The notes under the pieces were generated by a model that was not told the DNA's origin, ran no database searches, and saw only the letters and a list, made by a program, of their open reading frames with translations. Positions 1 through 64,000 of a stretch of 64,000 nucleotides of DNA are shown here, one piece after another. The first letter of the stretch is position 1. Every line of letters begins with the position of its first letter. Made by a program: the position numbers and the translations under genes. The DNA is from Minisyncoccota bacterium (GTDB lineage: Bacteria > Patescibacteriota > Minisyncoccia > Phycocordibacterales > PALSA-1337), in contig DATDZD010000002.1 of assembly GCA_036516895.1 (NCBI GenBank), forward strand, positions 13,769 through 77,768. Reading direction: 5' to 3'.

Positions 1-611
1 CGGGGAATGGGAGAACGGTCTGGGTCTGCGTCAATGAGCAGATTTATTTTGACCAAGCGAACATTTGGAATATTTACCGGTTGTGAAAGAGGTGATGATG
101 TGCCAGCGTATGTATTGTCAAAATATTCAAAAAGAGCGGAGGATGTGGCATTTTTTATATTAGAAGCGAGGGTGATAAATGTTTCTTGCGATGGAATATA
201 AGATGGAGGAGAACCGGTTGATTTTATAATTCCTTTCTTGAGAATTGTCGCTATCAAATAATATCTGACTCTTTCTTGCAAACCATCTGCGTCAATATCG
301 CTAAAAAAAGTGATACTGCTTGTGGCCGCTTGGACAATAGGATAAGAGCCGTCACTTCCCGACTTTGCCGGACGAAGCTCCTTTACCATAGTTCTCAAAA
401 TAGCTCTAGCATCTTCCGCGCCTTGAAGAGAATCGCTTGAATATTTATTAAACTGAAATATATTCACTTGAAAAGAAGAGACGGCTATCATTATCAATCC
501 CAATATGGCTACAGCTAAAAGTATTTCAATCAAAGTAAATCCTCTGTCATTATGGGCAGATTTATCCTGATTTATTCTATTTGAATTCTTTCTCACGGCT
601 TCTATTGTCAT
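1..611 (-). CDS. Prepilin-type N-terminal cleavage/methylation domain protein (pseudopilin). The C-terminus lies beyond the window start
   Basis: Reverse-strand ORF starting at ATG 611-609. The translation MTIEAVRKNSNRINQDKSAHNDRGFTLIEILLAVAILGLIMIAV carries the canonical G|FTLIE class-III signal followed by a hydrophobic helix. It is not in the ORF track because it runs off the window edge. Confidence 0.6.
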   Translation of the reverse strand, partial: MTIEAVRKNSNRINQDKSAHNDRGFTLIEILLAVAILGLIMIAVSSFQVNIFQFNKYSSDSLQGAEDARAILRTMVKELRPAKSGSDGSYPIVQAATSSITFFSDIDADGLQERVRYYLIATILKKGIIKSTGSPPSYIPSQETFITLASNIKNATSSALFEYFDNTYAGTSSPLSQPVNIPNVRLVKINLLIDADPDRSPIP

Positions 612-619
612 AATGTTTT

Positions 620-2416
620 TTATGGAGAAAGTATTATGATTTCTTCTTTCCAATCTGATGAAATGGAGACCTCTGTGTCAGATGTAGTATATCCTTCTTT
701 TGAGACCGAGACGGTATATATTCCGTCTGATAACCCGGAGAAAATCACCTGCCCGGGAGGAGTGCAGGAAGAAGTGTAAGTAAAAGCAATGTCGGAAATA
801 TTGGGAGTTGATGTAGAAGATTCTGTCGAGAGAAAAACTTTGTATCTAACAAAACGGTCATTGTCATGTATAGAGTTAATATTAGAATTCACCAAAGTGT
901 AATATGTGCTCACAGTACCGTCTGGACCTTTATAATCCCATGTGGTAGTTGCTGTGATTTCTCTGTTCGTAGCGACCTGAAATTTGACGCTATTTTCTCC
1001 TGAAGCTATGGGCTGGTCTGTGGGAGACCATATTATATTGTGAAAATTGCTATCTGAACCAGTATCTATTGTGGAAGATTCAAGATATCCGACGGGATTG
1101 TACTCGCCAAAAACATTTCGCAATTTAATTTCTCCTTCCTGGCTACTTGTATCAATATTTCCATCATCATAAAAATATTTTACAATGTCTGTGAAAACAA
1201 CTTGACCTGAACCGCCAGACCAGTCCGTTTGATTTATATATCCCCTATCTGTCTTTTTTGACGAAAAATATTCACCAGTGTCAGTAAGATTCACAGTAGC
1301 GTCCGCAATAGGCAAGCCCGTACTGCTGTCTTTGACAGTGACCGAAAGCCCTTTTGGATTTTTAGAAGTCACCACCAGTTGAACATTCTGTGAGCTATTT
1401 GGATTCAAAGCTATGAAATTTGGAGGATTGACCCCTATAATATCGTAAGAGTCATCAAGACTTTTAACAATGTAACTATCCCATTCCACAGAACTATTGG
1501 AATAGGAACCACTGCCATTTGTAATCAGATTTTGGGAATATTTCGGAAGATTGACGCCAATAAGCTTTGAGCCGACAAGCTTAAAATCAATACCGCCTAC
1601 TGGAGCGCATATTGAATTTATGCTTGAGAAATATAGCACGCTTAATTGGTCAATAGAGAAACTTATTTGGGTGACTTGTTGGATAACAACAGTGGCGTTC
1701 GGCTGAATTGGGTTTGGATTTTCCATATCCTCGGGTGGATATGTCCTGGCTGTAGAGTATCCAGATTTAGAGATAGTGATAGCGTAAGCATTGACGCCAG
1801 TAGGAGCGTCTACGATTTGGAGCATTCCATTTACATCAGTAACATCATCTATAATAATATCGGGGTCTGCGAGAGTATTCACTATATGCACATCGGCATT
1901 TTGGACTGGTTGCCCGCTCCCGTCAAAAACTTTTATAAACAACGCGCCATTATTGGAAGCTGTTTCCAAATTTTTTGGAGCAATAGTCGTCGTCAAAATA
2001 ATGGGGATGAAATTCTTGCAAGCGGGACAGTTCACTTGCACTTCTATGAGTTTATTATCGGCAGGAGAAAGGTCATTTGGAGCACCTCCAATAGTCCCAT
2101 CAAAAGGCAGGTCAATATTTCTGACAGTAAAAATGACAATAAAAGGAATTCCTCCTCTAGTAAAGTTCTGAACATGCGGAATTTTTCCATTGGGAATACC
2201 GGAGATTTCTCCAACATCGGAATATGAAAGATTGCGAGCAATTTCAAATTGCTCATTTGCAAGATTGAGACCTAAAATTTTATATTGATTCAAGTTGATG
2301 AGAGTAAATAAACTGGTATAAGCCTGGTATACAGCAGTAGCGATGACAAGAAAGACCGCTACCCCCACAAGAGTTTCAATGAGAGTAAAAGATTTTGAGT
2401 GTGTTCTATATCGCAT
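620..2416 (-). CDS. Large pilin-like protein (598 aa) with a prepilin-type N-terminus, possibly a tip adhesin or minor pilin
   Basis: N-terminus MRYRTHSKSFTLIETLVGVAVFLVIATAVYQ is a prepilin-like methylation motif with Ser rather than Gly at position -1. It sits in an operon with PilC/PilB and the long C-terminal region is Thr/Ser/Asn-rich and beta-rich. Confidence 0.6.
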   Translation of the reverse strand: MRYRTHSKSFTLIETLVGVAVFLVIATAVYQAYTSLFTLINLNQYKILGLNLANEQFEIARNLSYSDVGEISGIPNGKIPHVQNFTRGGIPFIVIFTVRNIDLPFDGTIGGAPNDLSPADNKLIEVQVNCPACKNFIPIILTTTIAPKNLETASNNGALFIKVFDGSGQPVQNADVHIVNTLADPDIIIDDVTDVNGMLQIVDAPTGVNAYAITISKSGYSTARTYPPEDMENPNPIQPNATVVIQQVTQISFSIDQLSVLYFSSINSICAPVGGIDFKLVGSKLIGVNLPKYSQNLITNGSGSYSNSSVEWDSYIVKSLDDSYDIIGVNPPNFIALNPNSSQNVQLVVTSKNPKGLSVTVKDSSTGLPIADATVNLTDTGEYFSSKKTDRGYINQTDWSGGSGQVVFTDIVKYFYDDGNIDTSSQEGEIKLRNVFGEYNPVGYLESSTIDTGSDSNFHNIIWSPTDQPIASGENSVKFQVATNREITATTTWDYKGPDGTVSTYYTLVNSNINSIHDNDRFVRYKVFLSTESSTSTPNISDIAFTYTSSCTPPGQVIFSGLSDGIYTVSVSKEGYTTSDTEVSISSDWKEEIIILSP

Positions 2417-2422
2417 CTATTT

Positions 2423-3637
2423 TTATATTGCATCTACAAGAGAGTACATTGGAGTAATCATGGCCACAGCAAAGAACCCCACCGCGACTGCTATAACAAT
2501 CATGAGAAACGGCTCAATGACAGTAGACATATCTTTTGTCTTCTGGTCAACATCTTCTTCGTAGTATACAGCCACTCCGATAAGCATTTCTCCTATTTTT
2601 CCAGTTTCTTCTCCCACATTTATCATCTCGCTCATAAAGATGGGATAAATATCTGGATTTTCGGAAAAAACTTTTGAGAGAGGGTCGCCTTTCTCTACAG
2701 CTGTAGCAGATTTCTCAAGCACTTTTCTGTAGTGTACATTTTGCACAATATCAGAAGTAATTCTCAATGATTCCAAAATATCAACATCAGATTCTATAAG
2801 AGAAGAGAGGGTTCTCGCAGTGCGAGCAACATTGACTTCTTTTATTAGATTGCCAATAAGAGGTATCTTCAGAATAATTTTGTGGATAATATTTTTGCCA
2901 CGCGCGCTTTTTGACCATAAATAAAAAGCGAAGTAAAGAATAATAAAGCCAGTAAAAATAATAATGCCGTCATTTTGCAGTGCATTGCTTATAAATAACA
3001 CAATTCTTGTTGAAATTGGTAGAGAAAGATGTAATTCTGTAAAAGTCTTTGTTAAAGTAGGAACAACATATGTCAAAAGAATAATAGTTATTATAATCAT
3101 GGCCAATAAAATAACAGCCGGATACAACAAAGCGCCACGAATCCTTCTCTGTAGAGTATAATTTTTCTCCATTTGCAGAGTAACTATGCGCAATGACTCG
3201 CTCATAGTTCCGCTTTGTTCTCCAGAATGGACCATGGCTATCATGAGAGATGAGAACATATTCTTAAATGAACCCATAGCGTCGCTCAACGGCTTGCCTT
3301 TTCGCACATCTTCATTGAGAGTTGAGATAATGCTTTTGACTTTCTTGTTAGTTCCCTGCCTTTCCATAACAGAGAGAGCTTGGGACATGGAAAGTCCAGC
3401 TTTTATCATAGCGCCAAGACTTCTGGAGAAATTTATTTTCTCTTGAGTCCTTATGGAATTGATAAACGGAATCGATATGCTATTTAAAGTCAGCATTTTT
3501 TTATTTTCTTCTACCGATATCACTTCTTCTCCTGATGTTTTAATCATTTTGTACAACTCAAAGCGGTCTTTGGCGTCTTGCTCGCCTTTATGAGTTTCTC
3601 CACTTGGCTTTTTTGCTTTGAAAATGAAATGTGGCAT
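2423..3637 (-). CDS. pilC: Type IV pilus assembly platform protein PilC (GspF family)
   Basis: 404 aa with a polytopic membrane architecture and duplicated GspF-like regions. It lies adjacent to the PilB ATPase and the pilins. Confidence 0.8.
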   Translation of the reverse strand: MPHFIFKAKKPSGETHKGEQDAKDRFELYKMIKTSGEEVISVEENKKMLTLNSISIPFINSIRTQEKINFSRSLGAMIKAGLSMSQALSVMERQGTNKKVKSIISTLNEDVRKGKPLSDAMGSFKNMFSSLMIAMVHSGEQSGTMSESLRIVTLQMEKNYTLQRRIRGALLYPAVILLAMIIITIILLTYVVPTLTKTFTELHLSLPISTRIVLFISNALQNDGIIIFTGFIILYFAFYLWSKSARGKNIIHKIILKIPLIGNLIKEVNVARTARTLSSLIESDVDILESLRITSDIVQNVHYRKVLEKSATAVEKGDPLSKVFSENPDIYPIFMSEMINVGEETGKIGEMLIGVAVYYEEDVDQKTKDMSTVIEPFLMIVIAVAVGFFAVAMITPMYSLVDAI

Positions 3638-3696
3638 ATTTTATATGAAATCTTTGTGTAAAATTTTTTATGACAGCATTAACATGTTTCTTCTGT

Positions 3697-5457
3697 CTAT
3701 TCAGATATGACACGAAGAACTTCTTCTATGGTAGTAAACCCTTGCACCGCTTTGAAAATACCATCTTCAATCATGGTCATCATTCCCTCTTCCTTTGCTT
3801 GCACTTCTATATCTTCTGATGTTCCTCCTTTTATAATGATATCTTTTATTGTCTGATTTACTTTTAGAACTTCATGAATTCCTATGCGACCCTTATAGCC
3901 ATCATCGTCTTTTCCGGCAACTGCTTTCCAAAAAGGAATTTTCTCCCAAGATTCTGTATTTTTGATGATTTTCTCTACTTTAAGCACTTGAAGGACACGA
4001 TCCAAATTAACAGACTTTGATAAAGACGCTATTTCCGGCTTTGACAGAAAATATTTTTCTTTATTTTCAGAGAGACGACGCACAAGCCGTTGGGCAATAA
4101 TGACATTTATAGTGGAAACTAGAAGGAATGGCTCTATTTTCATATCAATAAGTCGCGGTATGGCTCCAGCAGCGCTATTGGTATGTAGAGTAGAGAGAAC
4201 AAGATGACCCGTCAAAGATGCATTAACCGCTAATCCAGCAGTTTCATTATCACGAATCTCGCCAACCATGATAATATCAGGGTCTTGGCGAACCAATGTA
4301 CGCAAGCCGGAGGCAAATGTAAAGCCGATTTCGGGATTGACTTGCGTCTGATTTATACGCTTCATTTGATATTCTACAGGGTCCTCAATAGTGGAAATAT
4401 TAACATCTGGCTGGTTCAAAATATCAAGAATGGTATAGAGAGTTGTGGTTTTTCCAGAGCCAGTCGGGCCTGTGGTCAGTATCATTCCTGTAGTCTGTAT
4501 GACGGCGTTATGTATTCTTTCAAGTCCTTCTCCATGAAAAGCCAGATATTCCAGAGTGAACCCCGAAACATTTTCCCTAAGAAGACGCATGACTGTTTTT
4601 TCTCCATAATATGTGGGAAGAATAGAAACGCGAAAAGAAACTTTCTCATTATTCATATCCACCTTGAAACGACCATCCTGTGGGAGGCGTTTCTCATCAA
4701 GCTTAAGATTTGAAAGGACTTTTATGCGAGCGGTAATAGATGGTTCGGCATTTTTTGGCAAAATCATAGCATCATGTAGAAGACCATCTATGCGATAGCG
4801 AACCAAAAGTTCTTCTTCCATTGGTTCAATATGTATATCTGAAGCATTCTGCAAAATGGCGTGTTTAAGCAAAGTATCCACAATACGCACCACAGGCAAA
4901 TCTTCGGCTATTTTTTTTAAATCTTTCTCTGTTGTAGGATTTCCATTCTTTATGCCCGCTTCTTCCGCTATAGTCTTTAGCGTGGCTGATTCTTTTTGAA
5001 TCAAATCTCCAAATTCCGCCTTTAGACTCTTTTGATATTGAACAATTACATTTTTTATTGATTCTGTGTCGGTCAGACGAGGCAATATCTTCAGATTAAC
5101 TTTTTTTTTGACAAAATCAATAGCAGAGAGGTCATTGACTTCAAGCATTGCCACCTCCAAAGTATCATCTGTTTTCTTGAATGCTATAATATTGTGATTC
5201 CTAGCCACCGGTTCTGGAATCATAGACAATGTTTCAAAAGGAATCTTTCTTGACTTCAAATCAACAAAAGGAATGCCAAGAACATATGCCTGCATGCGAC
5301 GGAGATTGTCTTCTGTGATTTTTCCCGAGTTTACGAGAATCTCTCCCACCCCTGTCCCTTTTTTCTCGGCTTCTTTGAGAGCGTAATCAAAGTCAGTTCT
5401 AGAAACAAGATTAGAGTCAATAATAAATTTATTAAGTTGCGAGTCAAGGATGAGCAT
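3697..5457 (-). CDS. pilB: Type IV pilus assembly ATPase PilB (GspE family)
   Basis: Walker A TGPTGSGKTTTLY, Walker B and Asp/His boxes (DPDIIMVGEIRD, TGHLVLSTLHTNSA) are present. The N-terminal GSPII_E-like domain is also present. The likely start is the internal Met (MLILDSQ...) rather than the track start at 5547. Confidence 0.85.
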   Translation of the reverse strand: MLILDSQLNKFIIDSNLVSRTDFDYALKEAEKKGTGVGEILVNSGKITEDNLRRMQAYVLGIPFVDLKSRKIPFETLSMIPEPVARNHNIIAFKKTDDTLEVAMLEVNDLSAIDFVKKKVNLKILPRLTDTESIKNVIVQYQKSLKAEFGDLIQKESATLKTIAEEAGIKNGNPTTEKDLKKIAEDLPVVRIVDTLLKHAILQNASDIHIEPMEEELLVRYRIDGLLHDAMILPKNAEPSITARIKVLSNLKLDEKRLPQDGRFKVDMNNEKVSFRVSILPTYYGEKTVMRLLRENVSGFTLEYLAFHGEGLERIHNAVIQTTGMILTTGPTGSGKTTTLYTILDILNQPDVNISTIEDPVEYQMKRINQTQVNPEIGFTFASGLRTLVRQDPDIIMVGEIRDNETAGLAVNASLTGHLVLSTLHTNSAAGAIPRLIDMKIEPFLLVSTINVIIAQRLVRRLSENKEKYFLSKPEIASLSKSVNLDRVLQVLKVEKIIKNTESWEKIPFWKAVAGKDDDGYKGRIGIHEVLKVNQTIKDIIIKGGTSEDIEVQAKEEGMMTMIEDGIFKAVQGFTTIEEVLRVISE

Positions 5458-5696
5458 TGATATTATTATATCATGAGTATAAAAATAACCCCCAATTCGC
5501 CAAAGCTTTCGCCGAGACAAATCGAGGGTCAAACACTGACCATCCACTGTATCTTAAACACCAAGATTTTCTCTGGCGTGTTTATGCAGTTTTGTCAAGT
5601 CTAGCATTTTTGCTCCTCTCTGCTATACTTTCTACATCTGAAGTTCGCCTGCCGGCGAACATTTTTTATAAGAAATTACAAACTAAACACAAAACC

Positions 5697-6830
5697 ATGT
5701 TTGACTTAAAGATAATGCATTCCGTTCTTCAGCAATTAGAAGAAGAGCGAGGTATACCAAAAGAGAAAATGCTTGAGGCGATTGAGCTGGCTTTGGCTAC
5801 TGCCTACAAAAAAGAATACGGCAAAAAAGGTCAGATTATCAGGGCTATATTTGATTCTAATAGCGGAAAAGTGGAGTTCTATCAGGTCAAGATAGTAGTA
5901 GATGAATCAAAGGTCATTATGGAAGATGAGGAGGAGCAAGAAATGGACCTAAAAACTATTGACCAAGAAAATATAAAGGTCAGATTCAATCCCGAACATC
6001 ATATTCTCCTAGCCGATGCAAAAAAGATAAAAAGAGATGCAAAAATAGATGATGATATCGTCTTTCCTCTGGAATTGAAAGAAAACTATGGTCGTATTGC
6101 CGCTCAAACAGCAAAGCAGGTCATCATTCAAAAGATAAGAGAAGCGGAAAAAATATCTGTTTTGAGCGAATATGGACAAAAAGAAGGAGAAATAGTGTCT
6201 GGAACAGTCCAACGACTAGAAAGAGGAGCATTATTCATTGATATGGGACGAGCAGTGGGAGTAATACCATACGAAGAACAAATACCAAACGAACATTACA
6301 AACAAGGAGAGCGCGTAAGAGCTTATTTATACGCAGTTGAAGAAACTCCAAAGGGTATTATGCTGAAGCTTTCCAGAGCACACCCGAAATTTTTATCAAA
6401 ACTTTTTGAAATAGAAGCTCCTGAAATAGCGCAAAGAGTAGTGGAGGTCAAAGCCATAGCTCGCGAGGCGGGTGCTCGTTCAAAGATAGCTGTTCATTCC
6501 ACTGACAGTCATATAGACCCTATCGGCTCTCTTGTCGGACAACGCGGGGTGAGAGTTTCCACAGTTATGAGCGAATTAGGTGGAGAAAAGATTGATATTA
6601 TTGAGTGGAACGAGGATATGTCAAAATTCATAGCCGAGGCACTCTCTCCGGCAAATATAGCAAGCATTGAACTTATTAAAGAAGAAAATCGCGCCATAGT
6701 AAAAGTCTCTGAAGACCAACAATCTCTAGCTATAGGAAAAGGCGGTCAAAATGTGCGTTTAGCCGCAAAACTCACTGGATGGAAAATAGATATTCAGCCA
6801 GTAGCTATAGGTAGTATAAAAAGCGAATAA
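5697..6830 (+). CDS. nusA: Transcription termination/antitermination factor NusA
   Basis: N-terminus MFDLKIMHSVLQQLEEERGIPKEKMLEAIELALATAYKK is the NusA N-domain signature, followed by S1 and KH domains (GSLVGQRGVRV..., IGKGGQNVRLAAKLTGWKIDI). The track start at 5457 overlaps the divergent pilB, so the ATG at 5697 is preferred. Confidence 0.85.
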   Translation: MFDLKIMHSVLQQLEEERGIPKEKMLEAIELALATAYKKEYGKKGQIIRAIFDSNSGKVEFYQVKIVVDESKVIMEDEEEQEMDLKTIDQENIKVRFNPEHHILLADAKKIKRDAKIDDDIVFPLELKENYGRIAAQTAKQVIIQKIREAEKISVLSEYGQKEGEIVSGTVQRLERGALFIDMGRAVGVIPYEEQIPNEHYKQGERVRAYLYAVEETPKGIMLKLSRAHPKFLSKLFEIEAPEIAQRVVEVKAIAREAGARSKIAVHSTDSHIDPIGSLVGQRGVRVSTVMSELGGEKIDIIEWNEDMSKFIAEALSPANIASIELIKEENRAIVKVSEDQQSLAIGKGGQNVRLAAKLTGWKIDIQPVAIGSIKSE

Positions 6831-6937
6831 TTTATTCATTAATTGGCAGGTATGCTATAATATGTATCGCAGGTATCATTAAATATTATTTATCAATCAT
6901 TAATTATAAAAAATTAGCAAAATAACGACAACTATTT

Positions 6938-7726
6938 ATGAAATCATCAATATCTAAAAAAATAACCTTATTATTCTCCGTATTCTCACTCTGTATATTC
7001 TTTGGCATTTCTACTGTTCAAGCCAATACAGACACGCAAATAGAAGCAATAAACCCAAAACCTGTTGCCACACGACCTCCTTTAGGTGAAAAAATAAAAG
7101 CCGATATAGAAAACCGTATTGAAAAAAATAAAGAAATGCGCAACGACGAATTGGGGCAGAGACAAGAAATAAAGAATATCAAACAAACCGCTAAGCAAGA
7201 GATAAAGGATTTGCGCTTAGAAAAGCGTGAGGAAATAAAACTAATTCGCGCGTCTAGCACAGATATGTTCAAGAGAACAGCTGAAATTCGCAAAGAAATC
7301 GCAAAGAAGATGGAAGTGAACAAATTTGAAATTCGCAAAAACGCTCTTGTGAGAGAGCTTAAAGTAGCCATAAGCAACCTTAATAATATCAATATCCGCA
7401 TTGAATCTAGAATCATCAAAGCTGAAAGCGAGGGTCGTAATATGATAGATGCAAAAGAGCTTCTGGTCACAGCCAATAATAAATTAGAAACAGCAAAAGC
7501 TGAAGTGCAAAGATTTGAAAATATCAGTATAGATTTAAACATCAATAATACAAACAACACAGTCGCCTCTACATCAGAAATTGACCTTGTAAAACCAAGA
7601 CAATTGGGAGATACAGCGATAAAAAGCGTCAGGGAAGCCAAAAGCGCATTCCAAAAAGTCGTGAATGCCATCGCTCGCGCTATGGGACTTGGAAACACAG
7701 CAAGCACAACAACTGTGACAAATTAA
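6938..7726 (+). CDS. Hypothetical secreted coiled-coil protein with signal peptide, Lys/Glu-rich
   Basis: Signal-like N-terminus ITLLFSVFSLCIFFGISTVQA followed by highly charged repetitive helix-forming sequence. Confidence 0.5.
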   Translation: MKSSISKKITLLFSVFSLCIFFGISTVQANTDTQIEAINPKPVATRPPLGEKIKADIENRIEKNKEMRNDELGQRQEIKNIKQTAKQEIKDLRLEKREEIKLIRASSTDMFKRTAEIRKEIAKKMEVNKFEIRKNALVRELKVAISNLNNINIRIESRIIKAESEGRNMIDAKELLVTANNKLETAKAEVQRFENISIDLNINNTNNTVASTSEIDLVKPRQLGDTAIKSVREAKSAFQKVVNAIARAMGLGNTASTTTVTN

Positions 7727-7744
7727 TAATATAAATAAAAAGAT

Positions 7745-8074
7745 ATGGATATAAATACTCAAAATTCAAGCGGTATGATGAATGGGATGTCCCCCACCCC
7801 AAACAATGAGAAAAAAGTGGGGCCTATTGTTGGAGCACTTATTATTGTTCTTATACTCATAATAGCGGCTCTTTATTTCTTTGGACAAAAACTCAATACA
7901 AATATTCCTTCTGAAACTCCATCTGCAAACGAAAACACCGAGATTTCATCGGAACAGACATCTCTCAATGTTCCACCTAATTCCATGACTGCCACAGCCA
8001 CAGAACCAGACAACATTCAATCCCTCCAATCAGACCTTGACATTCAGCTCAAAGATGTAGATTATAGCTTCTAG
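7745..8074 (+). CDS. Hypothetical small membrane protein
   Basis: 109 aa with one predicted TM segment (VGPIVGALIIVLILIIAALYFF). No recognisable family. Confidence 0.35.
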   Translation: MDINTQNSSGMMNGMSPTPNNEKKVGPIVGALIIVLILIIAALYFFGQKLNTNIPSETPSANENTEISSEQTSLNVPPNSMTATATEPDNIQSLQSDLDIQLKDVDYSF

Positions 8075-8149
8075 TCGTTGAAAGTGAATTTATAACAGCT
8101 TGAGAAAGTTATAAAAAATTAATAGTTTTAATAAAATATTCAATAAAAT

Positions 8150-10135
8150 ATGAATGCGTATGTTATTTTTGCCTTGATAAGTTCCATAATCGCCCTTTTA
8201 TACGGCTCTTTCCTCATTTCTTCCATTATGAAGAAGCCGACTGGAAATGACAAAATGAGAGAAATCGCCACCGCTATACAGCAAGGTGCAAAAGCGTATC
8301 TAAATCGTCAATATCAAACAATTGCTATTATTGCGCTTGTTCTTTTTATTGTATTATGGCCAACTTTAGGTATAAAAATCGCTCTTGGTTTCTTGATTGG
8401 CGCTATTTTTTCCGCTCTTGCTGGTTATATCGGCATGAATGTATCGGTCAGAGCAAATATTCGCACAACAGAAGCCGCTAGAAATGGTCTTGGTTCAGCT
8501 CTTTCAATCGCATTCAAAGGTGGTGCTGTAACAGGACTTTTTGTTGTTGGTCTAGCTCTTTTGGTTGTAACCGTATTTTATTCTATAACTGGTGATATAA
8601 ATTCACTTATCGGTCTTGCCTTTGGAGCTAGCCTTATTTCTGTCTTTGCTCGTCTTGGTGGAGGTATTTTCACAAAGGCCGCTGATGTAGGCACTGACCT
8701 AGTGGGCAAATTAGAAGCTGGAATTCCAGAAGATGACCCTAGAAATCCTGGCGTTATCGCTGACAATGTCGGTGACCATGTTGGAGACTGCGCTGGTATG
8801 GCTGCTGACCTATTTGAAACATACGCTGTCACCACTATTGCAACCATGATGCTTGGAGCTACTCTTTTTAAAGGGTTTGACGGAGCGCTTATTTATCCTC
8901 TGGCTCTTGGAGGAGTAGCTATTATCGCTTCTATCATCGGCACTTGGTTTGTTCATCTTGGAAAAAAACAGGACATCATGGGAGCAATGTATAAAGGGCT
9001 TATAGTTTCTGGAGTTCTTTCTGCTATTGTATTTTATCCTATTACAAATGGAATAATGGGCGCAAATGGCTTATATTCAGTAGCCAATTTATTTTTCTGC
9101 TCTATAATCGGACTTATAGTAACCGCTCTTCTTGTATTCATCACCGAATACTATACTTCTACAAAATATAGACCAGTTCAGTCTATAGCCGAAGCTAGTA
9201 TCTCCGGTCATGGAACAAATATCATACAAGGTTTAGCTATTTCCATGAAATCAACAGCTTGGCCTCTTATTGTCATAGTCATGGGAATCTTTTTTAGTTA
9301 TTATTTTGCTGGTCTCTATGGTATTGCTATAGCCGCAATGAGCATGCTTTCTATGGCGGGAATAATCATAGCCATAGACGCTTATGGACCTATTACAGAT
9401 AATGCCGGAGGTATTGCCGAAATGGCAAATCTTCCAAAAGAAATTCGTGATGTAACCGACCCTCTAGACGCCGTTGGGAATACAACAAAAGCTGTTACTA
9501 AAGGATATGCTATTGGCTCTGCTGGTTTAGCGGCTCTTGTATTATTCGCTTCATACACAGAAGCCACTCATGGAGCATTCACTTTTAGTCTAAGTGACCC
9601 TAAAGTCATCATCGGTCTCTTTATCGGTGGTCTCCTTCCTTATTACTTTGCCGCTCTTTGTATGGAATCTGTAGGTCTTACCGCCGCCAAAGTTGTTGAA
9701 GAAGTTCGCAGACAATTCCGAGAAATAGAAGGCATCATGGAAGGTATAACAAAGCCCGACTACGCTCGTTGTGTGGACATAGTGACAAAAGCCGCTATAA
9801 AACAAATGATAGTTCCAGCCCTTATTCCAGTCCTAGCACCTATTGTTGTCGGCTTTATCTTGGGTCCAGTAGCTCTTGGAGGACTTCTTGTTGGAAGCAT
9901 TGTCACAGGTCTCTTTGTAGCAATATCAATGACATCAGGAGGTGGAGCTTGGGACAATGCAAAGAAGCATATTGAACAAGGCAATCATGGCGGAAAAGGA
10001 AGCGACGCGCATAAAGCGGCTGTTACTGGAGATACTGTGGGAGACCCTTACAAAGACACCGCTGGACCAGCTATCAATCCTATGATAAAAATCCTAAATA
10101 TCGTAGCGCTTCTTATTGTGGTCTTTCTCATTTAA
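8150..10135 (+). CDS. hppA: Membrane-bound H+-translocating pyrophosphatase (V-type PPase)
   Basis: 661 aa polytopic protein with the hallmark motifs [50 protein letters not shown] and [16 protein letters not shown]. Confidence 0.9.
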
Positions 10136-10204
10136 TTTTGGTCAGTTTATTTTTTACTAATATCATTAAATCTATACATCTTATTTCTGAAATAATTAAA
10201 TGCA

Positions 10205-11284
10205 ATGACTGAAATAAAGAAGATAGAAAAATCTAGAGTAGAAATTACGGGTGTTATCTCAATTGAAGAATTTGAGAAATTCAGAAACCAAGCTCTCAAA
10301 AACATAAATGAAGAAGTAACCATAGATGGTTTCCGCAAAGGCAAAGTCCCAGAAAATATCCTTATTTCAAAAGTTGGAGAAATGACTATTCTAGAAGAGA
10401 TGGCTCAGCTTGCCATAAAAGAAGCTTATCCAAAAATAATTATCGATGAAAAAATTGACGCCATAGGTCAACCAGAAGTACATATTACAAAAATTGCCAA
10501 AGATAATCCTCTTGAATTCAAGATTGTCACGGCTATAGTGCCAGAAGTTAAACTTGGAGATTATAAGAAAATTATAGAGAAAGAAACAGGTAATGAGAAA
10601 AAAATAAAAGAAGACACAAAATCCGAGATAGAGAAAATTAGTGAACAAGAGATAGATGAAGCCATACTTCGTATTCGTCGTTCGCGAGCCGACCATAGTG
10701 GACATGACCATGAAAAGATGTCTGCCGAAGAACATGAGAAAGCTATTGACTCTTCCCTTCCAGAATTTACGGATGATTTTGTCAAGACTCTTGGCAGTTT
10801 CAAAGATATTAGAGACTTCAAAGAAAAATTGAGAATCATGCTTGTTGAGGAGAAAAAAGAAAAACAGAAAGAGAAAACAAGAATTACTATTTCAGATAAA
10901 CTCATAGAAAGCTCTACTATTGACCTCCCCGAAATACTTATTGAAAGTGAGTTGAGAAGAATGGAATCACAATTCTCTGACGATATTTCTAGAATGGGAG
11001 TAAAGATGGAAGATTATATTAAGCATGCAAAAAAATCCATGGAGGAGCTTTATAAAGATTGGAGACCTCATGCTGAGAAAAAAGCAAAGCTTCAGCTCAT
11101 ATTAAATAAAATCGCTAAAATTGAAAAAATAATAGTTGAACCAAAAGAAATAGAAGAACAAGTAGACGAGATAATGAAAAACCACAAAGACACTGACCAA
11201 GAACGCGCTACTGTATATATAGAAACCGTGCTCATGAATGAAAAAGTATTTCAGTTTTTAGAAAAGATTTCAAAGAGTAATTGA
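10205..11284 (+). CDS. tig: Trigger factor (short form)
   Basis: N-terminal ribosome-binding domain with the GFRKGKVP signature (IDGFRKGKVPENIL). 359 aa, shorter than the E. coli protein. Confidence 0.75.
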   Translation: MTEIKKIEKSRVEITGVISIEEFEKFRNQALKNINEEVTIDGFRKGKVPENILISKVGEMTILEEMAQLAIKEAYPKIIIDEKIDAIGQPEVHITKIAKDNPLEFKIVTAIVPEVKLGDYKKIIEKETGNEKKIKEDTKSEIEKISEQEIDEAILRIRRSRADHSGHDHEKMSAEEHEKAIDSSLPEFTDDFVKTLGSFKDIRDFKEKLRIMLVEEKKEKQKEKTRITISDKLIESSTIDLPEILIESELRRMESQFSDDISRMGVKMEDYIKHAKKSMEELYKDWRPHAEKKAKLQLILNKIAKIEKIIVEPKEIEEQVDEIMKNHKDTDQERATVYIETVLMNEKVFQFLEKISKSN

Positions 11285-11511
11285 AATGGGACAGCAGTAT
11301 GTGTGTGTATATCACCTATTAAGTATTAAGATCCAAAAAGCTCGTCTCAATGAGTAATTATTTACAAAGAGCTATGGTTGATACCATATCAAACTTGTTG
11401 TGTTTGTCAAGGGAGTGGGTAGGTAATATGTGTATGTATGGGGACAATTCTGTTTCAGTTATCTTATGAGATTTTTTTATAGAGACACTTAATATTGTTT
11501 TTAATATCTTG

Positions 11512-12252
11512 TCAAAAAACCATCCTAGAAATTACCGCTACCACAGCTGTCTCTGCTCGCAATATTTGTGGTCCGAGAGAATATATAGGTACATTATTTT
11601 TCTTAAAGAGTTCTAGTTCTTGTTCTGTCCATCCCCCTTCTGGTCCTATATACGCTCCGATAATATTATTGACTACCCCACTATCTGACAAATTTTCCTT
11701 GGGCTCATTGTCTATACACACATCTTTTTCAGAAAATCTTGGGGCTTTGGGGTCCCAAGCAATTGATTTTACATTAGAATAATTTGATATGGCTTTTTTC
11801 AAATCCATCATTTCGTGAAGCTCAGGCAAAATTCCCCTTCCAGATTGCTCTGACGCTTCAATAATGATTTTTTGTAGACGATTTTTATTAAGACCCTTCT
11901 TTTCACTTCTATCAGAAATGATAGGAACAATATGCAATACTCCTAGTTCTGTAGCTTTTTCTACCACCCAGTCAAAATTGCTTTTCTTTAGAATTGAGGA
12001 AAAAAGGTAGGTTTCACGGCTTGTCTTTACATTATTTTCAATCTTTTCTATTATCTTCAGATAGACAATATCCTTCTCATACTTATCCACAGTAGCTATA
12101 AAATCAAACCCTGAATTATCAAAAATGACCACCTTATCCCCAATACTAAAGTGTAGAACATTCCTCATTTGATTGAAAAGCATGGGAGAGGAAATCATTA
12201 TATTCTTATTGTTATTTATAGGTATATCGTTATAAAATCTATGTAATTTCAT
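11512..12252 (-). CDS. rsmE: 16S rRNA (uracil1498-N3)-methyltransferase RsmE
   Basis: C-terminal motifs GAYIGPEGGWTEQE and LGPQILRAETAVVAVIS are typical of RsmE (SPOUT family). The start is taken at MKLHRF, the internal Met of the track ORF. Confidence 0.75.
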   Translation of the reverse strand: MKLHRFYNDIPINNNKNIMISSPMLFNQMRNVLHFSIGDKVVIFDNSGFDFIATVDKYEKDIVYLKIIEKIENNVKTSRETYLFSSILKKSNFDWVVEKATELGVLHIVPIISDRSEKKGLNKNRLQKIIIEASEQSGRGILPELHEMMDLKKAISNYSNVKSIAWDPKAPRFSEKDVCIDNEPKENLSDSGVVNNIIGAYIGPEGGWTEQELELFKKNNVPIYSLGPQILRAETAVVAVISRMVF

Positions 12253-12308
12253 ATATTTAGCATATACTACATTTGCCAAATGTAAAAGATTGTGTATTAT
12301 TTATAGAG

Positions 12309-12414
12309 TTATACACAGGTTTATCCACCGAGTTATAAACAGGTTACACACAGTTTATCCACTTATCCACATAAAGTTATCCACTTTTTGCAATATTATC
12401 CACAGTTATCCACA
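12309..12414 (+). promoter_or_regulatory. Array of about nine same-orientation DnaA-box-like 9-mers, three of them perfect TTATCCACA, spaced about 11 bp apart and followed by an AT-rich stretch immediately upstream of clpP
   Basis: Boxes start at about 12309, 12321, 12333, 12344, 12355, 12363, 12378, 12396 and 12406. The perfect copies are at 12363, 12396 and 12406. Confidence 0.5.
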
Positions 12415-12443
12415 GTTTTAATTAAAATTAAACCAAAAATACC

Positions 12444-13016
12444 ATGCTTATCCCCACAGTTATAGAGAAAACCAATTTTGGAGAACGCGCTTATGACATA
12501 TACTCACGACTTCTAAAAGAGAATGTGATATTTCTTGGAGGACCAATAGATGACCATATAGCTAATATTATCATCGCTCAACTTCTTTTTCTCCAATATG
12601 AAGACCCAAAGAAAGATATAAACCTTTATATAAACTCCCCTGGCGGTTCTGTCACTGCAACCCTTGCCATTGTAGACACGATGAACCATGTAAAAAATAA
12701 TGTCTCCACTACATGCGTGGGTATTGCGGCATCAGGAGCGGCACTTGTTCTTTCTGCTGGAACAAAAGGCAAACGTTTTGCTCTTCCAAATTCCGAAGTT
12801 ATGATTCATCAACCATTGGGAGGAGTGGAGGGACAAGCGTCAGATATAGAAATAAGCGCGAAACATATATTAAGAATAAGAGAGAATTTAAATAAAATAC
12901 TAGCCAAAAATACAGGGCAATCGCTTTCAAAGATAGAAAAAGATGTAGACCGTGACTTCTTTATGGATGCTGAAGAAGCGAAAAAATACGGATTGATTGA
13001 CAAGGTTGTGGCATAG
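12444..13016 (+). CDS. clpP: ATP-dependent Clp protease proteolytic subunit
   Basis: 190 aa with [32 protein letters not shown]...NSPGGSVTA...MIHQPLGG, the catalytic Ser and His context. Confidence 0.9.
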
Positions 13017-13182
13017 TTATACGATAGATATATTACTGGAATAATTTACTGTAATTTCGCTTTTTCGAAAACGTCTTAATGAATCATATTCTTATATCCA
13101 AATGAACATCTCACTTCAGTCAACTATACCGTATAAAGATACATTATTTTTGTAATCAAGAAAGGCGAATTTATATTCGCAT

Positions 13183-14712
13183 ATGTCATTAAAATTAGTA
13201 GCATTGCTTCTAGGGCTAGCCGGAACGGCAGGGCTTGGAATAGGATATTATCTTCGTCTCATAATCTCTTTAGGAAAAAAGGGTTCAATGGAGCTTGAAA
13301 TAAAAGAGATGATACTCACAGCAAGGGAAGAAACAAAGAAAATAATCACAGAGGCCGAATCAAAAGCAAATAAAATCTTGGAGGAAGCGCGTCAGGATAT
13401 AAAAGAGAAAGAGGAAAAAATACAACAATCCGAAACACGCCTTATTAAAAAAGAGGACATCCTTGACAATCGTCAAACAGACATTGACAAAGAGATTGAG
13501 CTTATAAAGACACGCGTAGCAGAAATAAAAACCATACGCGAAAAAACAGATAAAATACAAATAGAAAAAATAGAGACTCTGCAAAAAGTCGCCAATATGA
13601 GTATGGATGAAGCCAAAGACGAACTCATAAAAACTGTAGAAAAAAATGCAGAAAAAGACATCTTGACCAGGATTGCCAAATTAGAACAATCTGGTGAAGA
13701 AATTCTTGAAAACAAAGCCAAAGATATTTTGGCTATGTCCATTCAACGCCTTTCAAATTCAGTGGCGTCAGATATTATGTCCACTTCCATCACTATTCCA
13801 AATGATGAAATAAAAGGCAAAATCATAGGAAAAGAAGGCAGAAACATCAAAGCATTTGAAAGAATGACTGGGGTGGAAGTAATTGTAGACGATACCCCCG
13901 GAAATATTACAATATCATCATTTGACCCTATCAGACGCCATATAGCTAAAACAGCATTAGAAGAACTCATAAAAGACGGTCGTATTCAACCAGCAAAAAT
14001 AGAAAAGATGGTTCAAGAAGCCCAAGAAAGTATAAATAAAACAATAAAAGAAAAAGGTGAGCAAGCCGCTTATGAATGTGGCGTTATTGGCCTCGACCCT
14101 CGTATTTTGCTTATACTAGGACGGCTTCATTTTCGTACTAGTTATGGACAAAATGTTCTTCAGCATTCAATAGAGATGTCTCATATTGCTGGCATGATAG
14201 CCGAAGAGATAGGAGCCAATACAGCTGTAGCGAAAACCGGCGCTCTTCTCCATGATATTGGTAAAGCCCTTGACCATGAAGTAGTTGGGACTCATGTAGA
14301 AATAGGACGGAGGATATTACAGAAATTTGGAGCAAGTGAGGATATAGTAAAAGCAATGCAAGCGCATCATGAAGAATATCCTTATGAAACTGTTGAATCA
14401 CGCATAGTTCAATCTGCTGATGCTATTTCAGGAGCTAGACCAGGAGCTAGACGAGACAGTATAGAGAACTATTTAAGACGCTTGGGAGACCTTGAAGCGA
14501 TTGCAAATGGTTTTGAGGGTGTGGAAAAATCTTATGCCCTCCAAGCAGGACGAGAAATACGCATTTTTGTAACTCCAGAAGCTATTACCGACCTAGAAGC
14601 CAAAAATCTAGCTAGAGATATAGCCATAAAAATAGAAAAAGACCTAAAATATCCTGGCGAAATAAAAGTTACTGTTATACGAGAGACAAGGGCTATTGAA
14701 TTTGCCAGGTAA
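13183..14712 (+). CDS. rny: Ribonuclease Y
   Basis: N-terminal TM anchor, coiled coil, KH domain (GKIIGKEGRNIKAFERMTGVEVIVDD) and HD domain (LLHDIGKA...HHEE). Confidence 0.85.
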   Translation: MSLKLVALLLGLAGTAGLGIGYYLRLIISLGKKGSMELEIKEMILTAREETKKIITEAESKANKILEEARQDIKEKEEKIQQSETRLIKKEDILDNRQTDIDKEIELIKTRVAEIKTIREKTDKIQIEKIETLQKVANMSMDEAKDELIKTVEKNAEKDILTRIAKLEQSGEEILENKAKDILAMSIQRLSNSVASDIMSTSITIPNDEIKGKIIGKEGRNIKAFERMTGVEVIVDDTPGNITISSFDPIRRHIAKTALEELIKDGRIQPAKIEKMVQEAQESINKTIKEKGEQAAYECGVIGLDPRILLILGRLHFRTSYGQNVLQHSIEMSHIAGMIAEEIGANTAVAKTGALLHDIGKALDHEVVGTHVEIGRRILQKFGASEDIVKAMQAHHEEYPYETVESRIVQSADAISGARPGARRDSIENYLRRLGDLEAIANGFEGVEKSYALQAGREIRIFVTPEAITDLEAKNLARDIAIKIEKDLKYPGEIKVTVIRETRAIEFAR

Positions 14713-14728
14713 ACTATAATCATGTCTA

Positions 14729-14827
14729 GGTAAAATGGCTCGCCTGCTTGCGGTCGGAAGCACTTATTTTTGTCTCGCAAGCTCGAAAAAATAAGTCTTC
14801 CTCTCCGCAGCTCGCACGATTTTACTG
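14729..14827 (+). repeat. Intergenic imperfect-palindromic repeat, family copy A (about 99 bp) with conserved termini GGTAAAATGGCTCGC...GCTCGCACGATTTTAC
   Basis: Directly seen. It lies immediately downstream of the rny stop. There are nested inverted repeats (GCTTGCG/CGCAAGC and GGAAGCACTTATTTTT/AAAAAATAAGTCTTCC). It is homologous to the copies at 23562, 26795, 39388 and 43510. Confidence 0.6.
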
Positions 14828-14960
14828 GAAACTAAATATCTTGCATTATTTTGACTTATATGTTCCTATTTTTACCCCATTGCGTATAAAATGGCTTGTT
14901 ATATAATGATGTGGAGGTTATATACTGTTTCAGTTGATATTATTAATAATAACAATAAAT

Positions 14961-15233
14961 ATGAATAAAGTAGGAATTATAGACGCAGTCCACACAATAT
15001 TGGGTGGAACAAAGGTTCAAGCAGAGCAAGCTGTAGACACAATGTTAAATTCAATCATTGATTCTCTCAAAAGAGGAGAGGAGGTTTCTATAGCTGGACT
15101 TGGTATTTTCTCTGTAAAACAGAGAGCGGCGCGAGATGCTAGAAATCCTCGCACGGGAGAAGCTATAAAGGTAGCAGCTATGAAAGTGCCGAAGTTCCGA
15201 GCAGCAAAAGCTCTGAAGGATGCAGTAAAATAG
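14961..15233 (+). CDS. hup: DNA-binding protein HU
   Basis: 90 aa with the HU/IHF signature: MNKVGIIDAVHTILG..., GLGIFSVKQRAARDARNPRTGEAIKVAAMKVPKFRAAKALK. Confidence 0.85.
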   Translation: MNKVGIIDAVHTILGGTKVQAEQAVDTMLNSIIDSLKRGEEVSIAGLGIFSVKQRAARDARNPRTGEAIKVAAMKVPKFRAAKALKDAVK

Positions 15234-15405
15234 GGTCAAAAGTCAAAAATAAGGAGAATCAAATAGAAAATAAAAATCTTCAAGAAAATAATTCGCTCAA
15301 AAGAATTTTTATTAACAAAAAACCACCATAGTTGAAAAACTGGTGGTTTTTGCTTTAAGCAATGTATAATTATTAATACTGATTACTGAGATTAAAGAAT
15401 TGATA

Positions 15406-16086
15406 CTACCATGGGAACTTCTCTCTTTTGTACCAAAACTGTCCTGTCTCTATATTTTTATCTATTGCTGTATCAAAAATATATTTGGCTGATTCATCTG
15501 TGGTCATATCCCCTTTCCAAGCTCCCATATCTGTCTTAACTCTTCCTGGATGTATTGAAGAAACAGTGATTTTGTTTTTTAATCTGAAAGCTAGATATGT
15601 TGTGAACATGTTTAATGCGCATTTAGATATTTTATATGCTGGGTAATCTGCATGGTGGACTTTTTCAAGAGAGCCAGCCGATGAAGAAATGTTTACAATA
15701 TGCCCCCCATTATTTATTAAAGGCAATATTCTTTCAGTAAAATCAATTGGACCTATTAGATTGACTTCCAAAGTTTTCCTAAGCTTATCAATAACTACTG
15801 TATTTTCTCCTTCGTCAAAAAGTGCACCGGCATTATTTATATGAATATCAATCTTTTTGCTATTATCATTACTATCCATAGATAGAAGTTTTTCTATACC
15901 TGAAGCACACTCTTTTATACTTTTCGGTTCAAGTAAATCTAGCTTAAAAAGCTTTAAATTATCACGACCAAAATCAACATCTCCCGTAATAGAAGTACCT
16001 ATAACAAAATACCCTTCATTTATAAACTTATGAGCAAGTGCTTTTCCTATTCCTCTACTTATTCCTGTTATACATACTATTTTCAT
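15406..16086 (-). CDS. Short-chain dehydrogenase/reductase (SDR) family oxidoreductase
   Basis: TGISRGIGKALA Rossmann motif, an NNAG motif, and a YxxxK active site (YKISKCALN). Confidence 0.75.
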   Translation of the reverse strand: MKIVCITGISRGIGKALAHKFINEGYFVIGTSITGDVDFGRDNLKLFKLDLLEPKSIKECASGIEKLLSMDSNDNSKKIDIHINNAGALFDEGENTVVIDKLRKTLEVNLIGPIDFTERILPLINNGGHIVNISSSAGSLEKVHHADYPAYKISKCALNMFTTYLAFRLKNKITVSSIHPGRVKTDMGAWKGDMTTDESAKYIFDTAIDKNIETGQFWYKREKFPW

Positions 16087-16087
16087 T

Positions 16088-16161
16088 TGGTGCGGGATGG
16101 GAGAGTCGAACTCCCCACCACAGTTTGGAAAACTGTTATTTTACCGATAAACTAATCCCGC
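16088..16161 (-). tRNA. tRNA-Gly (anticodon UCC), CCA encoded
   Basis: Reverse complement GCGGGATTAGTTTATCGGTAAAATAACAGTTTTCCAAACTGTGGTGGGGAGTTCGACTCTCCCATCCCGCACCA. The acceptor stem is GCGGGAT/ATCCCGC. The anticodon stem ACAGT/ACTGT encloses the loop UUUCCAA, giving UCC. The T-loop is TTCGACT. An initial read as Trp was rejected after folding. Confidence 0.7.
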
Positions 16162-16270
16162 TTTCGTTTATTCATACTTTATAATTATTTACTTTTCCTT
16201 AATTCACCCATGAACAAAACTTATACTACCAGAAATATTTTTTTTTACTACTTCCCCACTTTCATGTCCT

Positions 16271-16702
16271 TTACATATTCCCAGTATGCTCATTCTCAAC
16301 AATCTTTTTTATCTCATCAACTTCTTCTTTCATCTCTTTTACTGTCTCACTCAACTCTTCTATTTGTCTTTCTTCTACTCCAACTTCTTTCTCTGTTCTT
16401 TCAGTTGCTTTTTTTTGATGTTTCAATCCAGATATAAGAATAGTGTCTCCAATAAAATAAGAGACGAACAGCCCTGTAGCCAAAAGGATGGCGGTAACGA
16501 TTAACATATTAATTGGTTCATAAAAGATGAAACCGAGAATACCGCCTTTTGCTTGTAAAATATCTGCTGTATGCCACACTCCTCTCCAAAATAATACAAT
16601 AGCTATACCACCAATGATTGTGTATATAATAGGATAATGGCTCAAATGACCTCGTACTTTATCTTCAAATTTATCAAAAAAGATTATGATTGATTTCCAC
16701 AT
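16271..16702 (-). CDS. Hypothetical membrane protein (3-4 TM) with an acidic coiled-coil C-terminus
   Basis: 143 aa. Hydrophobic segments IIGGIAIVLFW, GFIFYEPINMLIVTAILLATGLFVSYFIG. Confidence 0.45.
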   Translation of the reverse strand: MWKSIIIFFDKFEDKVRGHLSHYPIIYTIIGGIAIVLFWRGVWHTADILQAKGGILGFIFYEPINMLIVTAILLATGLFVSYFIGDTILISGLKHQKKATERTEKEVGVEERQIEELSETVKEMKEEVDEIKKIVENEHTGNM

Positions 16703-16759
16703 GTAAGTATTTAAATACCATCATAACATTATTTAATTCATAATACTGTAATCTATATA

Positions 16760-16835
16760 TGGTCGGAGCGCCGGGATTCGAACCCGGAGTCGCCTGTTCC
16801 CAAAACAGGAATGTTAACCGTTACACCACGCTCCG
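16760..16835 (-). tRNA. tRNA-Pro (anticodon UGG), CCA encoded
   Basis: Reverse complement CGGAGCGTGGTGTAACGGTTAACATTCCTGTTTTGGGAACAGGCGACTCCGGGTTCGAATCCCGGCGCTCCGACCA. The anticodon stem CCTGT/ACAGG encloses the loop UUUGGGA. The T-loop is TTCGAAT. Confidence 0.8.
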
Positions 16836-17009
16836 ATGATTTTCTTTAACTTTCTTTCTTTAACTTTTTTAACTTTTTATTACTAAGAACTTTCACATAC
16901 TAGCACAATAACCAATAAAACTCCATATTTTTAGCTCTGATTTGATAAAAACCTTATGTAAATATGAATTTATATAATATCTGCAAAATAATGTTTGTTG
17001 TGATGAGAT

Positions 17010-17396
17010 TTATAGAATAACATTTTCCATAAAAGTAACCTTTGCTCTTCTCGTTTTTTGGTCCATACGAACAACAATGACATGGAATTGAAATTCGGTA
17101 TCCAGCTTATACTTTCTCTCGAGCAAATAAGTCTGAACAGCTCTTTTAAGGCGTTTGCATTTAAGTTCATGGACATTTTCTTCTGGTCTATATTCATCTT
17201 TTGACCTATTATTTGTCTTTTTTACTATTATGCTTTTGACCTCAATGAAGTGGATTATGCCATCTTTTGCAACGATAATATCAATTTCACCCCACTTTTT
17301 GCTATAGTTTCTCTCAATAATAAGAAAATTATGCTTCTTTAGCCACTTACAAGCAATTTCCTCACCAATATCTCCTATAAGACGGTTATAAGCCAT
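17010..17396 (-). CDS. yraN: YraN/UPF0102 family endonuclease
   Basis: 128 aa. N-terminus [55 protein letters not shown] fits the UPF0102 signature (GE.D.I). Confidence 0.7.
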
Positions 17397-17408
17397 ATTA
17401 TTTGTCCT

Positions 17409-17448
17409 TTATACACATTGTCCACAGACTTATCCACAGTTATACACA
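17409..17448 (+). promoter_or_regulatory. Second phased array of DnaA-box-like 9-mers (TTATACACA, TTGTCCACA, TTATCCACA perfect, TTATACACA) at about 10-11 bp spacing
   Basis: Directly seen between the yraN start (17396, minus strand) and the tRNA-Gly(GCC) 3' end (17491). All four boxes share one orientation. Confidence 0.45.
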
Positions 17449-17490
17449 TCCATACACAGTATGACCCCCAATAATCTACAACTTTCCTAA

Positions 17491-17564
17491 TGGTGCGGGC
17501 ACCGGGAATCGAACCCGAATCTCGTCCTTGGCAAGGACGTGTTCTACCACTAAACCATGCCCGC
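17491..17564 (-). tRNA. tRNA-Gly (anticodon GCC), CCA encoded
   Basis: Reverse complement GCGGGCATGGTTTAGTGGTAGAACACGTCCTTGCCAAGGACGAGATTCGGGTTCGATTCCCGGTGCCCGCACCA. The anticodon stem CGTCC/GGACG encloses the loop UUGCCAA. Confidence 0.8.
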
Positions 17565-17748
17565 ATTTTGTTATTTTTACATATTATATTATGCAAGTGT
17601 AAATCACTTTCAATTCAGTATAAGATAATTCGTCTTTTTTTACCAGATTTTTTGCTATATAATACCACTTTCCTACCCCCCCCCACCAATACTTTTATCC
17701 CATTTATTTCTCTCTATTCTCTCCACTTTATGGGGTACAGATCACTTG

Positions 17749-17821
17749 TGCGCTCGGAGGGACTCGAACCCCCAACCCCCTGGTCCGAAGCCAGGTGCTC
17801 TATCCATTGAGCCACGAGCGC
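17749..17821 (-). tRNA. tRNA-Arg (anticodon UCG), CCA not encoded
   Basis: Reverse complement GCGCTCGTGGCTCAATGGATAGAGCACCTGGCTTCGGACCAGGGGGTTGGGGGTTCGAGTCCCTCCGAGCGCA. The anticodon stem CCTGG/CCAGG encloses the loop CUUCGGA. Confidence 0.75.
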
Positions 17822-17883
17822 GTATTATTGACTATATATAGTTTTATTACTCTCAATCACTCTAAACTTATGAACACCTTACA

Positions 17884-18576
17884 TCAACTATAATACCTCA
17901 TCAAGAGCTTTTGCCAAGCAATCACCTTTCTTAAAACCTCAACCTTTATAACCAAAATTTCCAAAGAACCCTTGTATTCCCTATCTCTTTCATTATTTCT
18001 AGACCTAATATACACAGTTTTTTGAAATAAATCATGAGGAATTCCGACTATTCTAGACCAAATTTCTTCACAATTTCGGTCTTTGTGAGATATATCCAGA
18101 AAAACCCTATATTTAGCCATTTTACAAGATAAATTGAGATATTTTTCCATCCAGACAAGAATTATCTTGATTATATTAACATCGGCACTTGTAAACTGAA
18201 AAGCACTACCTTGCTTTAGACCATGGGACAAATAAAGTCCCATTCCCAACATAAAAAATGAATCTCTTTGCAATTTTGGGAAATCTTTCTCAATATTCTC
18301 ATACATTATCTTTTCTTTGAAAATCTTTTTTGTTCGTATTGATATGGAAGCGTTGAGTCTTCCCTTTTCCATTTTAGCTTTTAGATTTTTTTGTAAAGCA
18401 ATTTTTTCAATTTCAGTTAGTCGTACATTTTTTACCCAATTTGAAACAGATGTTTTTGATATATTTAGCTTACTAGCGATATCATTGTATGAATAACCCA
18501 ACCTTCTCAATTCAATAGCTTTTTTGGCTATTTGTACAGTATCTCTCATGGTATATAGTATTATACCACTATTCAT
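17884..18576 (-). CDS. Hypothetical protein with an N-terminal helix-turn-helix
   Basis: 230 aa. An HTH-like segment (LGYSYNDIASKLNISKTSVSNWVKN) lies near the N-terminus. It is adjacent to the tRNA cluster and no catalytic family was recognised. Confidence 0.45.
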   Translation of the reverse strand: MNSGIILYTMRDTVQIAKKAIELRRLGYSYNDIASKLNISKTSVSNWVKNVRLTEIEKIALQKNLKAKMEKGRLNASISIRTKKIFKEKIMYENIEKDFPKLQRDSFFMLGMGLYLSHGLKQGSAFQFTSADVNIIKIILVWMEKYLNLSCKMAKYRVFLDISHKDRNCEEIWSRIVGIPHDLFQKTVYIRSRNNERDREYKGSLEILVIKVEVLRKVIAWQKLLMRYYS

Positions 18577-18646
18577 AACTATGCAAAATATAGTCTAAAT
18601 GTTAGAATTGCTATGGTCGTAATACCGATTTAATTTTAATCCAAAA

Positions 18647-20137
18647 ATGATAGAAACCGCAAAAAACTTCATTATTCCTACCGAAATCACATCAATCATT
18701 TACACTCTAGAAAAGAGTGGCTATGAAGCATACCTTATTGGGGGATGTGTGCGGGACCTTCTGCTTGGCAGGGTTCCAAAGGATTGGGATATTACTACAA
18801 ATGCCATTCCAGAAAAAATCATTCCCCTTTTTCAAAAGACTTTTTATGAAAACACTTTTGGAACTGTGGCAATAGTAAATGAATCCGCTATAGACAACAC
18901 ATTAAGGATTGTGGAAGTTACTCCATATCGTCTTGAAAGTGTTTATAGTGACTTCAGACACCCCAATGAAGTCAAGTTCAGTACCAAACTCGAAGATGAC
19001 CTGAAGCGTCGTGATTTCACTATTAACGCCATTGCAATGAGTTTATCCAAAGGCGCAATAAAAGACATAGTTGATCTTTATGGTGGTATAAAGGACATAA
19101 AGGACAGGAATATAGGGACTGTTGGTAATCCTATAGACCGTTTCAATGAAGATGCATTGCGTATGATAAGAGCTGTAAGATTAGCTACTGAACTAGGTTT
19201 CACGATTAACATAGATACAAAAATGGCTATACAGAGCCATAGAAAACTTTTAAACAAAATATCAATTGAGAGAATAAGAGAAGAATTGATAAAGATTATC
19301 ATGTCAAAAGAGCCGAAAAAAGGGCTAGAACTTTTGGAAGAAACGAGACTTTTACAAATAATCGTACCGGAATTACCAAAAGCAAAAGGAATAGAGCAAA
19401 ATCAAGCTCATGCTTATGATGTTTGGGAACATCTATTGAGAACACTTCAACACTCTGCCGACAAAGAATGGCCAGTAGAGATTCGTTTATCTGCTCTATT
19501 CCATGATATTTCAAAGCCAGAAACCCGTCGCTTTTCACGTGAAACTAACCAATATACTTTCTATGGACATGAAGTCGTTGGTTCACATGTAACAAGAACC
19601 ATACTAGAGAGACTCAAATTTCCAAGTAAGACCATAGAAAAAGTAACAAAATTAGTGCGTTGGCATATGTTTTTCTCTGATACAGAAACAATTACACTTT
19701 CAGCAGTAAGAAGAATGGTGAGTAATGTTGGTGTAGATAATATATGGGACCTTATGAACATACGTATTTGTGACCGTATAGGAACAGGTAGACCAAAAGC
19801 AAATCCTTATAGATTACGCAAATACAAAGCCATGATAGAAGAAGCCCTAAGAGACCCTGTGTCTGTATCAATGCTAAAAACTGACGGAAAACATCTTATG
19901 GAGGTTACACATGAAACTCCTGGACCCAAGATAGGATTTATACTACATGCTTTGTTGGAGGAAGTATTAGACAACCCAAATCTTAATACTTCTGAATATT
20001 TAGACAAAAAAGCTATGGAATTAGCCAAATTACCAATAAAAGAACTTGAAACTCTTGGAAAAATAGCAAAAGAAAAAAAAGAAGAAAAGGATATAGAAAA
20101 TATAAGTGAAATAAGAAAAAAGTACCATGTTTCATAA
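18647..20137 (+). CDS. cca: CCA-adding tRNA nucleotidyltransferase / poly(A) polymerase family with a C-terminal HD domain
   Basis: GGCVRDLLLGRVPKDWDITT is the nucleotidyltransferase head motif, the RRDFTINA motif follows, and the HD region is LFHDISKP...YGHEVVGSHV. Confidence 0.8.
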   Translation: MIETAKNFIIPTEITSIIYTLEKSGYEAYLIGGCVRDLLLGRVPKDWDITTNAIPEKIIPLFQKTFYENTFGTVAIVNESAIDNTLRIVEVTPYRLESVYSDFRHPNEVKFSTKLEDDLKRRDFTINAIAMSLSKGAIKDIVDLYGGIKDIKDRNIGTVGNPIDRFNEDALRMIRAVRLATELGFTINIDTKMAIQSHRKLLNKISIERIREELIKIIMSKEPKKGLELLEETRLLQIIVPELPKAKGIEQNQAHAYDVWEHLLRTLQHSADKEWPVEIRLSALFHDISKPETRRFSRETNQYTFYGHEVVGSHVTRTILERLKFPSKTIEKVTKLVRWHMFFSDTETITLSAVRRMVSNVGVDNIWDLMNIRICDRIGTGRPKANPYRLRKYKAMIEEALRDPVSVSMLKTDGKHLMEVTHETPGPKIGFILHALLEEVLDNPNLNTSEYLDKKAMELAKLPIKELETLGKIAKEKKEEKDIENISEIRKKYHVS

Positions 20138-20663
20138 GAAACCGTTTCACATGAAATCACTATAAATCAGTATCTATCTTAAAAAATTGATGGAATAAAC
20201 TAGAACATAGATTTTTGTATATTTTACACAGTATTAGTAAACAAATAAACCGCGTAATTAACGCGGGCATCAGAGGTTACATGATTGATTCCTGCGTATT
20301 TACGCGGTTCTTGTGAAATCATTAAATAGATCTAGAAGGATCATAGAAAAACTGACCTCGGGGTCAACTAAGGGAACAAGCGTATTATCTTGCTAAAAAG
20401 TTAAAAATTTCCCAGAGGGGAATTAATGATTTATGTTTGAGAAGAAATACGCTATAGACCAAAGCTGACAAAGGGTTGTTTTTTCTTTTATGATTTCAAA
20501 AAGCCTACTACCATTGATGACGAAGAACTATGTGTATATCTTTTCTCGGTCGGATATACAATCTGAAGATATTTTATCATTAATAAAAGACATGTAAAGG
20601 ACAGATAATAAAAAATCTGTGGATAACTCTTAGAACAGTTTGATTTTATTTTAAAGATGTCCT

Positions 20664-21467
20664 TTATAAAGAACACTTGAGTATAATTTCAATAGGACAA
20701 TGGTCTGAACCGAAAACATTATCTAAAATCTTGGTGCTACTTACATACTTCAATAGTGGAGAAGTGACAAAGAAATAATCAATTCTCCAACCAACATTTC
20801 TCTCTCTTGAGAAAGTTTTCATATCCCAATAAGTATATTTGTCCTTAAGATTTGGATATAAATGACGAAATACATCAATATAACCATTATTCAAAACTTG
20901 ATCAATCCACGCTCTTTCTATAGGCAAAAATCCTGTATTATCTTTATTTTCTTTTGGTCTAGCTAGGTCTATTTCGTTATGAGCAGTATTTGTATCTCCA
21001 CAAAATATTATTTCGTAGCCATTTCTCTTGTGTCTATTTATATATTTTAAAAATTCATCATAAAAATTTAACTTATATTCGAGTCGTTCTGGACACCCAC
21101 CACCATTTGGGAAATAGGTATTTATGATTAAGATTTTATTTGAACCAGAGAGCAAAGAACCCTTTTTGAAGAATAGACCTAGAAATCGTCCTTCTTGGTC
21201 ATATTCTTCAATTCCAAAACCATATTCAACTCTTTCCGGCTTAACTTTTGTATATACAGCTACTCCACTATATCCTTTTCTACCCTTTGAATGGTCAAAA
21301 TATCCATAATATCCGTAGGGATTACATATGCCTTCTTCTAACTGTTCTGGGTGAGCTTTTGTTTCTTGAATACAATAAACATCTGGTGACTCTTGTAAAA
21401 ACCAATCAAATCCGCCCTTTTTAACATTTGCTCGCAAACCATTTACATTCCAAGAGATAATTTTCAT
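20664..21467 (-). CDS. xth: Exodeoxyribonuclease III (AP endonuclease, EEP family)
   Basis: MKIISWNVNGLRANVKKG...YCIQETKAHPEQL and a C-terminal SDHCPIE are the Xth/APE1 family signatures. Confidence 0.85.
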   Translation of the reverse strand: MKIISWNVNGLRANVKKGGFDWFLQESPDVYCIQETKAHPEQLEEGICNPYGYYGYFDHSKGRKGYSGVAVYTKVKPERVEYGFGIEEYDQEGRFLGLFFKKGSLLSGSNKILIINTYFPNGGGCPERLEYKLNFYDEFLKYINRHKRNGYEIIFCGDTNTAHNEIDLARPKENKDNTGFLPIERAWIDQVLNNGYIDVFRHLYPNLKDKYTYWDMKTFSRERNVGWRIDYFFVTSPLLKYVSSTKILDNVFGSDHCPIEIILKCSL

Positions 21468-21609
21468 GAAATCATTGTAACAAATCTAGAGATATTAAGG
21501 TAATTCAGAAACACCGAGTTCAACAATCAATCGCAACACTTGTAGTAGAATCCAAGTATCATGCAAAAAATCAAATATAGAAGATTGGTAGCGACGAGAT
21601 TGTCTTGAC

Positions 21610-22536
21610 CTACTTTCTTTTATTATGAAACTCCTTATGAATCTTCTTGAGTTGGCTATCGGTCACATGTGTATAAATTTGTGTCGTTCCTATATTTGCA
21701 TGTCCCAAAAGCATTTGGACAGAGCGGAGGTCTGCTCCATTTGATAATAAATCTGTCGCAAAAAGATGACGTAAAACATGAGGAGTCACTTTTTTTGAAA
21801 TACCAGCTTTTATGGCATGCTGTTTGACTATTCTCTCAATGGAACGACGAGAAAGAGCTGGCTCATTTCTCTCTGTGTTATTTTCCCTATCTCCCGTTTT
21901 TACGAAAAGAGCATCATTGATATCAGTTCTTCTATCTAAATATTTTTTTATTGCACTTTTAGCTTCTGTAGAAAGAAAAACTACTCTTATTTTTTCACCT
22001 TTACCTCTAATAGAGAGCTCGTCTAATTTCAAATCAATATCTCTAGACAGAGAACAAAGTTCCGAAACGCGCAAGCCAGTAGAAAATAGTAGCTCTAAAA
22101 TAGCTTTATCTCGCAATGCCTTCAAATCATTGCCATCTGAAGTATTGAGAAGTCGCTTCAGTTCATCAGAAGAAATAAGATCCAGGGCGCGCTCTCCTAC
22201 CTTTGCCAACTCTATATATTCTGGAGAAAGTGTTTTTATGCCTCTTTTTGCGATGTATTTGAGAAAAGCACGCAAGGCAATAAGATGATAATTCTGCGTT
22301 TTTTTCTTGAGAGTCTCTCCTGTAGCTCTATTGTTTCCTCCTGATTGTCTATTTAGCCATAGACGATAGTTGCGCACTATATTTTCAGTAATATCATTGG
22401 TATCTTTTATACAAGCATGGTCAATAAAACGGGTGAGATAGTGGTCATAATTTTCAACAGTTTTGACGGCTCGTCCTTTTTCTATTTCAATATATTCAAG
22501 AAATTCTTGCTTCAAGTCTTTAATATTGTGCGACAT
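21610..22536 (-). CDS. Tyrosine site-specific recombinase (XerC/XerD-like)
   Basis: The C-terminal catalytic region HVLRHLFATDLLSNGADLRSVQMLLGHANIGTTQIYTHV carries the R..HxxR..Y pattern. The start is chosen at the internal Met MSHNIKDL. Confidence 0.8.
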   Translation of the reverse strand: MSHNIKDLKQEFLEYIEIEKGRAVKTVENYDHYLTRFIDHACIKDTNDITENIVRNYRLWLNRQSGGNNRATGETLKKKTQNYHLIALRAFLKYIAKRGIKTLSPEYIELAKVGERALDLISSDELKRLLNTSDGNDLKALRDKAILELLFSTGLRVSELCSLSRDIDLKLDELSIRGKGEKIRVVFLSTEAKSAIKKYLDRRTDINDALFVKTGDRENNTERNEPALSRRSIERIVKQHAIKAGISKKVTPHVLRHLFATDLLSNGADLRSVQMLLGHANIGTTQIYTHVTDSQLKKIHKEFHNKRK

Positions 22537-22591
22537 GCTATTATTGTAACAAACTTGCAATATAAAGCTATTCGTGCTATTATCCTTCATC

Positions 22592-22858
22592 ATGCTGACA
22601 ACAAGACAGAAAGCGAATGTCATAAAAACATCTGCAATTCATGATAAAGACACGGGGTCTCCCGAGGTTCAAATTTCTATTTTGACAAGAAGGATTGAAG
22701 AATTGGCAGGACATTTGAAGAAACACAAGAAAGACAACCATTCAAGACGCGGACTTCTAGCTATGGTAGCAGATCGCCAAACCCACATGAATTATTTGAA
22801 GAAAAAGCATCCAAAACGCTATTCGTCTATTGCAAAAAAGCTTGACCTTAAAAAATAG
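22592..22858 (+). CDS. rpsO: 30S ribosomal protein S15
   Basis: MLTTRQKANVIKTSAIHDKDTGSPEVQISILTRRIEELAGHLKKHKKDNHSRRGLLAMVADR. The GSPEVQ and HSRRGLL motifs are diagnostic. Confidence 0.85.
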   Translation: MLTTRQKANVIKTSAIHDKDTGSPEVQISILTRRIEELAGHLKKHKKDNHSRRGLLAMVADRQTHMNYLKKKHPKRYSSIAKKLDLKK

Positions 22859-22981
22859 GAGTGGAGATGAATAGAAAATCATTAAGTGGTGCGGATTAGT
22901 AGAATTATTAAGGAATTTAATAATAGTAAATGCTATACTTAACATGTAGCATGTATTTTTAATAAGTAATAATATTTACAT

Positions 22982-23557
22982 ATGTCAGTTATCAAACATA
23001 AAGAACAAAGAGTTGGAGTTTTTATAGATACGCAAAACATTTATCATAGTGGAAAAAATCTCTATCATTCAAAAGTCAACTTTGGACAGATAGTCAAAGA
23101 CGCTCTGGATGGCAGGTCTCTTATTCGCGCTGTGGCGTATGTCATAACAACGGAAGCAGGAGACGAGAAAGGATTTTTTGATGCTCTTACTAAAATGGGT
23201 ATTGAAACAAAGACAAAAGACCTTCAGATTTTTGGAAGTGGAGCGAAAAAAGCCGATTGGGATGTGGGACTTGCCATAGACGCTGTGAAATTGGCGCCGA
23301 AACTTGACGCAGTCATACTTGTTACGGGGGACGGAGACTTCATACCGCTCGTGGAGTATCTTCAGATGAATCAAGGTTGCCAGGTGGAAGTAGTTTCTTT
23401 TGGAAAATCAACTTCAGCCAAACTTATTGAGGTAGCGGATGACTTTATTGACCTTGACCAAAACGCCAGGAAATATCTCATAGGAAGTCAGACTACATTC
23501 AGAGGAAAGGGAAGAAATGGAGTAAAGCAGGAAAAAATTGAAGAAAAAACTGTGTAG
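22982..23557 (+). CDS. NYN/LabA-like (PIN-like nuclease fold) domain protein
   Basis: VGVFIDTQNIYHS...LVTGDGDFIPLVEYLQ pattern typical of LabA/NYN (DUF88). Confidence 0.65.
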   Translation: MSVIKHKEQRVGVFIDTQNIYHSGKNLYHSKVNFGQIVKDALDGRSLIRAVAYVITTEAGDEKGFFDALTKMGIETKTKDLQIFGSGAKKADWDVGLAIDAVKLAPKLDAVILVTGDGDFIPLVEYLQMNQGCQVEVVSFGKSTSAKLIEVADDFIDLDQNARKYLIGSQTTFRGKGRNGVKQEKIEEKTV

Positions 23558-23561
23558 TAAA

Positions 23562-23659
23562 TAAAATCATGCGAGCATGCGGGGAGGAAACCCTATTTTT
23601 TCGAACCTGAGAGACAAAAATAAGTGCTTCCGACCGAAAGTAGGCGAGCTGATTTTACC
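23562..23659 (-). repeat. Intergenic palindromic repeat, family copy D in reverse orientation
   Basis: The reverse complement reads GGTAAAATCAGCTCGCCTACTTTCGGTCGGAAGCACTTATTTTTGTCTC...CCCCGCATGCTCGCATGATTTTAT. It lies between the NYN gene stop and the next gene start. Confidence 0.55.
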
Positions 23660-23670
23660 AAGATAAAAAA

Positions 23671-24705
23671 ATGAATGAAGATATATTTAATAAACAAAAT
23701 ATACCAAATATCCCATTACAAACTCCTCCGGAGATTCCTGCAAAGACTATTCCTACCCAAGAATCAATACGCACATATGAAAGCGATATGGCTAAAGTCT
23801 TGATGCAGAAAAAAGCTTCTGCTGTCACGATAGCTATAGCTGAAAATAAAAAAAAAGAGGGCGGAGAAAGCATATCAAACGCTCCAGAAAAAAATCGCGC
23901 GAAACAAGTCTTGATGATACTTATGAGCATAATATTCATAAGTGGGGGAGTTGTGGGAGCATATTATCTTTATCTTCAGAGTCCTTTTGCAAAACCTACT
24001 CCAATACCAAAACCACTTTCTGCTGTGAGTATTATCCCTTCTGATAAACAAGTAGATTTTAATATAAGCAACATTCCTGATAAAGGAATACTTGCGCAGA
24101 TATATCCGCAATTTAGTAGAAATATTTTACCCGCGGGACAAATATTGGAATTAATTATCAAAGAAAAAAGTGCTATACAAACACAAAATGGGGCGCAAGA
24201 CACGGATTCAGAAAAATCTCTGAATAAAATAACTGGGTCATCTTTCATAAAAAAGAGTGGCATAGACATGCCAGATATTTTACTTAGGTCAATAACAGAT
24301 AGATGGATGATAGGAGCATATGCGGAAGAGAGCGGGAGTAAAACTCCATTTGTAGTTTTCACAACAGATTTTTTTCAAAATGCTTTTGCGGGAATGCTAG
24401 CGTGGGAAGATTCCATGGCTGATGATTTATCCGTCATGCTAAATTATAAAGAAAAAGCGAGAAATATGGAAAGGATATTGGAGATAGACGCTTCTTCAAC
24501 ACCGATTTCATCGTATTTTAATATACAAGGGCAATTTATTGATAAACAAATACATAATCGAGATGTGAGAGAATTCATAAGCAGTGGAGGTGAGTTGTTG
24601 TTTCTATATTCTTTTATTGATAAAGAAACCTTCATAATGACTACAACGGAAACCTCTTTATCTGCAAGTATTGACCGTATTGAAAAGCAAACCTATGTAA
24701 GGTAG
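23671..24705 (+). CDS. Hypothetical membrane-anchored protein (single TM after a Pro-rich N-terminus)
   Basis: 344 aa with a TM segment LMILMSIIFISGGVVGAYYLYL. No recognisable family. Confidence 0.45.
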   Translation: MNEDIFNKQNIPNIPLQTPPEIPAKTIPTQESIRTYESDMAKVLMQKKASAVTIAIAENKKKEGGESISNAPEKNRAKQVLMILMSIIFISGGVVGAYYLYLQSPFAKPTPIPKPLSAVSIIPSDKQVDFNISNIPDKGILAQIYPQFSRNILPAGQILELIIKEKSAIQTQNGAQDTDSEKSLNKITGSSFIKKSGIDMPDILLRSITDRWMIGAYAEESGSKTPFVVFTTDFFQNAFAGMLAWEDSMADDLSVMLNYKEKARNMERILEIDASSTPISSYFNIQGQFIDKQIHNRDVREFISSGGELLFLYSFIDKETFIMTTTETSLSASIDRIEKQTYVR

Positions 24706-24714
24706 AATAAGTTT

Positions 24715-25077
24715 ATGAATAAAAAAGACATTCAATATTTCAAAAACAAACTAGAAAAAGAAAAACGGCTTCTTGAAGACGAACTTGGCACTATTGGCAA
24801 GGCAAATTCTGAAAGTCCAAGCGGTTGGGAAGTAACCGCAGGCAAAATAGAAGTTGACAGCGCTGATGAAAACGAAACCGCCGACAAAATGGAAGAAATG
24901 GAAGAAAATGAACTTATCTTTGGTCAACTAGAGAAACAATTGAGTGAAATAAAGTACGCTTTAGAACGCATTGAGAAAGGTGCTTACGGCATATGTGAAA
25001 TATCAGGTAAACCGATTGAGAAAGACCGTTTAGAGGCAAATCCTTCGGCCAGAACTTGCAAGCAACATATGAAGTAG
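24715..25077 (+). CDS. DksA/TraR family C4-type zinc-finger protein
   Basis: Coiled-coil N-terminus with a C-terminal CEISGKPIEKDRLEANPSARTCKQH four-Cys zinc finger. Confidence 0.6.
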   Translation: MNKKDIQYFKNKLEKEKRLLEDELGTIGKANSESPSGWEVTAGKIEVDSADENETADKMEEMEENELIFGQLEKQLSEIKYALERIEKGAYGICEISGKPIEKDRLEANPSARTCKQHMK

Positions 25078-25145
25078 TAAGGATTATAATATAAATACTT
25101 CTGTCGCCTTATTTACAAAATACAATTTCTGTCTTCTAAAGTAAG

Positions 25146-25200
25146 ATTTTATCAAAATTTTAAAACTTTTTTATCAGAATTTTATCTCGGTCTGCTAGAG
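25146..25200 (+). promoter_or_regulatory. Conserved roughly 55 bp motif (ATTTTATCAAAATTTTA...TTTATCTCGGTYTG.TA) upstream of comM, shared with the region upstream of the gene at 53580
   Basis: Two copies, at 25146-25200 and 53481-53535, align with about 40 of 52 identities. This includes an identical 17-mer and a 15/17 match over TTTATCTCGGT. Confidence 0.35.
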
Positions 25201-25207
25201 TGGGAGA

Positions 25208-26770
25208 ATGAGCGTATCAAAAACATATAGTGCACAACTTTCTGGTCTTAAGACTCATATAGTAACTATAGAAGTGGACCTTTCAAATGGTCTTCATGCT
25301 TTTGTCATAGTCGGACTTGGAGATAAAGCAGTTGAAGAAGCGAAAGACCGTATTTCAGCGGGAATAAAAAATAGTGGATATATTTCACCAAAACAAAAAA
25401 ATCAAAAGGTTGTAATATCTCTTGCTCCTGCCGACCTTAGAAAAGAAGGACCTTCTTTTGACCTTGGCATGGCTCTTTGTTATCTCAAAGCAAGTGGAGA
25501 TATTAATTTTGATGCTGAAAAGAAACTTTTTCTTGGAGAGCTTTCTCTTGAAGGTCAGTTGAGAAAAATAAGCGGAGTGCTTCCTCTAGTCAAAGGAGCT
25601 TATGAAAAAGGATTTAGAGAAATATTTCTTCCTAAAGAAAATGCAATGGAAGCTGGGTTAGTGAAGGGTGTGACCATATATGCTGTTTGTAGTCTAGATG
25701 AAACAATAGGACATCTTATAAATCGGAAAAATGGTTTTATCAAAGCGTATCCGCCAACAAAAATCCTATACGAAAAACAGTCTTTTGATACTGATTTCTC
25801 TTTTATCCAAGGACAAGAAACTGCCAAACGAGGTTTAGAGATAGCAGCGGCGGGCGGACACAATATCGCCATGTATGGACCGCCGGGAACTGGAAAAACA
25901 ATGCTTGCCAGAGCATTTCAGACCATATTGCCTCCATTGAACCATGAAGAAATCCTAGAGGTTACAAGCATACATTCACTGGCGCGTATCTTGGACAAGC
26001 CGTTTATAACTTATCCGCCGTTTAGGTCTCCACATCACACATCCTCATATGCATCTCTAGTGGGAGGAGGACCATTCCCCAAGCCAGGAGAAATAACTCT
26101 GGCTCACCGCGGAGTGCTTTTTCTTGATGAATTTCCAGAATTTGACAGAAACGCCATTGATGCTCTGCGCCAACCACTTGAAGACCATTTCATTACAATT
26201 TCTAGAATAAAAGGCGTCATAGCCTTTCCCGCTCAATGTATTCTAATAGCCAGTATGAATCCCTGTCCTTGCGGGTATGGAAAAGAAAAGGGATGTTTGT
26301 GTACAGACAAAGACATAACTCGTTATAGAAGAAAAATATCAGGACCTATTATTGACCGTATAGACTTATGGGTTTCTGTATCAAAGGTGGAATATCAAAA
26401 ACTTGCAGGTCCCTACAAAGATTCTTCAATTAGTCCTTCCAAAAATTCCACAGAATTAAGCCGTGATTCCGAATCAATAAGAAAAAGAGTTTTAATAGCT
26501 CGCAAATCTCAAAAAAGAAGATTCGTAAGTAAAAAAATAACTAACAAGAGAATAAATGGCGAAATGAGTGTTTCCGATATTGAAAAATGTATCACTTTGT
26601 CTATTGATATAAGAAATCTTCTTACCACTTCTGCAGAAAAATTGTCCTTATCGGGCAGAGCATTTCATCGTGTCATAAAAGTGTCTCGGACAATAGCGGA
26701 TTTGGAAGGTGATAAAGAAATTAAAAAAGAGCATATTTTAGAAGCACTTCAATACAGGCAGAAGTTCTAG
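25208..26770 (+). CDS. comM: YifB/ComM family Mg-chelatase-like AAA+ ATPase
   Basis: N-terminal Lon-like domain (THIVTIEVDLSNGLHAFVIVGLGD), Walker A GPPGTGKTMLA, Walker B LFLDEFPEF, and the C-terminal ChlI-like domain. Confidence 0.85.
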   Translation: MSVSKTYSAQLSGLKTHIVTIEVDLSNGLHAFVIVGLGDKAVEEAKDRISAGIKNSGYISPKQKNQKVVISLAPADLRKEGPSFDLGMALCYLKASGDINFDAEKKLFLGELSLEGQLRKISGVLPLVKGAYEKGFREIFLPKENAMEAGLVKGVTIYAVCSLDETIGHLINRKNGFIKAYPPTKILYEKQSFDTDFSFIQGQETAKRGLEIAAAGGHNIAMYGPPGTGKTMLARAFQTILPPLNHEEILEVTSIHSLARILDKPFITYPPFRSPHHTSSYASLVGGGPFPKPGEITLAHRGVLFLDEFPEFDRNAIDALRQPLEDHFITISRIKGVIAFPAQCILIASMNPCPCGYGKEKGCLCTDKDITRYRRKISGPIIDRIDLWVSVSKVEYQKLAGPYKDSSISPSKNSTELSRDSESIRKRVLIARKSQKRRFVSKKITNKRINGEMSVSDIEKCITLSIDIRNLLTTSAEKLSLSGRAFHRVIKVSRTIADLEGDKEIKKEHILEALQYRQKF

Positions 26771-26794
26771 TAAAATCGTAAAAAATATCATCTA

Positions 26795-26966
26795 GGTAAA
26801 ATCGGCTCGCTTACTTGCGGTCGGAAGCACTTATTTTTGTCTCGCAAGCTCAAAAAAATAAATCTTCCTCCTTACAGGAGCGGTACACCTTTCGCATTTG
26901 ATTACAAATGCTCAAGGTCTTGCGAAAGCTTCGCTTTCTCACCCCGCAAGCTCGCACGATTTTACT
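26795..26966 (+). repeat. Intergenic palindromic repeat, family copy B (about 172 bp, carries an internal insertion)
   Basis: GGTAAAATCGGCTCGCTTACTTGCGGTCGGAAGCACTTATTTTTGTCTCGCAAGCTC...CCCGCAAGCTCGCACGATTTTACTT. It lies between the convergent comM and M23 peptidase genes. Confidence 0.6.
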
Positions 26967-26977
26967 TAATTTAGATT

Positions 26978-28054
26978 CTAGAACGGATTCTTGGCTCCGC
27001 GGATTTCAAAGTGCACATGAGGACCAGTAGTCTTGCCGGTTATACCTAACTTTGCAATCATATCTCCTTTTTCCACTCTTTGACCTACAGAGACTAGATT
27101 TGTAGAGTTATGTGCATAGAGAGTCTGTGTGCCATTTGGGTGTGAAATAACAACATAGTTTCCATAACCACCGTGCCAAGAACCATCTGATGTGCTAACA
27201 ATTACTACACCACCAGCTGAAGCGTATATAGGAGTTCCAACAGGAGCGGCGAGGTCAACACCATTATATCCATGAATACTCTGTGATTTCCTTCCAACAT
27301 AAACAGGACGCATATAATACCCAACATATGAAGGAACTTTTGAAGAGACATTTACAGACGAAGATTTGGTATCGTAAGTCGGTTCAGCATCTGGAACAAT
27401 GATTACATCTCCTTCTGCTATGACTGAATTGATAGACAGATTATTGTATTCTAAGATTTCATCAATGTCCGCTTTATATTTTGCCACAATACCCTTTATC
27501 GTATCTCCCTTCTTAACAATATGTTTTATGCCTGAAATAGGAAGAATAACCAAGGTTTGACCTTCTTTTATAGTCTTGTTTTTTCCTAGGTCGTTGGCCC
27601 AAACAATAGTATTGACTGAAACATCAAACATATTGGCTATTTCAGAAAGAGTATCTCCGGAACGCACAATATAAATGCTAATCTGCGTATTTATTGGATT
27701 TTCTATATCAGAAATAGTGCCAGAGGGACCAATTTCGGCTAAAAATATGTTCTCTGAAGCTGAAATGCGTTGTTCGTTTGGAATATTTGGATGAGGATTG
27801 CTATTTAAAGCGGCTTTGAGAACAGTCATGTTTTGAGAATTTGGAGCATCTTGAATGTCAAAAGTCTTAGCTGACGCTTTATCTGTAGCCATATCAGAAA
27901 TAAAAGAAAAAAGACTGGCATTTGCAGTCTGTGGATAAAAAAGTGGCAAAATTATTATAAAAAAAGCAATAAACAGCTCTTTGGAGAGATTTATGGACGA
28001 ATATGTATTTTGGGAAAATGTATAACGAAAAAATTTCATAACAAAAATAGCCAT
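26978..28054 (-). CDS. LysM-domain M23 family metallopeptidase
   Basis: Two LysM repeats (YIVRSGDTLSEIANMF..., HIVKKGDTIKGIVAKY...) plus the M23 catalytic region HGYNGVDLAAP...GPHVHFEIR. Confidence 0.85.
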   Translation of the reverse strand: MAIFVMKFFRYTFSQNTYSSINLSKELFIAFFIIILPLFYPQTANASLFSFISDMATDKASAKTFDIQDAPNSQNMTVLKAALNSNPHPNIPNEQRISASENIFLAEIGPSGTISDIENPINTQISIYIVRSGDTLSEIANMFDVSVNTIVWANDLGKNKTIKEGQTLVILPISGIKHIVKKGDTIKGIVAKYKADIDEILEYNNLSINSVIAEGDVIIVPDAEPTYDTKSSSVNVSSKVPSYVGYYMRPVYVGRKSQSIHGYNGVDLAAPVGTPIYASAGGVVIVSTSDGSWHGGYGNYVVISHPNGTQTLYAHNSTNLVSVGQRVEKGDMIAKLGITGKTTGPHVHFEIRGAKNPF

Positions 28055-28232
28055 TCGGCAATATCTGAAGGTCGTTTATTAAACGAAAAGGAAATGCGGA
28101 AATTTCTGTGTATGGCTCTATTGAGCCATATTTGTATCTCTATTTAATGAGATACACAATCAGGTTACTGGAAGATGACAATAAAGTCAATGAGGGTGGT
28201 GGATAGACAAAACTGTGCTATAGTGTTCTTGC

Positions 28233-30197
28233 ATGACTTCCAAAGAATTGAATACTAGACAGAGACAAGCTGTGGAAACACTAGCGGGACCTCTTCTTGT
28301 CTTGGCGGGAGCAGGAGCAGGAAAAACCAAGACAATAGGTCATAGAATCATAAATCTCATAAGAAGTGGTGTTGAACCATCAAAGATTTTAGCTATTACT
28401 TTTACAAATAAAGCCGCAGGGGAGATGCGTAATAGAATCTTTGACCTACTGGAAACTGATAAAAATCTCAATATTCCAATTTCTATATCAAAAATAAAAG
28501 AAGAGAAGCCCTTTATTAGCACATTTCATGCTCTTGGAGTGCATATTATTAAAGAAAATAGCTCTTTAATAGGGCTTCCTAGACATTTCAGCATATTTGA
28601 CAGAGGAGATTCAAAACAAGCCATAAAAAAATCTCTAGAATCTCTCAATATTGACCCAAAAAAATTTGAACCGGGAGCAATTCTTAATACAATTTCAAAA
28701 GAAAAAGGGAATGGGATAACACATGAAAAATATTCTAGCAATTTGAAAGGTGAACCACAGGAATTTTATCAAAAGATAGTTGCCGATACTTGGAGAGAAT
28801 ATGAAAAAATCTTAATGCAAGAAAAAGCGTTGGATTTTGATGATTTATTATTAAAAACAGCAATATTACTAAAGAACTATCCTGAAATAAGAGCCAAATA
28901 CAACTCTGTATGGGAACACATTCATATAGACGAATATCAAGACACAAACAAAGTGCAATACGATATAGCTACCATGTTGACTGGAGACAATAAGAATATC
29001 TGTGTTGTGGGCGATATTGACCAGATGATATATTCTTGGCGAGGCGCTGATTTGCAAAATATTTTGGACTTCGAAAAGACTTACCCTGAAGCAAAGGTTA
29101 TTCTTTTGGAAGAGAATTATCGTTCAACTCAAACCATCCTTTCCGCCGCCAATAATGTCATACGCAAAAATATTATGCGCCGTGAAAAAAATCTCTTTAC
29201 AAAAAATTCAGAAGGAGAAAAAATAGAGCTCATAATTTCCGTTAATGAAAAAGAAGAAGCTCGCATGATTGCTGACAATGCCAGAACCCTTATTGAAAAT
29301 GGCACTCGCCCTAGAGAGATCGCTGTCCTTTATAGAGCCAATTTCCAATCGCGAGTACTTGAAGAAGCATTCTTGAACAAAAATATTCCATATCAAATAC
29401 TCGGCGTTAGATTTTTTGAAAGAAAAGAAATAAAGGATACGCTTTCATTTATAAAATCCGCTCTAAATAGAGAAAGTGCGAGCGATATGGCGCGAATAGT
29501 AAATATTCCTCCGCGAGGTATAGGGAAATCGACTATTTTGAAGGTTATAATGAAACAAGAACATGCTTTGGGGCCATCTCTCAAGATAAAAGTCTCACAA
29601 TTTTTGCATTTATTGGACAGTATAAAACATATTGCCATGACCAAGAAACCTTCTGTATTGATTAAATATATCTTAAAAGAAACTGGTATGGAAATGACAT
29701 ATAAAAATGGTTCGGCAGAAGAACAAGAAAAGCTTGAAAACCTTAGAGAATTGACCTCCGTTGCAACACAATATGACTTTCTACCACCGGAAGAAGGGGT
29801 TGAGGCTCTTCTCTCAAATTCCGCTCTAGCTACAGACCAAGACGAGCTTGAAAAAAACAATAATGCGGTTAAACTTATGACTGTCCATGCGTCAAAAGGA
29901 TTGGAATTTGATGGCGTATTTATTTCCGGATTAGAGCAAGATTTATTTCCTCACCAAAGAATTGGAAAAGATGAAATAAGCCAATCCGAAGCGGAAGAAG
30001 AAAGAAGATTGTTTTATGTGGCTCTTACTAGGGCTAGAAAAAAAATCTTTTTGAGCTATTCCCAAACACGCACGATATATGGAACAACAAAAGTAAATAT
30101 ACCCTCCGAATTTATATCGGATATTGGGGACGAACACATAACGCAAAATAGTTATGAAAAACCGCGCGGGGTAAAATCTATTTTTATTGATTTTTAA
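28233..30197 (+). CDS. pcrA: ATP-dependent DNA helicase, UvrD/PcrA family
   Basis: LNTRQRQAVETLAGPLLVLAGAGAGKTKTIGHRIINLI (motif I). Also DEYQDTN, VVGDIDQMIYSWRGA, and C-terminal TVHASKGLEF and RRLFYVALTRARKK motifs. Confidence 0.85.
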   Translation: MTSKELNTRQRQAVETLAGPLLVLAGAGAGKTKTIGHRIINLIRSGVEPSKILAITFTNKAAGEMRNRIFDLLETDKNLNIPISISKIKEEKPFISTFHALGVHIIKENSSLIGLPRHFSIFDRGDSKQAIKKSLESLNIDPKKFEPGAILNTISKEKGNGITHEKYSSNLKGEPQEFYQKIVADTWREYEKILMQEKALDFDDLLLKTAILLKNYPEIRAKYNSVWEHIHIDEYQDTNKVQYDIATMLTGDNKNICVVGDIDQMIYSWRGADLQNILDFEKTYPEAKVILLEENYRSTQTILSAANNVIRKNIMRREKNLFTKNSEGEKIELIISVNEKEEARMIADNARTLIENGTRPREIAVLYRANFQSRVLEEAFLNKNIPYQILGVRFFERKEIKDTLSFIKSALNRESASDMARIVNIPPRGIGKSTILKVIMKQEHALGPSLKIKVSQFLHLLDSIKHIAMTKKPSVLIKYILKETGMEMTYKNGSAEEQEKLENLRELTSVATQYDFLPPEEGVEALLSNSALATDQDELEKNNNAVKLMTVHASKGLEFDGVFISGLEQDLFPHQRIGKDEISQSEAEEERRLFYVALTRARKKIFLSYSQTRTIYGTTKVNIPSEFISDIGDEHITQNSYEKPRGVKSIFIDF

Positions 30198-31089
30198 TAT
30201 GGACTTTATAGCAAAAAAATCCCTTGGACAAAACTTTCTTCACGCTCCGCAGGTGATTTCAAAGATGATTCACACGACAAATATTACTCCGGATGATATT
30301 GTCCTTGAAGTTGGTCCAGGTAAAGGAGCTCTGACAGAAAAACTTCTGGAAATTGGAGCTAAAGTCATAGCTGTAGAAAAAGATGATAGACTTATATCTT
30401 TTCTATCAGACAAATTTTCAAAAGAAATAGAGAGCGGACAATTAAAAATAATTCACCAAGATATTTTAGATTTCAATCCATCATTATATGGTTTATCTTC
30501 TAGTAATTATTCCATAATAGCCAATATTCCTTATTACATCAGCGGAGAATTTTTAAGAAAGTTCCTAGAGTCAGATATCCAGCCGTCAAGAATGGTCATA
30601 ATGCTCCAAAAAGAGCTTGCAAAAAGAATCGTGGATAAAAAGGGAAGTATACTTTCCATATCAGTCAAAGCTTATGGGAATCCAAAATACATAACCTCTG
30701 TGCCAAGAAAATTCTTTAGACCAATGCCAAATGTTGATTCAGCAATGCTTTTAATTGAAAATATATCAAAAAAATTCTTCCTTAGGGAAAACAGAATAGA
30801 AGATGAAAGAAAAAAACAAGAAAGAGAAAAGAAAGAAGATATTGAAATGAGCCCAGGAAAAGAAAAAATAAACAACAGAGAGACAAGAATGAGTGAAAAA
30901 AGGTTTTTTGAGCTAGTAAAAGCTGGTTTTGCTCATAAAAGAAAGGTTCTTATAAAAAATATTGAAGAAATAATGACTAAAGACGACATAAAAGAGATTT
31001 GGGAAAGCCAAAAATGGTCTCTTACTCTGCGTGCTGAAGAGCTAACCATTGAGGATTGGATGAAAATAGCTTGTTTTCCACAGAAATAG
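30187..31089 (+). CDS. rsmA: 16S rRNA (adenine1518/1519-N6)-dimethyltransferase RsmA/KsgA, with a Lys/Glu-rich insertion
   Basis: KSLGQNFLHAPQVISKMI...LEVGPGKGALTEKLL is the SAM motif, and ANIPYYIS matches the NLPY motif. Confidence 0.8.
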   Translation: MIFNMDFIAKKSLGQNFLHAPQVISKMIHTTNITPDDIVLEVGPGKGALTEKLLEIGAKVIAVEKDDRLISFLSDKFSKEIESGQLKIIHQDILDFNPSLYGLSSSNYSIIANIPYYISGEFLRKFLESDIQPSRMVIMLQKELAKRIVDKKGSILSISVKAYGNPKYITSVPRKFFRPMPNVDSAMLLIENISKKFFLRENRIEDERKKQEREKKEDIEMSPGKEKINNRETRMSEKRFFELVKAGFAHKRKVLIKNIEEIMTKDDIKEIWESQKWSLTLRAEELTIEDWMKIACFPQK

Positions 31090-31182
31090 CATAAAAATCT
31101 TAGAGAATAATTTACTTTCTTGTTATAATCAACGATAGTGCCCTTGTACTACCCATGAAATAAAGGGCTACCCAGTTTAATT

Positions 31183-32151
31183 ATGGGCAAAAGAAATATC
31201 ATTTTGATTTTCTTGTCTCTACTTATTGTAGTTACGGCTTTTTTCTTTGCAGAATATAGAAATATCAAAACAAAAAAAGCGTCTTATAATGCTATACTTT
31301 CTGCTAATACAGAAACTTTGTCTCCGGAGCTTCAAAACGAAGACAGCGACAATGATGGACTAAAGGACTGGGAAGAGATTTTGCTTGGTACAGACCCTCG
31401 CAATTCGGATACTGATGGTGATGAAACAACTGATGGTAAAGAAGCGGATTTGGGTAGGAATCCTCTTGTCAAAGGACCGAAAGATAGCACAAAGATAACA
31501 TCATCAAATTCAACTGCGATAGAAAATGATTTGACTCCGACAGACAAATTAGCTAGAGACTTTTTTGCTCGCTATATGGAACTTCGTCAAGTTGGACTTT
31601 CACAAGACAAGCAAAGCCAACAAGAACTAGTAGGGCAAGTCTTGAAAAGCGGTATTGTTCTAGCTGTTCCAAAAACATACGAATTGAAAGATATTCTGGT
31701 GATTCCAGATGATAGCAAAGAAGCGGTAAAAAAATATGGGAATGATGTGGGGGCGGTATTTAAAAAATATATTAATTCCAATACTAAAAATGAAATGGTA
31801 ATCGCTAAAGAAAGTGTTGATAAAGAAGATCCAAATCTTTTAAAAGAAATTGACCCAATTATTTCTATATACAAAAATATCCTAACAGAACTACTTAAAA
31901 TAAAGACACCGAAATCTTTAAATGAAAACCATATAGATATGATAAATAGCATAAGTACTCTCAAGTTTTCTGCCGAATCATTGAGAAAAATAGATACAGA
32001 TGCTCTCGCTGGTGTTCAGGGGACAAGTATATGGCTCGGAGCGGCAACTATCCTTAATAAAACTTTCAATACCATCAAGAATAGCTTTTCAACAAACGGG
32101 ATTACTTATACAACAAATGAATCTGGCAGTTTTTTTATGCTACAACAATAA
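31183..32151 (+). CDS. Hypothetical membrane-anchored protein with Asp-rich calcium-binding-like repeats
   Basis: N-terminal TM segment, then DSDNDGLKDWEE..DPRNSDTDGDETTDGKEAD resembling DxDxDG repeats. Confidence 0.4.
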   Translation: MGKRNIILIFLSLLIVVTAFFFAEYRNIKTKKASYNAILSANTETLSPELQNEDSDNDGLKDWEEILLGTDPRNSDTDGDETTDGKEADLGRNPLVKGPKDSTKITSSNSTAIENDLTPTDKLARDFFARYMELRQVGLSQDKQSQQELVGQVLKSGIVLAVPKTYELKDILVIPDDSKEAVKKYGNDVGAVFKKYINSNTKNEMVIAKESVDKEDPNLLKEIDPIISIYKNILTELLKIKTPKSLNENHIDMINSISTLKFSAESLRKIDTDALAGVQGTSIWLGAATILNKTFNTIKNSFSTNGITYTTNESGSFFMLQQ

Positions 32152-32153
32152 TC

Positions 32154-33794
32154 ATGAAAAATATTTTGTCTAAAAGAATAATTTCAGGAATACTCATTAT
32201 AACAATGATATCCTCTGTAATAGGATTATCTTTTCCAAAAAAATCACAAGCCATATTTGGTATTGGGGATATTACTTTTGACCCAACATCTTTTGCTCAA
32301 CATGTAATAAATACAGCAAACACTACCGCCACTTCCTTTTCATCTTATTCCATGCAATTCAAAGAATATGTCCTAGACGGACTTGCAACCGCTCTCGTAA
32401 AACAAATCATACGACAAATGACAGCCAGCGTAGTCAACTGGATAAACTCCGGTTTTGAAGGAAGTCCTTCTTTTGTTACAAATCCAGGTTCATTTTTCCT
32501 TGATGTGGCAGACCAAATCACTGGAGATTTTCTGGCGAAAGCTGGTGGACCACTTACAGCACTTTGTTCTCCATTCAGCATAGACATTCGTATCGCTCTA
32601 GCTTTCAAATATCATCCAAATGTTCTCAAAAAATATGAATGTACTTTGGGAAAAATAATTACAAATAGTAAAAATGCTGTAAAAGGTGCGAGTATAAATG
32701 GATTCACAGCTGGAGATTTCAGCCAAGGGGGATGGCCAGCTTTTGTTTCCCTGACTACAGAACCACAGAATAATTATATTGGAGCGTATCTCATAGCGGA
32801 GGATGAGCTTTCTATAAGGGTGGCGAATGCTCAACTTCAGCAAAAAGATGAAATAAGTCAGGGAAGAGGGTTCTTATCTTGGAGAAAGTGTAGAAAAACT
32901 GGGGAGACAGCGACCGTTCAAGGTTCCGAATCAGCATATGTTGACCATGAACTTGGAGATAATAGTGATCCAAGTAGAACAGAGAGCAACGCTCCTGTAG
33001 TTCATACAAACCAAACCGGAAAAGATTGTGAAATCCAAACCCCAGGCTCTATTATCGTAAGCTCTCTTGAGGCAAATATAAATGGTCCTTTGCATGAACT
33101 CCAGCTTGCAGATGAAATAAATGAAATCGTTAATGCTCTCTTTGCTCAACTCGTCACTCAAGTGTTAACAAAAGGATTGGGATCACTTAGCGGAAGCGGT
33201 CCTAGCGATTCTTCTTCATACATCTATCAGATTCAACAAGAAGCAAAAAATGACACATCCCAAGTCGCTCCAATAAAAGCTGAGATATTAAAAAACATGA
33301 CGACATATTTGGACAACACTTTGCAATACAAGAACAATAAAAACCAGTCTCTAAATCTAATGCTTGATGTCAAAAATTCATACGAATTAGCAAAATCATG
33401 TTATGCTGGAAAAATATCTTCTTCCAACCCTCCACTATCTTCATCACAAGCAAGTTTCGCTCAAAGCAAAATAACTGAAATAGATTCCATCATAAATACT
33501 AAGGTAGCACCTCCTGCTACAAAACTTCTCACGGAAGCACAGGAAGCTGATGCTCGTTATGCAACTCTCAAAAAGATAGAAACTGATGTCAATGCAGCAA
33601 AGACTACCAATGACCTCAACATCCAAAGTCAACAATACAGTCAGATGATTCAAAACAGAACACTTACATCAGCGTCAGACATAGCCAATTCTCAACAAGA
33701 GCTAGACGACACCAAAATTGTGATTGATCCAATGAAAACAGACGCTGGAAGAAAACTTCAAGAATGTCAGTTATTTCCATCGGGAAGCATATAA
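32154..33794 (+). CDS. Hypothetical secreted protein (signal peptide)
   Basis: 546 aa. N-terminal hydrophobic signal ending KSQA. No recognisable catalytic motif. Confidence 0.45.
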   Translation: MKNILSKRIISGILIITMISSVIGLSFPKKSQAIFGIGDITFDPTSFAQHVINTANTTATSFSSYSMQFKEYVLDGLATALVKQIIRQMTASVVNWINSGFEGSPSFVTNPGSFFLDVADQITGDFLAKAGGPLTALCSPFSIDIRIALAFKYHPNVLKKYECTLGKIITNSKNAVKGASINGFTAGDFSQGGWPAFVSLTTEPQNNYIGAYLIAEDELSIRVANAQLQQKDEISQGRGFLSWRKCRKTGETATVQGSESAYVDHELGDNSDPSRTESNAPVVHTNQTGKDCEIQTPGSIIVSSLEANINGPLHELQLADEINEIVNALFAQLVTQVLTKGLGSLSGSGPSDSSSYIYQIQQEAKNDTSQVAPIKAEILKNMTTYLDNTLQYKNNKNQSLNLMLDVKNSYELAKSCYAGKISSSNPPLSSSQASFAQSKITEIDSIINTKVAPPATKLLTEAQEADARYATLKKIETDVNAAKTTNDLNIQSQQYSQMIQNRTLTSASDIANSQQELDDTKIVIDPMKTDAGRKLQECQLFPSGSI

Positions 33795-33802
33795 AATAAC
33801 CC

Positions 33803-35707
33803 ATGAAAAAACACCTGCCTACAATTCTCACTTTGATGATAATCCTAGCAATAGGAGTAGCGATTTTGACTCCAAATATAGCCATGGCAACAGTTTCAGG
33901 AACCAGTATAGTTACAGGAGTCGGTGTAAGCGTGATAAATACAACCCTCGCAAACATTGGAAACGCCATTCTCGGCTGGACAGCCGTTCTTGTTACAGCA
34001 GGCGGAGCTTTCTTGAGTATGGCCATAAACCTCACTACCCATATAGACAAAATATATGAAACTGTATCAGGTATAAAATCCGTATGGGTTACGATAAGAG
34101 ATATATCTAGCATATTTATAATATTTGCTCTCTTATATTTCTCCATAAGGACAATATTGGGTTTTGGCGGTTATAGCACCACAGGCAATCTCAAGGGTCT
34201 TATAGTAAATATATTTATAGCCGGTCTTCTTATAAACTTCAGTCTTTTCTTCGTCAGAGTGGCTATTGACGCTTCAAATCTAGTCTCTTTGCAGTTCTAT
34301 AATGCTATTGCTCCCGATACTTCTAAAAACTGGAGCGTTGGAGATGTATTCAATAATGGCGGTCTCTCAAATGTGTTCATGCAGAGTCTCAAGATTCCGA
34401 CAATATACCAACAATCAAAGAGTTCACAAGGTTTTGATATAGCGGCTGGAATCGGTTTTGCTATCCTTGGAGGAATCATCATGATGGTTACTGCGGCTAT
34501 AAGCTTCTTCGCCGCTGCCATTGCTTTTACTGCTCGCACCGCTATTTTACTTTTTGTTATGGCTATGTCTCCTATATTCTTCGTGGGAATGATATTTCCG
34601 GAAGTAAAAAAGAAAGTGTCCGATAAAATTTCTGGTTTGCTTTATAGTCAATGTGTATTTATGCCTGTATACCTTTTTCTCATGTACATTGCTCTCAAAA
34701 TAATAAGTGATGAAAATTTCATGAAAATATTCAACCCAAATACTTCTGGAGTAGCCGATACAAATGGTTTTGGTCCTGTTTGGATAGGTATTATCATTCA
34801 ATATGCCATCGCCCTTATATTTATAAATATTCCACTAGTAGCGGCAATAGAAATGGGAGCAATCGGTATGAAATGGGCGCCCGGATCATCCGGAGCAAAT
34901 GCTGTAAATAAATGGCTTGGGGGAAAGATTGGGGGATTTGCTGGTAGGAATATTGCTGGTAGAGCTGGGCAGTTGTCTGGTGTGGGCTTTGATAGAATGG
35001 CAGCTTCAGCTCAAGGTTCTTCTCTTGGCAAAGGTACATCAACTGTTCTTCGCGCTCTTGGTATTAGTCAGGGAATTCGTGGCGGATTAACTGCTACAGA
35101 GAAAGGAAAATATGGTGGAACACAAAGTCTTGGTGATATTCAGAAGGAAAATAAGGAGAGGGCAAGAACTATTTCTGGGGTACAGAGAATGAAAGAACAA
35201 CATTTAGCTCTTGCAGCAGTCATTGGTTCAAAGAATACTTCAATAACACCAGCGCAAATGGATAAATTTAGAGAAACTGTGGATAAAATGGGTAATAAAG
35301 ATTTTGAAAATATGAATTTTGAAACCATTAAAGACCCTGTTCTTGCTTCTAACCTATCATCTAAACAAGCTGAATCATTATTGGAAGGAGATATACTTAC
35401 CTCGCAACAGAAAGACGAGTTCAAAAAAATACGAAAAGATAAGATTGTCACAATCATTAATTCTGGAACAGCAACAGATGCCGAAATACATATGAAAAAA
35501 TTATCAGGAAAAGAATTGTCTAAAATGGACAAGACTGTTATTAAGAATCCGAATGTCTTAAAATACTTAACCCCAACTCAACTATTAGAAATGAGAGATA
35601 TTGATGGAGATACTAAAAAATTCATTGGTGACTATATAGAAAATACTGCACTAGGAGACCATAAAGCAAAAGGTTATATAAGAAAAAATCGTACGGAGTG
35701 GAGCTAA
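33803..35707 (+). CDS. Polytopic membrane protein with a hydrophilic C-terminal domain, a VirB6/TrbL-like candidate
   Basis: 634 aa with at least 7 hydrophobic helices in the first 360 aa, then a soluble C-terminal half. The architecture and position upstream of VirB3-like and VirB4 genes resemble Gram-positive VirB6 analogues. This is architecture-based inference only. Confidence 0.4.
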   Translation: MKKHLPTILTLMIILAIGVAILTPNIAMATVSGTSIVTGVGVSVINTTLANIGNAILGWTAVLVTAGGAFLSMAINLTTHIDKIYETVSGIKSVWVTIRDISSIFIIFALLYFSIRTILGFGGYSTTGNLKGLIVNIFIAGLLINFSLFFVRVAIDASNLVSLQFYNAIAPDTSKNWSVGDVFNNGGLSNVFMQSLKIPTIYQQSKSSQGFDIAAGIGFAILGGIIMMVTAAISFFAAAIAFTARTAILLFVMAMSPIFFVGMIFPEVKKKVSDKISGLLYSQCVFMPVYLFLMYIALKIISDENFMKIFNPNTSGVADTNGFGPVWIGIIIQYAIALIFINIPLVAAIEMGAIGMKWAPGSSGANAVNKWLGGKIGGFAGRNIAGRAGQLSGVGFDRMAASAQGSSLGKGTSTVLRALGISQGIRGGLTATEKGKYGGTQSLGDIQKENKERARTISGVQRMKEQHLALAAVIGSKNTSITPAQMDKFRETVDKMGNKDFENMNFETIKDPVLASNLSSKQAESLLEGDILTSQQKDEFKKIRKDKIVTIINSGTATDAEIHMKKLSGKELSKMDKTVIKNPNVLKYLTPTQLLEMRDIDGDTKKFIGDYIENTALGDHKAKGYIRKNRTEWS

Positions 35708-36417
35708 AATATTTTAAAATTATGGATAATCAAAATACACAAAACTTACCTGCAGATATTCTCAAAGCGATTGAGTCTTCTGATGTCTATACTCATCTTG
35801 AAAGTATAGGGGATAGATACAATCTTCTTATTGATCAAATTGGTCAATTAAATGCTGATACAGAAAAATTAATGGTTGGGAAATTAAAATCAGAGATATT
35901 TGTAATCACCATCGCAAAAGATTTGGAAATATCACAAGAAATAGCACAAAAAATATCTGACGATATCAATAATGAGATATTTACTGGTCTTCGTGAATCT
36001 CTTCGTAAAATGCAGGAACAGAGTGAAAAAAAATTCACAAACCCGCTCACACCTCCACCTCCTCCTACTTTCCAAATCCCTAAACCAGTACCACTAACAC
36101 CAACCACTCCTATACCCAAACCGCCGATTACTCAACCTCCTCAAAAAATAAACATCTCTTCAATAGAAAAAGTCGGCAACTTTACCATTGAAAAACGCCC
36201 ATTATCAAATTCCCCCCAATATAAAGATACAAACTTAAAAAGAGAAGATGTTTTGAGGGATATGGAAAACCCAACAACAAAGAGTGGTGTATCTTTTGTA
36301 GACCATCTCCTCTCCAAGCCATTATCAAATGAAATGCAAACAGAAACAAAAAATAAAACCGCTCCTCCACAAGGTTTGCCAGAATATACAGCCGACCCAT
36401 ATAGAGAGCCCATATAG
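35698..36417 (+). CDS. Hypothetical proline-rich protein
   Basis: PPPPTFQIPKPVPLTPTTPIPKPPITQPPQK low-complexity linker. No TM segment. Confidence 0.35.
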   Translation: MELKYFKIMDNQNTQNLPADILKAIESSDVYTHLESIGDRYNLLIDQIGQLNADTEKLMVGKLKSEIFVITIAKDLEISQEIAQKISDDINNEIFTGLRESLRKMQEQSEKKFTNPLTPPPPPTFQIPKPVPLTPTTPIPKPPITQPPQKINISSIEKVGNFTIEKRPLSNSPQYKDTNLKREDVLRDMENPTTKSGVSFVDHLLSKPLSNEMQTETKNKTAPPQGLPEYTADPYREPI

Positions 36418-36435
36418 TAATGCTATAATAAACCC

Positions 36436-36864
36436 ATGCGTTTTCAAGTCCCACAGTTCATTGAAGTAGAAGATAAAATTTTCGGGCCATTAACCCTGAA
36501 ACAATTCATATATCTTGCCGGGGGAGCGGGACTTTCTTTTGTCATATATCAATCCCTCGGCTCTCTTGTATTGGCATTCTTGCCTATCACCATCATCATG
36601 TCTTTTTCTTCAGCATTGGCCTTTTATAAAATAAACAATAAGCCCTTCATTTTCGTCGTTGAAGCGGCATTCAAATACTTTTTCTCAAGCAAATTGTATA
36701 TATGGAAAAAAGGGGAGAACAGCAAAGCGTTGTCAAAATCAGATTCGGAAGCAAAACAATACGCCTCTGTCATGGTTCCAAAAATTTCAGATAGCAAACT
36801 AAAGGATTTGACATGGAGCTTGGATATAAAAGAGAGCATGTACACAGATAGAAATCAAAAATAA
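36436..36864 (+). CDS. Small two-TM membrane protein, VirB3-like candidate
   Basis: 142 aa with a hydrophobic hairpin LAGGAGLSFVIYQSLGSLVLAFLPITIIMSF. It lies directly upstream of the VirB4-like ORFs. Confidence 0.35.
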   Translation: MRFQVPQFIEVEDKIFGPLTLKQFIYLAGGAGLSFVIYQSLGSLVLAFLPITIIMSFSSALAFYKINNKPFIFVVEAAFKYFFSSKLYIWKKGENSKALSKSDSEAKQYASVMVPKISDSKLKDLTWSLDIKESMYTDRNQK

Positions 36865-36865
36865 T

Positions 36866-37498
36866 ATGGCTACGAGTCAAAAAACAACTCAAGATTTTGT
36901 ACCGATACGAGAAATACGCGACGGTGTTGTCATATTGAAAGATGGTTCAATGCGCGCTTTGGTATTGGCTTCGTCTCTCAATTTCGCCTTGAAATCAACC
37001 GATGAACAAAACGCCATAATTCTTCAATTTCAAAATTTCCTCAACTCTCTTGACTTCTCTGTGCAGATTTTCGTCCAGTCAAAAAAGCTTGATATAAGGC
37101 CGTATATTGCTCTACTTGAAGAACGATACAAGGAGCAAGTGACTGAACTTATGAAAATACAAACCAGAGAATACATAGAGTTTATAAAGACTTTCGTGGA
37201 AAATTCCAATATTATGACAAAAAGTTTCTTTTTGATAGTGCCTTACATGCCCCCAACGCTTACTGCAAGCAAAAATCCGGTCAGCAATCTCTTTAATAAA
37301 AAAACTGAAGATAAAACAGTTATAAACGCAGAATTTGAAGAATACAGAAGCCAGCTGGAACAGAGGGTGGGGGTAGTAGAGCAGGGTTTGGTCAGATGCG
37401 GAATAAGGGTGGCGGAACTTGGAACAGAGGAGGTGGTAGAATTGTATTATAAAATATTCAACCCCGGAGAAACAGAGAAACCGATACAGATAAACTGA
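36866..37498 (+). CDS. VirB4 N-terminal-domain-like protein (first part of a split VirB4)
   Basis: DFVPIREIRDGVVILKDGSMRALVLASSLNFALKSTDEQNAIILQFQNFLNSLDFSVQIFVQS resembles the N-terminal region of Gram-positive VirB4/ConE ATPases. The 210 aa here plus the 613 aa of the next ORF approximate full-length VirB4. Confidence 0.4.
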   Translation: MATSQKTTQDFVPIREIRDGVVILKDGSMRALVLASSLNFALKSTDEQNAIILQFQNFLNSLDFSVQIFVQSKKLDIRPYIALLEERYKEQVTELMKIQTREYIEFIKTFVENSNIMTKSFFLIVPYMPPTLTASKNPVSNLFNKKTEDKTVINAEFEEYRSQLEQRVGVVEQGLVRCGIRVAELGTEEVVELYYKIFNPGETEKPIQIN

Positions 37499-37545
37499 TT
37501 ATTCACCAGAAAATCTCCACATAAACAAATAAAAACAATAAAAAA

Positions 37546-39387
37546 ATGAGTATATTTAGCAAATTATTAGGAAAAAAAGAACAAGAAAAGCCAATCGTTT
37601 CTCTTATGCCACAAGAGATATATGAAGCTGGCATCTTGGAACTCAAAGATGTCATTGCCCCTTCGGCTCTCAAAATAAGCCCTAAAGAAATAAACCTTGG
37701 AGAAAAGGTGGCTAGAACATTTTTTGTTATATCCTATCCACGCTTTCTTTCTGAAAGCTGGTTTGCTCCTATTATAAATCTTGATAAAGTCTTCAATATT
37801 TCTATTTTCATCCATCCAGTAGACACCGCAAAAATACTTCGTCATTTCCAAAAGAAAGTAGCGGAGGTCCAAAGCCAAATATCACAAAGAGAAGATAAGG
37901 GTTTAGTGCGGGACCCTATGCTTGATACCGCCTACCAAGACCTTGAGGTGCTCCGAGACAGCTTGATGCAAGCACAAGAAAAGATATTTGATGTTGGCGT
38001 ATACATCACTCTATATGGAGACTCTAGTGCAGAGCTTGATAAAACAGAGTCAGAAATAAAATCCATCCTGGAATCAAAGCTCGTATACATAAAGCCCGCT
38101 CTCTTTCAACAGGAAAGTGGGTACAGAAGCGTTCTTCCTATTGCCAATGATGAGCTAGCGGTGCACTCAAAGCTCAATTCTTCTCCTCTTTCTTCTCTCT
38201 TTCCTTTCGTTTCTTTTGACCTAACATCAGACAAAGGAATTCTCTACGGAATCAATCGCCACAACTCGTCTCTTGTACTTTTTGATAGATTTCTCTTGGA
38301 AAATTACAATTCTGTAACATTTGCAAAAGCTGGAGCGGGAAAATCATACTGCACAAAGCTGGAAATACTCCGTACTCTTATGTTTGACACAGATGTCATT
38401 GTTATAGACCCGGAAAAAGAATACGAGTACATGGCAGAAGCCACTGGAGGAAAATATTTTAATATTTCTCTAAATTCAGAACATCATATCAACCCTTTTG
38501 ACCTTCCTATTCCTAGAGAAGACGAGTCGGCTATAGATGTCCTTCGTTCAAACATTATCAATCTTGTCGGACTCTTTCGCATAATGCTCGGAGGTCTATC
38601 CCAAGAAGAAGACGCTATTATAGACCGAGCTATTACAGAGACATACGCTCTCAAAGATATTACAGCAGAATCAAACTTCAGAAATGTTGAACCGCCACTT
38701 CTATCCGACTTTGAGCTTGTTTTGGCGGGTATGGAAGGAGCCGAATCGCTTGTAGAACGACTGACAAAGTATACAAAAGGCACATGGTCGGGCTTTATAA
38801 ACCGTCCTTCAAATGTTGATATAAACAAAAAATTCGTGGTTTTTTCACTTCGCGATATGGAAGACGAACTCAAACCAGTAGCAATGTATATTGTTACTCA
38901 CTATATCTGGAACGCTATACGCAAACAGCTTAAAAAACGCCTTTTGGTCATAGATGAAGCATGGTGGATGATGAAATCAGAAGATACGGCTTCATTTCTA
39001 CTCGGTCTGGCAAAAAGAGGTCGCAAATACTATCTAGGTCTAGCCACAATCACCCAAGATGTTGATGATTTTCTCAAATCTCCGTATGGTTTGCCTATTA
39101 TTACAAATTCTTCAATTCAAATACTCCTCAAACAATCTCCTTCATCAATAGACAATATCCAAAGAACTTTCAACTTAACAGACGAAGAAAAATATCTTCT
39201 CATTGAATCGGATGTGGGGGAGGGAATATTCTTTGTCGGGCTAAAGCATGTAGCCATAAAAGTCGTAGCCTCATATACAGAAGACCAGATTATTACCACA
39301 AACCCCGCCCAGGTCATGGCAATTCAGCAAGCAAAGAAAGATTTGGAAATGAGTCATGCGATGACGGAGAAAGAAGTGTCAGTATAA
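37546..39387 (+). CDS. VirB4/TraC/TrbE-family conjugation-type ATPase (C-terminal part)
   Basis: Walker A TFAKAGAGKSYCTKLE, Walker B RLLVIDEAWWMM, and a conserved ITQDVDDF region typical of VirB4. Confidence 0.7.
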   Translation: MSIFSKLLGKKEQEKPIVSLMPQEIYEAGILELKDVIAPSALKISPKEINLGEKVARTFFVISYPRFLSESWFAPIINLDKVFNISIFIHPVDTAKILRHFQKKVAEVQSQISQREDKGLVRDPMLDTAYQDLEVLRDSLMQAQEKIFDVGVYITLYGDSSAELDKTESEIKSILESKLVYIKPALFQQESGYRSVLPIANDELAVHSKLNSSPLSSLFPFVSFDLTSDKGILYGINRHNSSLVLFDRFLLENYNSVTFAKAGAGKSYCTKLEILRTLMFDTDVIVIDPEKEYEYMAEATGGKYFNISLNSEHHINPFDLPIPREDESAIDVLRSNIINLVGLFRIMLGGLSQEEDAIIDRAITETYALKDITAESNFRNVEPPLLSDFELVLAGMEGAESLVERLTKYTKGTWSGFINRPSNVDINKKFVVFSLRDMEDELKPVAMYIVTHYIWNAIRKQLKKRLLVIDEAWWMMKSEDTASFLLGLAKRGRKYYLGLATITQDVDDFLKSPYGLPIITNSSIQILLKQSPSSIDNIQRTFNLTDEEKYLLIESDVGEGIFFVGLKHVAIKVVASYTEDQIITTNPAQVMAIQQAKKDLEMSHAMTEKEVSV

Positions 39388-39567
39388 GTAAAATCGTGCG
39401 AACATCCGTATATATCAGGTGTGGAGAGAATACTTTCTTTTTCCGGGTACGAGAATTTTTTACTAAAAATTCTCTCAAGTCCTCGCGCCGACGCGCTCGG
39501 AAGCCCCTCCAAAAGAAGTATTCTCTCCACACCTAGCATACAATAAAGAATGCGAGTCAATTTTACC
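39388..39567 (-). repeat. Intergenic palindromic repeat, divergent family copy E (about 180 bp, reverse orientation)
   Basis: It starts GTAAAATCGTGCGA and ends GCGAGTCAATTTTACC. The internal part is itself a long palindrome (GGTGTGGAGAGAATACTTCTTTT ... AAAAGAAGTATTCTCTCCACACC). It lies directly after the VirB4 stop. Confidence 0.5.
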
Positions 39568-39572
39568 AAAAC

Positions 39573-39989
39573 ATGAACATGGATGAACAAAACAAAGAAA
39601 ACAGAATAGGAACAATAGCTATATTAGTCCTTATTTTCGTATCCGGTCTAGCTGACGCAGGAACATTAATCCCTTTTGTGGGCGACTTCGTAAGCCCTTT
39701 GTTTTGGACATGTATGACATACTATCTTTACAAGATAAAACATGGGCTTCTAAATTGGAAAATATTTGCTCCGAGTATTGTCTCTTTTGTATCGGAATTT
39801 ATCCCTGTAGTGCAAGCATTCCCAACAATTATAGGCGCTACTATAGCCATAATATTTGTATCCCGACTTGAAGATAAGACTGGAATATCTCTAATGAAAC
39901 CCTTATCGCAAGGTCAGAAAGTTCACTTACCCAGCAGAACACCACCTCTTAATCAAGGCGGAATAAGGCAACCAAGAAATATATTATAA
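39573..39989 (+). CDS. Hypothetical small membrane protein
   Basis: 138 aa with 2-3 hydrophobic helices. Confidence 0.4.
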   Translation: MNMDEQNKENRIGTIAILVLIFVSGLADAGTLIPFVGDFVSPLFWTCMTYYLYKIKHGLLNWKIFAPSIVSFVSEFIPVVQAFPTIIGATIAIIFVSRLEDKTGISLMKPLSQGQKVHLPSRTPPLNQGGIRQPRNIL

Positions 39990-40018
39990 TAGTCAGAATT
40001 TATGATAAAATATAGCAA

Positions 40019-41068
40019 ATGAAATCTCGCACAAAAATACTATTGAAAACTACACTGAATATCTTCTATGTTACATTTTTTACAATAATTTTTTCTTTTA
40101 TATTTGTCATATCTATTCACGCCCAAATTCCCAACTCTATTGATGGTGTAGAGATTGGCTCTGACCCAGAAAATCCCAATCCGGGACAAAATGTAACCGT
40201 GAGTGTAGAGAGTTATAATACAGACTTGAATTCTGCTTCTGTTGTTTGGCTTGTAAATGGCAAGAATTATGCTCAAGGTACTGGTTTGAAATCTGTGAGT
40301 GTTTCTGCGCCGTCTTTGGGTAAAAATACAAGTATTGTGACAATTATTATGACCGCCGAAGGAAAGGAGGTCAGAAAATCAATAACAATAAAATCAGGGT
40401 CAGTAGATTTAGTATGGGAAAGTGAAGGTTATATTCCACCTTTTTACAAAGGCAAAGCGGTTTTCGCCTATGAAAATCTTGTCAAAATAACTGCCATGCC
40501 ACACCTTTCTAATAATGAAAGTGCAGAATTGGACTCTCGCACTCTAATATATAAATGGAAAAAGAATGACAAGGTAGTCCTAGATCAGTCTGGCTATGGA
40601 AAACAAACTCTGATTATAAAAGAAGATATTCCTAGACCTATTGATATAGAATTGGAAGTAACAACAAAGAATGGCAGTCAAAAGGGTGTGGCGTTTATAA
40701 CTCTTCAGCCGGGAGAGCCATCAATCTCTTTCTATGAAGAAGACCCTCTCTATGGAGTGTTATACAATAAAGCTATTATTAACAGAATCAGTCTTTCAAA
40801 TCAAGAAATAAATATCCGTGCTGTGCCATATAATTTTACTTCATACGCCAAAAACTCTCCTTTGACCTATTCTTGGAGTATAAATAATCTTCTTCAGCCA
40901 GAACTTTCCACAAACCAGAGTATTATCTTGAGAACAAGAGGGGATACAGAAGGAAGTTCGGCTATTTCTCTTGAAGTTAGAAATACAGATGACATACTTC
41001 AAGGAGCACGCAATACCATAGATGTATTATTTAATAAAAGACCAATAGAAAGCAGTGTGGCCTTTTGA
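40019..41068 (+). CDS. Hypothetical secreted or membrane-anchored beta-rich protein
   Basis: 349 aa with an N-terminal TM/signal (IFYVTFFTIIFSFIFVISIHA) and repetitive beta-strand-like sequence. Confidence 0.45.
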   Translation: MKSRTKILLKTTLNIFYVTFFTIIFSFIFVISIHAQIPNSIDGVEIGSDPENPNPGQNVTVSVESYNTDLNSASVVWLVNGKNYAQGTGLKSVSVSAPSLGKNTSIVTIIMTAEGKEVRKSITIKSGSVDLVWESEGYIPPFYKGKAVFAYENLVKITAMPHLSNNESAELDSRTLIYKWKKNDKVVLDQSGYGKQTLIIKEDIPRPIDIELEVTTKNGSQKGVAFITLQPGEPSISFYEEDPLYGVLYNKAIINRISLSNQEINIRAVPYNFTSYAKNSPLTYSWSINNLLQPELSTNQSIILRTRGDTEGSSAISLEVRNTDDILQGARNTIDVLFNKRPIESSVAF

Positions 41069-41077
41069 TAAAAAGAA

Positions 41078-42226
41078 ATGAAAAAAATAATTTCTTACAA
41101 TTTCATAATGCTCATATATCTCGCTATAATCTTTGGTTCTAGCATAAATATTTCTCATGCTCAAAATACATACAAACTTCTTGAGCCGTTGCCCAATATA
41201 ATGGGCACTGGGCAAAAAGGTGAGTGTGTTGATGAAAAAAATAAAACTATAACTTGTATAAACCTTGAAACTTATGTGGGCTATGTCTTCAAACTAGCTA
41301 TAGCTCTTGCTGTATTTTTGGCAGTGGTAGTCCTCATATATGGCGGTTTTGAATACATGCTAGGCGAAGCCATAGGTACCAAAGCTGCCGCAAAATCAAG
41401 AATGACAAATGCCATTTATGGGCTTCTTGGAGCGTTGGTTTCATATTTGATATTGGTCACAATAGACCCAAGATTGGTGCAGATAAATACGAATATTCCG
41501 GAGATAAATATTAAAATAGATAGAGAAACTGCGAATTTTCAGAAGCAGTTAAGTAATGATTTGAACAATATGTCAGGAGAATCAAGATTGAAGGTAATAG
41601 AAGCTACAAATAAGATAAAGGAGCTTGAAAAAGAAAGAGGTGGTGTTATGCAAAAACTTGGTTCAGGTACCAGTATTGAAAACGAAAATTATGTAAAAGA
41701 ATTGGCTAGAATTGACCAGGAAATCAAAGAGAATAAATCTACAGTAATAACAGAGTCGGCCAAATCATTAGGGTCAAGCCAGTTTGGTAAGATTTTTGAT
41801 GTAATTCGTACTCCTCAAAACTATAATGCGACTTCCTTAAAGATTACAGACGAAGCTCAAGGAGTTATAGATAGTAACAGAAATACTATTGTTAAAAACT
41901 ATGATGATTATGCAAAACAGCTTGATGAGATTCAAGAGTATGAAAAAGCTAGAGAAGTTAGAACGACAAAAGAATTTCTTTTAGATCAAATAAAACAGGA
42001 ACAGGAATTGCGTGGGATGATTAATCACTATAATCACGAAGACCCTATCAAAAAACCTTATTGGGAAAAACAAATGAGAGATCTACTTGCAAAATATGCC
42101 AGTCCACCAAAAGACGAGATGGTTAATAAATATAGAAATTATCCTGATATATTAACTCAATATAATGAATATAAGACTGTCCGAGCAAACATAATTAGTC
42201 AAACCCTAAAACCCCCAGGAAAATAA
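41078..42226 (+). CDS. Hypothetical protein with a signal peptide, a hydrophobic helical hairpin, and a long coiled coil
   Basis: Signal MKKIISYNFIMLIYLAIIFGSSINISHA, then Cys-containing segment, then two TM helices (VFKLAIALAVFLAVVVLIY...LLGALVSYLILVTI). This is a VirB2/TrbC-like topology at the N-terminus. Confidence 0.4.
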   Translation: MKKIISYNFIMLIYLAIIFGSSINISHAQNTYKLLEPLPNIMGTGQKGECVDEKNKTITCINLETYVGYVFKLAIALAVFLAVVVLIYGGFEYMLGEAIGTKAAAKSRMTNAIYGLLGALVSYLILVTIDPRLVQINTNIPEINIKIDRETANFQKQLSNDLNNMSGESRLKVIEATNKIKELEKERGGVMQKLGSGTSIENENYVKELARIDQEIKENKSTVITESAKSLGSSQFGKIFDVIRTPQNYNATSLKITDEAQGVIDSNRNTIVKNYDDYAKQLDEIQEYEKAREVRTTKEFLLDQIKQEQELRGMINHYNHEDPIKKPYWEKQMRDLLAKYASPPKDEMVNKYRNYPDILTQYNEYKTVRANIISQTLKPPGK

Positions 42227-42227
42227 T

Positions 42228-43487
42228 ATGACCAAAAAAATAATTTTCATCTTCATGCTCATTATTCTCCTCGCCGGAGGCGTGTATTACTTTTTTTTCT
42301 ATCAGAGCAAGCCCATGTCACTTACCGATACAGCAGAAGCTCCTCCAACAGGATTCAGTCCTATAAACCGCTCTAGTGTTGCTACACCAAAAAATACAAC
42401 ACCATCAGCAACAAGCACCCCCAGACAGAATACAGTAACGGAGCAAGCAAGAATACCAGCCCTACGCCACTTGAGCACAACCCCTGTAGGTGGCTTCATG
42501 GCAAGCTCTACAGCCAGTTCTACAGTGGTTCGTTATGTGGATAGGGGAGTAGGTCATATATACGAATCTTTAAGTACAAAGAACGAAATAAAAAAGATAT
42601 CAAATACCACAATTCCTCGTATATATGAAAGTTATTGGAATAAAAACCTAAATACTGCCATTTTTAGATACATGAAAGACGAGACAGATACAATAGCAAA
42701 TTTCTATGCTGAAATAAGACCAATCAAAACATCAACCAGCACTTTAGAAACAATAAATGAAGTAAATAGCGAAATAAAAGGAAAATTCATATCTTCGGAT
42801 ATAAAAGAAATAGCTGTCTCTCCAAAAAAAGACCGTGTTTTCACTTTCAATATAGAAAATGGAAGAGGGATAGGGTATATCTCTGGTTTTGATGAAAGTA
42901 AAAAGACAAAAATCATTGACATACCTATTACTCAAGTCAATATAGAGTGGCCAGAAGAAAATACTCTTGCAATTACAACAAAATCATCCGGTGTATCATC
43001 TGGATATTTATATCTAATAGACATAAAAAAACCATCTCTCAAAAAAATACTGGGCGGGATTACAGGTTTGAATGCAAAGGTAAGTCATGACGCAAAGAAA
43101 ATACTTTTCTCATCTAGCAATTCAAAGGGATTTGCGATGAGTATATACAATATAAAAGATTCTTCTACACAAGAAATGGTCTTTAGAACTACCGCTGACA
43201 AATGCGTATGGAGCAAAATTCGCCCAAACGAACTTTATTGCTCCGTCCCAGTAGAATTCCCAGCAGGAATGTATCCTGATGATTGGTACAAGGGGGTAAT
43301 ATCATTTGCAGACCAGATATGGCAATTAGACACAACGACAGGAGAAGTGCATCTTATGGCAAATCTTTTGAAAATTTCTGATGAACTTATTGATGCTGTA
43401 GACCTGACTCTAGACCCGAAAGAAGACTATTTATTCTTTGTAAATAAAAGAGATTTGACTCTTTGGTCGCTGGATTTGAATAGATAA
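42228..43487 (+). CDS. Hypothetical membrane-anchored protein with a Ser/Thr-rich linker and a beta-propeller-like C-terminal region
   Basis: 419 aa with an N-terminal TM helix. No catalytic motif recognised. Confidence 0.4.
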   Translation: MTKKIIFIFMLIILLAGGVYYFFFYQSKPMSLTDTAEAPPTGFSPINRSSVATPKNTTPSATSTPRQNTVTEQARIPALRHLSTTPVGGFMASSTASSTVVRYVDRGVGHIYESLSTKNEIKKISNTTIPRIYESYWNKNLNTAIFRYMKDETDTIANFYAEIRPIKTSTSTLETINEVNSEIKGKFISSDIKEIAVSPKKDRVFTFNIENGRGIGYISGFDESKKTKIIDIPITQVNIEWPEENTLAITTKSSGVSSGYLYLIDIKKPSLKKILGGITGLNAKVSHDAKKILFSSSNSKGFAMSIYNIKDSSTQEMVFRTTADKCVWSKIRPNELYCSVPVEFPAGMYPDDWYKGVISFADQIWQLDTTTGEVHLMANLLKISDELIDAVDLTLDPKEDYLFFVNKRDLTLWSLDLNR

Positions 43488-43509
43488 AATTATGCAAAAT
43501 TATTGTTTA

Positions 43510-43617
43510 GGTAAAATCAGCTCGCCTACTTGCGCTCGGAAGCTCTTTTATTTGTTCTCCGCCTGCTGGCGGATAAAAATAAAAGACTTCCTCACCGCAG
43601 GCTCGCACGATTTTACT
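43510..43617 (+). repeat. Intergenic palindromic repeat, family copy C
   Basis: GGTAAAATCAGCTCGCCTACTTGCGCTCGGAAGCTC...CACCGCAGGCTCGCACGATTTTACT. It lies between convergent genes (the 42228 gene and yidC). Confidence 0.6.
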
Positions 43618-43623
43618 AAATAA

Positions 43624-44370
43624 TTACAATGGCTGATGCTTTTTTAAGTGCCTTCTCACAACAATCTCTTGTCCTAAAGTAAAAATACTCGTAACCGTCC
43701 AATAAAGAGCCACCACAGCCGCTATATTGTAAGAAATAAAGAAAACCATTATAGGAAAGACATATTTCATGCTTTTTGTCATATTTTGAGCCATGTCCAT
43801 CTGAATATTTGAACTTGTGTCAGTATTTACACCAGTCCCTGTAGATTTCATTGAAGCAAGAGAGAAGTGGAGCTGTAGAAATTGAGCAATTGCCGCAATA
43901 ATAGCCATAATTGTATTTTTTGCACCTATATCCACAAGACCAAGAAAATTCATATCTACCGTGGGAACATTTACGAAACCGTAAAGCAATTCCGTATTTA
44001 CAACAGGCAAACCAGAACGAAAGAAAATAGAATAAAGAGCCCAGATAATAGGCAATTGAACTAAAAGAACTAGAAAACTAGAAAAAGGACTAATTTTCTT
44101 TTCTTTATACAAAGCCATCATCTTAAGAGCTTGACCCTGACGGTCGTCTTTCATCATCTGCTTCAAACGATTTATTTCCGGCTCTAATTCTTTCATGCGA
44201 ACCTGCGTAACTATGGCTTTCTTTGATAATGGAAAAAGGATGAGGCGTATAATGATAGTAAATATAATAACTACAATTCCAGCGTCTACCCAAGGAAGAA
44301 TATCCATCAAGTATATAAGCCCATTGTAAAGTGGATTAAATATAATGGTGTTATAGAAAGAAGAGAACAT
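43624..44370 (-). CDS. yidC: Membrane protein insertase YidC (short form)
   Basis: 248 aa polytopic protein. It sits in the conserved rpmH-rnpA-yidC arrangement and has YidC-like TM helices with a conserved Arg-containing first helix. Confidence 0.75.
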   Translation of the reverse strand: MFSSFYNTIIFNPLYNGLIYLMDILPWVDAGIVVIIFTIIIRLILFPLSKKAIVTQVRMKELEPEINRLKQMMKDDRQGQALKMMALYKEKKISPFSSFLVLLVQLPIIWALYSIFFRSGLPVVNTELLYGFVNVPTVDMNFLGLVDIGAKNTIMAIIAAIAQFLQLHFSLASMKSTGTGVNTDTSSNIQMDMAQNMTKSMKYVFPIMVFFISYNIAAVVALYWTVTSIFTLGQEIVVRRHLKKHQPL

Positions 44371-44379
44371 GTGTGTATT

Positions 44380-44715
44380 TTACTTCAAAAGACCCAATTT
44401 AACAAAAGATTGCTCTAAAATAGATGATATTTCAATAAAAGACGCCTTTTTTATAGAGTCTTTAGATATAAAGACGCCATAAAATCCTTCTTTAATTTTC
44501 GGATACAATATTCTTATCGCCGAATACACTCTTCTACGAATTTTATTCCTCTCTACAGCGCTTTTTGCTACTTTTTTTGGAACTGATACAGAAAAACGAC
44601 TTGGACCAATAGTTTTTAATAATTTTAAAATAAACAAGGAAGAATGATAAGTCATCCCACCATCAATAGTATCCTTAAAGAGAGTTGTGGTCAGTCTTTT
44701 TTGGTTTGGAAGCAT
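44380..44715 (-). CDS. rnpA: Ribonuclease P protein component
   Basis: 111 aa basic protein with the RNR motif region AVERNKIRRRVYSAIR. It lies immediately downstream of rpmH. Confidence 0.8.
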   Translation of the reverse strand: MLPNQKRLTTTLFKDTIDGGMTYHSSLFILKLLKTIGPSRFSVSVPKKVAKSAVERNKIRRRVYSAIRILYPKIKEGFYGVFISKDSIKKASFIEISSILEQSFVKLGLLK

Positions 44716-44716
44716 A

Positions 44717-44851
44717 TTACACAGCTATTTTCTTTCTGCCTTTTGCCCTGCGACGCTTTATAACATTTCTTCCATTGCTAGTCTTGCTTCTAACAAGAAA
44801 ACCGTGTGTTTTTGCACGCTTTCTTTTCTTTGGTTTATAGGTAAATGACAT
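44717..44851 (-). CDS. rpmH: 50S ribosomal protein L34
   Basis: [44 protein letters not shown] is the L34 signature. The track ORF is longer but the conserved L34 starts at this Met. Confidence 0.85.
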
Positions 44852-44992
44852 ATTTAGCAAGAATACATTATGATAGAAGAAAAGGCAAGGAGTACGAGTA
44901 AAATTTAGGCGAAATCCGTTCCGCAGAAGTCTTTTTTTCTGACGCTTGCCGGAAGAAAAAAAGAGCTTGTGCGGAAGCAAGGATTTCACCAA

Positions 44993-45152
44993 ATTTTACC
45001 TAGACATTATTTTAATTTATCTTGTAGTTTTATTTTTCCACAGGTTATCAACATACTTATAAACTTTCCACAAGTTCTTTACTTTTTAAAGAAGTATATA
45101 CTACTAATACTATTTTATTTATTTTTATCATCATCATAAAAATCTCATAAAA
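44993..45152 (+). promoter_or_regulatory. AT-rich dnaA upstream region with degenerate DnaA boxes (TTTTCCACA, TTATCAACA, TTTCCACAA), an oriC candidate part
   Basis: Directly seen. It lies between the divergent rpmH and dnaA genes and ends in a very AT-rich stretch before the dnaA ATG. Confidence 0.4.
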
Positions 45153-46499
45153 ATGAATGAACATGCACAACTTTGGGAAAATGCCTTGGTAGAAATAGAA
45201 CTTGCTGTTTCTGAAGCTAATTTTTCCACATGGTTTAAAGGCAGTTTTATCTTAAAGCAAGAAGAGGGAACTATATACCTCGGAGTTCCCAACTCGTTTA
45301 CTCGCGACTGGCTTTATAAGAAATTTCATCCTGTAATATTGAGAACTCTTAGAAAAATGAATGAGCAAGTCCGCTCTCTTGAGTATGTTATAACAAAAGA
45401 CGCTGAAAAGAAGAAAGCTGAGGAAAAAAAGAAAGCTTTGCCAGCGCCTACCACATCTATGCCTCTTCAAGATTTCTATATAAACAAAGAAGATAATCTA
45501 AATCCAAGATATATCTTTGAAAACTTTGTTGTGGGACCTTTCAATGAGCTTGCCAATGCCGCCTCAAGAACTGTGGTAAAAAATCCGGGTACTTCTTATA
45601 ATCCTTTGTTCATATATGGAAATACAGGTCATGGCAAAACTCATCTTATCCAAGCGATAGGAAATCATATAAAGCAGGACCATCCTCAGAAAAAGGTCTT
45701 TTATTTGACTTCTGAAAGATTTGGTTCAGAGTATTTCAGTGCTCTTCAGGGAAATAAAGCTCAACAATTTAAAGAAAAATACAGAAAGTATGATGTTATT
45801 ATTATGGACGATGTTCAATTTTTCTCGGGAAAAGATAAATTCCAAGAAGAATTTTTTTATCTTTTTAATACTTTCCACGAAAGCAATCGTCAACTCGTCT
45901 TTTCTTGCGACAAACACCCAAACTTCATTCCAGGACTTGAAGACCGCATTAAATCAAGATTTAATGCGGGCATGATTATTGAATTGCCCGCTCCAGACCA
46001 TGAATCTCGCATAGCTATCCTCAAAGCCAAAAGTTTGGCAAATAATGTAATGTTAGAAAATAACATTCTTGAATTTTTAGCTTCAAATATTGAAAGTAAT
46101 GTCAGGGAACTTGAAGGAGTAATAAATACTCTTGTTTGTCAGACACAGTTGAAAGGTCGTCCTCTTTCCTTGATTGAAATTAAAAATTTAGTAAAAAATA
46201 GCACAAAGCCAAAGAAAAACATATCAATAAAGGATGTTATAAAGCTTGTTTCAGATTTTTATAATATAAACGAGGAAAGTGTATATGATAAAACAAGAAA
46301 AAAAGAGGTGGTAAAGCCAAGACAAGTGATTATGTATCTTCTTAGAGAGGACTTAAATGTGTCATTTCCTTCAATAGGAGATAAAATGGGCGGAAGAGAC
46401 CATACAACAGTTATTCACTCTTATGAAAAAGTTAGAGAAGAAATCAAAACTGATTCAATTTTAATGGAGGAAATATCCCAAATACGGTCCATGTTATAA
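45153..46499 (+). CDS. dnaA: Chromosomal replication initiator protein DnaA
   Basis: 448 aa. The AAA+ region has NPLFIYGNTGHGKTHLIQAIGN and IIMDDVQFFSGKD. The C-terminal domain IV has a DnaA signature-like IGDKMGGRDHTTVIHSYEKV. Confidence 0.9.
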   Translation: MNEHAQLWENALVEIELAVSEANFSTWFKGSFILKQEEGTIYLGVPNSFTRDWLYKKFHPVILRTLRKMNEQVRSLEYVITKDAEKKKAEEKKKALPAPTTSMPLQDFYINKEDNLNPRYIFENFVVGPFNELANAASRTVVKNPGTSYNPLFIYGNTGHGKTHLIQAIGNHIKQDHPQKKVFYLTSERFGSEYFSALQGNKAQQFKEKYRKYDVIIMDDVQFFSGKDKFQEEFFYLFNTFHESNRQLVFSCDKHPNFIPGLEDRIKSRFNAGMIIELPAPDHESRIAILKAKSLANNVMLENNILEFLASNIESNVRELEGVINTLVCQTQLKGRPLSLIEIKNLVKNSTKPKKNISIKDVIKLVSDFYNINEESVYDKTRKKEVVKPRQVIMYLLREDLNVSFPSIGDKMGGRDHTTVIHSYEKVREEIKTDSILMEEISQIRSML

Positions 46500-46716
46500 A
46501 TTGTGGATATTGTGTGGAAAGATACTGTATTTATGTGTATAACTTTAGATAAAAATATGATAAATAAAAAACTTATAGAAGATATTAGAAGTAATTCAAA
46601 AATTATCAACAATTTAATTATTAAAATATATTTAAAAATATCGGTTTAAAAAAGTTATCCACATATCCACAGGACTAATAATAGTAATAAGTATTAATAT
46701 AAATTAAATTAAAAAT
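46500..46716 (+). promoter_or_regulatory. dnaA-dnaN intergenic AT-rich region with tandem DnaA boxes (TTATCCACA perfect, ATATCCACA), an oriC candidate part
   Basis: The sequence aaaaGTTATCCACATATCCACAGGact sits within a 217 bp spacer of more than 80% A+T. Confidence 0.45.
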
Positions 46717-47823
46717 ATGAGAATAGAATGTGCACAAGATAAATTAAAAGAAGCAATAACTCTAGCCGACCATATTTCAGGAAAACATATGACTCTTCCT
46801 GTTTTATCTTGTATTCTTCTTGAAACAAATAAAAACAATACTTTAACTATAAAAGCTACAAATCTTGATTTAGGTATAGAGATTACAATCCCCGCCAAAA
46901 TCACAGAACAAGGAGTGGTCGCTATACCAAGTGGAATATTTTCTTCTTTTATAAATAATATATCTGAAGGAGAAAAAAGTGTTAAATTTGAGACCCAAGA
47001 TAATAATATAAAAATAAACACCCCAAAAAGCTCTGGAACCATAAAAACCTTACCACATGAAGATTTCCCCAGTATTCCTCGTATAACAAGCAAAAATACC
47101 TTTTTATTAAATTCTTCAGATTTTATAAAAGGATTAAAATCAGTATGGTACAGCTCATCTATTTCAAGTATAAAGCCAGAATTATCAAGTGTTTATATTT
47201 ATTGTGAGGATGAATTTGTTATATTTGTAGCCACGGACTCATTTCGTTTGGCTGAAAAAAAGGTAAAAATAAAGAAAAGTAAGGATTTTGGTCAAATACT
47301 CATACCTCATAAAAATATTCCTGAAATATTAAGAACTTTAGAGAATATACAAGGAGAAATAGATATTGAACTTGAAAAAAATCAAATATCTTTTAGTCGC
47401 GATGGTTTGTATCTTGTCTCCCGTGTTATTGATGGTATATTTCCAGATTACAAACAGATTATTCCAAAACAAAATGAAACTGAAGTTACAATACTTAAGC
47501 AGGATCTCATAAATGCTCTTAAATTATCAAATATTTTTTCAGATAAATTTAATCAAATAAATATAAAAGTCGCTCCATCCTCCAAAAAATGCGAAATTAG
47601 GACAAAAAATAATGATATTGGAGAAAATGTAACTATTTTTGATGCTGTTGTTACTGGGGAGTCAGTAGATATAAATTTTAATTATAAATATATTATTGAT
47701 AGTTTTCAATCCATTGATTCTGATAGCTTAACTCTCACTTTTAATGGATTACACAAACCAATGATTATTACTCCAGTATCGGATAATACCTTTAGATATA
47801 TAGTAATGCCTATGAATAGATAG
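46717..47823 (+). CDS. dnaN: DNA polymerase III beta sliding clamp
   Basis: 368 aa. MRIECAQDKLKEAITLADHISGKHMTLPVLSCILLET... has the three-domain beta-clamp pattern and lies directly after dnaA. Confidence 0.9.
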   Translation: MRIECAQDKLKEAITLADHISGKHMTLPVLSCILLETNKNNTLTIKATNLDLGIEITIPAKITEQGVVAIPSGIFSSFINNISEGEKSVKFETQDNNIKINTPKSSGTIKTLPHEDFPSIPRITSKNTFLLNSSDFIKGLKSVWYSSSISSIKPELSSVYIYCEDEFVIFVATDSFRLAEKKVKIKKSKDFGQILIPHKNIPEILRTLENIQGEIDIELEKNQISFSRDGLYLVSRVIDGIFPDYKQIIPKQNETEVTILKQDLINALKLSNIFSDKFNQINIKVAPSSKKCEIRTKNNDIGENVTIFDAVVTGESVDINFNYKYIIDSFQSIDSDSLTLTFNGLHKPMIITPVSDNTFRYIVMPMNR

Positions 47824-47830
47824 GGAATTT

Positions 47831-48118
47831 GTGAATAATAGGAATATTATAAGTAATATAATGAAAAGTATATCGGGATTTTTTGATAGACATAGAAATA
47901 GAGCTATAGCCGAAATACAAAACCGTATTCTAATTGCAGAAATAATAAAAAAACACATAGGAGTAGATTTGAAAATAGAAGAAATTGTCATTTCGTCAGG
48001 AATATTAAGAATAAAGTCGTCACTTATTATAAAAAATGAAATTTTTATAAAAAAAACACAAATTCTAAAAGAAATAAATCAAAAAATAAATAATCTAAAG
48101 ATAATTGATATTGCGTAG
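47831..48118 (+). CDS. DUF721-like small protein (DciA-like candidate) downstream of dnaN
   Basis: 95 aa. GILRIKSSLIIKNEIFIKKTQILKEINQKINNLKIIDI matches the DUF721 core pattern (G.L.v...s..w..el......ll.kl). Being next to dnaN is typical for this family. Confidence 0.45.
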   Translation: MNNRNIISNIMKSISGFFDRHRNRAIAEIQNRILIAEIIKKHIGVDLKIEEIVISSGILRIKSSLIIKNEIFIKKTQILKEINQKINNLKIIDIA

Positions 48119-48180
48119 GTAGTATGTAATCTCTCCTGTGCACAATTTAATTTTATTAAATTGTTTTACTCTTGTGTGTT

Positions 48181-50709
48181 TTATTCTTGGACAATAATAT
48201 CAACAACCGCTTCTCCAGTATTAAGCATATTGTCATAAACTATCACTCTTATGGTATTTTTTCCTTGGCTAGCTCCAATATTTTGTGGTATAAAATTAAG
48301 TATTTTAGGGTCTTGTTCGCTCAATGAAAGATATCGGTCATTTAGATATAGTTCCGTTTTTTTGATTGGATATTTTCCTGTTATAAGTAATTCTATTTGT
48401 ACTTTTGATTTTTGATTAAAAGTTGTATTGGGTATTGGCGAATTTATTTTTACTTTTGGAGAATTGGCTTGGGTATGAATATCATCTATATCTATTGGGA
48501 TGTCTGCTAATATAGCTTCCACAAAGCCTGGATTGTTCTTTTTCCAATTCTCAAACCAGTTTCTAACCCCATATTCCCAGTATTCGTATTGAGAATCGGA
48601 CTTAGGGTCTTTTGGTATATCTCCATTAGGATTATCTTTATCTACCCAGTGAAGAATGGAGTGAACGCTATTTATTATCATCTGTTGTTGTGTTTCTAGG
48701 GGGGTGTCTTTTGTAGCTACCTTTTTTGAAATTGAATCTATGTTATATGAAATACCACCTTTCCATATTCCACTTAATACTGGCTTAAGGTCTATGGGTA
48801 GCGGTTCTGGTTTTTTGAAATATTCTTTTGGGATATAATCATTTATTTCTGACATAAAAGCTCCCCAGACGGGAGAAATGACAAGTCCAGCCACTTTTTT
48901 ACCCATAGAAGTATTGTCATTTTTTCCCGCCCAAGCTCCCACCACTATGTTTGGAGTATATCCTTCTATCCAGACATCGCGATAATCATTTGTAGTACCT
49001 GTTTTTATGGCTACCTGTTTGCCACCCAGAGCGTCACCTATAGGTATAAGACTAGACATGCGGACTTTGGTATCAGAAAGAATATCGGATATTTGGCGGG
49101 CAATCTGGGCGGGTATAACCTGATTTGGATAATCTCTCGCTTCTTCAATAATATTTCCAGAGCTATCTTCTACTTTTAATATTGACCTGTACGGATTTCT
49201 TATCCCATCATTTGCAAATACTCCATAAGCGCTAGTTAGCTCCAAAAGAGAAACCTCTCCACCTCCAAGAACCAGAGTTAATCCATAACGGTCAGGGTCG
49301 TTCAAGCTAGTTATACCCATAGCTTTTGCTGTTACTAGCGATTCTTTTATACCTGCTAAATAAAGGGCTTTTACCGCTGGAATATTACGAGAATGAGCTA
49401 ATGCTTCTCTTATGGTAAGAGGACCTTCATAAAGTCCATCATATTCTTCAGGAGTGTAGCATTTTTTAAGGTCAGTTTTTTCATTTTTTGGTTTTCCTTC
49501 TATTGTACATTCTGTAGAAAATTCTGTTTGAACATCAAAAAGAACTGTATCTGGAGTATACCCTTTCATAAAAGCAGTAGCGTAAACGAATGGTTTAAAT
49601 GTAGAACCTGGCTGGCGGTATGCTGTAGTAACATTGAAATTACCATCTATTTTTGTATCAAAATAATCTCTTGAGCCAACCATAGTCAAAATGTCCCCGT
49701 TCTTAGGATTTATGGCTATCATTGCTGTATTGCTGGCATTGAACTGAGATTCAAGATTTGGAGAGAATTTTTTTATAACTTTCTCTGCTTTTTCCTGTAT
49801 ACTATAGTCAAGAGTGGTTATGACTTTTAATCCACCTTCGTCCACCATATCCTGACCGTACTTTTGAATCAAATAATCTCTTACATAAAGAGAAAAATGA
49901 GGAGCTCTAATGCCAGAAGTATTTTTTTCCAAAAACTGCACTTTTTCCTTTATGGCAGAATCATATTCTTTGTTTGTAATATAGCCATATTCTTTCATTT
50001 TATTTAATACAAGTTTTTGTCTAACATCTAGACGGTCTTTGTTTTTGCCATAAGGAGAATAGAAAGTGGGGGCTTGAGGTATGGCCGCAATATATGCTGA
50101 TTCGGCTATAGTCACATCTTTTGCTGATTTTCCAAAAAATGTTTTGCTAGCTTCTTCAACTCCATAAATATTTCCACCATAAGGACTTTCATTCAAATAA
50201 GTTTCAAATATCTGGTCTTTTGTCAGTATTTTTTCTATTTTTAGGGCTAGAATCCACTCTTTTAATTTTCTGGTGATAGTTTTATCTTGAGTCAACACAG
50301 AATTCTTTATGACTTGTTGGGTTATAGTAGAGCCACCCTGAACAAGACCTCCTCCTGTAATATTGGCGATGATAGCTCTAAGTATAGAAGCTGGTTGTAT
50401 GCCATGATGCCTGTAGAACTCAACATCTTCTACTGAAATGGTGGCATCTTTTATATATTTAGAAATGTCTTCAAATGGAATAATAGTGCGCTTAGCATCA
50501 CTATGAATATCATATAGCAATATTTCCCCAGTCCTATCATATATTTTTGTTGATTGAGCCACTTTACGAGCTTCAAAAGCGCTTAAGTCTGGTATCTGTA
50601 GAGTAGAAAACCAAATAGCTCCTAATCCAATTAAAATAAGAGCCACGGATAAACAAAATAATATGAGTGACTTTATGTGTTTTAGCCACCATGGACGGCG
50701 TCGCGACAT
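48181..50709 (-). CDS. Penicillin-binding protein 1A (bifunctional glycosyltransferase/transpeptidase) with a long C-terminal extension
   Basis: N-terminal TM. The GT51 motifs are EDVEFYRHHGI and GGSTITQQVIKN. The transpeptidase motifs are SxxK (PGSTFKP), SRN and KTGT (VAIKTGTTND). Confidence 0.85.
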   Translation of the reverse strand: MSRRRPWWLKHIKSLILFCLSVALILIGLGAIWFSTLQIPDLSAFEARKVAQSTKIYDRTGEILLYDIHSDAKRTIIPFEDISKYIKDATISVEDVEFYRHHGIQPASILRAIIANITGGGLVQGGSTITQQVIKNSVLTQDKTITRKLKEWILALKIEKILTKDQIFETYLNESPYGGNIYGVEEASKTFFGKSAKDVTIAESAYIAAIPQAPTFYSPYGKNKDRLDVRQKLVLNKMKEYGYITNKEYDSAIKEKVQFLEKNTSGIRAPHFSLYVRDYLIQKYGQDMVDEGGLKVITTLDYSIQEKAEKVIKKFSPNLESQFNASNTAMIAINPKNGDILTMVGSRDYFDTKIDGNFNVTTAYRQPGSTFKPFVYATAFMKGYTPDTVLFDVQTEFSTECTIEGKPKNEKTDLKKCYTPEEYDGLYEGPLTIREALAHSRNIPAVKALYLAGIKESLVTAKAMGITSLNDPDRYGLTLVLGGGEVSLLELTSAYGVFANDGIRNPYRSILKVEDSSGNIIEEARDYPNQVIPAQIARQISDILSDTKVRMSSLIPIGDALGGKQVAIKTGTTNDYRDVWIEGYTPNIVVGAWAGKNDNTSMGKKVAGLVISPVWGAFMSEINDYIPKEYFKKPEPLPIDLKPVLSGIWKGGISYNIDSISKKVATKDTPLETQQQMIINSVHSILHWVDKDNPNGDIPKDPKSDSQYEYWEYGVRNWFENWKKNNPGFVEAILADIPIDIDDIHTQANSPKVKINSPIPNTTFNQKSKVQIELLITGKYPIKKTELYLNDRYLSLSEQDPKILNFIPQNIGASQGKNTIRVIVYDNMLNTGEAVVDIIVQE

Positions 50710-50737
50710 GGCAAAATTGTACCATACATGTTAGATT

Positions 50738-51958
50738 ATGTGCATGTTTGGAGTAAAAAAGACGGAAATAATAACTGATGAAAAAAAGATAGACGAGCTT
50801 CTTTCTCGTGGGGTAGAGGAAGTGATAGAGAAAGATAAGCTCTTATCTAAATTGAAAAGCGGTAAACAATTGCGTATAAAGTTGGGGATTGACCCAACAA
50901 GTTCAAATATTCATATTGGGCGTACTATTCCATTACTCAAGCTTCGCGATTTCCAAGAGCTTGGTCATAAAATAGTTTTGATAATTGGAGACTTTACAGC
51001 AGTGATAGGGGATACTTCCGATAAAGAAAGCGAAAGACCAATGCTTACAGAGGTACAGGTAAAAAAGAATTTAGAAAATTATATAGACCAAGTTGGAAAA
51101 GTTATAGACATTACTAAATGTGAAATACATTACAATAGTAAATGGCTTAGCAATCTTAGTTATAATGAAATATGCAAACAAGCCGATGTATTTTCTTTGA
51201 GCGATTTCATCTCCAGAGAGAATATAAAGAAACGACTAGATACAGGAAAAAGAATTTCATTGCGAGAATTGATGTACCCCTTGATGCAAGGATATGATTC
51301 GGTTGCTATAAAATCCGATGTGGAGATTGGCGGTACTGACCAGAGATTCAATCTTCTTGCCGGAAGAGAATTGCAGAGATATTACAAACAAGAACCACAG
51401 GATATTATTACAAACCCACTAGTTGAAGGTCTGGATGGCAGGAAAATGAGTTCAAGTTGGGGAAATACAATCAATTTATTAGATTTTGCAAATGATATGT
51501 ATGGAAAAGTCATGTCTTTGCACGACAATTTTATTATCAAATATTTCACCCTGACCACCAGAGTAGGTCTTGATATTATAGAAAATTACAAAACAGCTCT
51601 GGTTTCAGGCACAAATCCAAAAGATATAAAAATGAAACTGGCTTATGAGCTTGTAAGATTGTATTTTTCTGATAATGAAGCGAAAAAAGCCGAAAAATAT
51701 TTTACAAACACTTTTAGCAGAAAAGAAGTTCCAGAAGATGTTATGGAAATAGTCACTTCAAAAGGAGCAGATATAAAAGACCTTCTTGTAGAATCAAAAA
51801 TAGTTTCTTCAAATGCAGAGTGGCGACGGCTGGTGGAAGGGAATGCTGTGTCTATTGTCGGCACAGAAGAAGTAATAAAAGATTCATTTATAAAAGCAGA
51901 AAATACTCAAGTTTTTCGTATTGGTAAAAAGAGGTTTGTGAAGGTGGTGGTGAGGTAG
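50738..51958 (+). CDS. tyrS: Tyrosyl-tRNA synthetase
   Basis: Class I HIGH motif (GIDPTSSNIHIGR), a KMSSS variant of KMSKS, and a C-terminal S4-like domain (GNAVSIVGTEEV...RIGKKRFVKVVV). Confidence 0.8.
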   Translation: MCMFGVKKTEIITDEKKIDELLSRGVEEVIEKDKLLSKLKSGKQLRIKLGIDPTSSNIHIGRTIPLLKLRDFQELGHKIVLIIGDFTAVIGDTSDKESERPMLTEVQVKKNLENYIDQVGKVIDITKCEIHYNSKWLSNLSYNEICKQADVFSLSDFISRENIKKRLDTGKRISLRELMYPLMQGYDSVAIKSDVEIGGTDQRFNLLAGRELQRYYKQEPQDIITNPLVEGLDGRKMSSSWGNTINLLDFANDMYGKVMSLHDNFIIKYFTLTTRVGLDIIENYKTALVSGTNPKDIKMKLAYELVRLYFSDNEAKKAEKYFTNTFSRKEVPEDVMEIVTSKGADIKDLLVESKIVSSNAEWRRLVEGNAVSIVGTEEVIKDSFIKAENTQVFRIGKKRFVKVVVR

Positions 51959-52207
51959 GCGTATTATTATAAGGAGACTGACTTATTAATTAAATTAATT
52001 GTATGGATTTTAATATCATCGCTACGATTCTGAGTATTATTGCAAGTATTGTATTTATGATTGCTGCATATATGACACGAAAAGATCGAAATGAAATTCG
52101 TAAAGTTGTAACTAAAATAAATACTACTAATTTTGGAAATTTTTCAGGAAACATATCTCATTTAAATGCTGGGGCTGGTTTTGATTTTTCACATAAATAA
52201 ACACAAA

Positions 52208-52672
52208 ATGTTAGAAAGAAAACAAAAATTGCTTGAATTGGAAAAGACTAATAAATATTTTTTCCACGGCTCAGAAAAAGAAATAGATATATTTAAACCA
52301 CATCAAGCATATAACTGGCGGAATGGGGTAAAAGAAAAGGATGGCGAACCAGCGACCTTTGCATCCCCATCAGTTAACTACGCTATCTTTATGGCTATTT
52401 TTAACAAAAAGAATTGCCCAAATGAATTAAAGTCTGGAGTAAAAGTTTCTGCAGAAAATATAGAGAGTAATAAGTTTGAAATTACTTTTGAAACTAGTAG
52501 AGGAACTTTAGCGAATCTCGTCACTAATGCAACTGGATATGTCTATGTTTTTGATAGGAAAGATTTCCCAAAAAGAAATAGCCCAGCAGAATATATGTCA
52601 CACTCGGAAGTAACTCCTTTAGAAAAAATTCTGGTTACAAAAGAAGATTTATCTAAATTGGCCATATTATGA
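52208..52672 (+). CDS. Hypothetical protein
   Basis: Start taken at MLERKQKLL inside the track ORF 52166..52672. No family recognised. Its stop overlaps the ATG of the next gene (ATGA). Confidence 0.4.
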   Translation: MLERKQKLLELEKTNKYFFHGSEKEIDIFKPHQAYNWRNGVKEKDGEPATFASPSVNYAIFMAIFNKKNCPNELKSGVKVSAENIESNKFEITFETSRGTLANLVTNATGYVYVFDRKDFPKRNSPAEYMSHSEVTPLEKILVTKEDLSKLAIL

Positions 52673-53317
52673 AAATAGAATTTACATACGACATAAACAA
52701 AGACATCGAGAACTTTATCAATGGAACGAGAGCGGTAAACAGCAAAAAACCGACAAAAGTTTCAGACCTCATTTTCTGAAAAGTATGGTGATACTTTTAA
52801 AGTAGAAAAGGTCAAAGCGTTCATAGAGGAACAAGATAAAACAAACAACTTTGATGCGAATAAAGAAATTGTTGCTGTTGAAGAAAGGTGGAAAATTGCC
52901 GAACCTGTTTTCATTGAGCGAGTAGAAAAGATATTTGGCATTTCCTACCCCGTGCCGATTATTACCGTTTATTTGACCCATAATGAGCGTTGCACCTACA
53001 ACATCGAGCAGGACTACTTTTTCGTCAGAATTGGCTCGGAATTTTCCAATAACACGATAATGCACGAACTTTTGCATTTCTACACTTGGCACGCTTTCGG
53101 TAAAAAGTTATTGGACGAAGGGCTTTCAAAATTGACATACAACAATATTAAAGAATCTTTAACTGAAATTTTGAATCTTGAGTTTTTCGATTTGCTGAAA
53201 GGGAAGCCCGATAGTGGCTATCCACAACATCAGGAAATGCGTACTAAAGTCAAAAAAATATGGCTGGAGAAGAAAGATGTGAAACCGGTTATTGATGGTA
53301 TTCTTGGAGATGAATAA
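52669..53317 (+). pseudogene. HExxH-motif (putative zinc metallopeptidase-like) protein gene interrupted by a frameshift in an A6 homopolymer
   Basis: Frame A (MKIEFTYDINKDIENFINGTRAVNSKKPTKVSDLIF*) stops at 52777. Frame +1 reads through from just after the A6 run at 52744-52749 (NRQKFQTSFSEKYGD...TIMHELLHFYTWH...ILGDE) to 53317. Deleting one A would fuse them into about 215 aa. Confidence 0.45.
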
Positions 53318-53480
53318 TTTAAGAAATAAAATTTTTAAAATAGAAGATATTCAAGAATTATTCGCATCGGTAAAAGACAATTTGTAAAAATTATGACGAA
53401 ATAGAAGTATTACTATAAAAATAATCATCTGACAACAAAATCTCCACTTCCCGCAAGGGGATTTTTTGTTGTGTAAACTA

Positions 53481-53535
53481 AATTTTATCAAAATTTTATT
53501 ATTTTTTCATTAAAACTTTATCTCGGTTTGATATG
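53481..53535 (+). promoter_or_regulatory. Second copy of the conserved upstream motif ATTTTATCAAAATTTTA...TTTATCTCGGTTTGATA, 45 bp before the gene at 53580
   Basis: See the alignment with 25146-25200. Confidence 0.35.
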
Positions 53536-53579
53536 GTTTCTAAGTAATTTACATTATTAGCTTAAAAACACATATTATT

Positions 53580-53948
53580 ATGGAAACACAAACAGGTATA
53601 GGAGAATTTGGACCAATTTATGAAGGAATAAAAGGAAAATATGCTATAGATTTTTTATTGAAAAAGAAATCTGGGGAAGTTCCTGGTGCAATGAAAAGAA
53701 AAGAATTGGGAAATATTGATTTTATTTATGGAAAGCAGGGTGAGCAAGGTTACGGATTAGCTCATATTGAAGAATATCATCCAGATGTTCTTCCTTATCT
53801 TGTGTCAATTATTCAACATGGAGAAATATTCAAGCAAGCTAAAGATCGCATTATTATTGTTCATAAAGTTCCTTTAGAAAAAGGGGTGGCCGTGATAAGA
53901 CTGGATTGGAATGGTATACGGAAACAGTGGCTTGTTAGTGCTTTTTAA
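53580..53948 (+). CDS. Hypothetical protein
   Basis: 122 aa with no recognised family. It is preceded by the conserved motif shared with comM. Confidence 0.45.
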   Translation: METQTGIGEFGPIYEGIKGKYAIDFLLKKKSGEVPGAMKRKELGNIDFIYGKQGEQGYGLAHIEEYHPDVLPYLVSIIQHGEIFKQAKDRIIIVHKVPLEKGVAVIRLDWNGIRKQWLVSAF

Positions 53949-54374
53949 ACGAAATCAACCCACATCCTTAGGGGATATGGGTCGCTTGCGAATTTCAGCC
54001 CCTCAAGCGATTTACATTGATTTGAGAGTAATATTATAATAACACACCGTTCTTAATAAAATCAATCAAAAATAACAATCCTACTCCTCCCATCTATCTT
54101 TGAAAGGATTTACTTCTTCTTCGTCCAATATTGCATCTTCCTCCAATTCTTCATCAACCTCTTCTCCCACGGCAGTTTCTGGGTCAATGATTTTTTCTTC
54201 AGCGTCAATTTCTATTATTTTTTCTTCTTCAGTGGGTCTTGTATTATTTTGTTCTTTTGTTTTAGGCATATCTTTTTGCTATTTTACTACTTTATTTAAT
54301 TTAATTTTTCCAATTGATAACTGGTTAATTATTTTATTTCCATAGTTGTAACAAAATGTCGCTTTTTTTGCAAA

Positions 54375-54950
54375 CTACCCTACCTGTGGAAAACTTTTTC
54401 CTTGGTGGGCTATGCAGGTCAGAGCCACTGCTATGGCGTCATATTCATCATCTTGTATTTTCTCATGATTTTTTCTATTGTCCACACTATTGTTTTTCTT
54501 TCTGTCCTTTTCAGTATCTTTTTTATTGTCTTTCTTATCGGTTTTCCTACTCATTTCCACCAAAAGAGGCAACATTTTTATAATCTGACTTTTATCGCTT
54601 GTACCATGTCCTGTCACAGCTATTTTTACTTGCAAGGGGGTGTATTCAAATATTGGAATATTGTTTTTAATAGCTTCATAAGATATAACCCCTTTAGCTT
54701 CAGCTACTCTCATGGCGGTTTTTTGGTTCTTTGTTATAAAGAGAGATTCAATAGCCATGGCGTCTGGACAGTGCTTCTCTATAATGTCGGCGATTTTGTT
54801 TCCAACTTTTCCCAGTCTTGTATAAAAAGGGTCTTTTGAGGAAGTTTGCAAACATTCCGAATAAAGCAGAGTTTCTTTTTGTTTAATATTTTTCTCAACT
54901 ATAGATATCCCAACTCGGTCATATCCAGGGTCAATTCCAAGTATTTTCAT
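54375..54950 (-). CDS. ruvC: Crossover junction endodeoxyribonuclease RuvC with a Lys-rich C-terminal tail
   Basis: MKILGIDPGYDRVGISIV...AMAIESLFITKNQKTAMRVAEAKG...VTGHGTSDKSQI gives the RuvC catalytic D/E/D pattern. Confidence 0.85.
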   Translation of the reverse strand: MKILGIDPGYDRVGISIVEKNIKQKETLLYSECLQTSSKDPFYTRLGKVGNKIADIIEKHCPDAMAIESLFITKNQKTAMRVAEAKGVISYEAIKNNIPIFEYTPLQVKIAVTGHGTSDKSQIIKMLPLLVEMSRKTDKKDNKKDTEKDRKKNNSVDNRKNHEKIQDDEYDAIAVALTCIAHQGKSFPQVG

Positions 54951-55031
54951 ATTATTTCATTTAATTATTTTTTTCTATCCTAATTAAATCTATAATTTCT
55001 AGTTATTTTTAAGTATTTATTATCAGTATAA

Positions 55032-55562
55032 CTACTCAGCATTTGTAAATACATTTTGAACTTCATCATTTTCTTCAATTTCTTCTACTAGGGCATGAAG
55101 TTTGGAAATATCTGCTTCTTCAAGAGGTATTTCATTGTTTGCTTTCCAGCCATCGTGTGTTTTTGTAAATGCCCAAACGGCACTTCCTTGCGCTGCAAGT
55201 TCACAACCATGTTTTGAGAGTATATGTTTAATTTCTTGTGCCGCCTTATTTCTATTATCAGTTAGTGCTTCAATAAGAATGGCTGTTCCTCCCGGACCAT
55301 AAGATTCATACATCACTGTTTCCATAGCTATGCTATTATCCGTCACGGCTTTCTTGATAGCTCGTTCTATAGTGTCATTTGGCATATTTTCTTTCCTCGC
55401 TTTTTCTATAGCCATTGCCAATCCCGGGGATTTCATATTTCCACCTGCTTTCTTGGCTTCTACTGTTATCAATCTGACATATTTACCAAAAGATTTGCTC
55501 CTCTGAGCATCGTTTTTGGCTTTCTGATGTTTTATCTTTGAAAATTTATTATGTCCGGACAT
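55032..55562 (-). CDS. yebC: YebC/PmpR family probable transcriptional regulator (short form)
   Basis: MSGHNKFSKIKHQKAKNDAQRSKSFGKYVRLITVEAKKAGGNMKSPGLAMAIEKARKENMPNDTIERAIKK matches the YebC N-terminal signature. It lies upstream of ruvC as in many bacteria. Confidence 0.75.
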   Translation of the reverse strand: MSGHNKFSKIKHQKAKNDAQRSKSFGKYVRLITVEAKKAGGNMKSPGLAMAIEKARKENMPNDTIERAIKKAVTDNSIAMETVMYESYGPGGTAILIEALTDNRNKAAQEIKHILSKHGCELAAQGSAVWAFTKTHDGWKANNEIPLEEADISKLHALVEEIEENDEVQNVFTNAE

Positions 55563-55570
55563 GGGGGTAT

Positions 55571-56434
55571 TTATGGTTTTAATTTTTTTAGCACCTCTTT
55601 TATTTCTTCTTTTTGTTTTTTCTGTAGCTCTTTCATTTCTCTCTTGTGTCTCGCCGTCATCTTTTTTATATCCTCTGCAGATGGCAATGATTCTGGATAA
55701 ATGTTTGACTTAATCAACACCCCTCTGATGTTCCTATTATTTGTTACATGCTCATTAAGTATACTACCTTTTCCTTGTAGGTCTTTTCTTTTTGTATTTT
55801 CGGTAGTTATAGCTGTTGCAAATTCTTTTGCTGAGATTGTTACCTCTGGTAAAATGTCTGCAAGCGGTGCATTTTTCTTTGCACCAAGTCTCCTTTTCAT
55901 ATCTTCTGTTGTTTTTCCACCAAATAGTGCCTTGTCACCAAAGCTTCGTATTTCAGATATACCACGACCATCTACACCTCTACCGAATACTAATACGGCG
56001 AAAGCCTTTTCAGTAATGGTTAGCTTTTCTCTAGCGCTAATTCTCTTGAGTTCTGCTATTCTTTGTTCAATCATTTCCATCTTTCTGGTTTGTGTTACAA
56101 AATATGCTTGTGCAAAGGCAATTTCTGTTTTTCGAGGATCTCCATTAAGAGTAATTAGATAACAAGCGTATCTAGTCAGCTTAATATCTGGTATTTCTTG
56201 CTTCGTGTTTTTTCCAACAATTATTAGCTTCGTGACGTCACGAAAGTGATCCGCAACAGAACCCCTGGCATTTTTACAAGCTTCTTTTGCTCTCACGATA
56301 GCCGTCTCAAAGTTTTCCCAACGCAAATAACCCAATAAAGGATACAAATCTCGTGCATACCAATACTCTACGCCATTTTCACGACGGACATTATCAAAAG
56401 TTTTGTATAGAATTTGTAATTGAGTATTTTCCAT
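55571..56434 (-). CDS. DinD / Bro-N (KilA-N-like) domain protein
   Basis: The N-terminus NGVEYWYARDLYPLLGYLRWENFETAIVRAKEACK resembles Bro-N/DinD antirepressor-like domains, and a Lys-rich coiled-coil tail follows. The family call is from memory. Confidence 0.45.
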   Translation of the reverse strand: MENTQLQILYKTFDNVRRENGVEYWYARDLYPLLGYLRWENFETAIVRAKEACKNARGSVADHFRDVTKLIIVGKNTKQEIPDIKLTRYACYLITLNGDPRKTEIAFAQAYFVTQTRKMEMIEQRIAELKRISAREKLTITEKAFAVLVFGRGVDGRGISEIRSFGDKALFGGKTTEDMKRRLGAKKNAPLADILPEVTISAKEFATAITTENTKRKDLQGKGSILNEHVTNNRNIRGVLIKSNIYPESLPSAEDIKKMTARHKREMKELQKKQKEEIKEVLKKLKP

Positions 56435-56537
56435 TACTCAATTTTATCACTAGAAAATATTCTGTAAACTTATCAGAGAGAATTAGTTGTTCTGTAATTT
56501 TTTCTTAGGGTAATATAATGAATATATTTTTGTATTT

Positions 56538-57296
56538 TTACTTATTATTTTCCCAAATATAATCAAACATAATACGAAATGTCTCAGTGATGTATTTACT
56601 TTCAATTACCACAGTAACAATTGATTCTTTGAAGTTGGTAATAGCTACTTTATCTCCATAAATAATGATTTGAGCGGGAATGTTTAGTTTTTCTGTAGAG
56701 ACTTTCTTTCGAGTAATGAGGTATTTCTCATCTTCTCCAACTGGCATCACGGTTAGTTGTCCTTCGACATATGGAGTAATGGCTTTTGTTCGTATATTCT
56801 TTGCTGTTTGTTTTTCTATATGCTCTTTTGTCAGATTAAGAATCTCTGGTATGGCTTTATATATAGGAGCACTTATGATTAAAATATCTTGCCCAATATC
56901 GAGAATATCCCCATGTACTCTTTCAATGCCCTCCACTCCTTCATAAAATTGGATGTTCGGTTTACCTGAAAGAGCGTTAAACTCTGATGATAATATGCCG
57001 AATATGGTACTGAAGTCTGAAAAAGCGTGGTTAAGGTTCTGTCTATTTTTCTCAACCATTTCCTTAATATTCCTAGGATGTTTTGGCAAGAAAAGTGCGA
57101 TCTTGCCTATGTCATCTCGCTTCTCAACAAGATTTAGAGCTATGAGCTGGTCAATAATTTTATATGTAAGTGCTCTACCCACAGCTGTTTTTGAAGCTAT
57201 TGTTTTTGCCGAAGAGAAGCCATTGCTTAAAAGATAGGTATATATTTTTGCTTGTTCAAGACTAAGTCCGCATTCCACTAATATTTTTTCATTCAT
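56538..57296 (-). CDS. TrmB-like winged-helix transcriptional regulator
   Basis: The N-terminal HTH LSLEQAKIYTYLLSNGFSSAKTIASKTAVGRALTYKIIDQLIALNLVEK is typical of the TrmB family, and the C-terminal region is TrmB_C-like. Confidence 0.5.
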   Translation of the reverse strand: MNEKILVECGLSLEQAKIYTYLLSNGFSSAKTIASKTAVGRALTYKIIDQLIALNLVEKRDDIGKIALFLPKHPRNIKEMVEKNRQNLNHAFSDFSTIFGILSSEFNALSGKPNIQFYEGVEGIERVHGDILDIGQDILIISAPIYKAIPEILNLTKEHIEKQTAKNIRTKAITPYVEGQLTVMPVGEDEKYLITRKKVSTEKLNIPAQIIIYGDKVAITNFKESIVTVVIESKYITETFRIMFDYIWENNK

Positions 57297-57395
57297 TTTG
57301 TTATATTGTTATGACAATAATATGCTTATTTATCAAGGATACTATAGAAATCGTTATAATACAAGGATTAAAGTGTGGATAAGTGTTGTTATGTA

Positions 57396-57424
57396 TTGAC
57401 AAATCTGTTCAGTATGCTATGATT
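57396..57424 (+). promoter_or_regulatory. Candidate sigma-70-like promoter (TTGACA, 17 bp spacer, ATGATT) driving the GC-rich islet operon
   Basis: TTGACA is at 57396-57401 and ATGATT at 57419-57424, with the first islet ATG at 57434. A perfect DnaA box TGTGGATAA at 57374-57382 lies just upstream. Confidence 0.3.
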
Positions 57425-57433
57425 GTTTCAGAT

Positions 57434-57781
57434 ATGAAAACAACATACTTCGGTTTCGGGATCGCTCCCAGCATGTTTCCCTCGAATTGCACCATTCGTA
57501 AGCAGGAGCTTACGGTGGAGCAGGCAAAGGAAACCATCGCCGGGGGCGTGACCTCCTGCCTCAACCCTAGCCACAAGGCGAGCATTGAGGTGATGGAGAC
57601 GAGGTTCGGCATGAAGGTGGAGATACCGGCGAAAGCGCCGAGCGTCTCCCTCCAAGCTGGAGACCGCTTGGTGGTGATGGGGGTCAGGGGACTCCCCCGG
57701 TTGGAAAACCGGCACGAGTACACCCCCGAGGAGGTGGCAGGTGCGAAGTTCGACTTCGCGCTCTTCACGGTCGGGGAGTAA
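57434..57781 (+). CDS. DUF1874-like (STIV B116 / AcrIII-1 / Crn2 ring nuclease family) candidate; GC-rich foreign gene
   Basis: 115 aa from MKTTYFGFGIAPSMFPSN.... The pattern aromatic-xxx-S-x-M-F, a His at residue 47 (NPSHKAS), GDRLVVMGVRG and RLEN resemble the DUF1874 fold family as recalled from memory. Local GC is about 60% against about 33% for the host. The start follows the promoter at 57396. Confidence 0.4.
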   Translation: MKTTYFGFGIAPSMFPSNCTIRKQELTVEQAKETIAGGVTSCLNPSHKASIEVMETRFGMKVEIPAKAPSVSLQAGDRLVVMGVRGLPRLENRHEYTPEEVAGAKFDFALFTVGE

Positions 57782-57959
57782 TCTCGTAGGGTTGAAGATG
57801 AACCTAAAAACTTTCCTCTCCTGCAGAGTGTGCAGAGAACATGTGATGGTACAGCATATAAATGTATCCATAATGTGATTTGGGCAACCAAGTCCGACTC
57901 TGGGGAAGCTCCAGGGCGCCTGACAAGCGGAAACTGTTGGGATGATTCATTTCATCTCT

Positions 57960-58010
57960 TGCCTCTCGGAATGTATATTCCGACTGATGAGTCCGAAAGG
58001 ACGAAAGGCA
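57960..58010 (+). ncRNA. Hammerhead ribozyme, type III (HHR-1)
   Basis: UGCCU-C^-UCGGAAU-GUAU-AUUCCGA-CUGAUGA-GUCC-GAAA-GGAC-GAA-AGGCA. Stem III is UGCCU/AGGCA with A15.1-U16.1. The cleavage site is C17, after 57965. Stem I is a 7 bp hairpin. The CUGAUGA core is at 57984-57990. Stem II is GUCC/GGAC with a GAAA loop (G10.1-C11.1), followed by G12 A13 A14. All invariant core nucleotides are present. Confidence 0.75.
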
Positions 58011-58233
58011 GAATATCTTTGAATTTCCTTGTGAAAGCAAGTTTGTAAGATTAGAGAATTGAGTCTTGCAGTAAAAATAAAGGTGTCATACCAAATCATG
58101 CAAGTGAGGTGAGTATGAAAAAGAAAAGCTGAAAGTGCTTTCGACCTAACTTGGCCGAGATGAACAGCCCGGCCCATCATCCAGAGAGTGACCCTGCTAC
58201 GGTACGACAGTTCATTTTGACTGTCATACCGAA

Positions 58234-58446
58234 ATGGGATGGGTGCTTGCACCCATGTTCAAAATTTTCAGACCGATTCCTGCTAGTAAGGAATCGGTAA
58301 AGGATTTGCTCCGTAGCGTGATTGGTAACAATCAGCGTAAGGAGTGGTATAAATCCCGCTCAAGGACCACCATCCTTGAGCACTTCATTGAGTCCTTGAT
58401 TGAAAGATTATTGAGGATTCATAGAGTTTCAGTTTCAGTTTTTTAA
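58234..58446 (+). CDS. Small hypothetical ORF within the HHR-flanked unit
   Basis: 70 aa with no strong RBS and no recognisable family. It may be non-coding. Confidence 0.2.
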   Translation: MGWVLAPMFKIFRPIPASKESVKDLLRSVIGNNQRKEWYKSRSRTTILEHFIESLIERLLRIHRVSVSVF

Positions 58447-58474
58447 AAATTAAATAAAGAAAGGAGGTGAAAGG

Positions 58475-58834
58475 ATGCGAAGTTCGTGTCGGGAAGACGG
58501 GAGGCGCAATACCCTTGGTTATTTCAGAGGTGCTCGGGAATTTTTTCCTCAAGGCACCTTTAAGGAAATCGAGTTAGTTGTGGCTCTCGATCCAGTCTGG
58601 CATTCATCGGATGGAATCAGCGAGGTAGTCATGGCGATTGGGGCTGCAGAGCGTAAGCTCAATAGTCTCAAAGACCGAAAGGATTACCTGGTAAGATCCA
58701 TTGCCGATGATCAGAATTGGTGGCGTCCTTCCCCAGAAATGAAACAGCTATATAGACAAGAGCTTAAAACTCTTCGTCAAGAAGCTGTGAAATTTCAGAG
58801 GGAACTGGATGAACTCCAAGCCATTATTGGATGA
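58475..58834 (+). CDS. Hypothetical protein (islet ORF) with a strong Shine-Dalgarno sequence
   Basis: AAAGGAGGTGAAAGG sits immediately before the ATG, a context absent from host genes. 119 aa with a C-terminal coiled-coil-like region. Confidence 0.5.
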   Translation: MRSSCREDGRRNTLGYFRGAREFFPQGTFKEIELVVALDPVWHSSDGISEVVMAIGAAERKLNSLKDRKDYLVRSIADDQNWWRPSPEMKQLYRQELKTLRQEAVKFQRELDELQAIIG

Positions 58835-58972
58835 CCGCAGGAAAGACTGCCAAAGGATCACTCCAACCTTTGTAATAGAAGAGTGAAAAGTTCACCTGAA
58901 CAAGGATGAAACTTTTGTCACCGTCATAAAATGGTGAGTTGGGGTTGCAGACCCTGGGGATCGTAAGATTCT

Positions 58973-59027
58973 CTTCTGTCTCGGAATATGTATTCCGACT
59001 GATGAGCTCAAAAGAGCGAAACAGAAG
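58973..59027 (+). ncRNA. Hammerhead ribozyme, type III (HHR-2)
   Basis: CUUCUGU-C^-UCGGAAU-AUGU-AUUCCGA-CUGAUGA-GCUC-AAAA-GAGC-GAA-ACAGAAG. Stem III is 7 bp (CUUCUGU/ACAGAAG). The cleavage site is C17, after 58980. Stem I is identical to that of HHR-1. The CUGAUGA core is at 58999-59005 and stem II is GCUC/GAGC. Confidence 0.75.
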
Positions 59028-59073
59028 TTTTTATAAATATTTTTTAAATCAAAAAAAGAAAGGAGGTGAAAAA

Positions 59074-59406
59074 ATGAAAATCGTGCGTTTGGAGCCAGAG
59101 AAGATTCTCGAAGCGATTCGTATCGCAAGTGAGAGTTTTGGAACATTCCACTTTACTCATCTGCCGGAGAGGATCAGGGATGGTGTAGATGAGCTTGCAG
59201 AGGATTTTAGGCTATACTCGTTTTGGGAAAGTAGCGACTTTTGTTGCTGTTTTTCTCCAAAGTGGGCTGCTGAAGATGCCTCTGATAGGGGAATGGCGGT
59301 GGATTCCAAGGATCTCGCGAAAAGGAAGAAGGGATTCGCAAAAGTCTGCCAAATTTTTGGCTGTTCAGCTAAGGATGAGGTGGTTGGGATCCGTCCAATT
59401 CTTTGA
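59074..59406 (+). CDS. Hypothetical protein (islet ORF) with a strong Shine-Dalgarno sequence
   Basis: AAAGGAGGTGAAAAA sits before the ATG at 59074. 110 aa, MKIVRLEPEKILEAIRIASESFGTF.... No family recognised. Confidence 0.5.
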   Translation: MKIVRLEPEKILEAIRIASESFGTFHFTHLPERIRDGVDELAEDFRLYSFWESSDFCCCFSPKWAAEDASDRGMAVDSKDLAKRKKGFAKVCQIFGCSAKDEVVGIRPIL

Positions 59407-59471
59407 GCTTCTAAAACTGCGACCTACGGCACGCGGGGAAGAGTAACTTCCTGGCAACAGAATTGTTACAG

Positions 59472-59490
59472 GAGAATCCATGATTCTCCA
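59472..59490 (+). terminator. Hairpin GGAGAATC-CAT-GATTCTCC followed by an A/T-rich tract, a candidate islet terminator
   Basis: Perfect 8 bp stem. A weak T-tract (aatttattaatttcg) follows. Confidence 0.25.
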
Positions 59491-59539
59491 ATTTATTAAT
59501 TTCGTAACTCGCGTTGTGAATTTATAGATTAAAAAATAG

Positions 59540-60589
59540 TTACAACAATTTTCCAGACCCCTTTATCTCCAAATGCGCGTACGCCTTCTCTGTCGGAGCT
59601 CGCCCGCGAGGTGTGCGCTCGAGAAGGCCGAGCTGGATTAAATACGGTTCGTACACTTCCTCTATCGTCGCTTGTTCTTCGGAAAGGGCGGCGGCTATGG
59701 TATTTAAGCCAACGGGCTTGCCACCGAATTTGTTTATCATTGTCTTCAATATATCTCTATCTGCACCGTTCAATCCCAAATGGTCCACACCCAACATTTT
59801 TAACGCTTTCTCAACTATATCTTGAGAGAGAGATGTTTTCTCAATCTGGGCGTAATCTCTGCATCTTTTTAGAAAATAGTTTGCTGTTCTTGGAGTAAAT
59901 CTGCTTCTTGACGCTATGGCTTTTATGGCGTCTGGGTGAATATCAATATCAAGTATCTTTGCTGACCTTTTTATAATTTCTCCTATTTCGCTTTCAGTAT
60001 AAAATTCAAGCTTGAAAACTCCACCAGAAAAACGAGAACGCAGGGGAGAAGAAATCATAGCTATGCGAGTAGTAGCGGCAATAAGTGTAAAAGAGGGAAG
60101 TTCAAGCTGAATAGTTCTAGCCGAAGGTCCTTTTCCAATGATAATATCAAGCGTCCCAGTTTCCATAGCTGGGTAAAGCACTTCTTCAATAGCTTTGTTT
60201 AGCCGATGTATTTCGTCTATAAAAAGAATATCTCCGTGAGATAGATTTGTAAGAATTGAAGCCAAATCTCCTATCTTTAATATAGCAGGTCCAGAAGTGA
60301 CTTTCATTTGAGCTTCTGTTTCTTTTGAAATGAGATGAGCTAGTGTTGTTTTTCCCAAGCCGGGCGGTCCATAGAAAAGAATATGCTCTGGAGGGTGATT
60401 GCGCTCTTTTGCCGCAGTTAAAAGTATATGCAGATTATCCTTTATTCCTTTTTGTCCTATATATTCTGCCCAACGGCCTGGACGCAAGGTCTGGTCAAGG
60501 TAACCGGACTCGCTATTTCTGTCAGTCACCCTATCTCTCGTCGCGTTTTTTTTCTTGCCATTTTCTGTTTTGGGTGATATTTTTTTCAT
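59540..60589 (-). CDS. ruvB: Holliday junction branch migration ATPase RuvB
   Basis: LDQTLRPGRWAEYIGQKGIKDNL..HILFYGPPGLGKTTLAHLIS (Walker A), Walker B ILFIDEIHRL, and a winged-helix C-terminal domain. Confidence 0.9.
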   Translation of the reverse strand: MKKISPKTENGKKKNATRDRVTDRNSESGYLDQTLRPGRWAEYIGQKGIKDNLHILLTAAKERNHPPEHILFYGPPGLGKTTLAHLISKETEAQMKVTSGPAILKIGDLASILTNLSHGDILFIDEIHRLNKAIEEVLYPAMETGTLDIIIGKGPSARTIQLELPSFTLIAATTRIAMISSPLRSRFSGGVFKLEFYTESEIGEIIKRSAKILDIDIHPDAIKAIASRSRFTPRTANYFLKRCRDYAQIEKTSLSQDIVEKALKMLGVDHLGLNGADRDILKTMINKFGGKPVGLNTIAAALSEEQATIEEVYEPYLIQLGLLERTPRGRAPTEKAYAHLEIKGSGKLL

Positions 60590-61027
60590 ATAGGTTGAGA
60601 AGATGTCTATATATTTATCATTGACATATCAATCAAACTGTGCTAGTCTTTCCATATTGATTGATTAAGATTGATATTAAATGGTAATGGGAAAGTAGTT
60701 TATAGTATAGCACTTTGTATGAAAGCTTCGGATTCATGAATCTCTAAGCAATATAGCTAGTTTACTAGTTATCTGACATAGTGTCGTGGACATTCTGGTT
60801 ACCATCTTGTATGTGTTTACTGGGGTCATCCTTGGCCCTATGTTTATCTTTTAATGATCGCATTGAAAGCATTGCTTAGAGATTCTTGCACCCGACTCGC
60901 ATTTAATAATCAAATACCTATAATTTTTCATAAAACCTCATATTAACTTTCTAAACTTATAGTACTACTATTTTTTCCAATTTCAATTGACACTGTAAAA
61001 TTTATAGTTCGTAACTATTCGTAATGA

Positions 61028-61363
61028 TTATAAATTCTTCGGAGGAAGTTTAATACCATGCCCTTCCAGTCGCTCTCTATCACTTGCTGTGACTCTAGAA
61101 AGTTCAAGGTGTTGCGTTCTATGTTTATCCTCCAATTTTCTTATTTCTCTTTCCAATTCTCTTATTTTTGCCTCATCTTGAGGAATTTTTCTCTTTCTTT
61201 CATCAATTTCACGCATTTCCTTCTCGTTTTGTTGTTTGAAGTTTGTTATTTCTTCTTGCAATTTCTGTTTTTCTGATTTCTTTTCATTTAGAATACTAGC
61301 GTCATGTTCCATCTCCTGTTTTAGTCGTTTGAAAGTCAGTTCAAAATTATCAATTGAGCTCAT
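61028..61363 (-). CDS. Hypothetical coiled-coil protein downstream of the second PilB-like ATPase
   Basis: 111 aa with a highly charged heptad-like sequence. Confidence 0.4.
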   Translation of the reverse strand: MSSIDNFELTFKRLKQEMEHDASILNEKKSEKQKLQEEITNFKQQNEKEMREIDERKRKIPQDEAKIRELEREIRKLEDKHRTQHLELSRVTASDRERLEGHGIKLPPKNL

Positions 61364-61419
61364 TTTTTTATTAATTAGTTAGTATTATTTTCTATTTATT
61401 TTCTTACCCATTCAGCCAA

Positions 61420-63090
61420 TTATTCCTCTATAGTAATAACTCTTTCAAGTTCATCTAGCGATGTAATTCCTTGTAAGACTTTTATTATACCATCTTGCGT
61501 CATAGTGAGAATTCCTTGAGCAGCTGCAGCTTTTGCTATTTCCGTATCACTTGAATTGTATTCAATCACTTTATTTACTTCTTCATTTAATTTCATTCCC
61601 TCATAAATACCTATACGACCTTTGTATCCTGTATTATTGCATTTTTCGCATCCTACATGACCGAAAACTGAAGGAGGCATGACCGGAATCTCTTTTTTAT
61701 CAACAATGGTAGCTAGTATCTCGTCTATTTTTCTTTTTATTTCTCCTTCTATTGCTATGGCTTTCTTGCAGAAAGGACATAGTTTGCGGATAAGTCGTTG
61801 GGCTAGGGCGATGTTTATTGCAGAACTCATGATTTTTGGATTGATACCGAGGTCAATCAGGCGAGGGAATGACCCAGCAGAGCTATTTGTATGTAATGTG
61901 GAGAAGACGAGATGTCCAGTAAGAGAAGAATTGATGGCTATAGAGGCAGTTTCTCCATCGCGTATTTCACCAACCATGATTATGTCTGGGTCTTGGCGCA
62001 ATGCGGAGCGCAGTCCCTCTAGAAAAGTATATCCTTTGTCATTGACTTGTGTTTGCACAATGCCAGGCAAATGATATTCAATAGGGTCTTCAATCGTAAT
62101 TATTTTCACACCGGGATTATGGACTTTTTTTAGAAAGGCGTACAATGTGGTGGTTTTTCCAGAACCAGTCGGACCTGTGGTGAGCAACATGCCATTTGGT
62201 TTTGTAATTTCTTTCTCCAGAATTGATAAAAGTTTTTTTGGAATACCCAGTTCTTCCATGGATATGGAAATAGTTTTTGGATTTAGAAGGCGCATGACTA
62301 TGGATTCATCATAAGCTCCAGGGAGAACAGATGTTCTTATTTCAATATTATCTTTGCCTATATGCACACTGAAACGACCGTCTTGGGCGTCTTTTTTGAT
62401 ATTTATCTTTAGTCCAGAAAGAAGTTTTATGCGTGAGAGTAGAAGATTATAAGTATCATGGTCAAAATTTAAGACATTCACAAGGACACCATCAAGACGA
62501 TATCTCAAACGGATATAATCTTCTTCTGGTTCTATATGGATATCAGAGGCCTCCACCGCCATTGCTCCAGCCAGTATTGTCTCCAAGATACGAGAAACTC
62601 TATAGCTTTTTTTCATAGCCAGAGTATTTTCCAGAATAGAGACTATTGCGGGCAATCCTTTTGCCTTTTCTATAATAGTGGCAATTTCCTCGCTTGATAT
62701 TTCAAGAGAACCGGCTTTTGTCTCATAAGCGAAAGATAAATCTTTGTACATTGACCATGCCTTTTCAAGGCTGGCTGTTGAAGATATGGCAAGAGTTATT
62801 TCGTATCCCTTTTTCTTTATATCTAAAAGAGTTTCTTGAATTTTTTGGTCTTCAGGATTTCTAACTGCAATTTTAAGTCTTTTGTCTGCCAGAGCATAGC
62901 CCGCCATTTTCATTTCTCGGGCATTTTTTTCATCAATCAATCGCAAAGCGTCGGCACTGATGGATACAACAGTCAGGTCAACATATTCTATGCCATATTT
63001 TGCTGATAAGAATTGCACTAGCTCCTCCTCTTCTTGTTTGAGAAGGTCTCCTATTTTTCTATTTTGTTTATCTTCATCAAACTGAATCAT
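61420..63090 (-). CDS. Second GspE/PilB-family secretion ATPase with a tetracysteine zinc finger
   Basis: Walker A LTTGPTGSGKTTTLY, the box MVGEIRDGETA, TGHLVFSTLHTNS, and a C-terminal CPFCKK...CEKCNNTGYKGR motif. The start is taken at MIQFDED (ATG 63090), not the track start. Confidence 0.8.
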   Translation of the reverse strand: MIQFDEDKQNRKIGDLLKQEEEELVQFLSAKYGIEYVDLTVVSISADALRLIDEKNAREMKMAGYALADKRLKIAVRNPEDQKIQETLLDIKKKGYEITLAISSTASLEKAWSMYKDLSFAYETKAGSLEISSEEIATIIEKAKGLPAIVSILENTLAMKKSYRVSRILETILAGAMAVEASDIHIEPEEDYIRLRYRLDGVLVNVLNFDHDTYNLLLSRIKLLSGLKINIKKDAQDGRFSVHIGKDNIEIRTSVLPGAYDESIVMRLLNPKTISISMEELGIPKKLLSILEKEITKPNGMLLTTGPTGSGKTTTLYAFLKKVHNPGVKIITIEDPIEYHLPGIVQTQVNDKGYTFLEGLRSALRQDPDIIMVGEIRDGETASIAINSSLTGHLVFSTLHTNSSAGSFPRLIDLGINPKIMSSAINIALAQRLIRKLCPFCKKAIAIEGEIKRKIDEILATIVDKKEIPVMPPSVFGHVGCEKCNNTGYKGRIGIYEGMKLNEEVNKVIEYNSSDTEIAKAAAAQGILTMTQDGIIKVLQGITSLDELERVITIEE

Positions 63091-63157
63091 TATGCTATAA
63101 GTATACCTTATATTGTTTTTCTGTTGTAATCTATGGTGGGTGGTGTAAGATTTCATA

Positions 63158-63238
63158 TAAATGGCTCGGAAGTACTTTTTCTGAACCTGAACGCATTCGT
63201 CAGGGAAGGTGAAGGAAAAGTACTTCCGAGCCATTTAG
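63158..63238 (+). repeat. Perfect 21 bp-arm palindrome AAATGGCTCGGAAGTACTTTT...AAAAGTACTTCCGAGCCATTT, possibly a minimal member of the intergenic repeat family
   Basis: Directly seen. It shares AAATGGCTCG and GCTCGGAAG with repeat copies A and C. It lies between the divergent PilB-like gene and tRNA-Thr. Confidence 0.45.
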
Positions 63239-63240
63239 AC

Positions 63241-63316
63241 GCCGATGTAGCTCAGTTAGCAGAGCACCACTTTCGTAAAGTGGTTGTCGTCAGTGCAATT
63301 CTGGCCATCGGCTCCA
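63241..63316 (+). tRNA. tRNA-Thr (anticodon CGU), CCA encoded
   Basis: GCCGATGTAGCTCAGTTAGCAGAGCACCACTTTCGTAAAGTGGTTGTCGTCAGTGCAATTCTGGCCATCGGCTCCA. The anticodon stem CCACT/AGTGG encloses the loop UUCGUAA. The acceptor stem is GCCGATG/CATCGGC. Confidence 0.8.
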
Positions 63317-63327
63317 AAATTTTTTGC

Positions 63328-64000
63328 CTAGATATCTTTCTCCGCTTCCAGAAACTCGTCCAGATTACCCTCAAAAACTTTATCTATTTGTGAAGTCTCA
63401 ATATTTGTCCTGTGATCTTTAACCATCTTATATGGATGTGTGACATATGAACGAATCTGATTTCCCCACTCAATAGAAGTAGTCTTGCTTATATACATAC
63501 CTTTCTCTTTTGCCACTCTTTCATCTTCTTTCGTTTTAAATATCTTGCCTCGCAGAATATCCAATGCTTTTTCTTTATTCTGTGCTTGTGAGCGTTCGGA
63601 GGTGACATGAACAGATAGGTTTGTGGGTTTATGAACAATACGCACAGCCGTTTCTCTTTTATTTACATTTTGTCCTCCCGGACCACCAGATTTTGCAATA
63701 GAAATTTCTAAATCTTTATCGTTAATATCAATATCGGTAGAATGTATTTTTTCAAATTTTGGTATGACTTCTACCATAGAAAAAGAAGTGTGGCGAAGTT
63801 GTTTTGCATTGAAAGGAGAAATGCGAACTAAACGATGAACGCCGGATTCATTTTTCAAAATACCATAGACACCTGCAGTTGACACACCAGTTGTTTTGTC
63901 ATTTCGCAAACTTCCGTTTATTTCAACTGTAATATTCCTATAGCCCCCATGATTATTTTCATTAGCATGAATAATCTGCATTCCCCAACCTTTTTTCTCC
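63328..64000 (-). CDS. prfB: Peptide chain release factor 2, C-terminal part (the N-terminus lies beyond the window end)
   Basis: An SPF tripeptide (RISPFNAKQ) and the GGQ motif (SGGPGGQNVNKRETAVRIVH). The reading frame is open to the window edge. Confidence 0.75.
   Translation of the reverse strand, partial: EKKGWGMQIIHANENNHGGYRNITVEINGSLRNDKTTGVSTAGVYGILKNESGVHRLVRISPFNAKQLRHTSFSMVEVIPKFEKIHSTDIDINDKDLEISIAKSGGPGGQNVNKRETAVRIVHKPTNLSVHVTSERSQAQNKEKALDILRGKIFKTKEDERVAKEKGMYISKTTSIEWGNQIRSYVTHPYKMVKDHRTNIETSQIDKVFEGNLDEFLEAEKDI

Follow-up and report, generated by a model that had tools for sequence, protein, structure and literature searches.

Positions 57396-59543 of the plus strand of the window (the whole 64,000-nucleotide stretch analysed) form a single operon, which is probably a chromosomal, vertically maintained array typical of Patescibacteria, with cassettes separated by ribozymes or by a hairpin, element X, and with a transcript cut into single-gene RNAs. 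ORF1, a gene of the DUF1874/AcrIII-1 fold, heads the array and is followed by an ORF-less cassette, ORF2 and ORF3. Two type III hammerhead ribozymes and two copies of X serve as separators, with motif A, C or D preceding.

Position and composition of the array

The islet lies between a TrmB-like winged-helix gene (56538-57296, minus strand; Pfam TrmB PF01978, E = 1.7e-8) and ruvB (59540-60589, minus strand), which is convergent with the array and has its stop at 59540. This gene order agrees with the first-pass annotation, in which the islet cuts ruvB off from yebC and ruvC. RuvA was not among the scanned ORFs between 54 and 64 kb, and the tRNA nearest to the islet is at 63241. The TrmB-like gene diverges from the array, has a host-like GC content of 34.5% and adjoins the array in all contexts examined; it is a constant partner and part of the array module. 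The earlier proposal that the islet has its own promoter was borne out by a near-consensus, sigma-70-type site with an extended -10 at 57396-57423 of the plus strand (TTGACA-N16-TGCTATGAT), which matches 11 of 12 consensus positions and has boxes TTGACA and TATGAT at a spacing of 16 with a TG extension. Its TTGAC and TGCTAT.AT blocks are unchanged in nine loci (alignment A8). We infer that the promoter is active and is controlled by the TrmB-like protein.

The GC content is 50-59% across 57400-57999 and 40-48% across 58000-59800, against 27-38% in the flanks and 36.2% in the whole window. The rise over the flanks reported in the first pass is real, but its range of 48-60% does not extend beyond ORF1, the rest of the islet being at 39-47%. 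Folding on the plus strand is also stronger here, with a mean z-score of -2.15 in the islet versus -0.38 outside. The high GC is accounted for by a family-wide GC3 bias of ORF1 together with the density of RNA structure. The motif AAGGAGGTGA occurs twice in the 64 kb (58461 and 59060), directly 5' of ORF2 and ORF3, and any Shine-Dalgarno core was found in just 1 of 47 long host ORFs, as had been claimed of the host genes. That all three islet ORFs have such a site held for ORF2 and ORF3 and failed for ORF1, which lacks one and is effectively leaderless, since its start lies 10 nt past the -10 box. At the far end, the hairpin at 59471-59489 proved to be real and lies shortly ahead of the convergent ruvB stop; sliding-window folding at 59440-59559 gave z = -5.7.

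The head gene and the cargo

ORF1 (57434-57781, plus strand, 115 aa) has the DUF1874 / STIV B116 / AcrIII-1-Crn2 fold in an AlphaFold2 model with a pLDDT of 90.8. The top Foldseek match was 6SCF (AcrIII-1; TM 0.77), the matches to 6SCF, 2J6B, 2X4I, 2J85 and 8Y7F/G ranged from TM 0.67 to 0.77, and the best 16 were all of the DUF1874 fold. We found 314 homologs, and the 120 listed are 56-87% identical and mostly from Patescibacteria; ORF1 falls under the gathering cut-off of Pfam PF08960 (19.1 versus 26 bits), and many of its homologs carry a precomputed PF08960 assignment. His47 is unchanged in 28 homologs and is paired by a profile match with the histidine of AFV3-109; His47 of SIRV1 gp29 is the absolutely conserved active-site histidine of AcrIII-1 (10.1101/778746). 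Judging from its sequence and modelled structure, the ORF1 product is probably a ring-nuclease-type phosphodiesterase, an assignment that we treat as putative. ORF1 thus shares its fold and the equivalent catalytic histidine with AcrIII-1/Crn2 (bioRxiv 10.1101/778746), but differs in a sequence identity of just 13-22%, in being chromosomal in bacteria without demonstrated type III CRISPR, and in being kept across many Patescibacteria at 60-87% identity with a persistent GC3 bias. We saw no CRISPR genes at the loci inspected.

The GC content of ORF1 is 59.5% (GC3 0.80), and in 78 of 80 loci the gene is rich in GC, independently of host GC content. Compared with the closest relatives, its four-fold sites are 36-73% identical (about 35% being expected by chance) and its amino acids 74-85%. 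Because the synonymous sites are so strongly diverged, ORF1 is old rather than newly acquired, and its copies are under purifying selection.

ORF2 (58475-58834, 119 aa) and ORF3 (59074-59406, 110 aa), both on the plus strand, each follow a perfect AAGGAGGTGA (58461-58470 and 59060-59069). Among 5.8 billion proteins, ORF2 has one true homolog (P0122; 49% identical, ungapped), which lies in locus L132, where two hammerheads flank it too, after TrmB and B116 genes. Between ORF2 and this homolog, codon positions 1, 2 and 3 differ at 45, 39 and 71 sites, and the frame is the sole open one; no protein family was found for ORF2. A word-indexed search with ORF3 returned only the self-match, and an exhaustive search of 1.84 billion representatives returned six full-length relatives at 34-51% identity. 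The two relatives with context fetched both lie in TrmB-headed arrays, the one in L141/L142 being flanked by element X. All homologs of ORF2 and ORF3 with readable context are in similar arrays of other Patescibacteria, and ORF2 and ORF3 are real genes, though very rare ones, with no recurrence outside arrays of this kind. More broadly, 54 ORFs located 3' of hammerheads fall into 45 clusters, with a Pfam match in just 3 of 44 scanned, and PADLOC gave no convincing match to cargo proteins, the one weak match being to a JetA coiled coil (E = 2e-4). Conservation inside the islet is limited to the RNA elements.

The ORF-less cassette (58013-58380, plus strand) is strongly structured, with folding z-scores of -7.6 for 58011-58474, -3.8 for 58022-58276 and -5.3 for 58277-58432. 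It could be the remains of a small ORF, as a Shine-Dalgarno site (GAGGTGA) and an ATG at 58116 are followed by an in-frame TGA at 58131, after which the frame is open to 58300. Other arrays share a conserved version of its 3' part (about 58277-58380), and 58282-58440 matches L001, L016, L031, L010, L014 and L138.

Ribozymes and other structured RNA elements

The first-pass annotation had included neither the two hammerhead ribozymes nor several conserved structured RNA elements of this locus. HHR1 (57958-58012) and HHR2 (58973-59027), both on the plus strand, are type III hammerheads with predicted cleavage 3' of C57965 and C58980. Against Rfam RF00008, HHR2 scores 49.4 bits, above the gathering score of 48.5, and HHR1 scores 42.2 bits, below it (local-scan E = 2.3e-7); a clade-specific model (R1) gives 75 bits for HHR1 and 73.6 bits for HHR2. 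With the core defined as CUGANGA at C3-A9, GAA at G12-A14, A15.1 and a non-G cleavage residue at H17, both carry an intact CUGAUGA...GAAA and a C at position 17, and all three stems of HHR1 pair. An alignment of 18 family members, whose pre-selection for pairing inflates the percentage paired and leaves the compensatory changes unaffected, contains 17 pairs, 14 of them compensatory, in a type III topology with stem III open. Across the window and 81 related loci, model R1 detected 32 confident hammerheads, every one on the strand of the B116 gene and 27 of them no more than 2.5 kb downstream of its stop; metagenomic loci hold further hammerheads. From these features, we would expect both ribozymes to self-cleave in vivo.

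Each hammerhead of the window is joined on its 5' side to another structured element. Motif A (57882-57959, plus strand), a conserved element in the 3' UTR with three hairpins and a pseudoknot, runs directly into the 5' side of HHR1. It scores 79.8 bits with its model (R2), which has 47 matches over all loci, representing 33 distinct copies, and 95.6% of cells in its alignment are paired, with 12 compensatory pairs, a result reached by 0 of 500 shuffles. The 3' end of motif A is the exact hammerhead start in most hammerhead-bearing copies, and an ORF ends 16-100 nt 5' of it in 31 of the 33 distinct copies, the upstream flank being too short in the other two. With 26 positions invariant, motif A may have a more specific partner. 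Motif A was absent from 2.9 million viral contigs.

Motif C (58850-58972, plus strand), the 3'-UTR element of ORF2, consists of a pseudoknot and hairpins and abuts HHR2. It is conserved in L132 (two copies), L138, L016 and L031, and together with HHR2 is 87% identical to L138 over 198 nt; with 88% of cells paired and four compensatory pairs, its support is moderate, motifs C and D being known from four to six sequences. Motif D (59425-59490, plus strand; alignment A11) comprises an H-type pseudoknot and the hairpin at 59471-59489. Its P1 is GGAAG/CUUCC, and the loop GUAA pairs with a downstream UUAC in a pseudoknot helix of four pairs, three of them compensatory and 100% paired in four sequences (the window, L138, L013 and L031). 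The separator after motif D is X in three of these sequences (the window, L138 and L013) and a hammerhead in L031. As a guess, motifs A, C and D could act as stabilisers. Hammerhead was the sole family matched when the islet was compared with Rfam at E <= 10, in a copy of Rfam that may lack the 'DUF1874 motif'.

Element X is a long, conserved hairpin (CUUCAUUGAGUCC...GGAUUCAUAGAG) with one copy in the inter-cistron slot at 58381-58440 (model R3, 53.5 bits) and a second at the array end at 59489-59543 (50.2 bits), which overlaps the opposite-strand ruvB stop; both are on the plus strand. The family alignment contains 15 pairs, 9 with a compensatory change. Separators are ordered X, X, hammerhead, X in L138 and X, hammerhead, X, X, X, X in L141, consistent with X and the hammerhead being interchangeable in the same inter-gene slot. 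The transcript is presumably processed at X as well.

These elements suggest how the array may work. The conserved strong promoter would drive a same-strand series of small cassettes, with the TrmB-like regulator encoded divergently, a DUF1874/AcrIII-1-fold cassette at the head and rare, fast-turning-over small genes in the remainder. A pseudoknotted 3' element closes each cassette, followed by a type III hammerhead or X before the next. The long transcript would self-cleave 3' of C57965 and C58980 and be cut at X by another activity, most simply guessed to be an enzyme of the RNase III type. The single-gene RNAs so produced would each have a structured 5' end formed by the ribozyme body with a 5'-OH, a strong Shine-Dalgarno site of its own, and a 3' end formed by a pseudoknot and hairpin with a 2',3'-cyclic phosphate last, the stability and translation of each cassette thereby being insulated from its neighbours. 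The shared RNA-coding joints would permit cassette exchange by recombination, which we infer to be its route. A broader proposal, speculative and in our judgement rather unlikely, is a widespread, integrase-less cassette system of Patescibacteria that is TrmB-controlled and built from RNA-defined units, each gene ending in a pseudoknot module and being released by a hammerhead or X. In that case, X would be a new class of self-cleaving ribozyme or be cut by a nuclease dedicated to it, motif A would gate cleavage in response to a ligand or protein, and the cargo might serve anti-defence, with an AcrIII-1-like ring nuclease at its head.

Origin, alternative explanations and known systems

The frame of RuvC-YebC-TrmB, array and RuvB is common to L001-L004 and L138, and L141/L142 have the same RuvB end; in relatives, the array occupies the same TrmB-RuvB position and the cargo alone differs. 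About one-quarter of B116-containing genome loci have hammerheads, X or motif A as detected by the models used here, and the module is not uniform, as arrays L139 and L141 lack B116. The first-pass annotation had proposed a horizontally acquired cassette, of which the anomalous composition and ribosome-binding sites and the exchangeable type of cargo (ORF2 and ORF3) stand, and the discrete mobile or prophage insertion does not. A recent island between TrmB and ruvB would explain why local GC and ribosome-binding-site usage are so sharply unlike the host and why ORF2 and ORF3 are near-orphans, but TrmB belongs to the module, ORF1 is old and GC-rich across its family, and relatives share both the position and the head gene, which by the annotation's own reasoning makes these two ancestral. 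Moreover, no integrase or recombinase ORF is present in 57300-59600, the only flanking direct repeats are short and at chance level with none att-like, and a search of a phage collection with the islet gave no nucleotide match. We therefore consider a recent island very unlikely. The other possibility raised, an assembly chimera, has in its favour the abrupt shift in composition, and we give it next to no weight. Three independent contigs from different samples (ERZ27254752, ERZ4903072 and ERZ28563625) span both junctions and are colinear with the window over 56400-60700, gapless and at 99.86%, 99.95% and 100% identity, so the islet is not chimeric; relatives have the same architecture, and the islet sequence is in chromosomal DNA of at least four assemblies.

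Other readings concern what the cargo and the ribozymes do. Known anti-CRISPR operons pair a near-consensus promoter with an adjoining HTH regulator and with small ORFan genes differing from one close relative to the next. By analogy, the regulator, promoter and variable ORFan genes here could form an anti-defence (acr-aca-like) locus, in which an HTH regulator and strong promoter accompany an AcrIII-1-family ring nuclease and hypervariable small proteins. The fold and conserved catalytic histidine of ORF1, B116-like genes on 11 viral contigs, cargo mostly without known domains, and Shine-Dalgarno sites found in the cassettes and not in host genes all favour this idea; it is nonetheless doubtful, given the near-absence of PADLOC and Pfam matches, viral ORF1 homologs (43-59% identity) more distant than chromosomal ones, the lack of motif A in viral contigs, a conserved chromosomal position without integrase, and no sign of a type III CRISPR or cA4 system in the host. 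Such a locus might be the remnant of a Patescibacteria phage or of some other mobile element in that phylum. The anti-defence reading is about cargo function and is compatible with the RNA-processing mechanism. Hammerhead cleavage leaves 5'-OH and 2',3'-cyclic-phosphate ends, which are substrates of RtcB. Two directly oriented type III hammerheads 1015 nt apart, cleavage ends that suit RtcB and highly structured RNA between them could release a 1015-nt RNA (57966-58980) that a host RtcB-type ligase circularises into a retrozyme- or viroid-like ORF2 circRNA. We think this highly improbable, as the 1015-nt RNA folds into many local hairpins rather than a rod, the interval contains an element X and the unit would probably be cut again, the distance and content between ribozymes vary freely across loci, and Perreault et al. 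looked for circular RNAs and splicing products of clustered hammerheads and found none (PMC3088659). Finally, the separators might be DNA-level recombination sites, integron-like without a nearby integrase, whose folded single strands are recognised as attC. The alternation of separator and ORF, the hypervariable cargo with conserved joints and the long imperfect hairpin of X fit this reading, and the same idea was put forward for the 'DUF1874 motif' (Weinberg et al. 2017, PMC5737381). The hammerheads, however, are catalytic RNAs with intact cores, strictly co-oriented with the genes; the stems are rich in G-U pairs, which favour RNA because they become A-C mismatches on the opposite DNA strand; and none of the arrays viewed has an integrase or other recombinase. 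Together, these features make the separators look like RNA-level signals, and sites acting on DNA distinctly unlikely.

We return to the array, as a probable RNA-processed operon, to compare it with known systems. Like integron arrays, it has one promoter, small exchangeable cassettes of mostly unknown function and imperfect-hairpin separators, but it has no integrase, and its separators, some of them ribozymes, have G-U pairs and point in the direction of transcription; integron identity was rejected, as no array context has an IntI-type integrase and the separators have G-U pairs and ribozymes. A viroid- or Obelisk-like RNA was rejected for its fold, which is not rod-like, and for its chromosomal encoding, and a genomic island or prophage remnant for the lack of a recombinase, of repeats above chance and of presence/absence polymorphism. 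In phage T7, RNase III cuts long hairpins between the early cistrons, yielding monocistronic mRNAs with stabilising 3' hairpins. Our proposal for X and the hammerheads is functionally alike, except that self-cleaving RNA would do part of the job and that X is a recurrent family with a conserved stem-base sequence, its cutting by RNase III being a guess.

Clustered hammerheads beside variable genes in prophages have been shown to cleave in vitro, one cluster doing so in vivo as well, and a role in processing long transcripts was proposed (PMC3088659). Those clusters (Perreault et al. 2011) likewise have co-oriented hammerheads around single genes or short blocks of inconstant identity, and the role proposed there is likewise to turn long transcripts into gene-length mRNAs. 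The array described here is a new variant of them that differs in lying at a conserved chromosomal position of Patescibacteria without integrase or prophage context, in always adjoining a TrmB-like regulator and usually having a DUF1874-fold head, in ribozymes joined on their 5' side to the conserved pseudoknotted elements A, C and D, and in the sharing of one slot, in alternation, by the ribozymes and a hairpin of another type, X. The 'DUF1874 motif' RNA occurs in consecutive intergenic regions (motif-ORF-motif-ORF) in association with DUF1874 and without integrase (Weinberg et al. 2017, PMC5737381); the array here likewise has structured RNA recurring between ORFs near a DUF1874 gene without integrase, a likeness to X, A, C and D that is drawn by description rather than alignment. 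Motifs A, C, D and X are probably previously undescribed structured RNA elements; all four have covariation support and no Rfam match, and one is joined to a ribozyme. The array would link the 'DUF1874 motif' arrays to a second, ribozyme-using system in another phylum.

For annotation, an anomaly of GC content and ribosome-binding sites in an AT-rich genome can mean dense RNA structure and an ancient gene of odd composition, and need not be horizontal transfer. The purpose of bacterial hammerheads has been a question since their discovery in 2010-2011, and this locus offers a natural comparison of the hammerhead with X in one slot of one conserved operon across related genomes; as the two share that slot, a role given to either can be tested on the other. 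In this uncultivated phylum, the rare small proteins encoded beside an AcrIII-1-like gene are candidates for new functions, among which anti-defence is possible.

Structured RNAs between the genes of the islet

The islet, a GC-rich array at 57396-59543 (+) between a TrmB-like gene (56538-57296, -) and ruvB (59540-60589, -), contains two type III hammerheads with intact cores, both on the + strand and spaced 1015 nt apart: HHR1 at 57958-58012 (Rfam, 42.2 bits; E about 1e-7 in a local scan) and HHR2 at 58973-59027 (Rfam, 49.4 bits, above the gathering score), with cleavage predicted after C57965 and C58980, respectively. Searching the window and 81 related loci (L numbers denote related loci or contigs) by a strict motif scan and then with a covariance model of the hammerhead (R1), we found 32 confident hammerheads, typically two or three per locus and all on the strand of the gene we call B116-like, which belongs to the family of ORF1 and has the DUF1874/AcrIII-1 fold; 27 of the 32 lie within 2.5 kb downstream of the B116-like stop codon. 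At L020 1914-1976 and L036 2857-2919, a hammerhead follows an ORF of 255-297 amino acids and precedes the B116-like gene by about 100 nt, so B116 is not always the first cassette. Of 56 distinct hammerheads, at least 31 have directly on their 3' side the short 'GUUCUUUGAA' leader, whose consensus is (A)AAGUUCUUUGAA; it is also found after element X, a hairpin described below. In the window the leader reads GAAUAUCUUUGAA after HHR1 (58011-58030) and is degenerate after HHR2 (59028-59045).

Folding of the + strand in 120-nt windows gave a mean z-score of -2.15 inside the islet versus -0.38 outside, with the ORF-free stretch at 58011-58474 (464 nt) reaching -7.6, and blast comparison with other loci showed conservation of non-coding pieces only. 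One such structured RNA, motif A (57882-57959, +), comprises three hairpins plus a pseudoknot and is invariant at 26 positions; 95.6% of cells in its alignment are paired and 12 pairs are compensatory, a result reached by none of 500 shuffles. Its covariance model (R2) and a pattern scan of metagenomes yielded 47 hits, 33 of them distinct, with none in 2.9 million viral contigs. In most copies that have a hammerhead behind them, motif A runs straight into the 5' end of the ribozyme without a gap, and an ORF ends 16-100 nt upstream in 31 of the 33 distinct copies, the other two lying too near a contig end for a call; ten of these upstream ORFs are B116-like. Motif C (about 58850-58972, +), the counterpart of motif A before HHR2, is common to the window, L132, L138, L016 and L031, and motif D (59425-59490, +) comprises an H-type pseudoknot with clean covariation and then a hairpin, in four sequences; both motifs are defined from few sequences.

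Element X (58381-58440 and 59489-59543, +; model R3) is a long hairpin, CUUUAU-UGAGUUC...GAAUUCA-UAGAG, in which nine of 15 pairs are compensatory. R3 found 50 copies, on the operon strand except for one weak hit. Where no hammerhead follows, X takes its place: the separators run X, X, hammerhead, X in L138 and X, hammerhead, X, X, X, X in L141, and the separator after motif D is X in three loci but a hammerhead in L031. X and the hammerhead occupy one and the same inter-gene slot. Rfam searches of the islet at E ≤ 1 and E ≤ 10 returned nothing beyond the hammerheads except chance-level matches (Lacto-rpoB, rliG and sR52). At the gathering score, 25 hammerhead-less B116 loci contained no other ribozyme class and no DUF1874 motif, a motif that the Rfam copy may lack. 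Judged against Rfam, A, C, D and X appear to be four unreported RNA elements, any of which may correspond to the published DUF1874 motif.

Head gene and cargo of the array

ORF1 (57434-57781, +), which is B116-like, and the cargo genes ORF2 (58475-58834, +) and ORF3 (59074-59406, +) are real genes; short overlapping ORFs on both strands of the islet were dismissed as noise. ORF1 has 314 homologs; among the 120 listed, identity is 56-87%, and the named ones come almost exclusively from Patescibacteria. Sequence profiles reach DUF1874 weakly (PF08960, 19.1 bits, under the cut-off), with E values of 2e-3 against the AFV3-109 profile and 3e-5 against PADLOC Csx16. The AlphaFold2 model (pLDDT 90.8) best matches the AcrIII-1 ring nuclease 6SCF (TM 0.77) and also matches AFV3-109, SIRV1 ORF114a, STIV B116 and the Crn2 domain of Csx1-Crn2; each of the 16 best matches has the DUF1874 fold. 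His47, invariant in the family, aligns with the absolutely conserved, catalytic histidine of AcrIII-1. Because of these structure matches and the conserved His47, ORF1 as modelled belongs, as a distant relative, to the ring-nuclease fold and is a putative ring nuclease.

B116 was rejected as an obligatory core of the array, since the arrays of L139 and L141/L142 lack a B116-like gene. Those arrays are TrmB-headed and punctuated by X and hammerheads, and the head gene of L141 encodes an MJ1673-like protein (PF27247). What stays constant is thus the regulator together with the punctuation and layout, and B116 is the commonest head cassette.

Among 5.8 billion proteins, ORF2 has one true homolog, 49% identical, ungapped and with start and stop identical in placement, which lies in L132 directly after TrmB and B116 and is bracketed by two hammerheads. 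The two genes differ at codon positions 1, 2 and 3 in 45, 39 and 71 cases, and the frame is the sole open one. A folding z-score of -6.95 for the region prompted the reading of ORF2 as a non-coding structured RNA, which was ruled out by this codon pattern, typical of a protein, together with a gap-free homolog and one open frame only; on these grounds ORF2 codes for protein, and its region may be both protein-coding and structured RNA. A search of 1.84 billion representatives gave six full-length relatives of ORF3, and the two whose context was fetched both lie in TrmB-headed arrays, the one in L141/L142 flanked by X on both sides. Searches of Pfam, PHROGs, NCBIfam and PADLOC assigned neither ORF2 nor ORF3 to a family. 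Across loci, the 54 ORFs that follow hammerheads fall into 45 clusters, and a Pfam scan of 44 cargo proteins gave three matches, two GNAT and one SpoU.

The segment at 58013-58380 forms a cassette that lacks an intact ORF. At 58116-58300 (+), a Shine-Dalgarno sequence (GAGGTGA) and an ATG at 58116 are followed by four sense codons and then an in-frame TGA, past which the frame stays open for 55 more codons and ends within a conserved block, B; this stretch of the ORF-less structured segment may be a decayed cassette gene. L141 has a comparable gap without an ORF, at 3187-3496, between two copies of X.

Composition and age of the islet

The first-pass annotation had described a GC-rich foreign islet with its own candidate promoter, a terminal hairpin and Shine-Dalgarno sites, which the host genes inspected lack, either inserted as a mobile or prophage-derived cassette or created by chimeric assembly. 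The GC anomaly is genuine but not uniform: values of 50-59% at 57400-57999 fall to 40-48% between 58000 and about 59800, against 27-38% in the flanks and 36.2% in the window, and high values are concentrated at ORF1 (59.5%, GC3 0.80), with ORF2 and ORF3 at about 47%, the inter-ORF stretches at 39-43% and the TrmB-like gene at 34.5%. The hairpin is present at 59471-59489, and a promoter-like site, TTGACA-16-TATGAT with a TG extension, agrees with the consensus at 11 of 12 positions (57396-57423). The contrast in ribosome-binding sites is valid for two ORFs, because a perfect AAGGAGGTGA, which occurs exactly twice in the 64 kb (58461 and 59060), precedes ORF2 and ORF3, whereas ORF1 has no Shine-Dalgarno site and its ATG lies 10 nt past the -10 box. 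In L014 (5686-5752), L024, L138 and L132, a conserved 5'-UTR segment, AGAAACGATAGATAYGGGATGAG...CCGCTGTCGT, separates the promoter from the B116 start; its deletion in the window leaves ORF1 leaderless. Host genes throughout the window have A-rich leaders and almost never a Shine-Dalgarno core (one of 47 long ORFs), which suggests, from a window that does not include 16S rRNA, that translation in this organism mostly starts without Shine-Dalgarno pairing.

In 78 of 80 loci the B116-like gene is richer in GC than its upstream flank (means 59% versus 47%), and the four-fold sites of ORF1 are 36-73% identical to those of its closest relatives (chance, about 35%) at an amino-acid identity of 74-85%. 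The high GC content is thus an old property kept in the B116-like family and not the trace of a recent arrival. A TrmB-like gene adjoins the B116-like gene or array in every genomic context examined. The frame of RuvC-YebC-TrmB, array and convergent RuvB is common to the window, L001-L004 and L138, with different inner genes, and L141/L142 share the RuvB end. The window and L138 share their RNA joints (87% over 198 nt around HHR2) but not their ORFs. Recent insertion is contradicted by the shared frame; the islet has no integrase, repeats in its flanks are at chance level only, the two hammerheads and two Shine-Dalgarno leaders are its only meaningful repeats, and blastn against 50,697 phage records gave no match. 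The mobile reading is partly supported, by the exchangeable cargo; the islet itself is no insertion. Chimeric assembly is likewise contradicted, because three contigs from independent assemblies of different samples are colinear with 56400-60700 at 99.86%, 99.95% and 100% identity.

Here and in L135-L137, yebC and the TrmB-like gene are separated by a DinD-like/Bro-N gene (55571-56434, -; NCBIfam PRK11525, E 4e-86; PADLOC PDC-S13, E 6e-99), which L001 and L138 lack at that position; the true presence/absence difference at the locus lies in this gene and not in the GC-rich islet. Elsewhere in the window, the gene table of L135, a near-identical contig, assigns a PBECR1 (toxin-like nuclease) domain to a 122-aa ORF at about 53580-53948 (+), and a 111-aa lysine/glutamate-rich coiled-coil ORF (61028-61363, -) lies between ruvB and a PilB-like ATPase gene.

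A proposed transcript-processing model and its relation to known systems

We propose that a single transcript from the conserved promoter, probably under control of the TrmB-like protein, would be cut by self-cleavage of the hammerheads and also at X, where the simplest guess would be cutting by an RNase III-type enzyme, as at the sites between the early genes of phage T7. When a type III hammerhead cleaves, nearly the entire ribozyme stays on the downstream RNA, so each cassette RNA would begin with a compact 5'-OH structure, the ribozyme body, followed by its own strong Shine-Dalgarno site; its 3' end would consist of a pseudoknot and hairpin, then a short tail that terminates in a 2',3'-cyclic phosphate. 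Exonuclease resistance is expected of such ends, which should also decouple the stability and translation of a cassette from those of its neighbours, which would suit an array with frequent replacement of members.

It is unlikely that the separators act instead as DNA-level, attC-like sites, given that they include bona fide ribozymes and G-U pairs, are strictly co-oriented and come with no recombinase. Formation of a circular RNA from the inter-hammerhead segment is disfavoured by the presence of X inside the interval and by inter-ribozyme content that varies freely, and a rod-like circle is unlikely because the predicted fold is not rod-like. The attractive idea of an anti-defence locus is compatible with the processing model and fits the AcrIII-1-like head gene, the HTH regulator, the strong promoter and the small ORFan genes, but has no direct support from the cargo: across the same 44 proteins PADLOC gave no convincing defence match and one weak match to the JetA coiled coil.

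Clustered hammerheads in prophages flank non-constant genes and were proposed to process transcripts; they cleave in vitro and, for one cluster, in vivo, and circular or spliced products were not detected (Perreault et al., PMC3088659). Unlike these, the islet is a cluster of hammerheads from a new phylum and belongs to a conserved operon of the chromosome. The 'DUF1874 motif' forms motif-ORF-motif-ORF repetitions with no integrase, and its role was left open (Weinberg et al., PMC5737381); the islet looks like a counterpart of those arrays that belongs to another phylum and uses ribozymes. The natural alternation of hammerhead and hairpin makes the function of bacterial hammerheads testable.

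Follow-up and report, generated by a model that had tools for sequence, protein, structure and literature searches.

Two hammerhead ribozymes and the operon that carries them

The window (the whole 64,000-nt stretch of Minisyncoccota DNA analyzed here, part of a genome) contains a relatively GC-rich operon of 2.1 kb that has its own promoter-like site and within which lie two hammerhead ribozymes, HH1 and HH2. The features of the locus, in order, are these:

56538–57296, minus strand: gene for a TrmB-like HTH regulator, divergent partner of the operon (Pfam PF01978, E 1.7e-8)
57396–57423, plus strand: sigma-70-type promoter-like site (TTGACA, 16 nt, TG-n-TATGAT), 11/12 matches, putatively active
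57434–57781, plus strand: first gene, for a 115-aa protein with the DUF1874 / STIV B116 / AcrIII-1 (Crn2, Csx16) fold (PF08960, Csx16 and structure matches), 60% GC
57874–57958, plus strand: module A, a conserved 3'-UTR element of two hairpins and a pseudoknot, its last hairpin (57939–57958) abutting HH1
57958–58012, plus strand: HH1, type III hammerhead ribozyme (RF00008 42.2 bits, E 8.2e-6), predicted cut at 57965/57966
58013–58474, plus strand: structured leader of the ORF119 mRNA, with module E at about 58277–58460 and the Shine-Dalgarno site AAAGGAGGTGA at 58460–58470
58475–58834, plus strand: ORF119, a small protein with the N-terminal motif SCRE..GYFRGxREFFPxGxF and a coiled-coil-like C-terminus
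58835–58973, plus strand: module B, a conserved 3'-UTR element, its last hairpin (58956–58973) abutting HH2
58973–59027, plus strand: HH2, type III hammerhead ribozyme (RF00008 49.4 bits, E 7.6e-8), predicted cut at 58980/58981
59028–59073, plus strand: AU-rich leader, a near-repeat of 58441–58477, with the Shine-Dalgarno site AAAGGAGGTGA at 59059–59069
59074–59406, plus strand: ORF110, an orphan small ORF with a strong Shine-Dalgarno site
59417–59489, plus strand: module D-like element and terminal, terminator-like hairpin (59471–59489)

The locus lies between yebC/ruvC and ruvB; its neighbors are ruvC, yebC, a Bro-N/PDC-S13 gene, the TrmB-like gene, ruvB and a T2SS/T4P ATPase gene, and the annotation of these neighbors includes neither an integrase nor a phage structural gene. 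A TrmB-like homologue is found just ahead of the DUF1874 gene, in divergent orientation, at more than 20 related loci of Patescibacteria (designated below by L numbers), and the promoter segment is 83-88% identical in L001, L010, L027, L013, L011, L020 and L009. A recent mobile island or prophage was rejected as the main reading of the locus because the TrmB-DUF1874 pair and the yebC synteny are conserved across genomes and an integrase is absent. The operon's neighborhood resembles a small defense-type islet.

The start of the first gene is placed at the ATG at 57434, because the promoter sits inside a longer GTG-initiated ORF and homologues begin with MKTYFGFG. The encoded protein matches PF08960 at E 0.002, which is under the Pfam cut-off, and PADLOC Csx16 at E 2.9e-5; it has 314 homologues, mostly in Taylorbacteria/Patescibacteria. 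The top PDB match of its AF2 model (pLDDT 90.8) is AcrIII-1, 6SCF (TM 0.77), with TM scores of 0.67-0.77 across 6SCF, 2J6B, 2X4I, 2J85 and 8Y7F, and the profile of the DUF1874 family matches AFV3-109 with the conserved histidine aligned. As modeled and aligned, then, the first operon gene has the DUF1874 fold and the conserved histidine of the AcrIII-1/Crn2 ring-nuclease family. ORF119 has full-length homologues of equal length at 49% and 44% identity, which are likewise preceded by hammerheads; family searches gave it no assignment. Family searches gave no match for ORF110, whose sole protein match among 5.8 billion proteins is an identical copy.

The original prediction, that two type III hammerheads stand here on the same strand, is borne out by RF00008 matches, complete cores and canonical folds. 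The gathering score of RF00008 (Hammerhead_3) is 48.5 bits, and E-values were computed for the whole window: on the Rfam threshold, which had been put forward as a check, HH2 passes and HH1 falls 6 bits below. With the family-specific model R1 (whose training set included HH1) HH1 scores 77 bits. RF00008 detects no further hammerheads in the 64 kb on either strand. Every invariant core nucleotide that had been claimed (CUGAUGA, the G10.1-C11.1 pair, GAA, A15.1-U16.1 and C17) can be read from the sequence of both elements; the spacer between CTGATGAG and CGAAA is 10 nt. The predicted cut sites also agree with the sequence and enclose an internal product of 1015 nt. The stem I hairpins had been called identical, which holds for their helices (UCGGAAU/AUUCCGA) and not for their loops (GUAU in HH1 vs AUGU in HH2). 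Stem III is one base pair longer in HH2 (7 bp) than in HH1 (6 bp).

The canonical junction is both the MFE and the centroid structure of each 55-mer (z = -3.3 and -4.0); in it loops close stems I and II, and stem III is open. An assembly artefact is ruled out, since two other samples gave contigs in which the 2.3-kb locus recurs with 100% identity. Judged by sequence and predicted fold, HH1 and HH2 are genuine canonical type III hammerheads with closed stems I and II, for which self-cleavage is predicted. They share with the RF00008 type III hammerhead the full catalytic core, the three-helix junction, the C17 cleavage site and conserved loops I and II, and differ from it in being very compact (55 nt): stem I has 7 bp with a 4-5-nt loop and stem II 4 bp with a GAAA/AAAA loop.

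Conservation of the ribozymes and of the RNA around them

Comparison with relatives strengthens the identification of the ribozymes. In an alignment of 22 related hammerheads, 96.8% of cells hold paired bases, as against 31-46% when the alignments are slid as a control, and 14 of 17 pairs have changed on both sides (6/7 in stem I, 3/4 in stem II, 5/6 in stem III): the compensatory changes support all three predicted stems. The core columns (C3 U4 G5 A6 N7 G8 A9, G12 A13 A14, A15.1-U16.1 and H17) are invariant in these relatives. Loop II (RAAA) is kept beyond the needs of pairing, as are parts of loop I; a contact between the two loops, of the kind that makes cleavage fast at physiological Mg2+, is itself putative.

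A model built from the related hammerheads identifies 34 hammerheads on the strand of the genes, spread over about 20 of 80 DUF1874 loci, and no credible one on the opposite strand of these 80 loci. A further 41 turned up in 32 loci from metagenomes, without exception on the strand that carries module A. About one-quarter of DUF1874 loci carry one to three same-strand hammerheads, 440-5200 nt apart; arrays of two or three occur in L001, L008, L010, L011, L013, L020, L027 and L076 as well as in metagenome loci, and spacings of 440-1400 nt recur. L001 retains the succession hammerhead, ORF119 homologue, hammerhead, with compensatory changes in all three stems. The number of hammerheads in close relatives varies from none to three per locus. 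L007 has kept the genes and lacks the ribozyme; L006 (at about 6456-6500) and L011 (at 7552, with G12 changed to A) have kept the genes beside decayed copies. Since relatives keep the genes with absent or decayed copies, the ribozymes are dispensable, and their benefit may be small. When other ribozymes and known RNAs were sought in 26 hammerhead-less DUF1874 loci, only tRNAs were found.

The noncoding RNA on either side of the ribozymes is itself conserved. Module A has 10 copies in related loci (nhmmer), and its structure covaries, pseudoknot included. It sits behind the DUF1874 gene in most close relatives, and in about 20 of 34 instances a hammerhead comes directly after it; in L007, L006 and several metagenome loci it occurs without a ribozyme. 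Module B has nhmmer matches, with consensus hairpins, in L001, L027, L012 and L020. The ORF119 leader has a fold z-score of -9.1; module E within it conforms to a four-hairpin consensus, with compensatory changes at 18 of 54 pairs vs L027 and L012. Matches to this leader (58013–58474) are exclusively at the nucleotide level, with no protein matches. An ORF that it contains and that module E overlaps, ORF70 (58234–58446), was considered and rejected as a gene: it has no Shine-Dalgarno site, its conservation is at the level of nucleotides and structure, and a 40-nt insertion in L012 breaks its reading frame. ORF70 is probably part of a structured leader instead.

The AU-rich leader of ORF110 and the 58441–58477 segment constitute a direct repeat (D2) of 84% identity, and this leader also stands behind hammerhead HH-a of L027. 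The module D-like element has blastn matches in L009 and in L027 (7412–7460); L027 has a third hammerhead at this spot and the window has none. Rfam searches at permissive thresholds yielded no credible match for modules A, B and E, which from their sequences appear to be new, uncatalogued conserved structured RNA modules. Their conservation is left unexplained by the processing model that is taken up below.

HH1 and HH2 are each directly preceded by a hairpin that, in the predicted folds, stacks directly on stem III. Of 31 cases, 25 have such a hairpin of at least 5 bp right against stem III, vs 34% of shuffles. ORFs that follow the ribozymes have Shine-Dalgarno sites. A strong AAAGGAGGTGA site had been claimed downstream of each ribozyme of the window: that of HH2 follows after 32 nt, while that of HH1 lies about 450 nt away and not directly behind the ribozyme.

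The ribozyme subtype of the window is also present in dozens of phage contigs from IMG/VR. Viral contigs scanned for an exact match to stem I and core as they stand in the window yielded nothing, and a blastn search of GenBank phages with the hairpin and HH1, too short and divergent a query, gave no match; a looser pattern of core and stem II is found in 53 viral contigs. The unit that is common there consists of a hairpin, a compact type III hammerhead, a short leader and an ATG: among 43 phage copies, 86% (vs 18%) have an upstream hairpin of at least 6 bp, and the ATG follows 25-45 nt downstream. The phage units thus resemble the window's in ribozyme subtype, in the hairpin that abuts it upstream and in having a start codon a short way downstream; they differ in that no DUF1874 gene was detected near them and modules A-E are absent.

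Proposed transcript processing and its alternatives

How might two such ribozymes serve an operon of small genes? The reading that we favor, and hold to be probable while leaving considerable room for doubt, is that HH1 and HH2 are functional and cut a single operon transcript into separately stable mRNAs. The presence, folds and covariation of the ribozymes, the conserved architecture and the hairpins are observed; cleavage itself and its consequences for stability and translation are inferred, as is the chemistry of the ends, from the established hammerhead reaction. Transcription from the promoter at about 57396 would traverse, in order, the DUF1874-type gene, HH1, the structured leader and ORF119, HH2, ORF110 and the terminal hairpin. 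The ribozymes would fold as they are transcribed and cut after C57965 and C58980, generating three RNAs: a DUF1874 mRNA, the 1015-nt ORF119 mRNA and an ORF110 mRNA. The upstream product of each cut would have at its 3' end the hairpin that had abutted stem III, followed by a 7-nt tail and a 2',3'-cyclic phosphate; the downstream product would open with a 5'-OH, then the compact fold of the ribozyme, and after this a leader and Shine-Dalgarno site of its own. The likely effect would be to uncouple these units, giving each its own stability and translation and insulating it from its neighbors. Separation of a polycistronic transcript was one of two outcomes that the original prediction offered, and it fits the single conserved promoter, the Shine-Dalgarno sites, the abutting hairpins and the presence of the same unit ahead of phage genes.

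The other outcome, excision of the 1015-nt segment for circularization by RtcB or by the reverse hammerhead reaction, to give a circular and possibly translated RNA as in viroids, satellite RNAs and retrozymes, has gained nothing from the comparison and is improbable. Hammerhead cleavage leaves 5'-OH and 2',3'-cyclic phosphate ends, so that two hammerheads on one strand make exactly the substrate ends that RtcB uses, and the recurrence of arrays with 440-1400-nt spacing is in keeping with excision. In related loci, moreover, 6 of 13 consecutive ribozyme pairs have stem III halves able to form at least 5 bp with each other, vs 22% of unrelated pairs, but this excess is explained by a common UCUGU/ACAGA stem III, and in the window the stem III 5' strand of HH2 and the stem III 3' strand of HH1 can form only 1 bp, so that a reconstituted hammerhead cannot form. 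The repeat is confined to the 52-nt ribozyme (81% identity), with no longer direct repeats, and for these two reasons a retrozyme- or viroid-like element was rejected. It also counts against circularization that close relatives have anywhere from no ribozyme to three, some of them decayed, that the 64 kb, as part of a genome, contain no RtcB gene, and that circular or spliced products of clustered arrays were sought by Perreault et al. and not found (PMC3088659).

It is unlikely, if somewhat less so, that the ribozymes, modules A, B, D and E and the standard leader delimit exchangeable gene cassettes and serve primarily integron-like gain, loss and shuffling of cargo rather than mRNA processing. 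Different loci carry unrelated cargo ORFs between their ribozymes, many of these ORFs being orphans, whereas the noncoding modules, the leader and the ribozymes themselves stay conserved; the window and L001 have different cassette contents at a shared site; and an attC-like role has been raised for the DUF1874 motif (Weinberg et al. 2017, PMC5737381). Yet there is no integrase, reverse transcriptase or other recombinase beside the arrays in the window, and self-cleavage of RNA is not linked mechanistically to the exchange of DNA cassettes. Conservation of the core and compensatory changes in the stems point to selection on RNA catalysis, and ordinary recombination at conserved modules can yield variability of cassettes. 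An array that acts as a regulatory switch, with module A or the DUF1874 and TrmB-like proteins gating the folding of HH1, in place of constitutive processing, seems to us as improbable as circularization. The high conservation of module A, its covarying pseudoknot and its position between the DUF1874 gene and a hammerhead all speak for such gating; module A nonetheless exists without a ribozyme, HH2 and the phage copies exist without module A, and no alternative pairing between module A and the ribozyme was identified.

Least likely of these readings is that the ribozymes survive from mobile or phage DNA and have no function in the cell today. The commonness of the subtype in phage contigs, the decayed or missing copies of relatives and the GC-richness of the island relative to the genome would suit a relic. 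Against it stand over 70 intact copies whose cores are perfect, whose stems show compensatory changes and which without exception lie on the coding strand, and a chromosomal locus conserved across many Patescibacteria. One could go further and regard the whole TrmB-like/DUF1874/hammerhead locus as a dedicated RNA-cassette system of Patescibacteria, in which RNAs excised by the ribozymes, with their 5'-OH and 2',3'-cyclic phosphate ends, are further joined, circularized or sensed, modules A, B and E serve for recognition or as sensors, and the AcrIII-1-fold protein acts on these RNAs or is controlled by them. Enzymes of the AcrIII-1 family themselves produce 2',3'-cyclic phosphates, from cyclic oligoadenylate. 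Such a system, if it existed, would go well beyond simple mRNA processing; we consider it very unlikely, only slightly less so than a relic.

Clustered hammerheads and other known systems

The locus is a well-conserved new example of the gene-flanking clustered hammerheads described in 2011 in phage-related DNA and no new class of element, and existing knowledge of hammerhead catalysis is unchanged by it. The suggestion that hammerhead-punctuated operons are rare was overstated: they were described and tested in 2011 (PMC3088659), and the subtype recurs in phage contigs. The accompanying statement was that no description in CPR-like genomes was known, and none for Patescibacteria/CPR was found in the literature searched. 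The locus extends these arrays to Patescibacteria and exposes uncatalogued structured RNA modules beside an AcrIII-1-like gene. There is as yet no explanation for the presence of hammerheads in bacteria and phages (a 2023 paper, PMC10085705, calls the reason for their association with genes unknown), and here they have a conserved, chromosomal, non-prophage setting. Orthologous operons with intact, decayed and absent ribozymes provide a natural comparison for the role of the ribozyme, and the constant upstream hairpin, common to the phage copies, gives the hypothesis of processing and insulation a concrete, testable form.

The closest precedent is that of Perreault et al. (2011, PMC3088659): clustered hammerheads that flank single genes in prophage operons and cleave in vitro and in E. 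coli, including a triple arrangement at ardA of Agrobacterium tumefaciens. In both systems several same-strand hammerheads per transcription unit flank small genes of varying identity, an anti-defense-type gene adjoins (ardA there, the gene for the DUF1874/AcrIII-1-fold protein here), and processing of polycistronic RNA is the proposed role. The window's operon differs in occupying a conserved chromosomal site in Patescibacteria, from yebC/ruvC to ruvB, with a TrmB-like partner and no prophage or integrase context nearby, and in coupling its ribozymes to a 5' hairpin and recurrent noncoding modules. The DUF1874 motif (Weinberg et al. 2017, PMC5737381), which alternates with ORFs in consecutive intergenic regions, is likewise a structured noncoding element tied to DUF1874 genes; it is described as a multistem motif and not as a hammerhead, and one of modules A, B and E may correspond to it.

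With the tandem hammerheads of viroids, satellite RNAs and retrozymes HH1 and HH2 have in common that two same-strand type III copies bracket about 0.4-1 kb; they differ in not being embedded in identical long repeats and in the incompatibility of their stem III halves, and the segment between them has a Shine-Dalgarno-led ORF and is encoded by DNA, in a bacterial operon whose promoter is of sigma-70 type. RiboJ is a synthetic insulator in which a self-cleaving hammerhead and a hairpin upstream of the ribosome-binding site give the downstream gene a defined 5' end, independent of upstream sequence. The window's units share with it the placing of a hammerhead and a hairpin ahead of a ribosome-binding site; the hairpin of the engineered device is downstream of its ribozyme, whereas here it is upstream, and would stay on the upstream product.

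The ribozymes and the unit that holds them

The window is ordinary Patescibacteria chromosome (~35% GC) with nusA, an RNase Y gene, dnaA-dnaN, tRNAs, ruvC, yebC, ruvB and type IV pilus/T2SS genes. The space between a TrmB-like gene and ruvB holds a unit of 2.1 kb on the plus strand, with 43-61% GC.

Features of the unit and its neighbours (window positions, strand in brackets)
56538-57296 (-): TrmB-like HTH regulator gene, divergent neighbour of the DUF1874-type gene
57396-57423 (+): predicted near-consensus sigma-70-type promoter
57434-57781 (+): DUF1874-type gene, 115 aa, first gene of the unit
57874-57958 (+): module A, noncoding RNA: two hairpins, pseudoknot, abutting hairpin
57939-57958 (+): hairpin abutting HH1
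57958-58012 (+): HH1, hammerhead
between HH1 and ORF119 (+): noncoding RNA, 460 nt
about 58277-58460 (+): module E, four-hairpin 5' leader; compensatory changes in 18/54 pairs
58475-58834 (+): ORF119, behind a AAAGGAGGTGA site
58835-58955 (+): module B, before HH2; 3'-UTR of ORF119, with invariant UCACCGU...AUGGUGA hairpin
58956-58973 (+): hairpin abutting HH2
58973-59027 (+): HH2, hammerhead
between HH2 and ORF110 (+): AU-rich leader, 46 nt, with the same Shine-Dalgarno site as ORF119
59074-59406 (+): ORF110
59471-59489 (+): terminal hairpin, end of the unit
59540-60589 (-): ruvB

Two type III hammerheads with complete cores had been claimed here, and matches to the Rfam model RF00008, the core itself and the folds agree: CUGAUGA, the G10.1-C11.1 pair, GAA, A15.1-U16.1 and C17 are all read in both (from 57700-59400), and for each 55-mer the MFE and centroid structures are the canonical three-way junction (z = -3.3 and -4.0). 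The Rfam check divides the pair: HH2, at 49.4 bits, exceeds the curated threshold of 48.5, while HH1, at 42.2 bits (E 8.2e-6 over the whole window), falls below it; the same search finds no further hammerhead on either strand of the window. The predicted cuts, 57965/57966 and 58980/58981, 1015 nt apart, are those of the original prediction. The sequence of the locus is real, since 2.3 kb of it recurs with 100% identity and the same gene order in contigs from two other samples. As far as sequence can tell, the ribozymes are real and their anatomy is essentially as first described.

Homologues of the DUF1874 protein led to 79 genome loci, which were searched with a descriptor script and with a covariance model derived from 22 of the hits. 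About 20 of these loci hold 34 type III hammerheads between them, all on the gene's strand, mostly no more than 3 kb downstream of it and in arrays of 1-3; neither method found a credible hammerhead on the opposite strand. An alignment of 22 sequences has pairing in 96.8% of its cells, against 31-46% when the partner is slid by 1-3 columns, and both sides have changed in 14 of its 17 pairs; the compensatory-mutation analysis that had been proposed thus supports the stems, and argues that the structure is under selection. Neighbouring ribozymes are spaced at 441-5224 nt (median 792, some metagenome loci duplicating genome loci), a range in which the window's 1015 nt is typical.

Ribozymes evidently turn over among close relatives: L007 has none at the equivalent site (6437-6510) but keeps the hairpin, L006 retains the remnant of a deleted one at the orthologous position (about 6456-6500), and in L011 (7552-7610) G12 has become A and stem I has mismatches. 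At 59417-59489 the window still has the module and hairpin found in L027 (7412-7544) before a third hammerhead, but the ribozyme itself is missing, apparently through loss of the last member of the array.

The first gene is a member of the DUF1874 / STIV B116 / AcrIII-1 (Crn2, Csx16) family. Its Pfam match (E 0.002) lies below the curated cut-off; PADLOC calls it Csx16 (E 2.9e-5), a profile of its homologues matches AFV3-109 with the catalytic-family histidine aligned, and its AlphaFold model (pLDDT 90.8) matches AcrIII-1 6SCF at TM 0.77. Most of the 314 homologues belong to Ca. Taylorbacteria or other Patescibacteria; in nearly all of 80 loci (L001-L084) the gene has 55-68% GC, which exceeds the flanks by 10-25 points irrespective of host GC. 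A divergent TrmB-like gene adjoins it in more than 20 related loci and the intergenic promoter region is conserved; the TrmB-like protein likely regulates the operon. As in the window, yebC adjoins in L007 and L009. Annotation of the window neighbourhood gives no integrase or phage structural genes near the operon: the setting is chromosomal, not prophage.

Some neighbours deserve mention. Two proteins encoded beside the operon, both within the ruvC-yebC...ruvB cluster, suggest a small defence-type islet between ruvC-yebC and ruvB: a Bro-N protein (55571-56434, -) that matches PDC-S13, a candidate defence family of PADLOC (E 6e-99; PHROG 8036), and a PBECR1 nuclease-domain protein (53580-53948, +). 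Four tRNA genes cluster at 16091-17821 (-). The dnaA-dnaN pair (45153-47823, +) comes after DNA of 28% GC at 46-48 kb; the window thus probably covers the replication origin region.

Constant RNA, changing cargo

The noncoding parts recur between genomes while the ORFs between ribozymes differ, being unrelated from one locus to another. In module A an invariant GGGGAAGCUCC hairpin is followed by one with a loop that pairs with a downstream UGUU/UACU, and then by a variable hairpin. It recurs in seven genome loci (L006, L007, L008, L009, L012, L020, L027) and 32 metagenome loci (L138-L169), usually just after the DUF1874 gene, and a hammerhead follows it directly in about 20 of 34 instances. 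Its pseudoknot exists as two co-varying haplotypes, GAC[G/A]/[U/C]GUU and GGU[G/A]/[U/C]ACU, fully complementary in 22 of 28 distinct copies. Module B (also at L001 1909-2009, L027 6797-6930, L012 5134-5233 and L020 6222-6299) is better conserved in nucleotides than the ORFs upstream of it. Module E (also at L027 7000-7160 and L012 4300-4520) precedes Shine-Dalgarno-led cargo ORFs; the fold of the whole leader, between the HH1 cut and ORF119, has z = -9.1. 'ORF70' (58234-58446, 70 aa) overlaps this structured module and its compensatory changes, and is therefore probably spurious. None of the three modules matches an Rfam family. Module E could be the published 'DUF1874 motif', which alternates with ORFs in consecutive intergenic regions and for which an attC-like role was considered (Weinberg et al. 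2017); module A is likewise a candidate.

Of the cargo, ORF110 is an orphan and ORF119 belongs to a very small family with very few relatives. In L001, whose homologue is 49% identical, the TrmB-like and DUF1874 genes are followed by a hammerhead, the homologue with a conserved 3' region behind it, and another hammerhead; the stems of these hammerheads carry compensatory changes relative to the window. The third homologue (L176, 44%) also has a hammerhead upstream. The N-terminal motif SCRE..GYFRGxREFFPxGxF occurs too on unrelated C-termini, in L172-L174 with an HU gene as neighbour and in L175 within a phage-like string of genes that lacks hammerheads.

Nearly every hammerhead has a hairpin directly upstream, its 3' end abutting the 5' strand of stem III. 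It reaches at least 5 bp in 25 of 31 copies (34% of shuffled controls), with sequences that vary between copies. The compact ribozyme subtype (7-bp stem I, GUGU/GAGU-type loop, GUCC-RAAA-GGAC stem II) is also found in 53 IMG/VR contigs (L085-L137), most phage-sized and a few viroid-sized, none with a DUF1874 gene near the phage copies. There the hairpin is strong and GC-rich, up to 14 bp, with at least 6 bp in 86% of 43 distinct copies (18% of shuffles), and an ATG follows 25-45 nt downstream. Since DUF1874 loci and phage copies share it, hairpin, type III hammerhead, short leader and gene appear to form a general intergenic unit, of which the window holds two.

Cutting a message or making a circle?

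Processing of a polycistronic RNA is the best-supported reading of the array: this part of the original prediction fits the conserved promoter and the hairpin/ribozyme/leader/gene layout. A single conserved promoter would drive the unit, and the ribozymes would cut its transcript into three RNAs. Each upstream RNA would end in the abutting hairpin plus a tail of 7 nt that carries a 2',3'-cyclic phosphate; each downstream RNA would have a 5'-OH and start with the ribozyme in its folded form. Bacterial 3' exonucleases are impeded by a hairpin at the 3' end, and RNases that a 5'-monophosphate stimulates act poorly on structured 5'-OH ends; the window includes the gene for RNase Y. We infer that the array affects RNA stability and translation.

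Might the 1015-nt segment instead be excised and circularised, by the reverse hammerhead reaction or by RtcB, as had also been suggested? It is unlikely, for RtcB too, and nothing supports it. The reverse reaction depends on cross-pairing between the 5' strand of HH2 stem III and the 3' strand of HH1 stem III, which in the window amounts to 1 bp. In related arrays 6 of 13 pairs of neighbours do reach at least 5 bp, where unrelated pairs do so in 22%, but this reflects a shared UCUGU/ACAGA stem. The direct repeat is limited to the 52-nt ribozyme (81% identity) and does not extend into the flanks; in close relatives the ribozyme is absent (L007) or decayed (L006, L011); no RtcB gene is found in the 64 kb, which is only part of the genome; and Perreault et al. 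(2011) looked for circular or spliced products and detected none.

Relation to known hammerhead arrays

Perreault et al. (2011) likewise took processing to be the role of hammerhead clusters around single genes of prophage operons, one set of which flanks the anti-restriction gene ardA; cleavage was seen both in vitro and in E. coli. Arrays that punctuate operons are thus already known, the window's system belongs among them, and it is less of a surprise than the first reading proposed. No earlier description in Patescibacteria was found in the literature searched. Why hammerheads are associated with genes in bacteria is still stated to be unknown (PMC10085705), which makes the locus useful as a comparative case. 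What it adds is the Patescibacteria host, the constant upstream hairpin, the uncatalogued RNA modules and, where the earlier clusters sit in prophage operons, a conserved chromosomal TrmB-DUF1874 setting with no integrase nearby.
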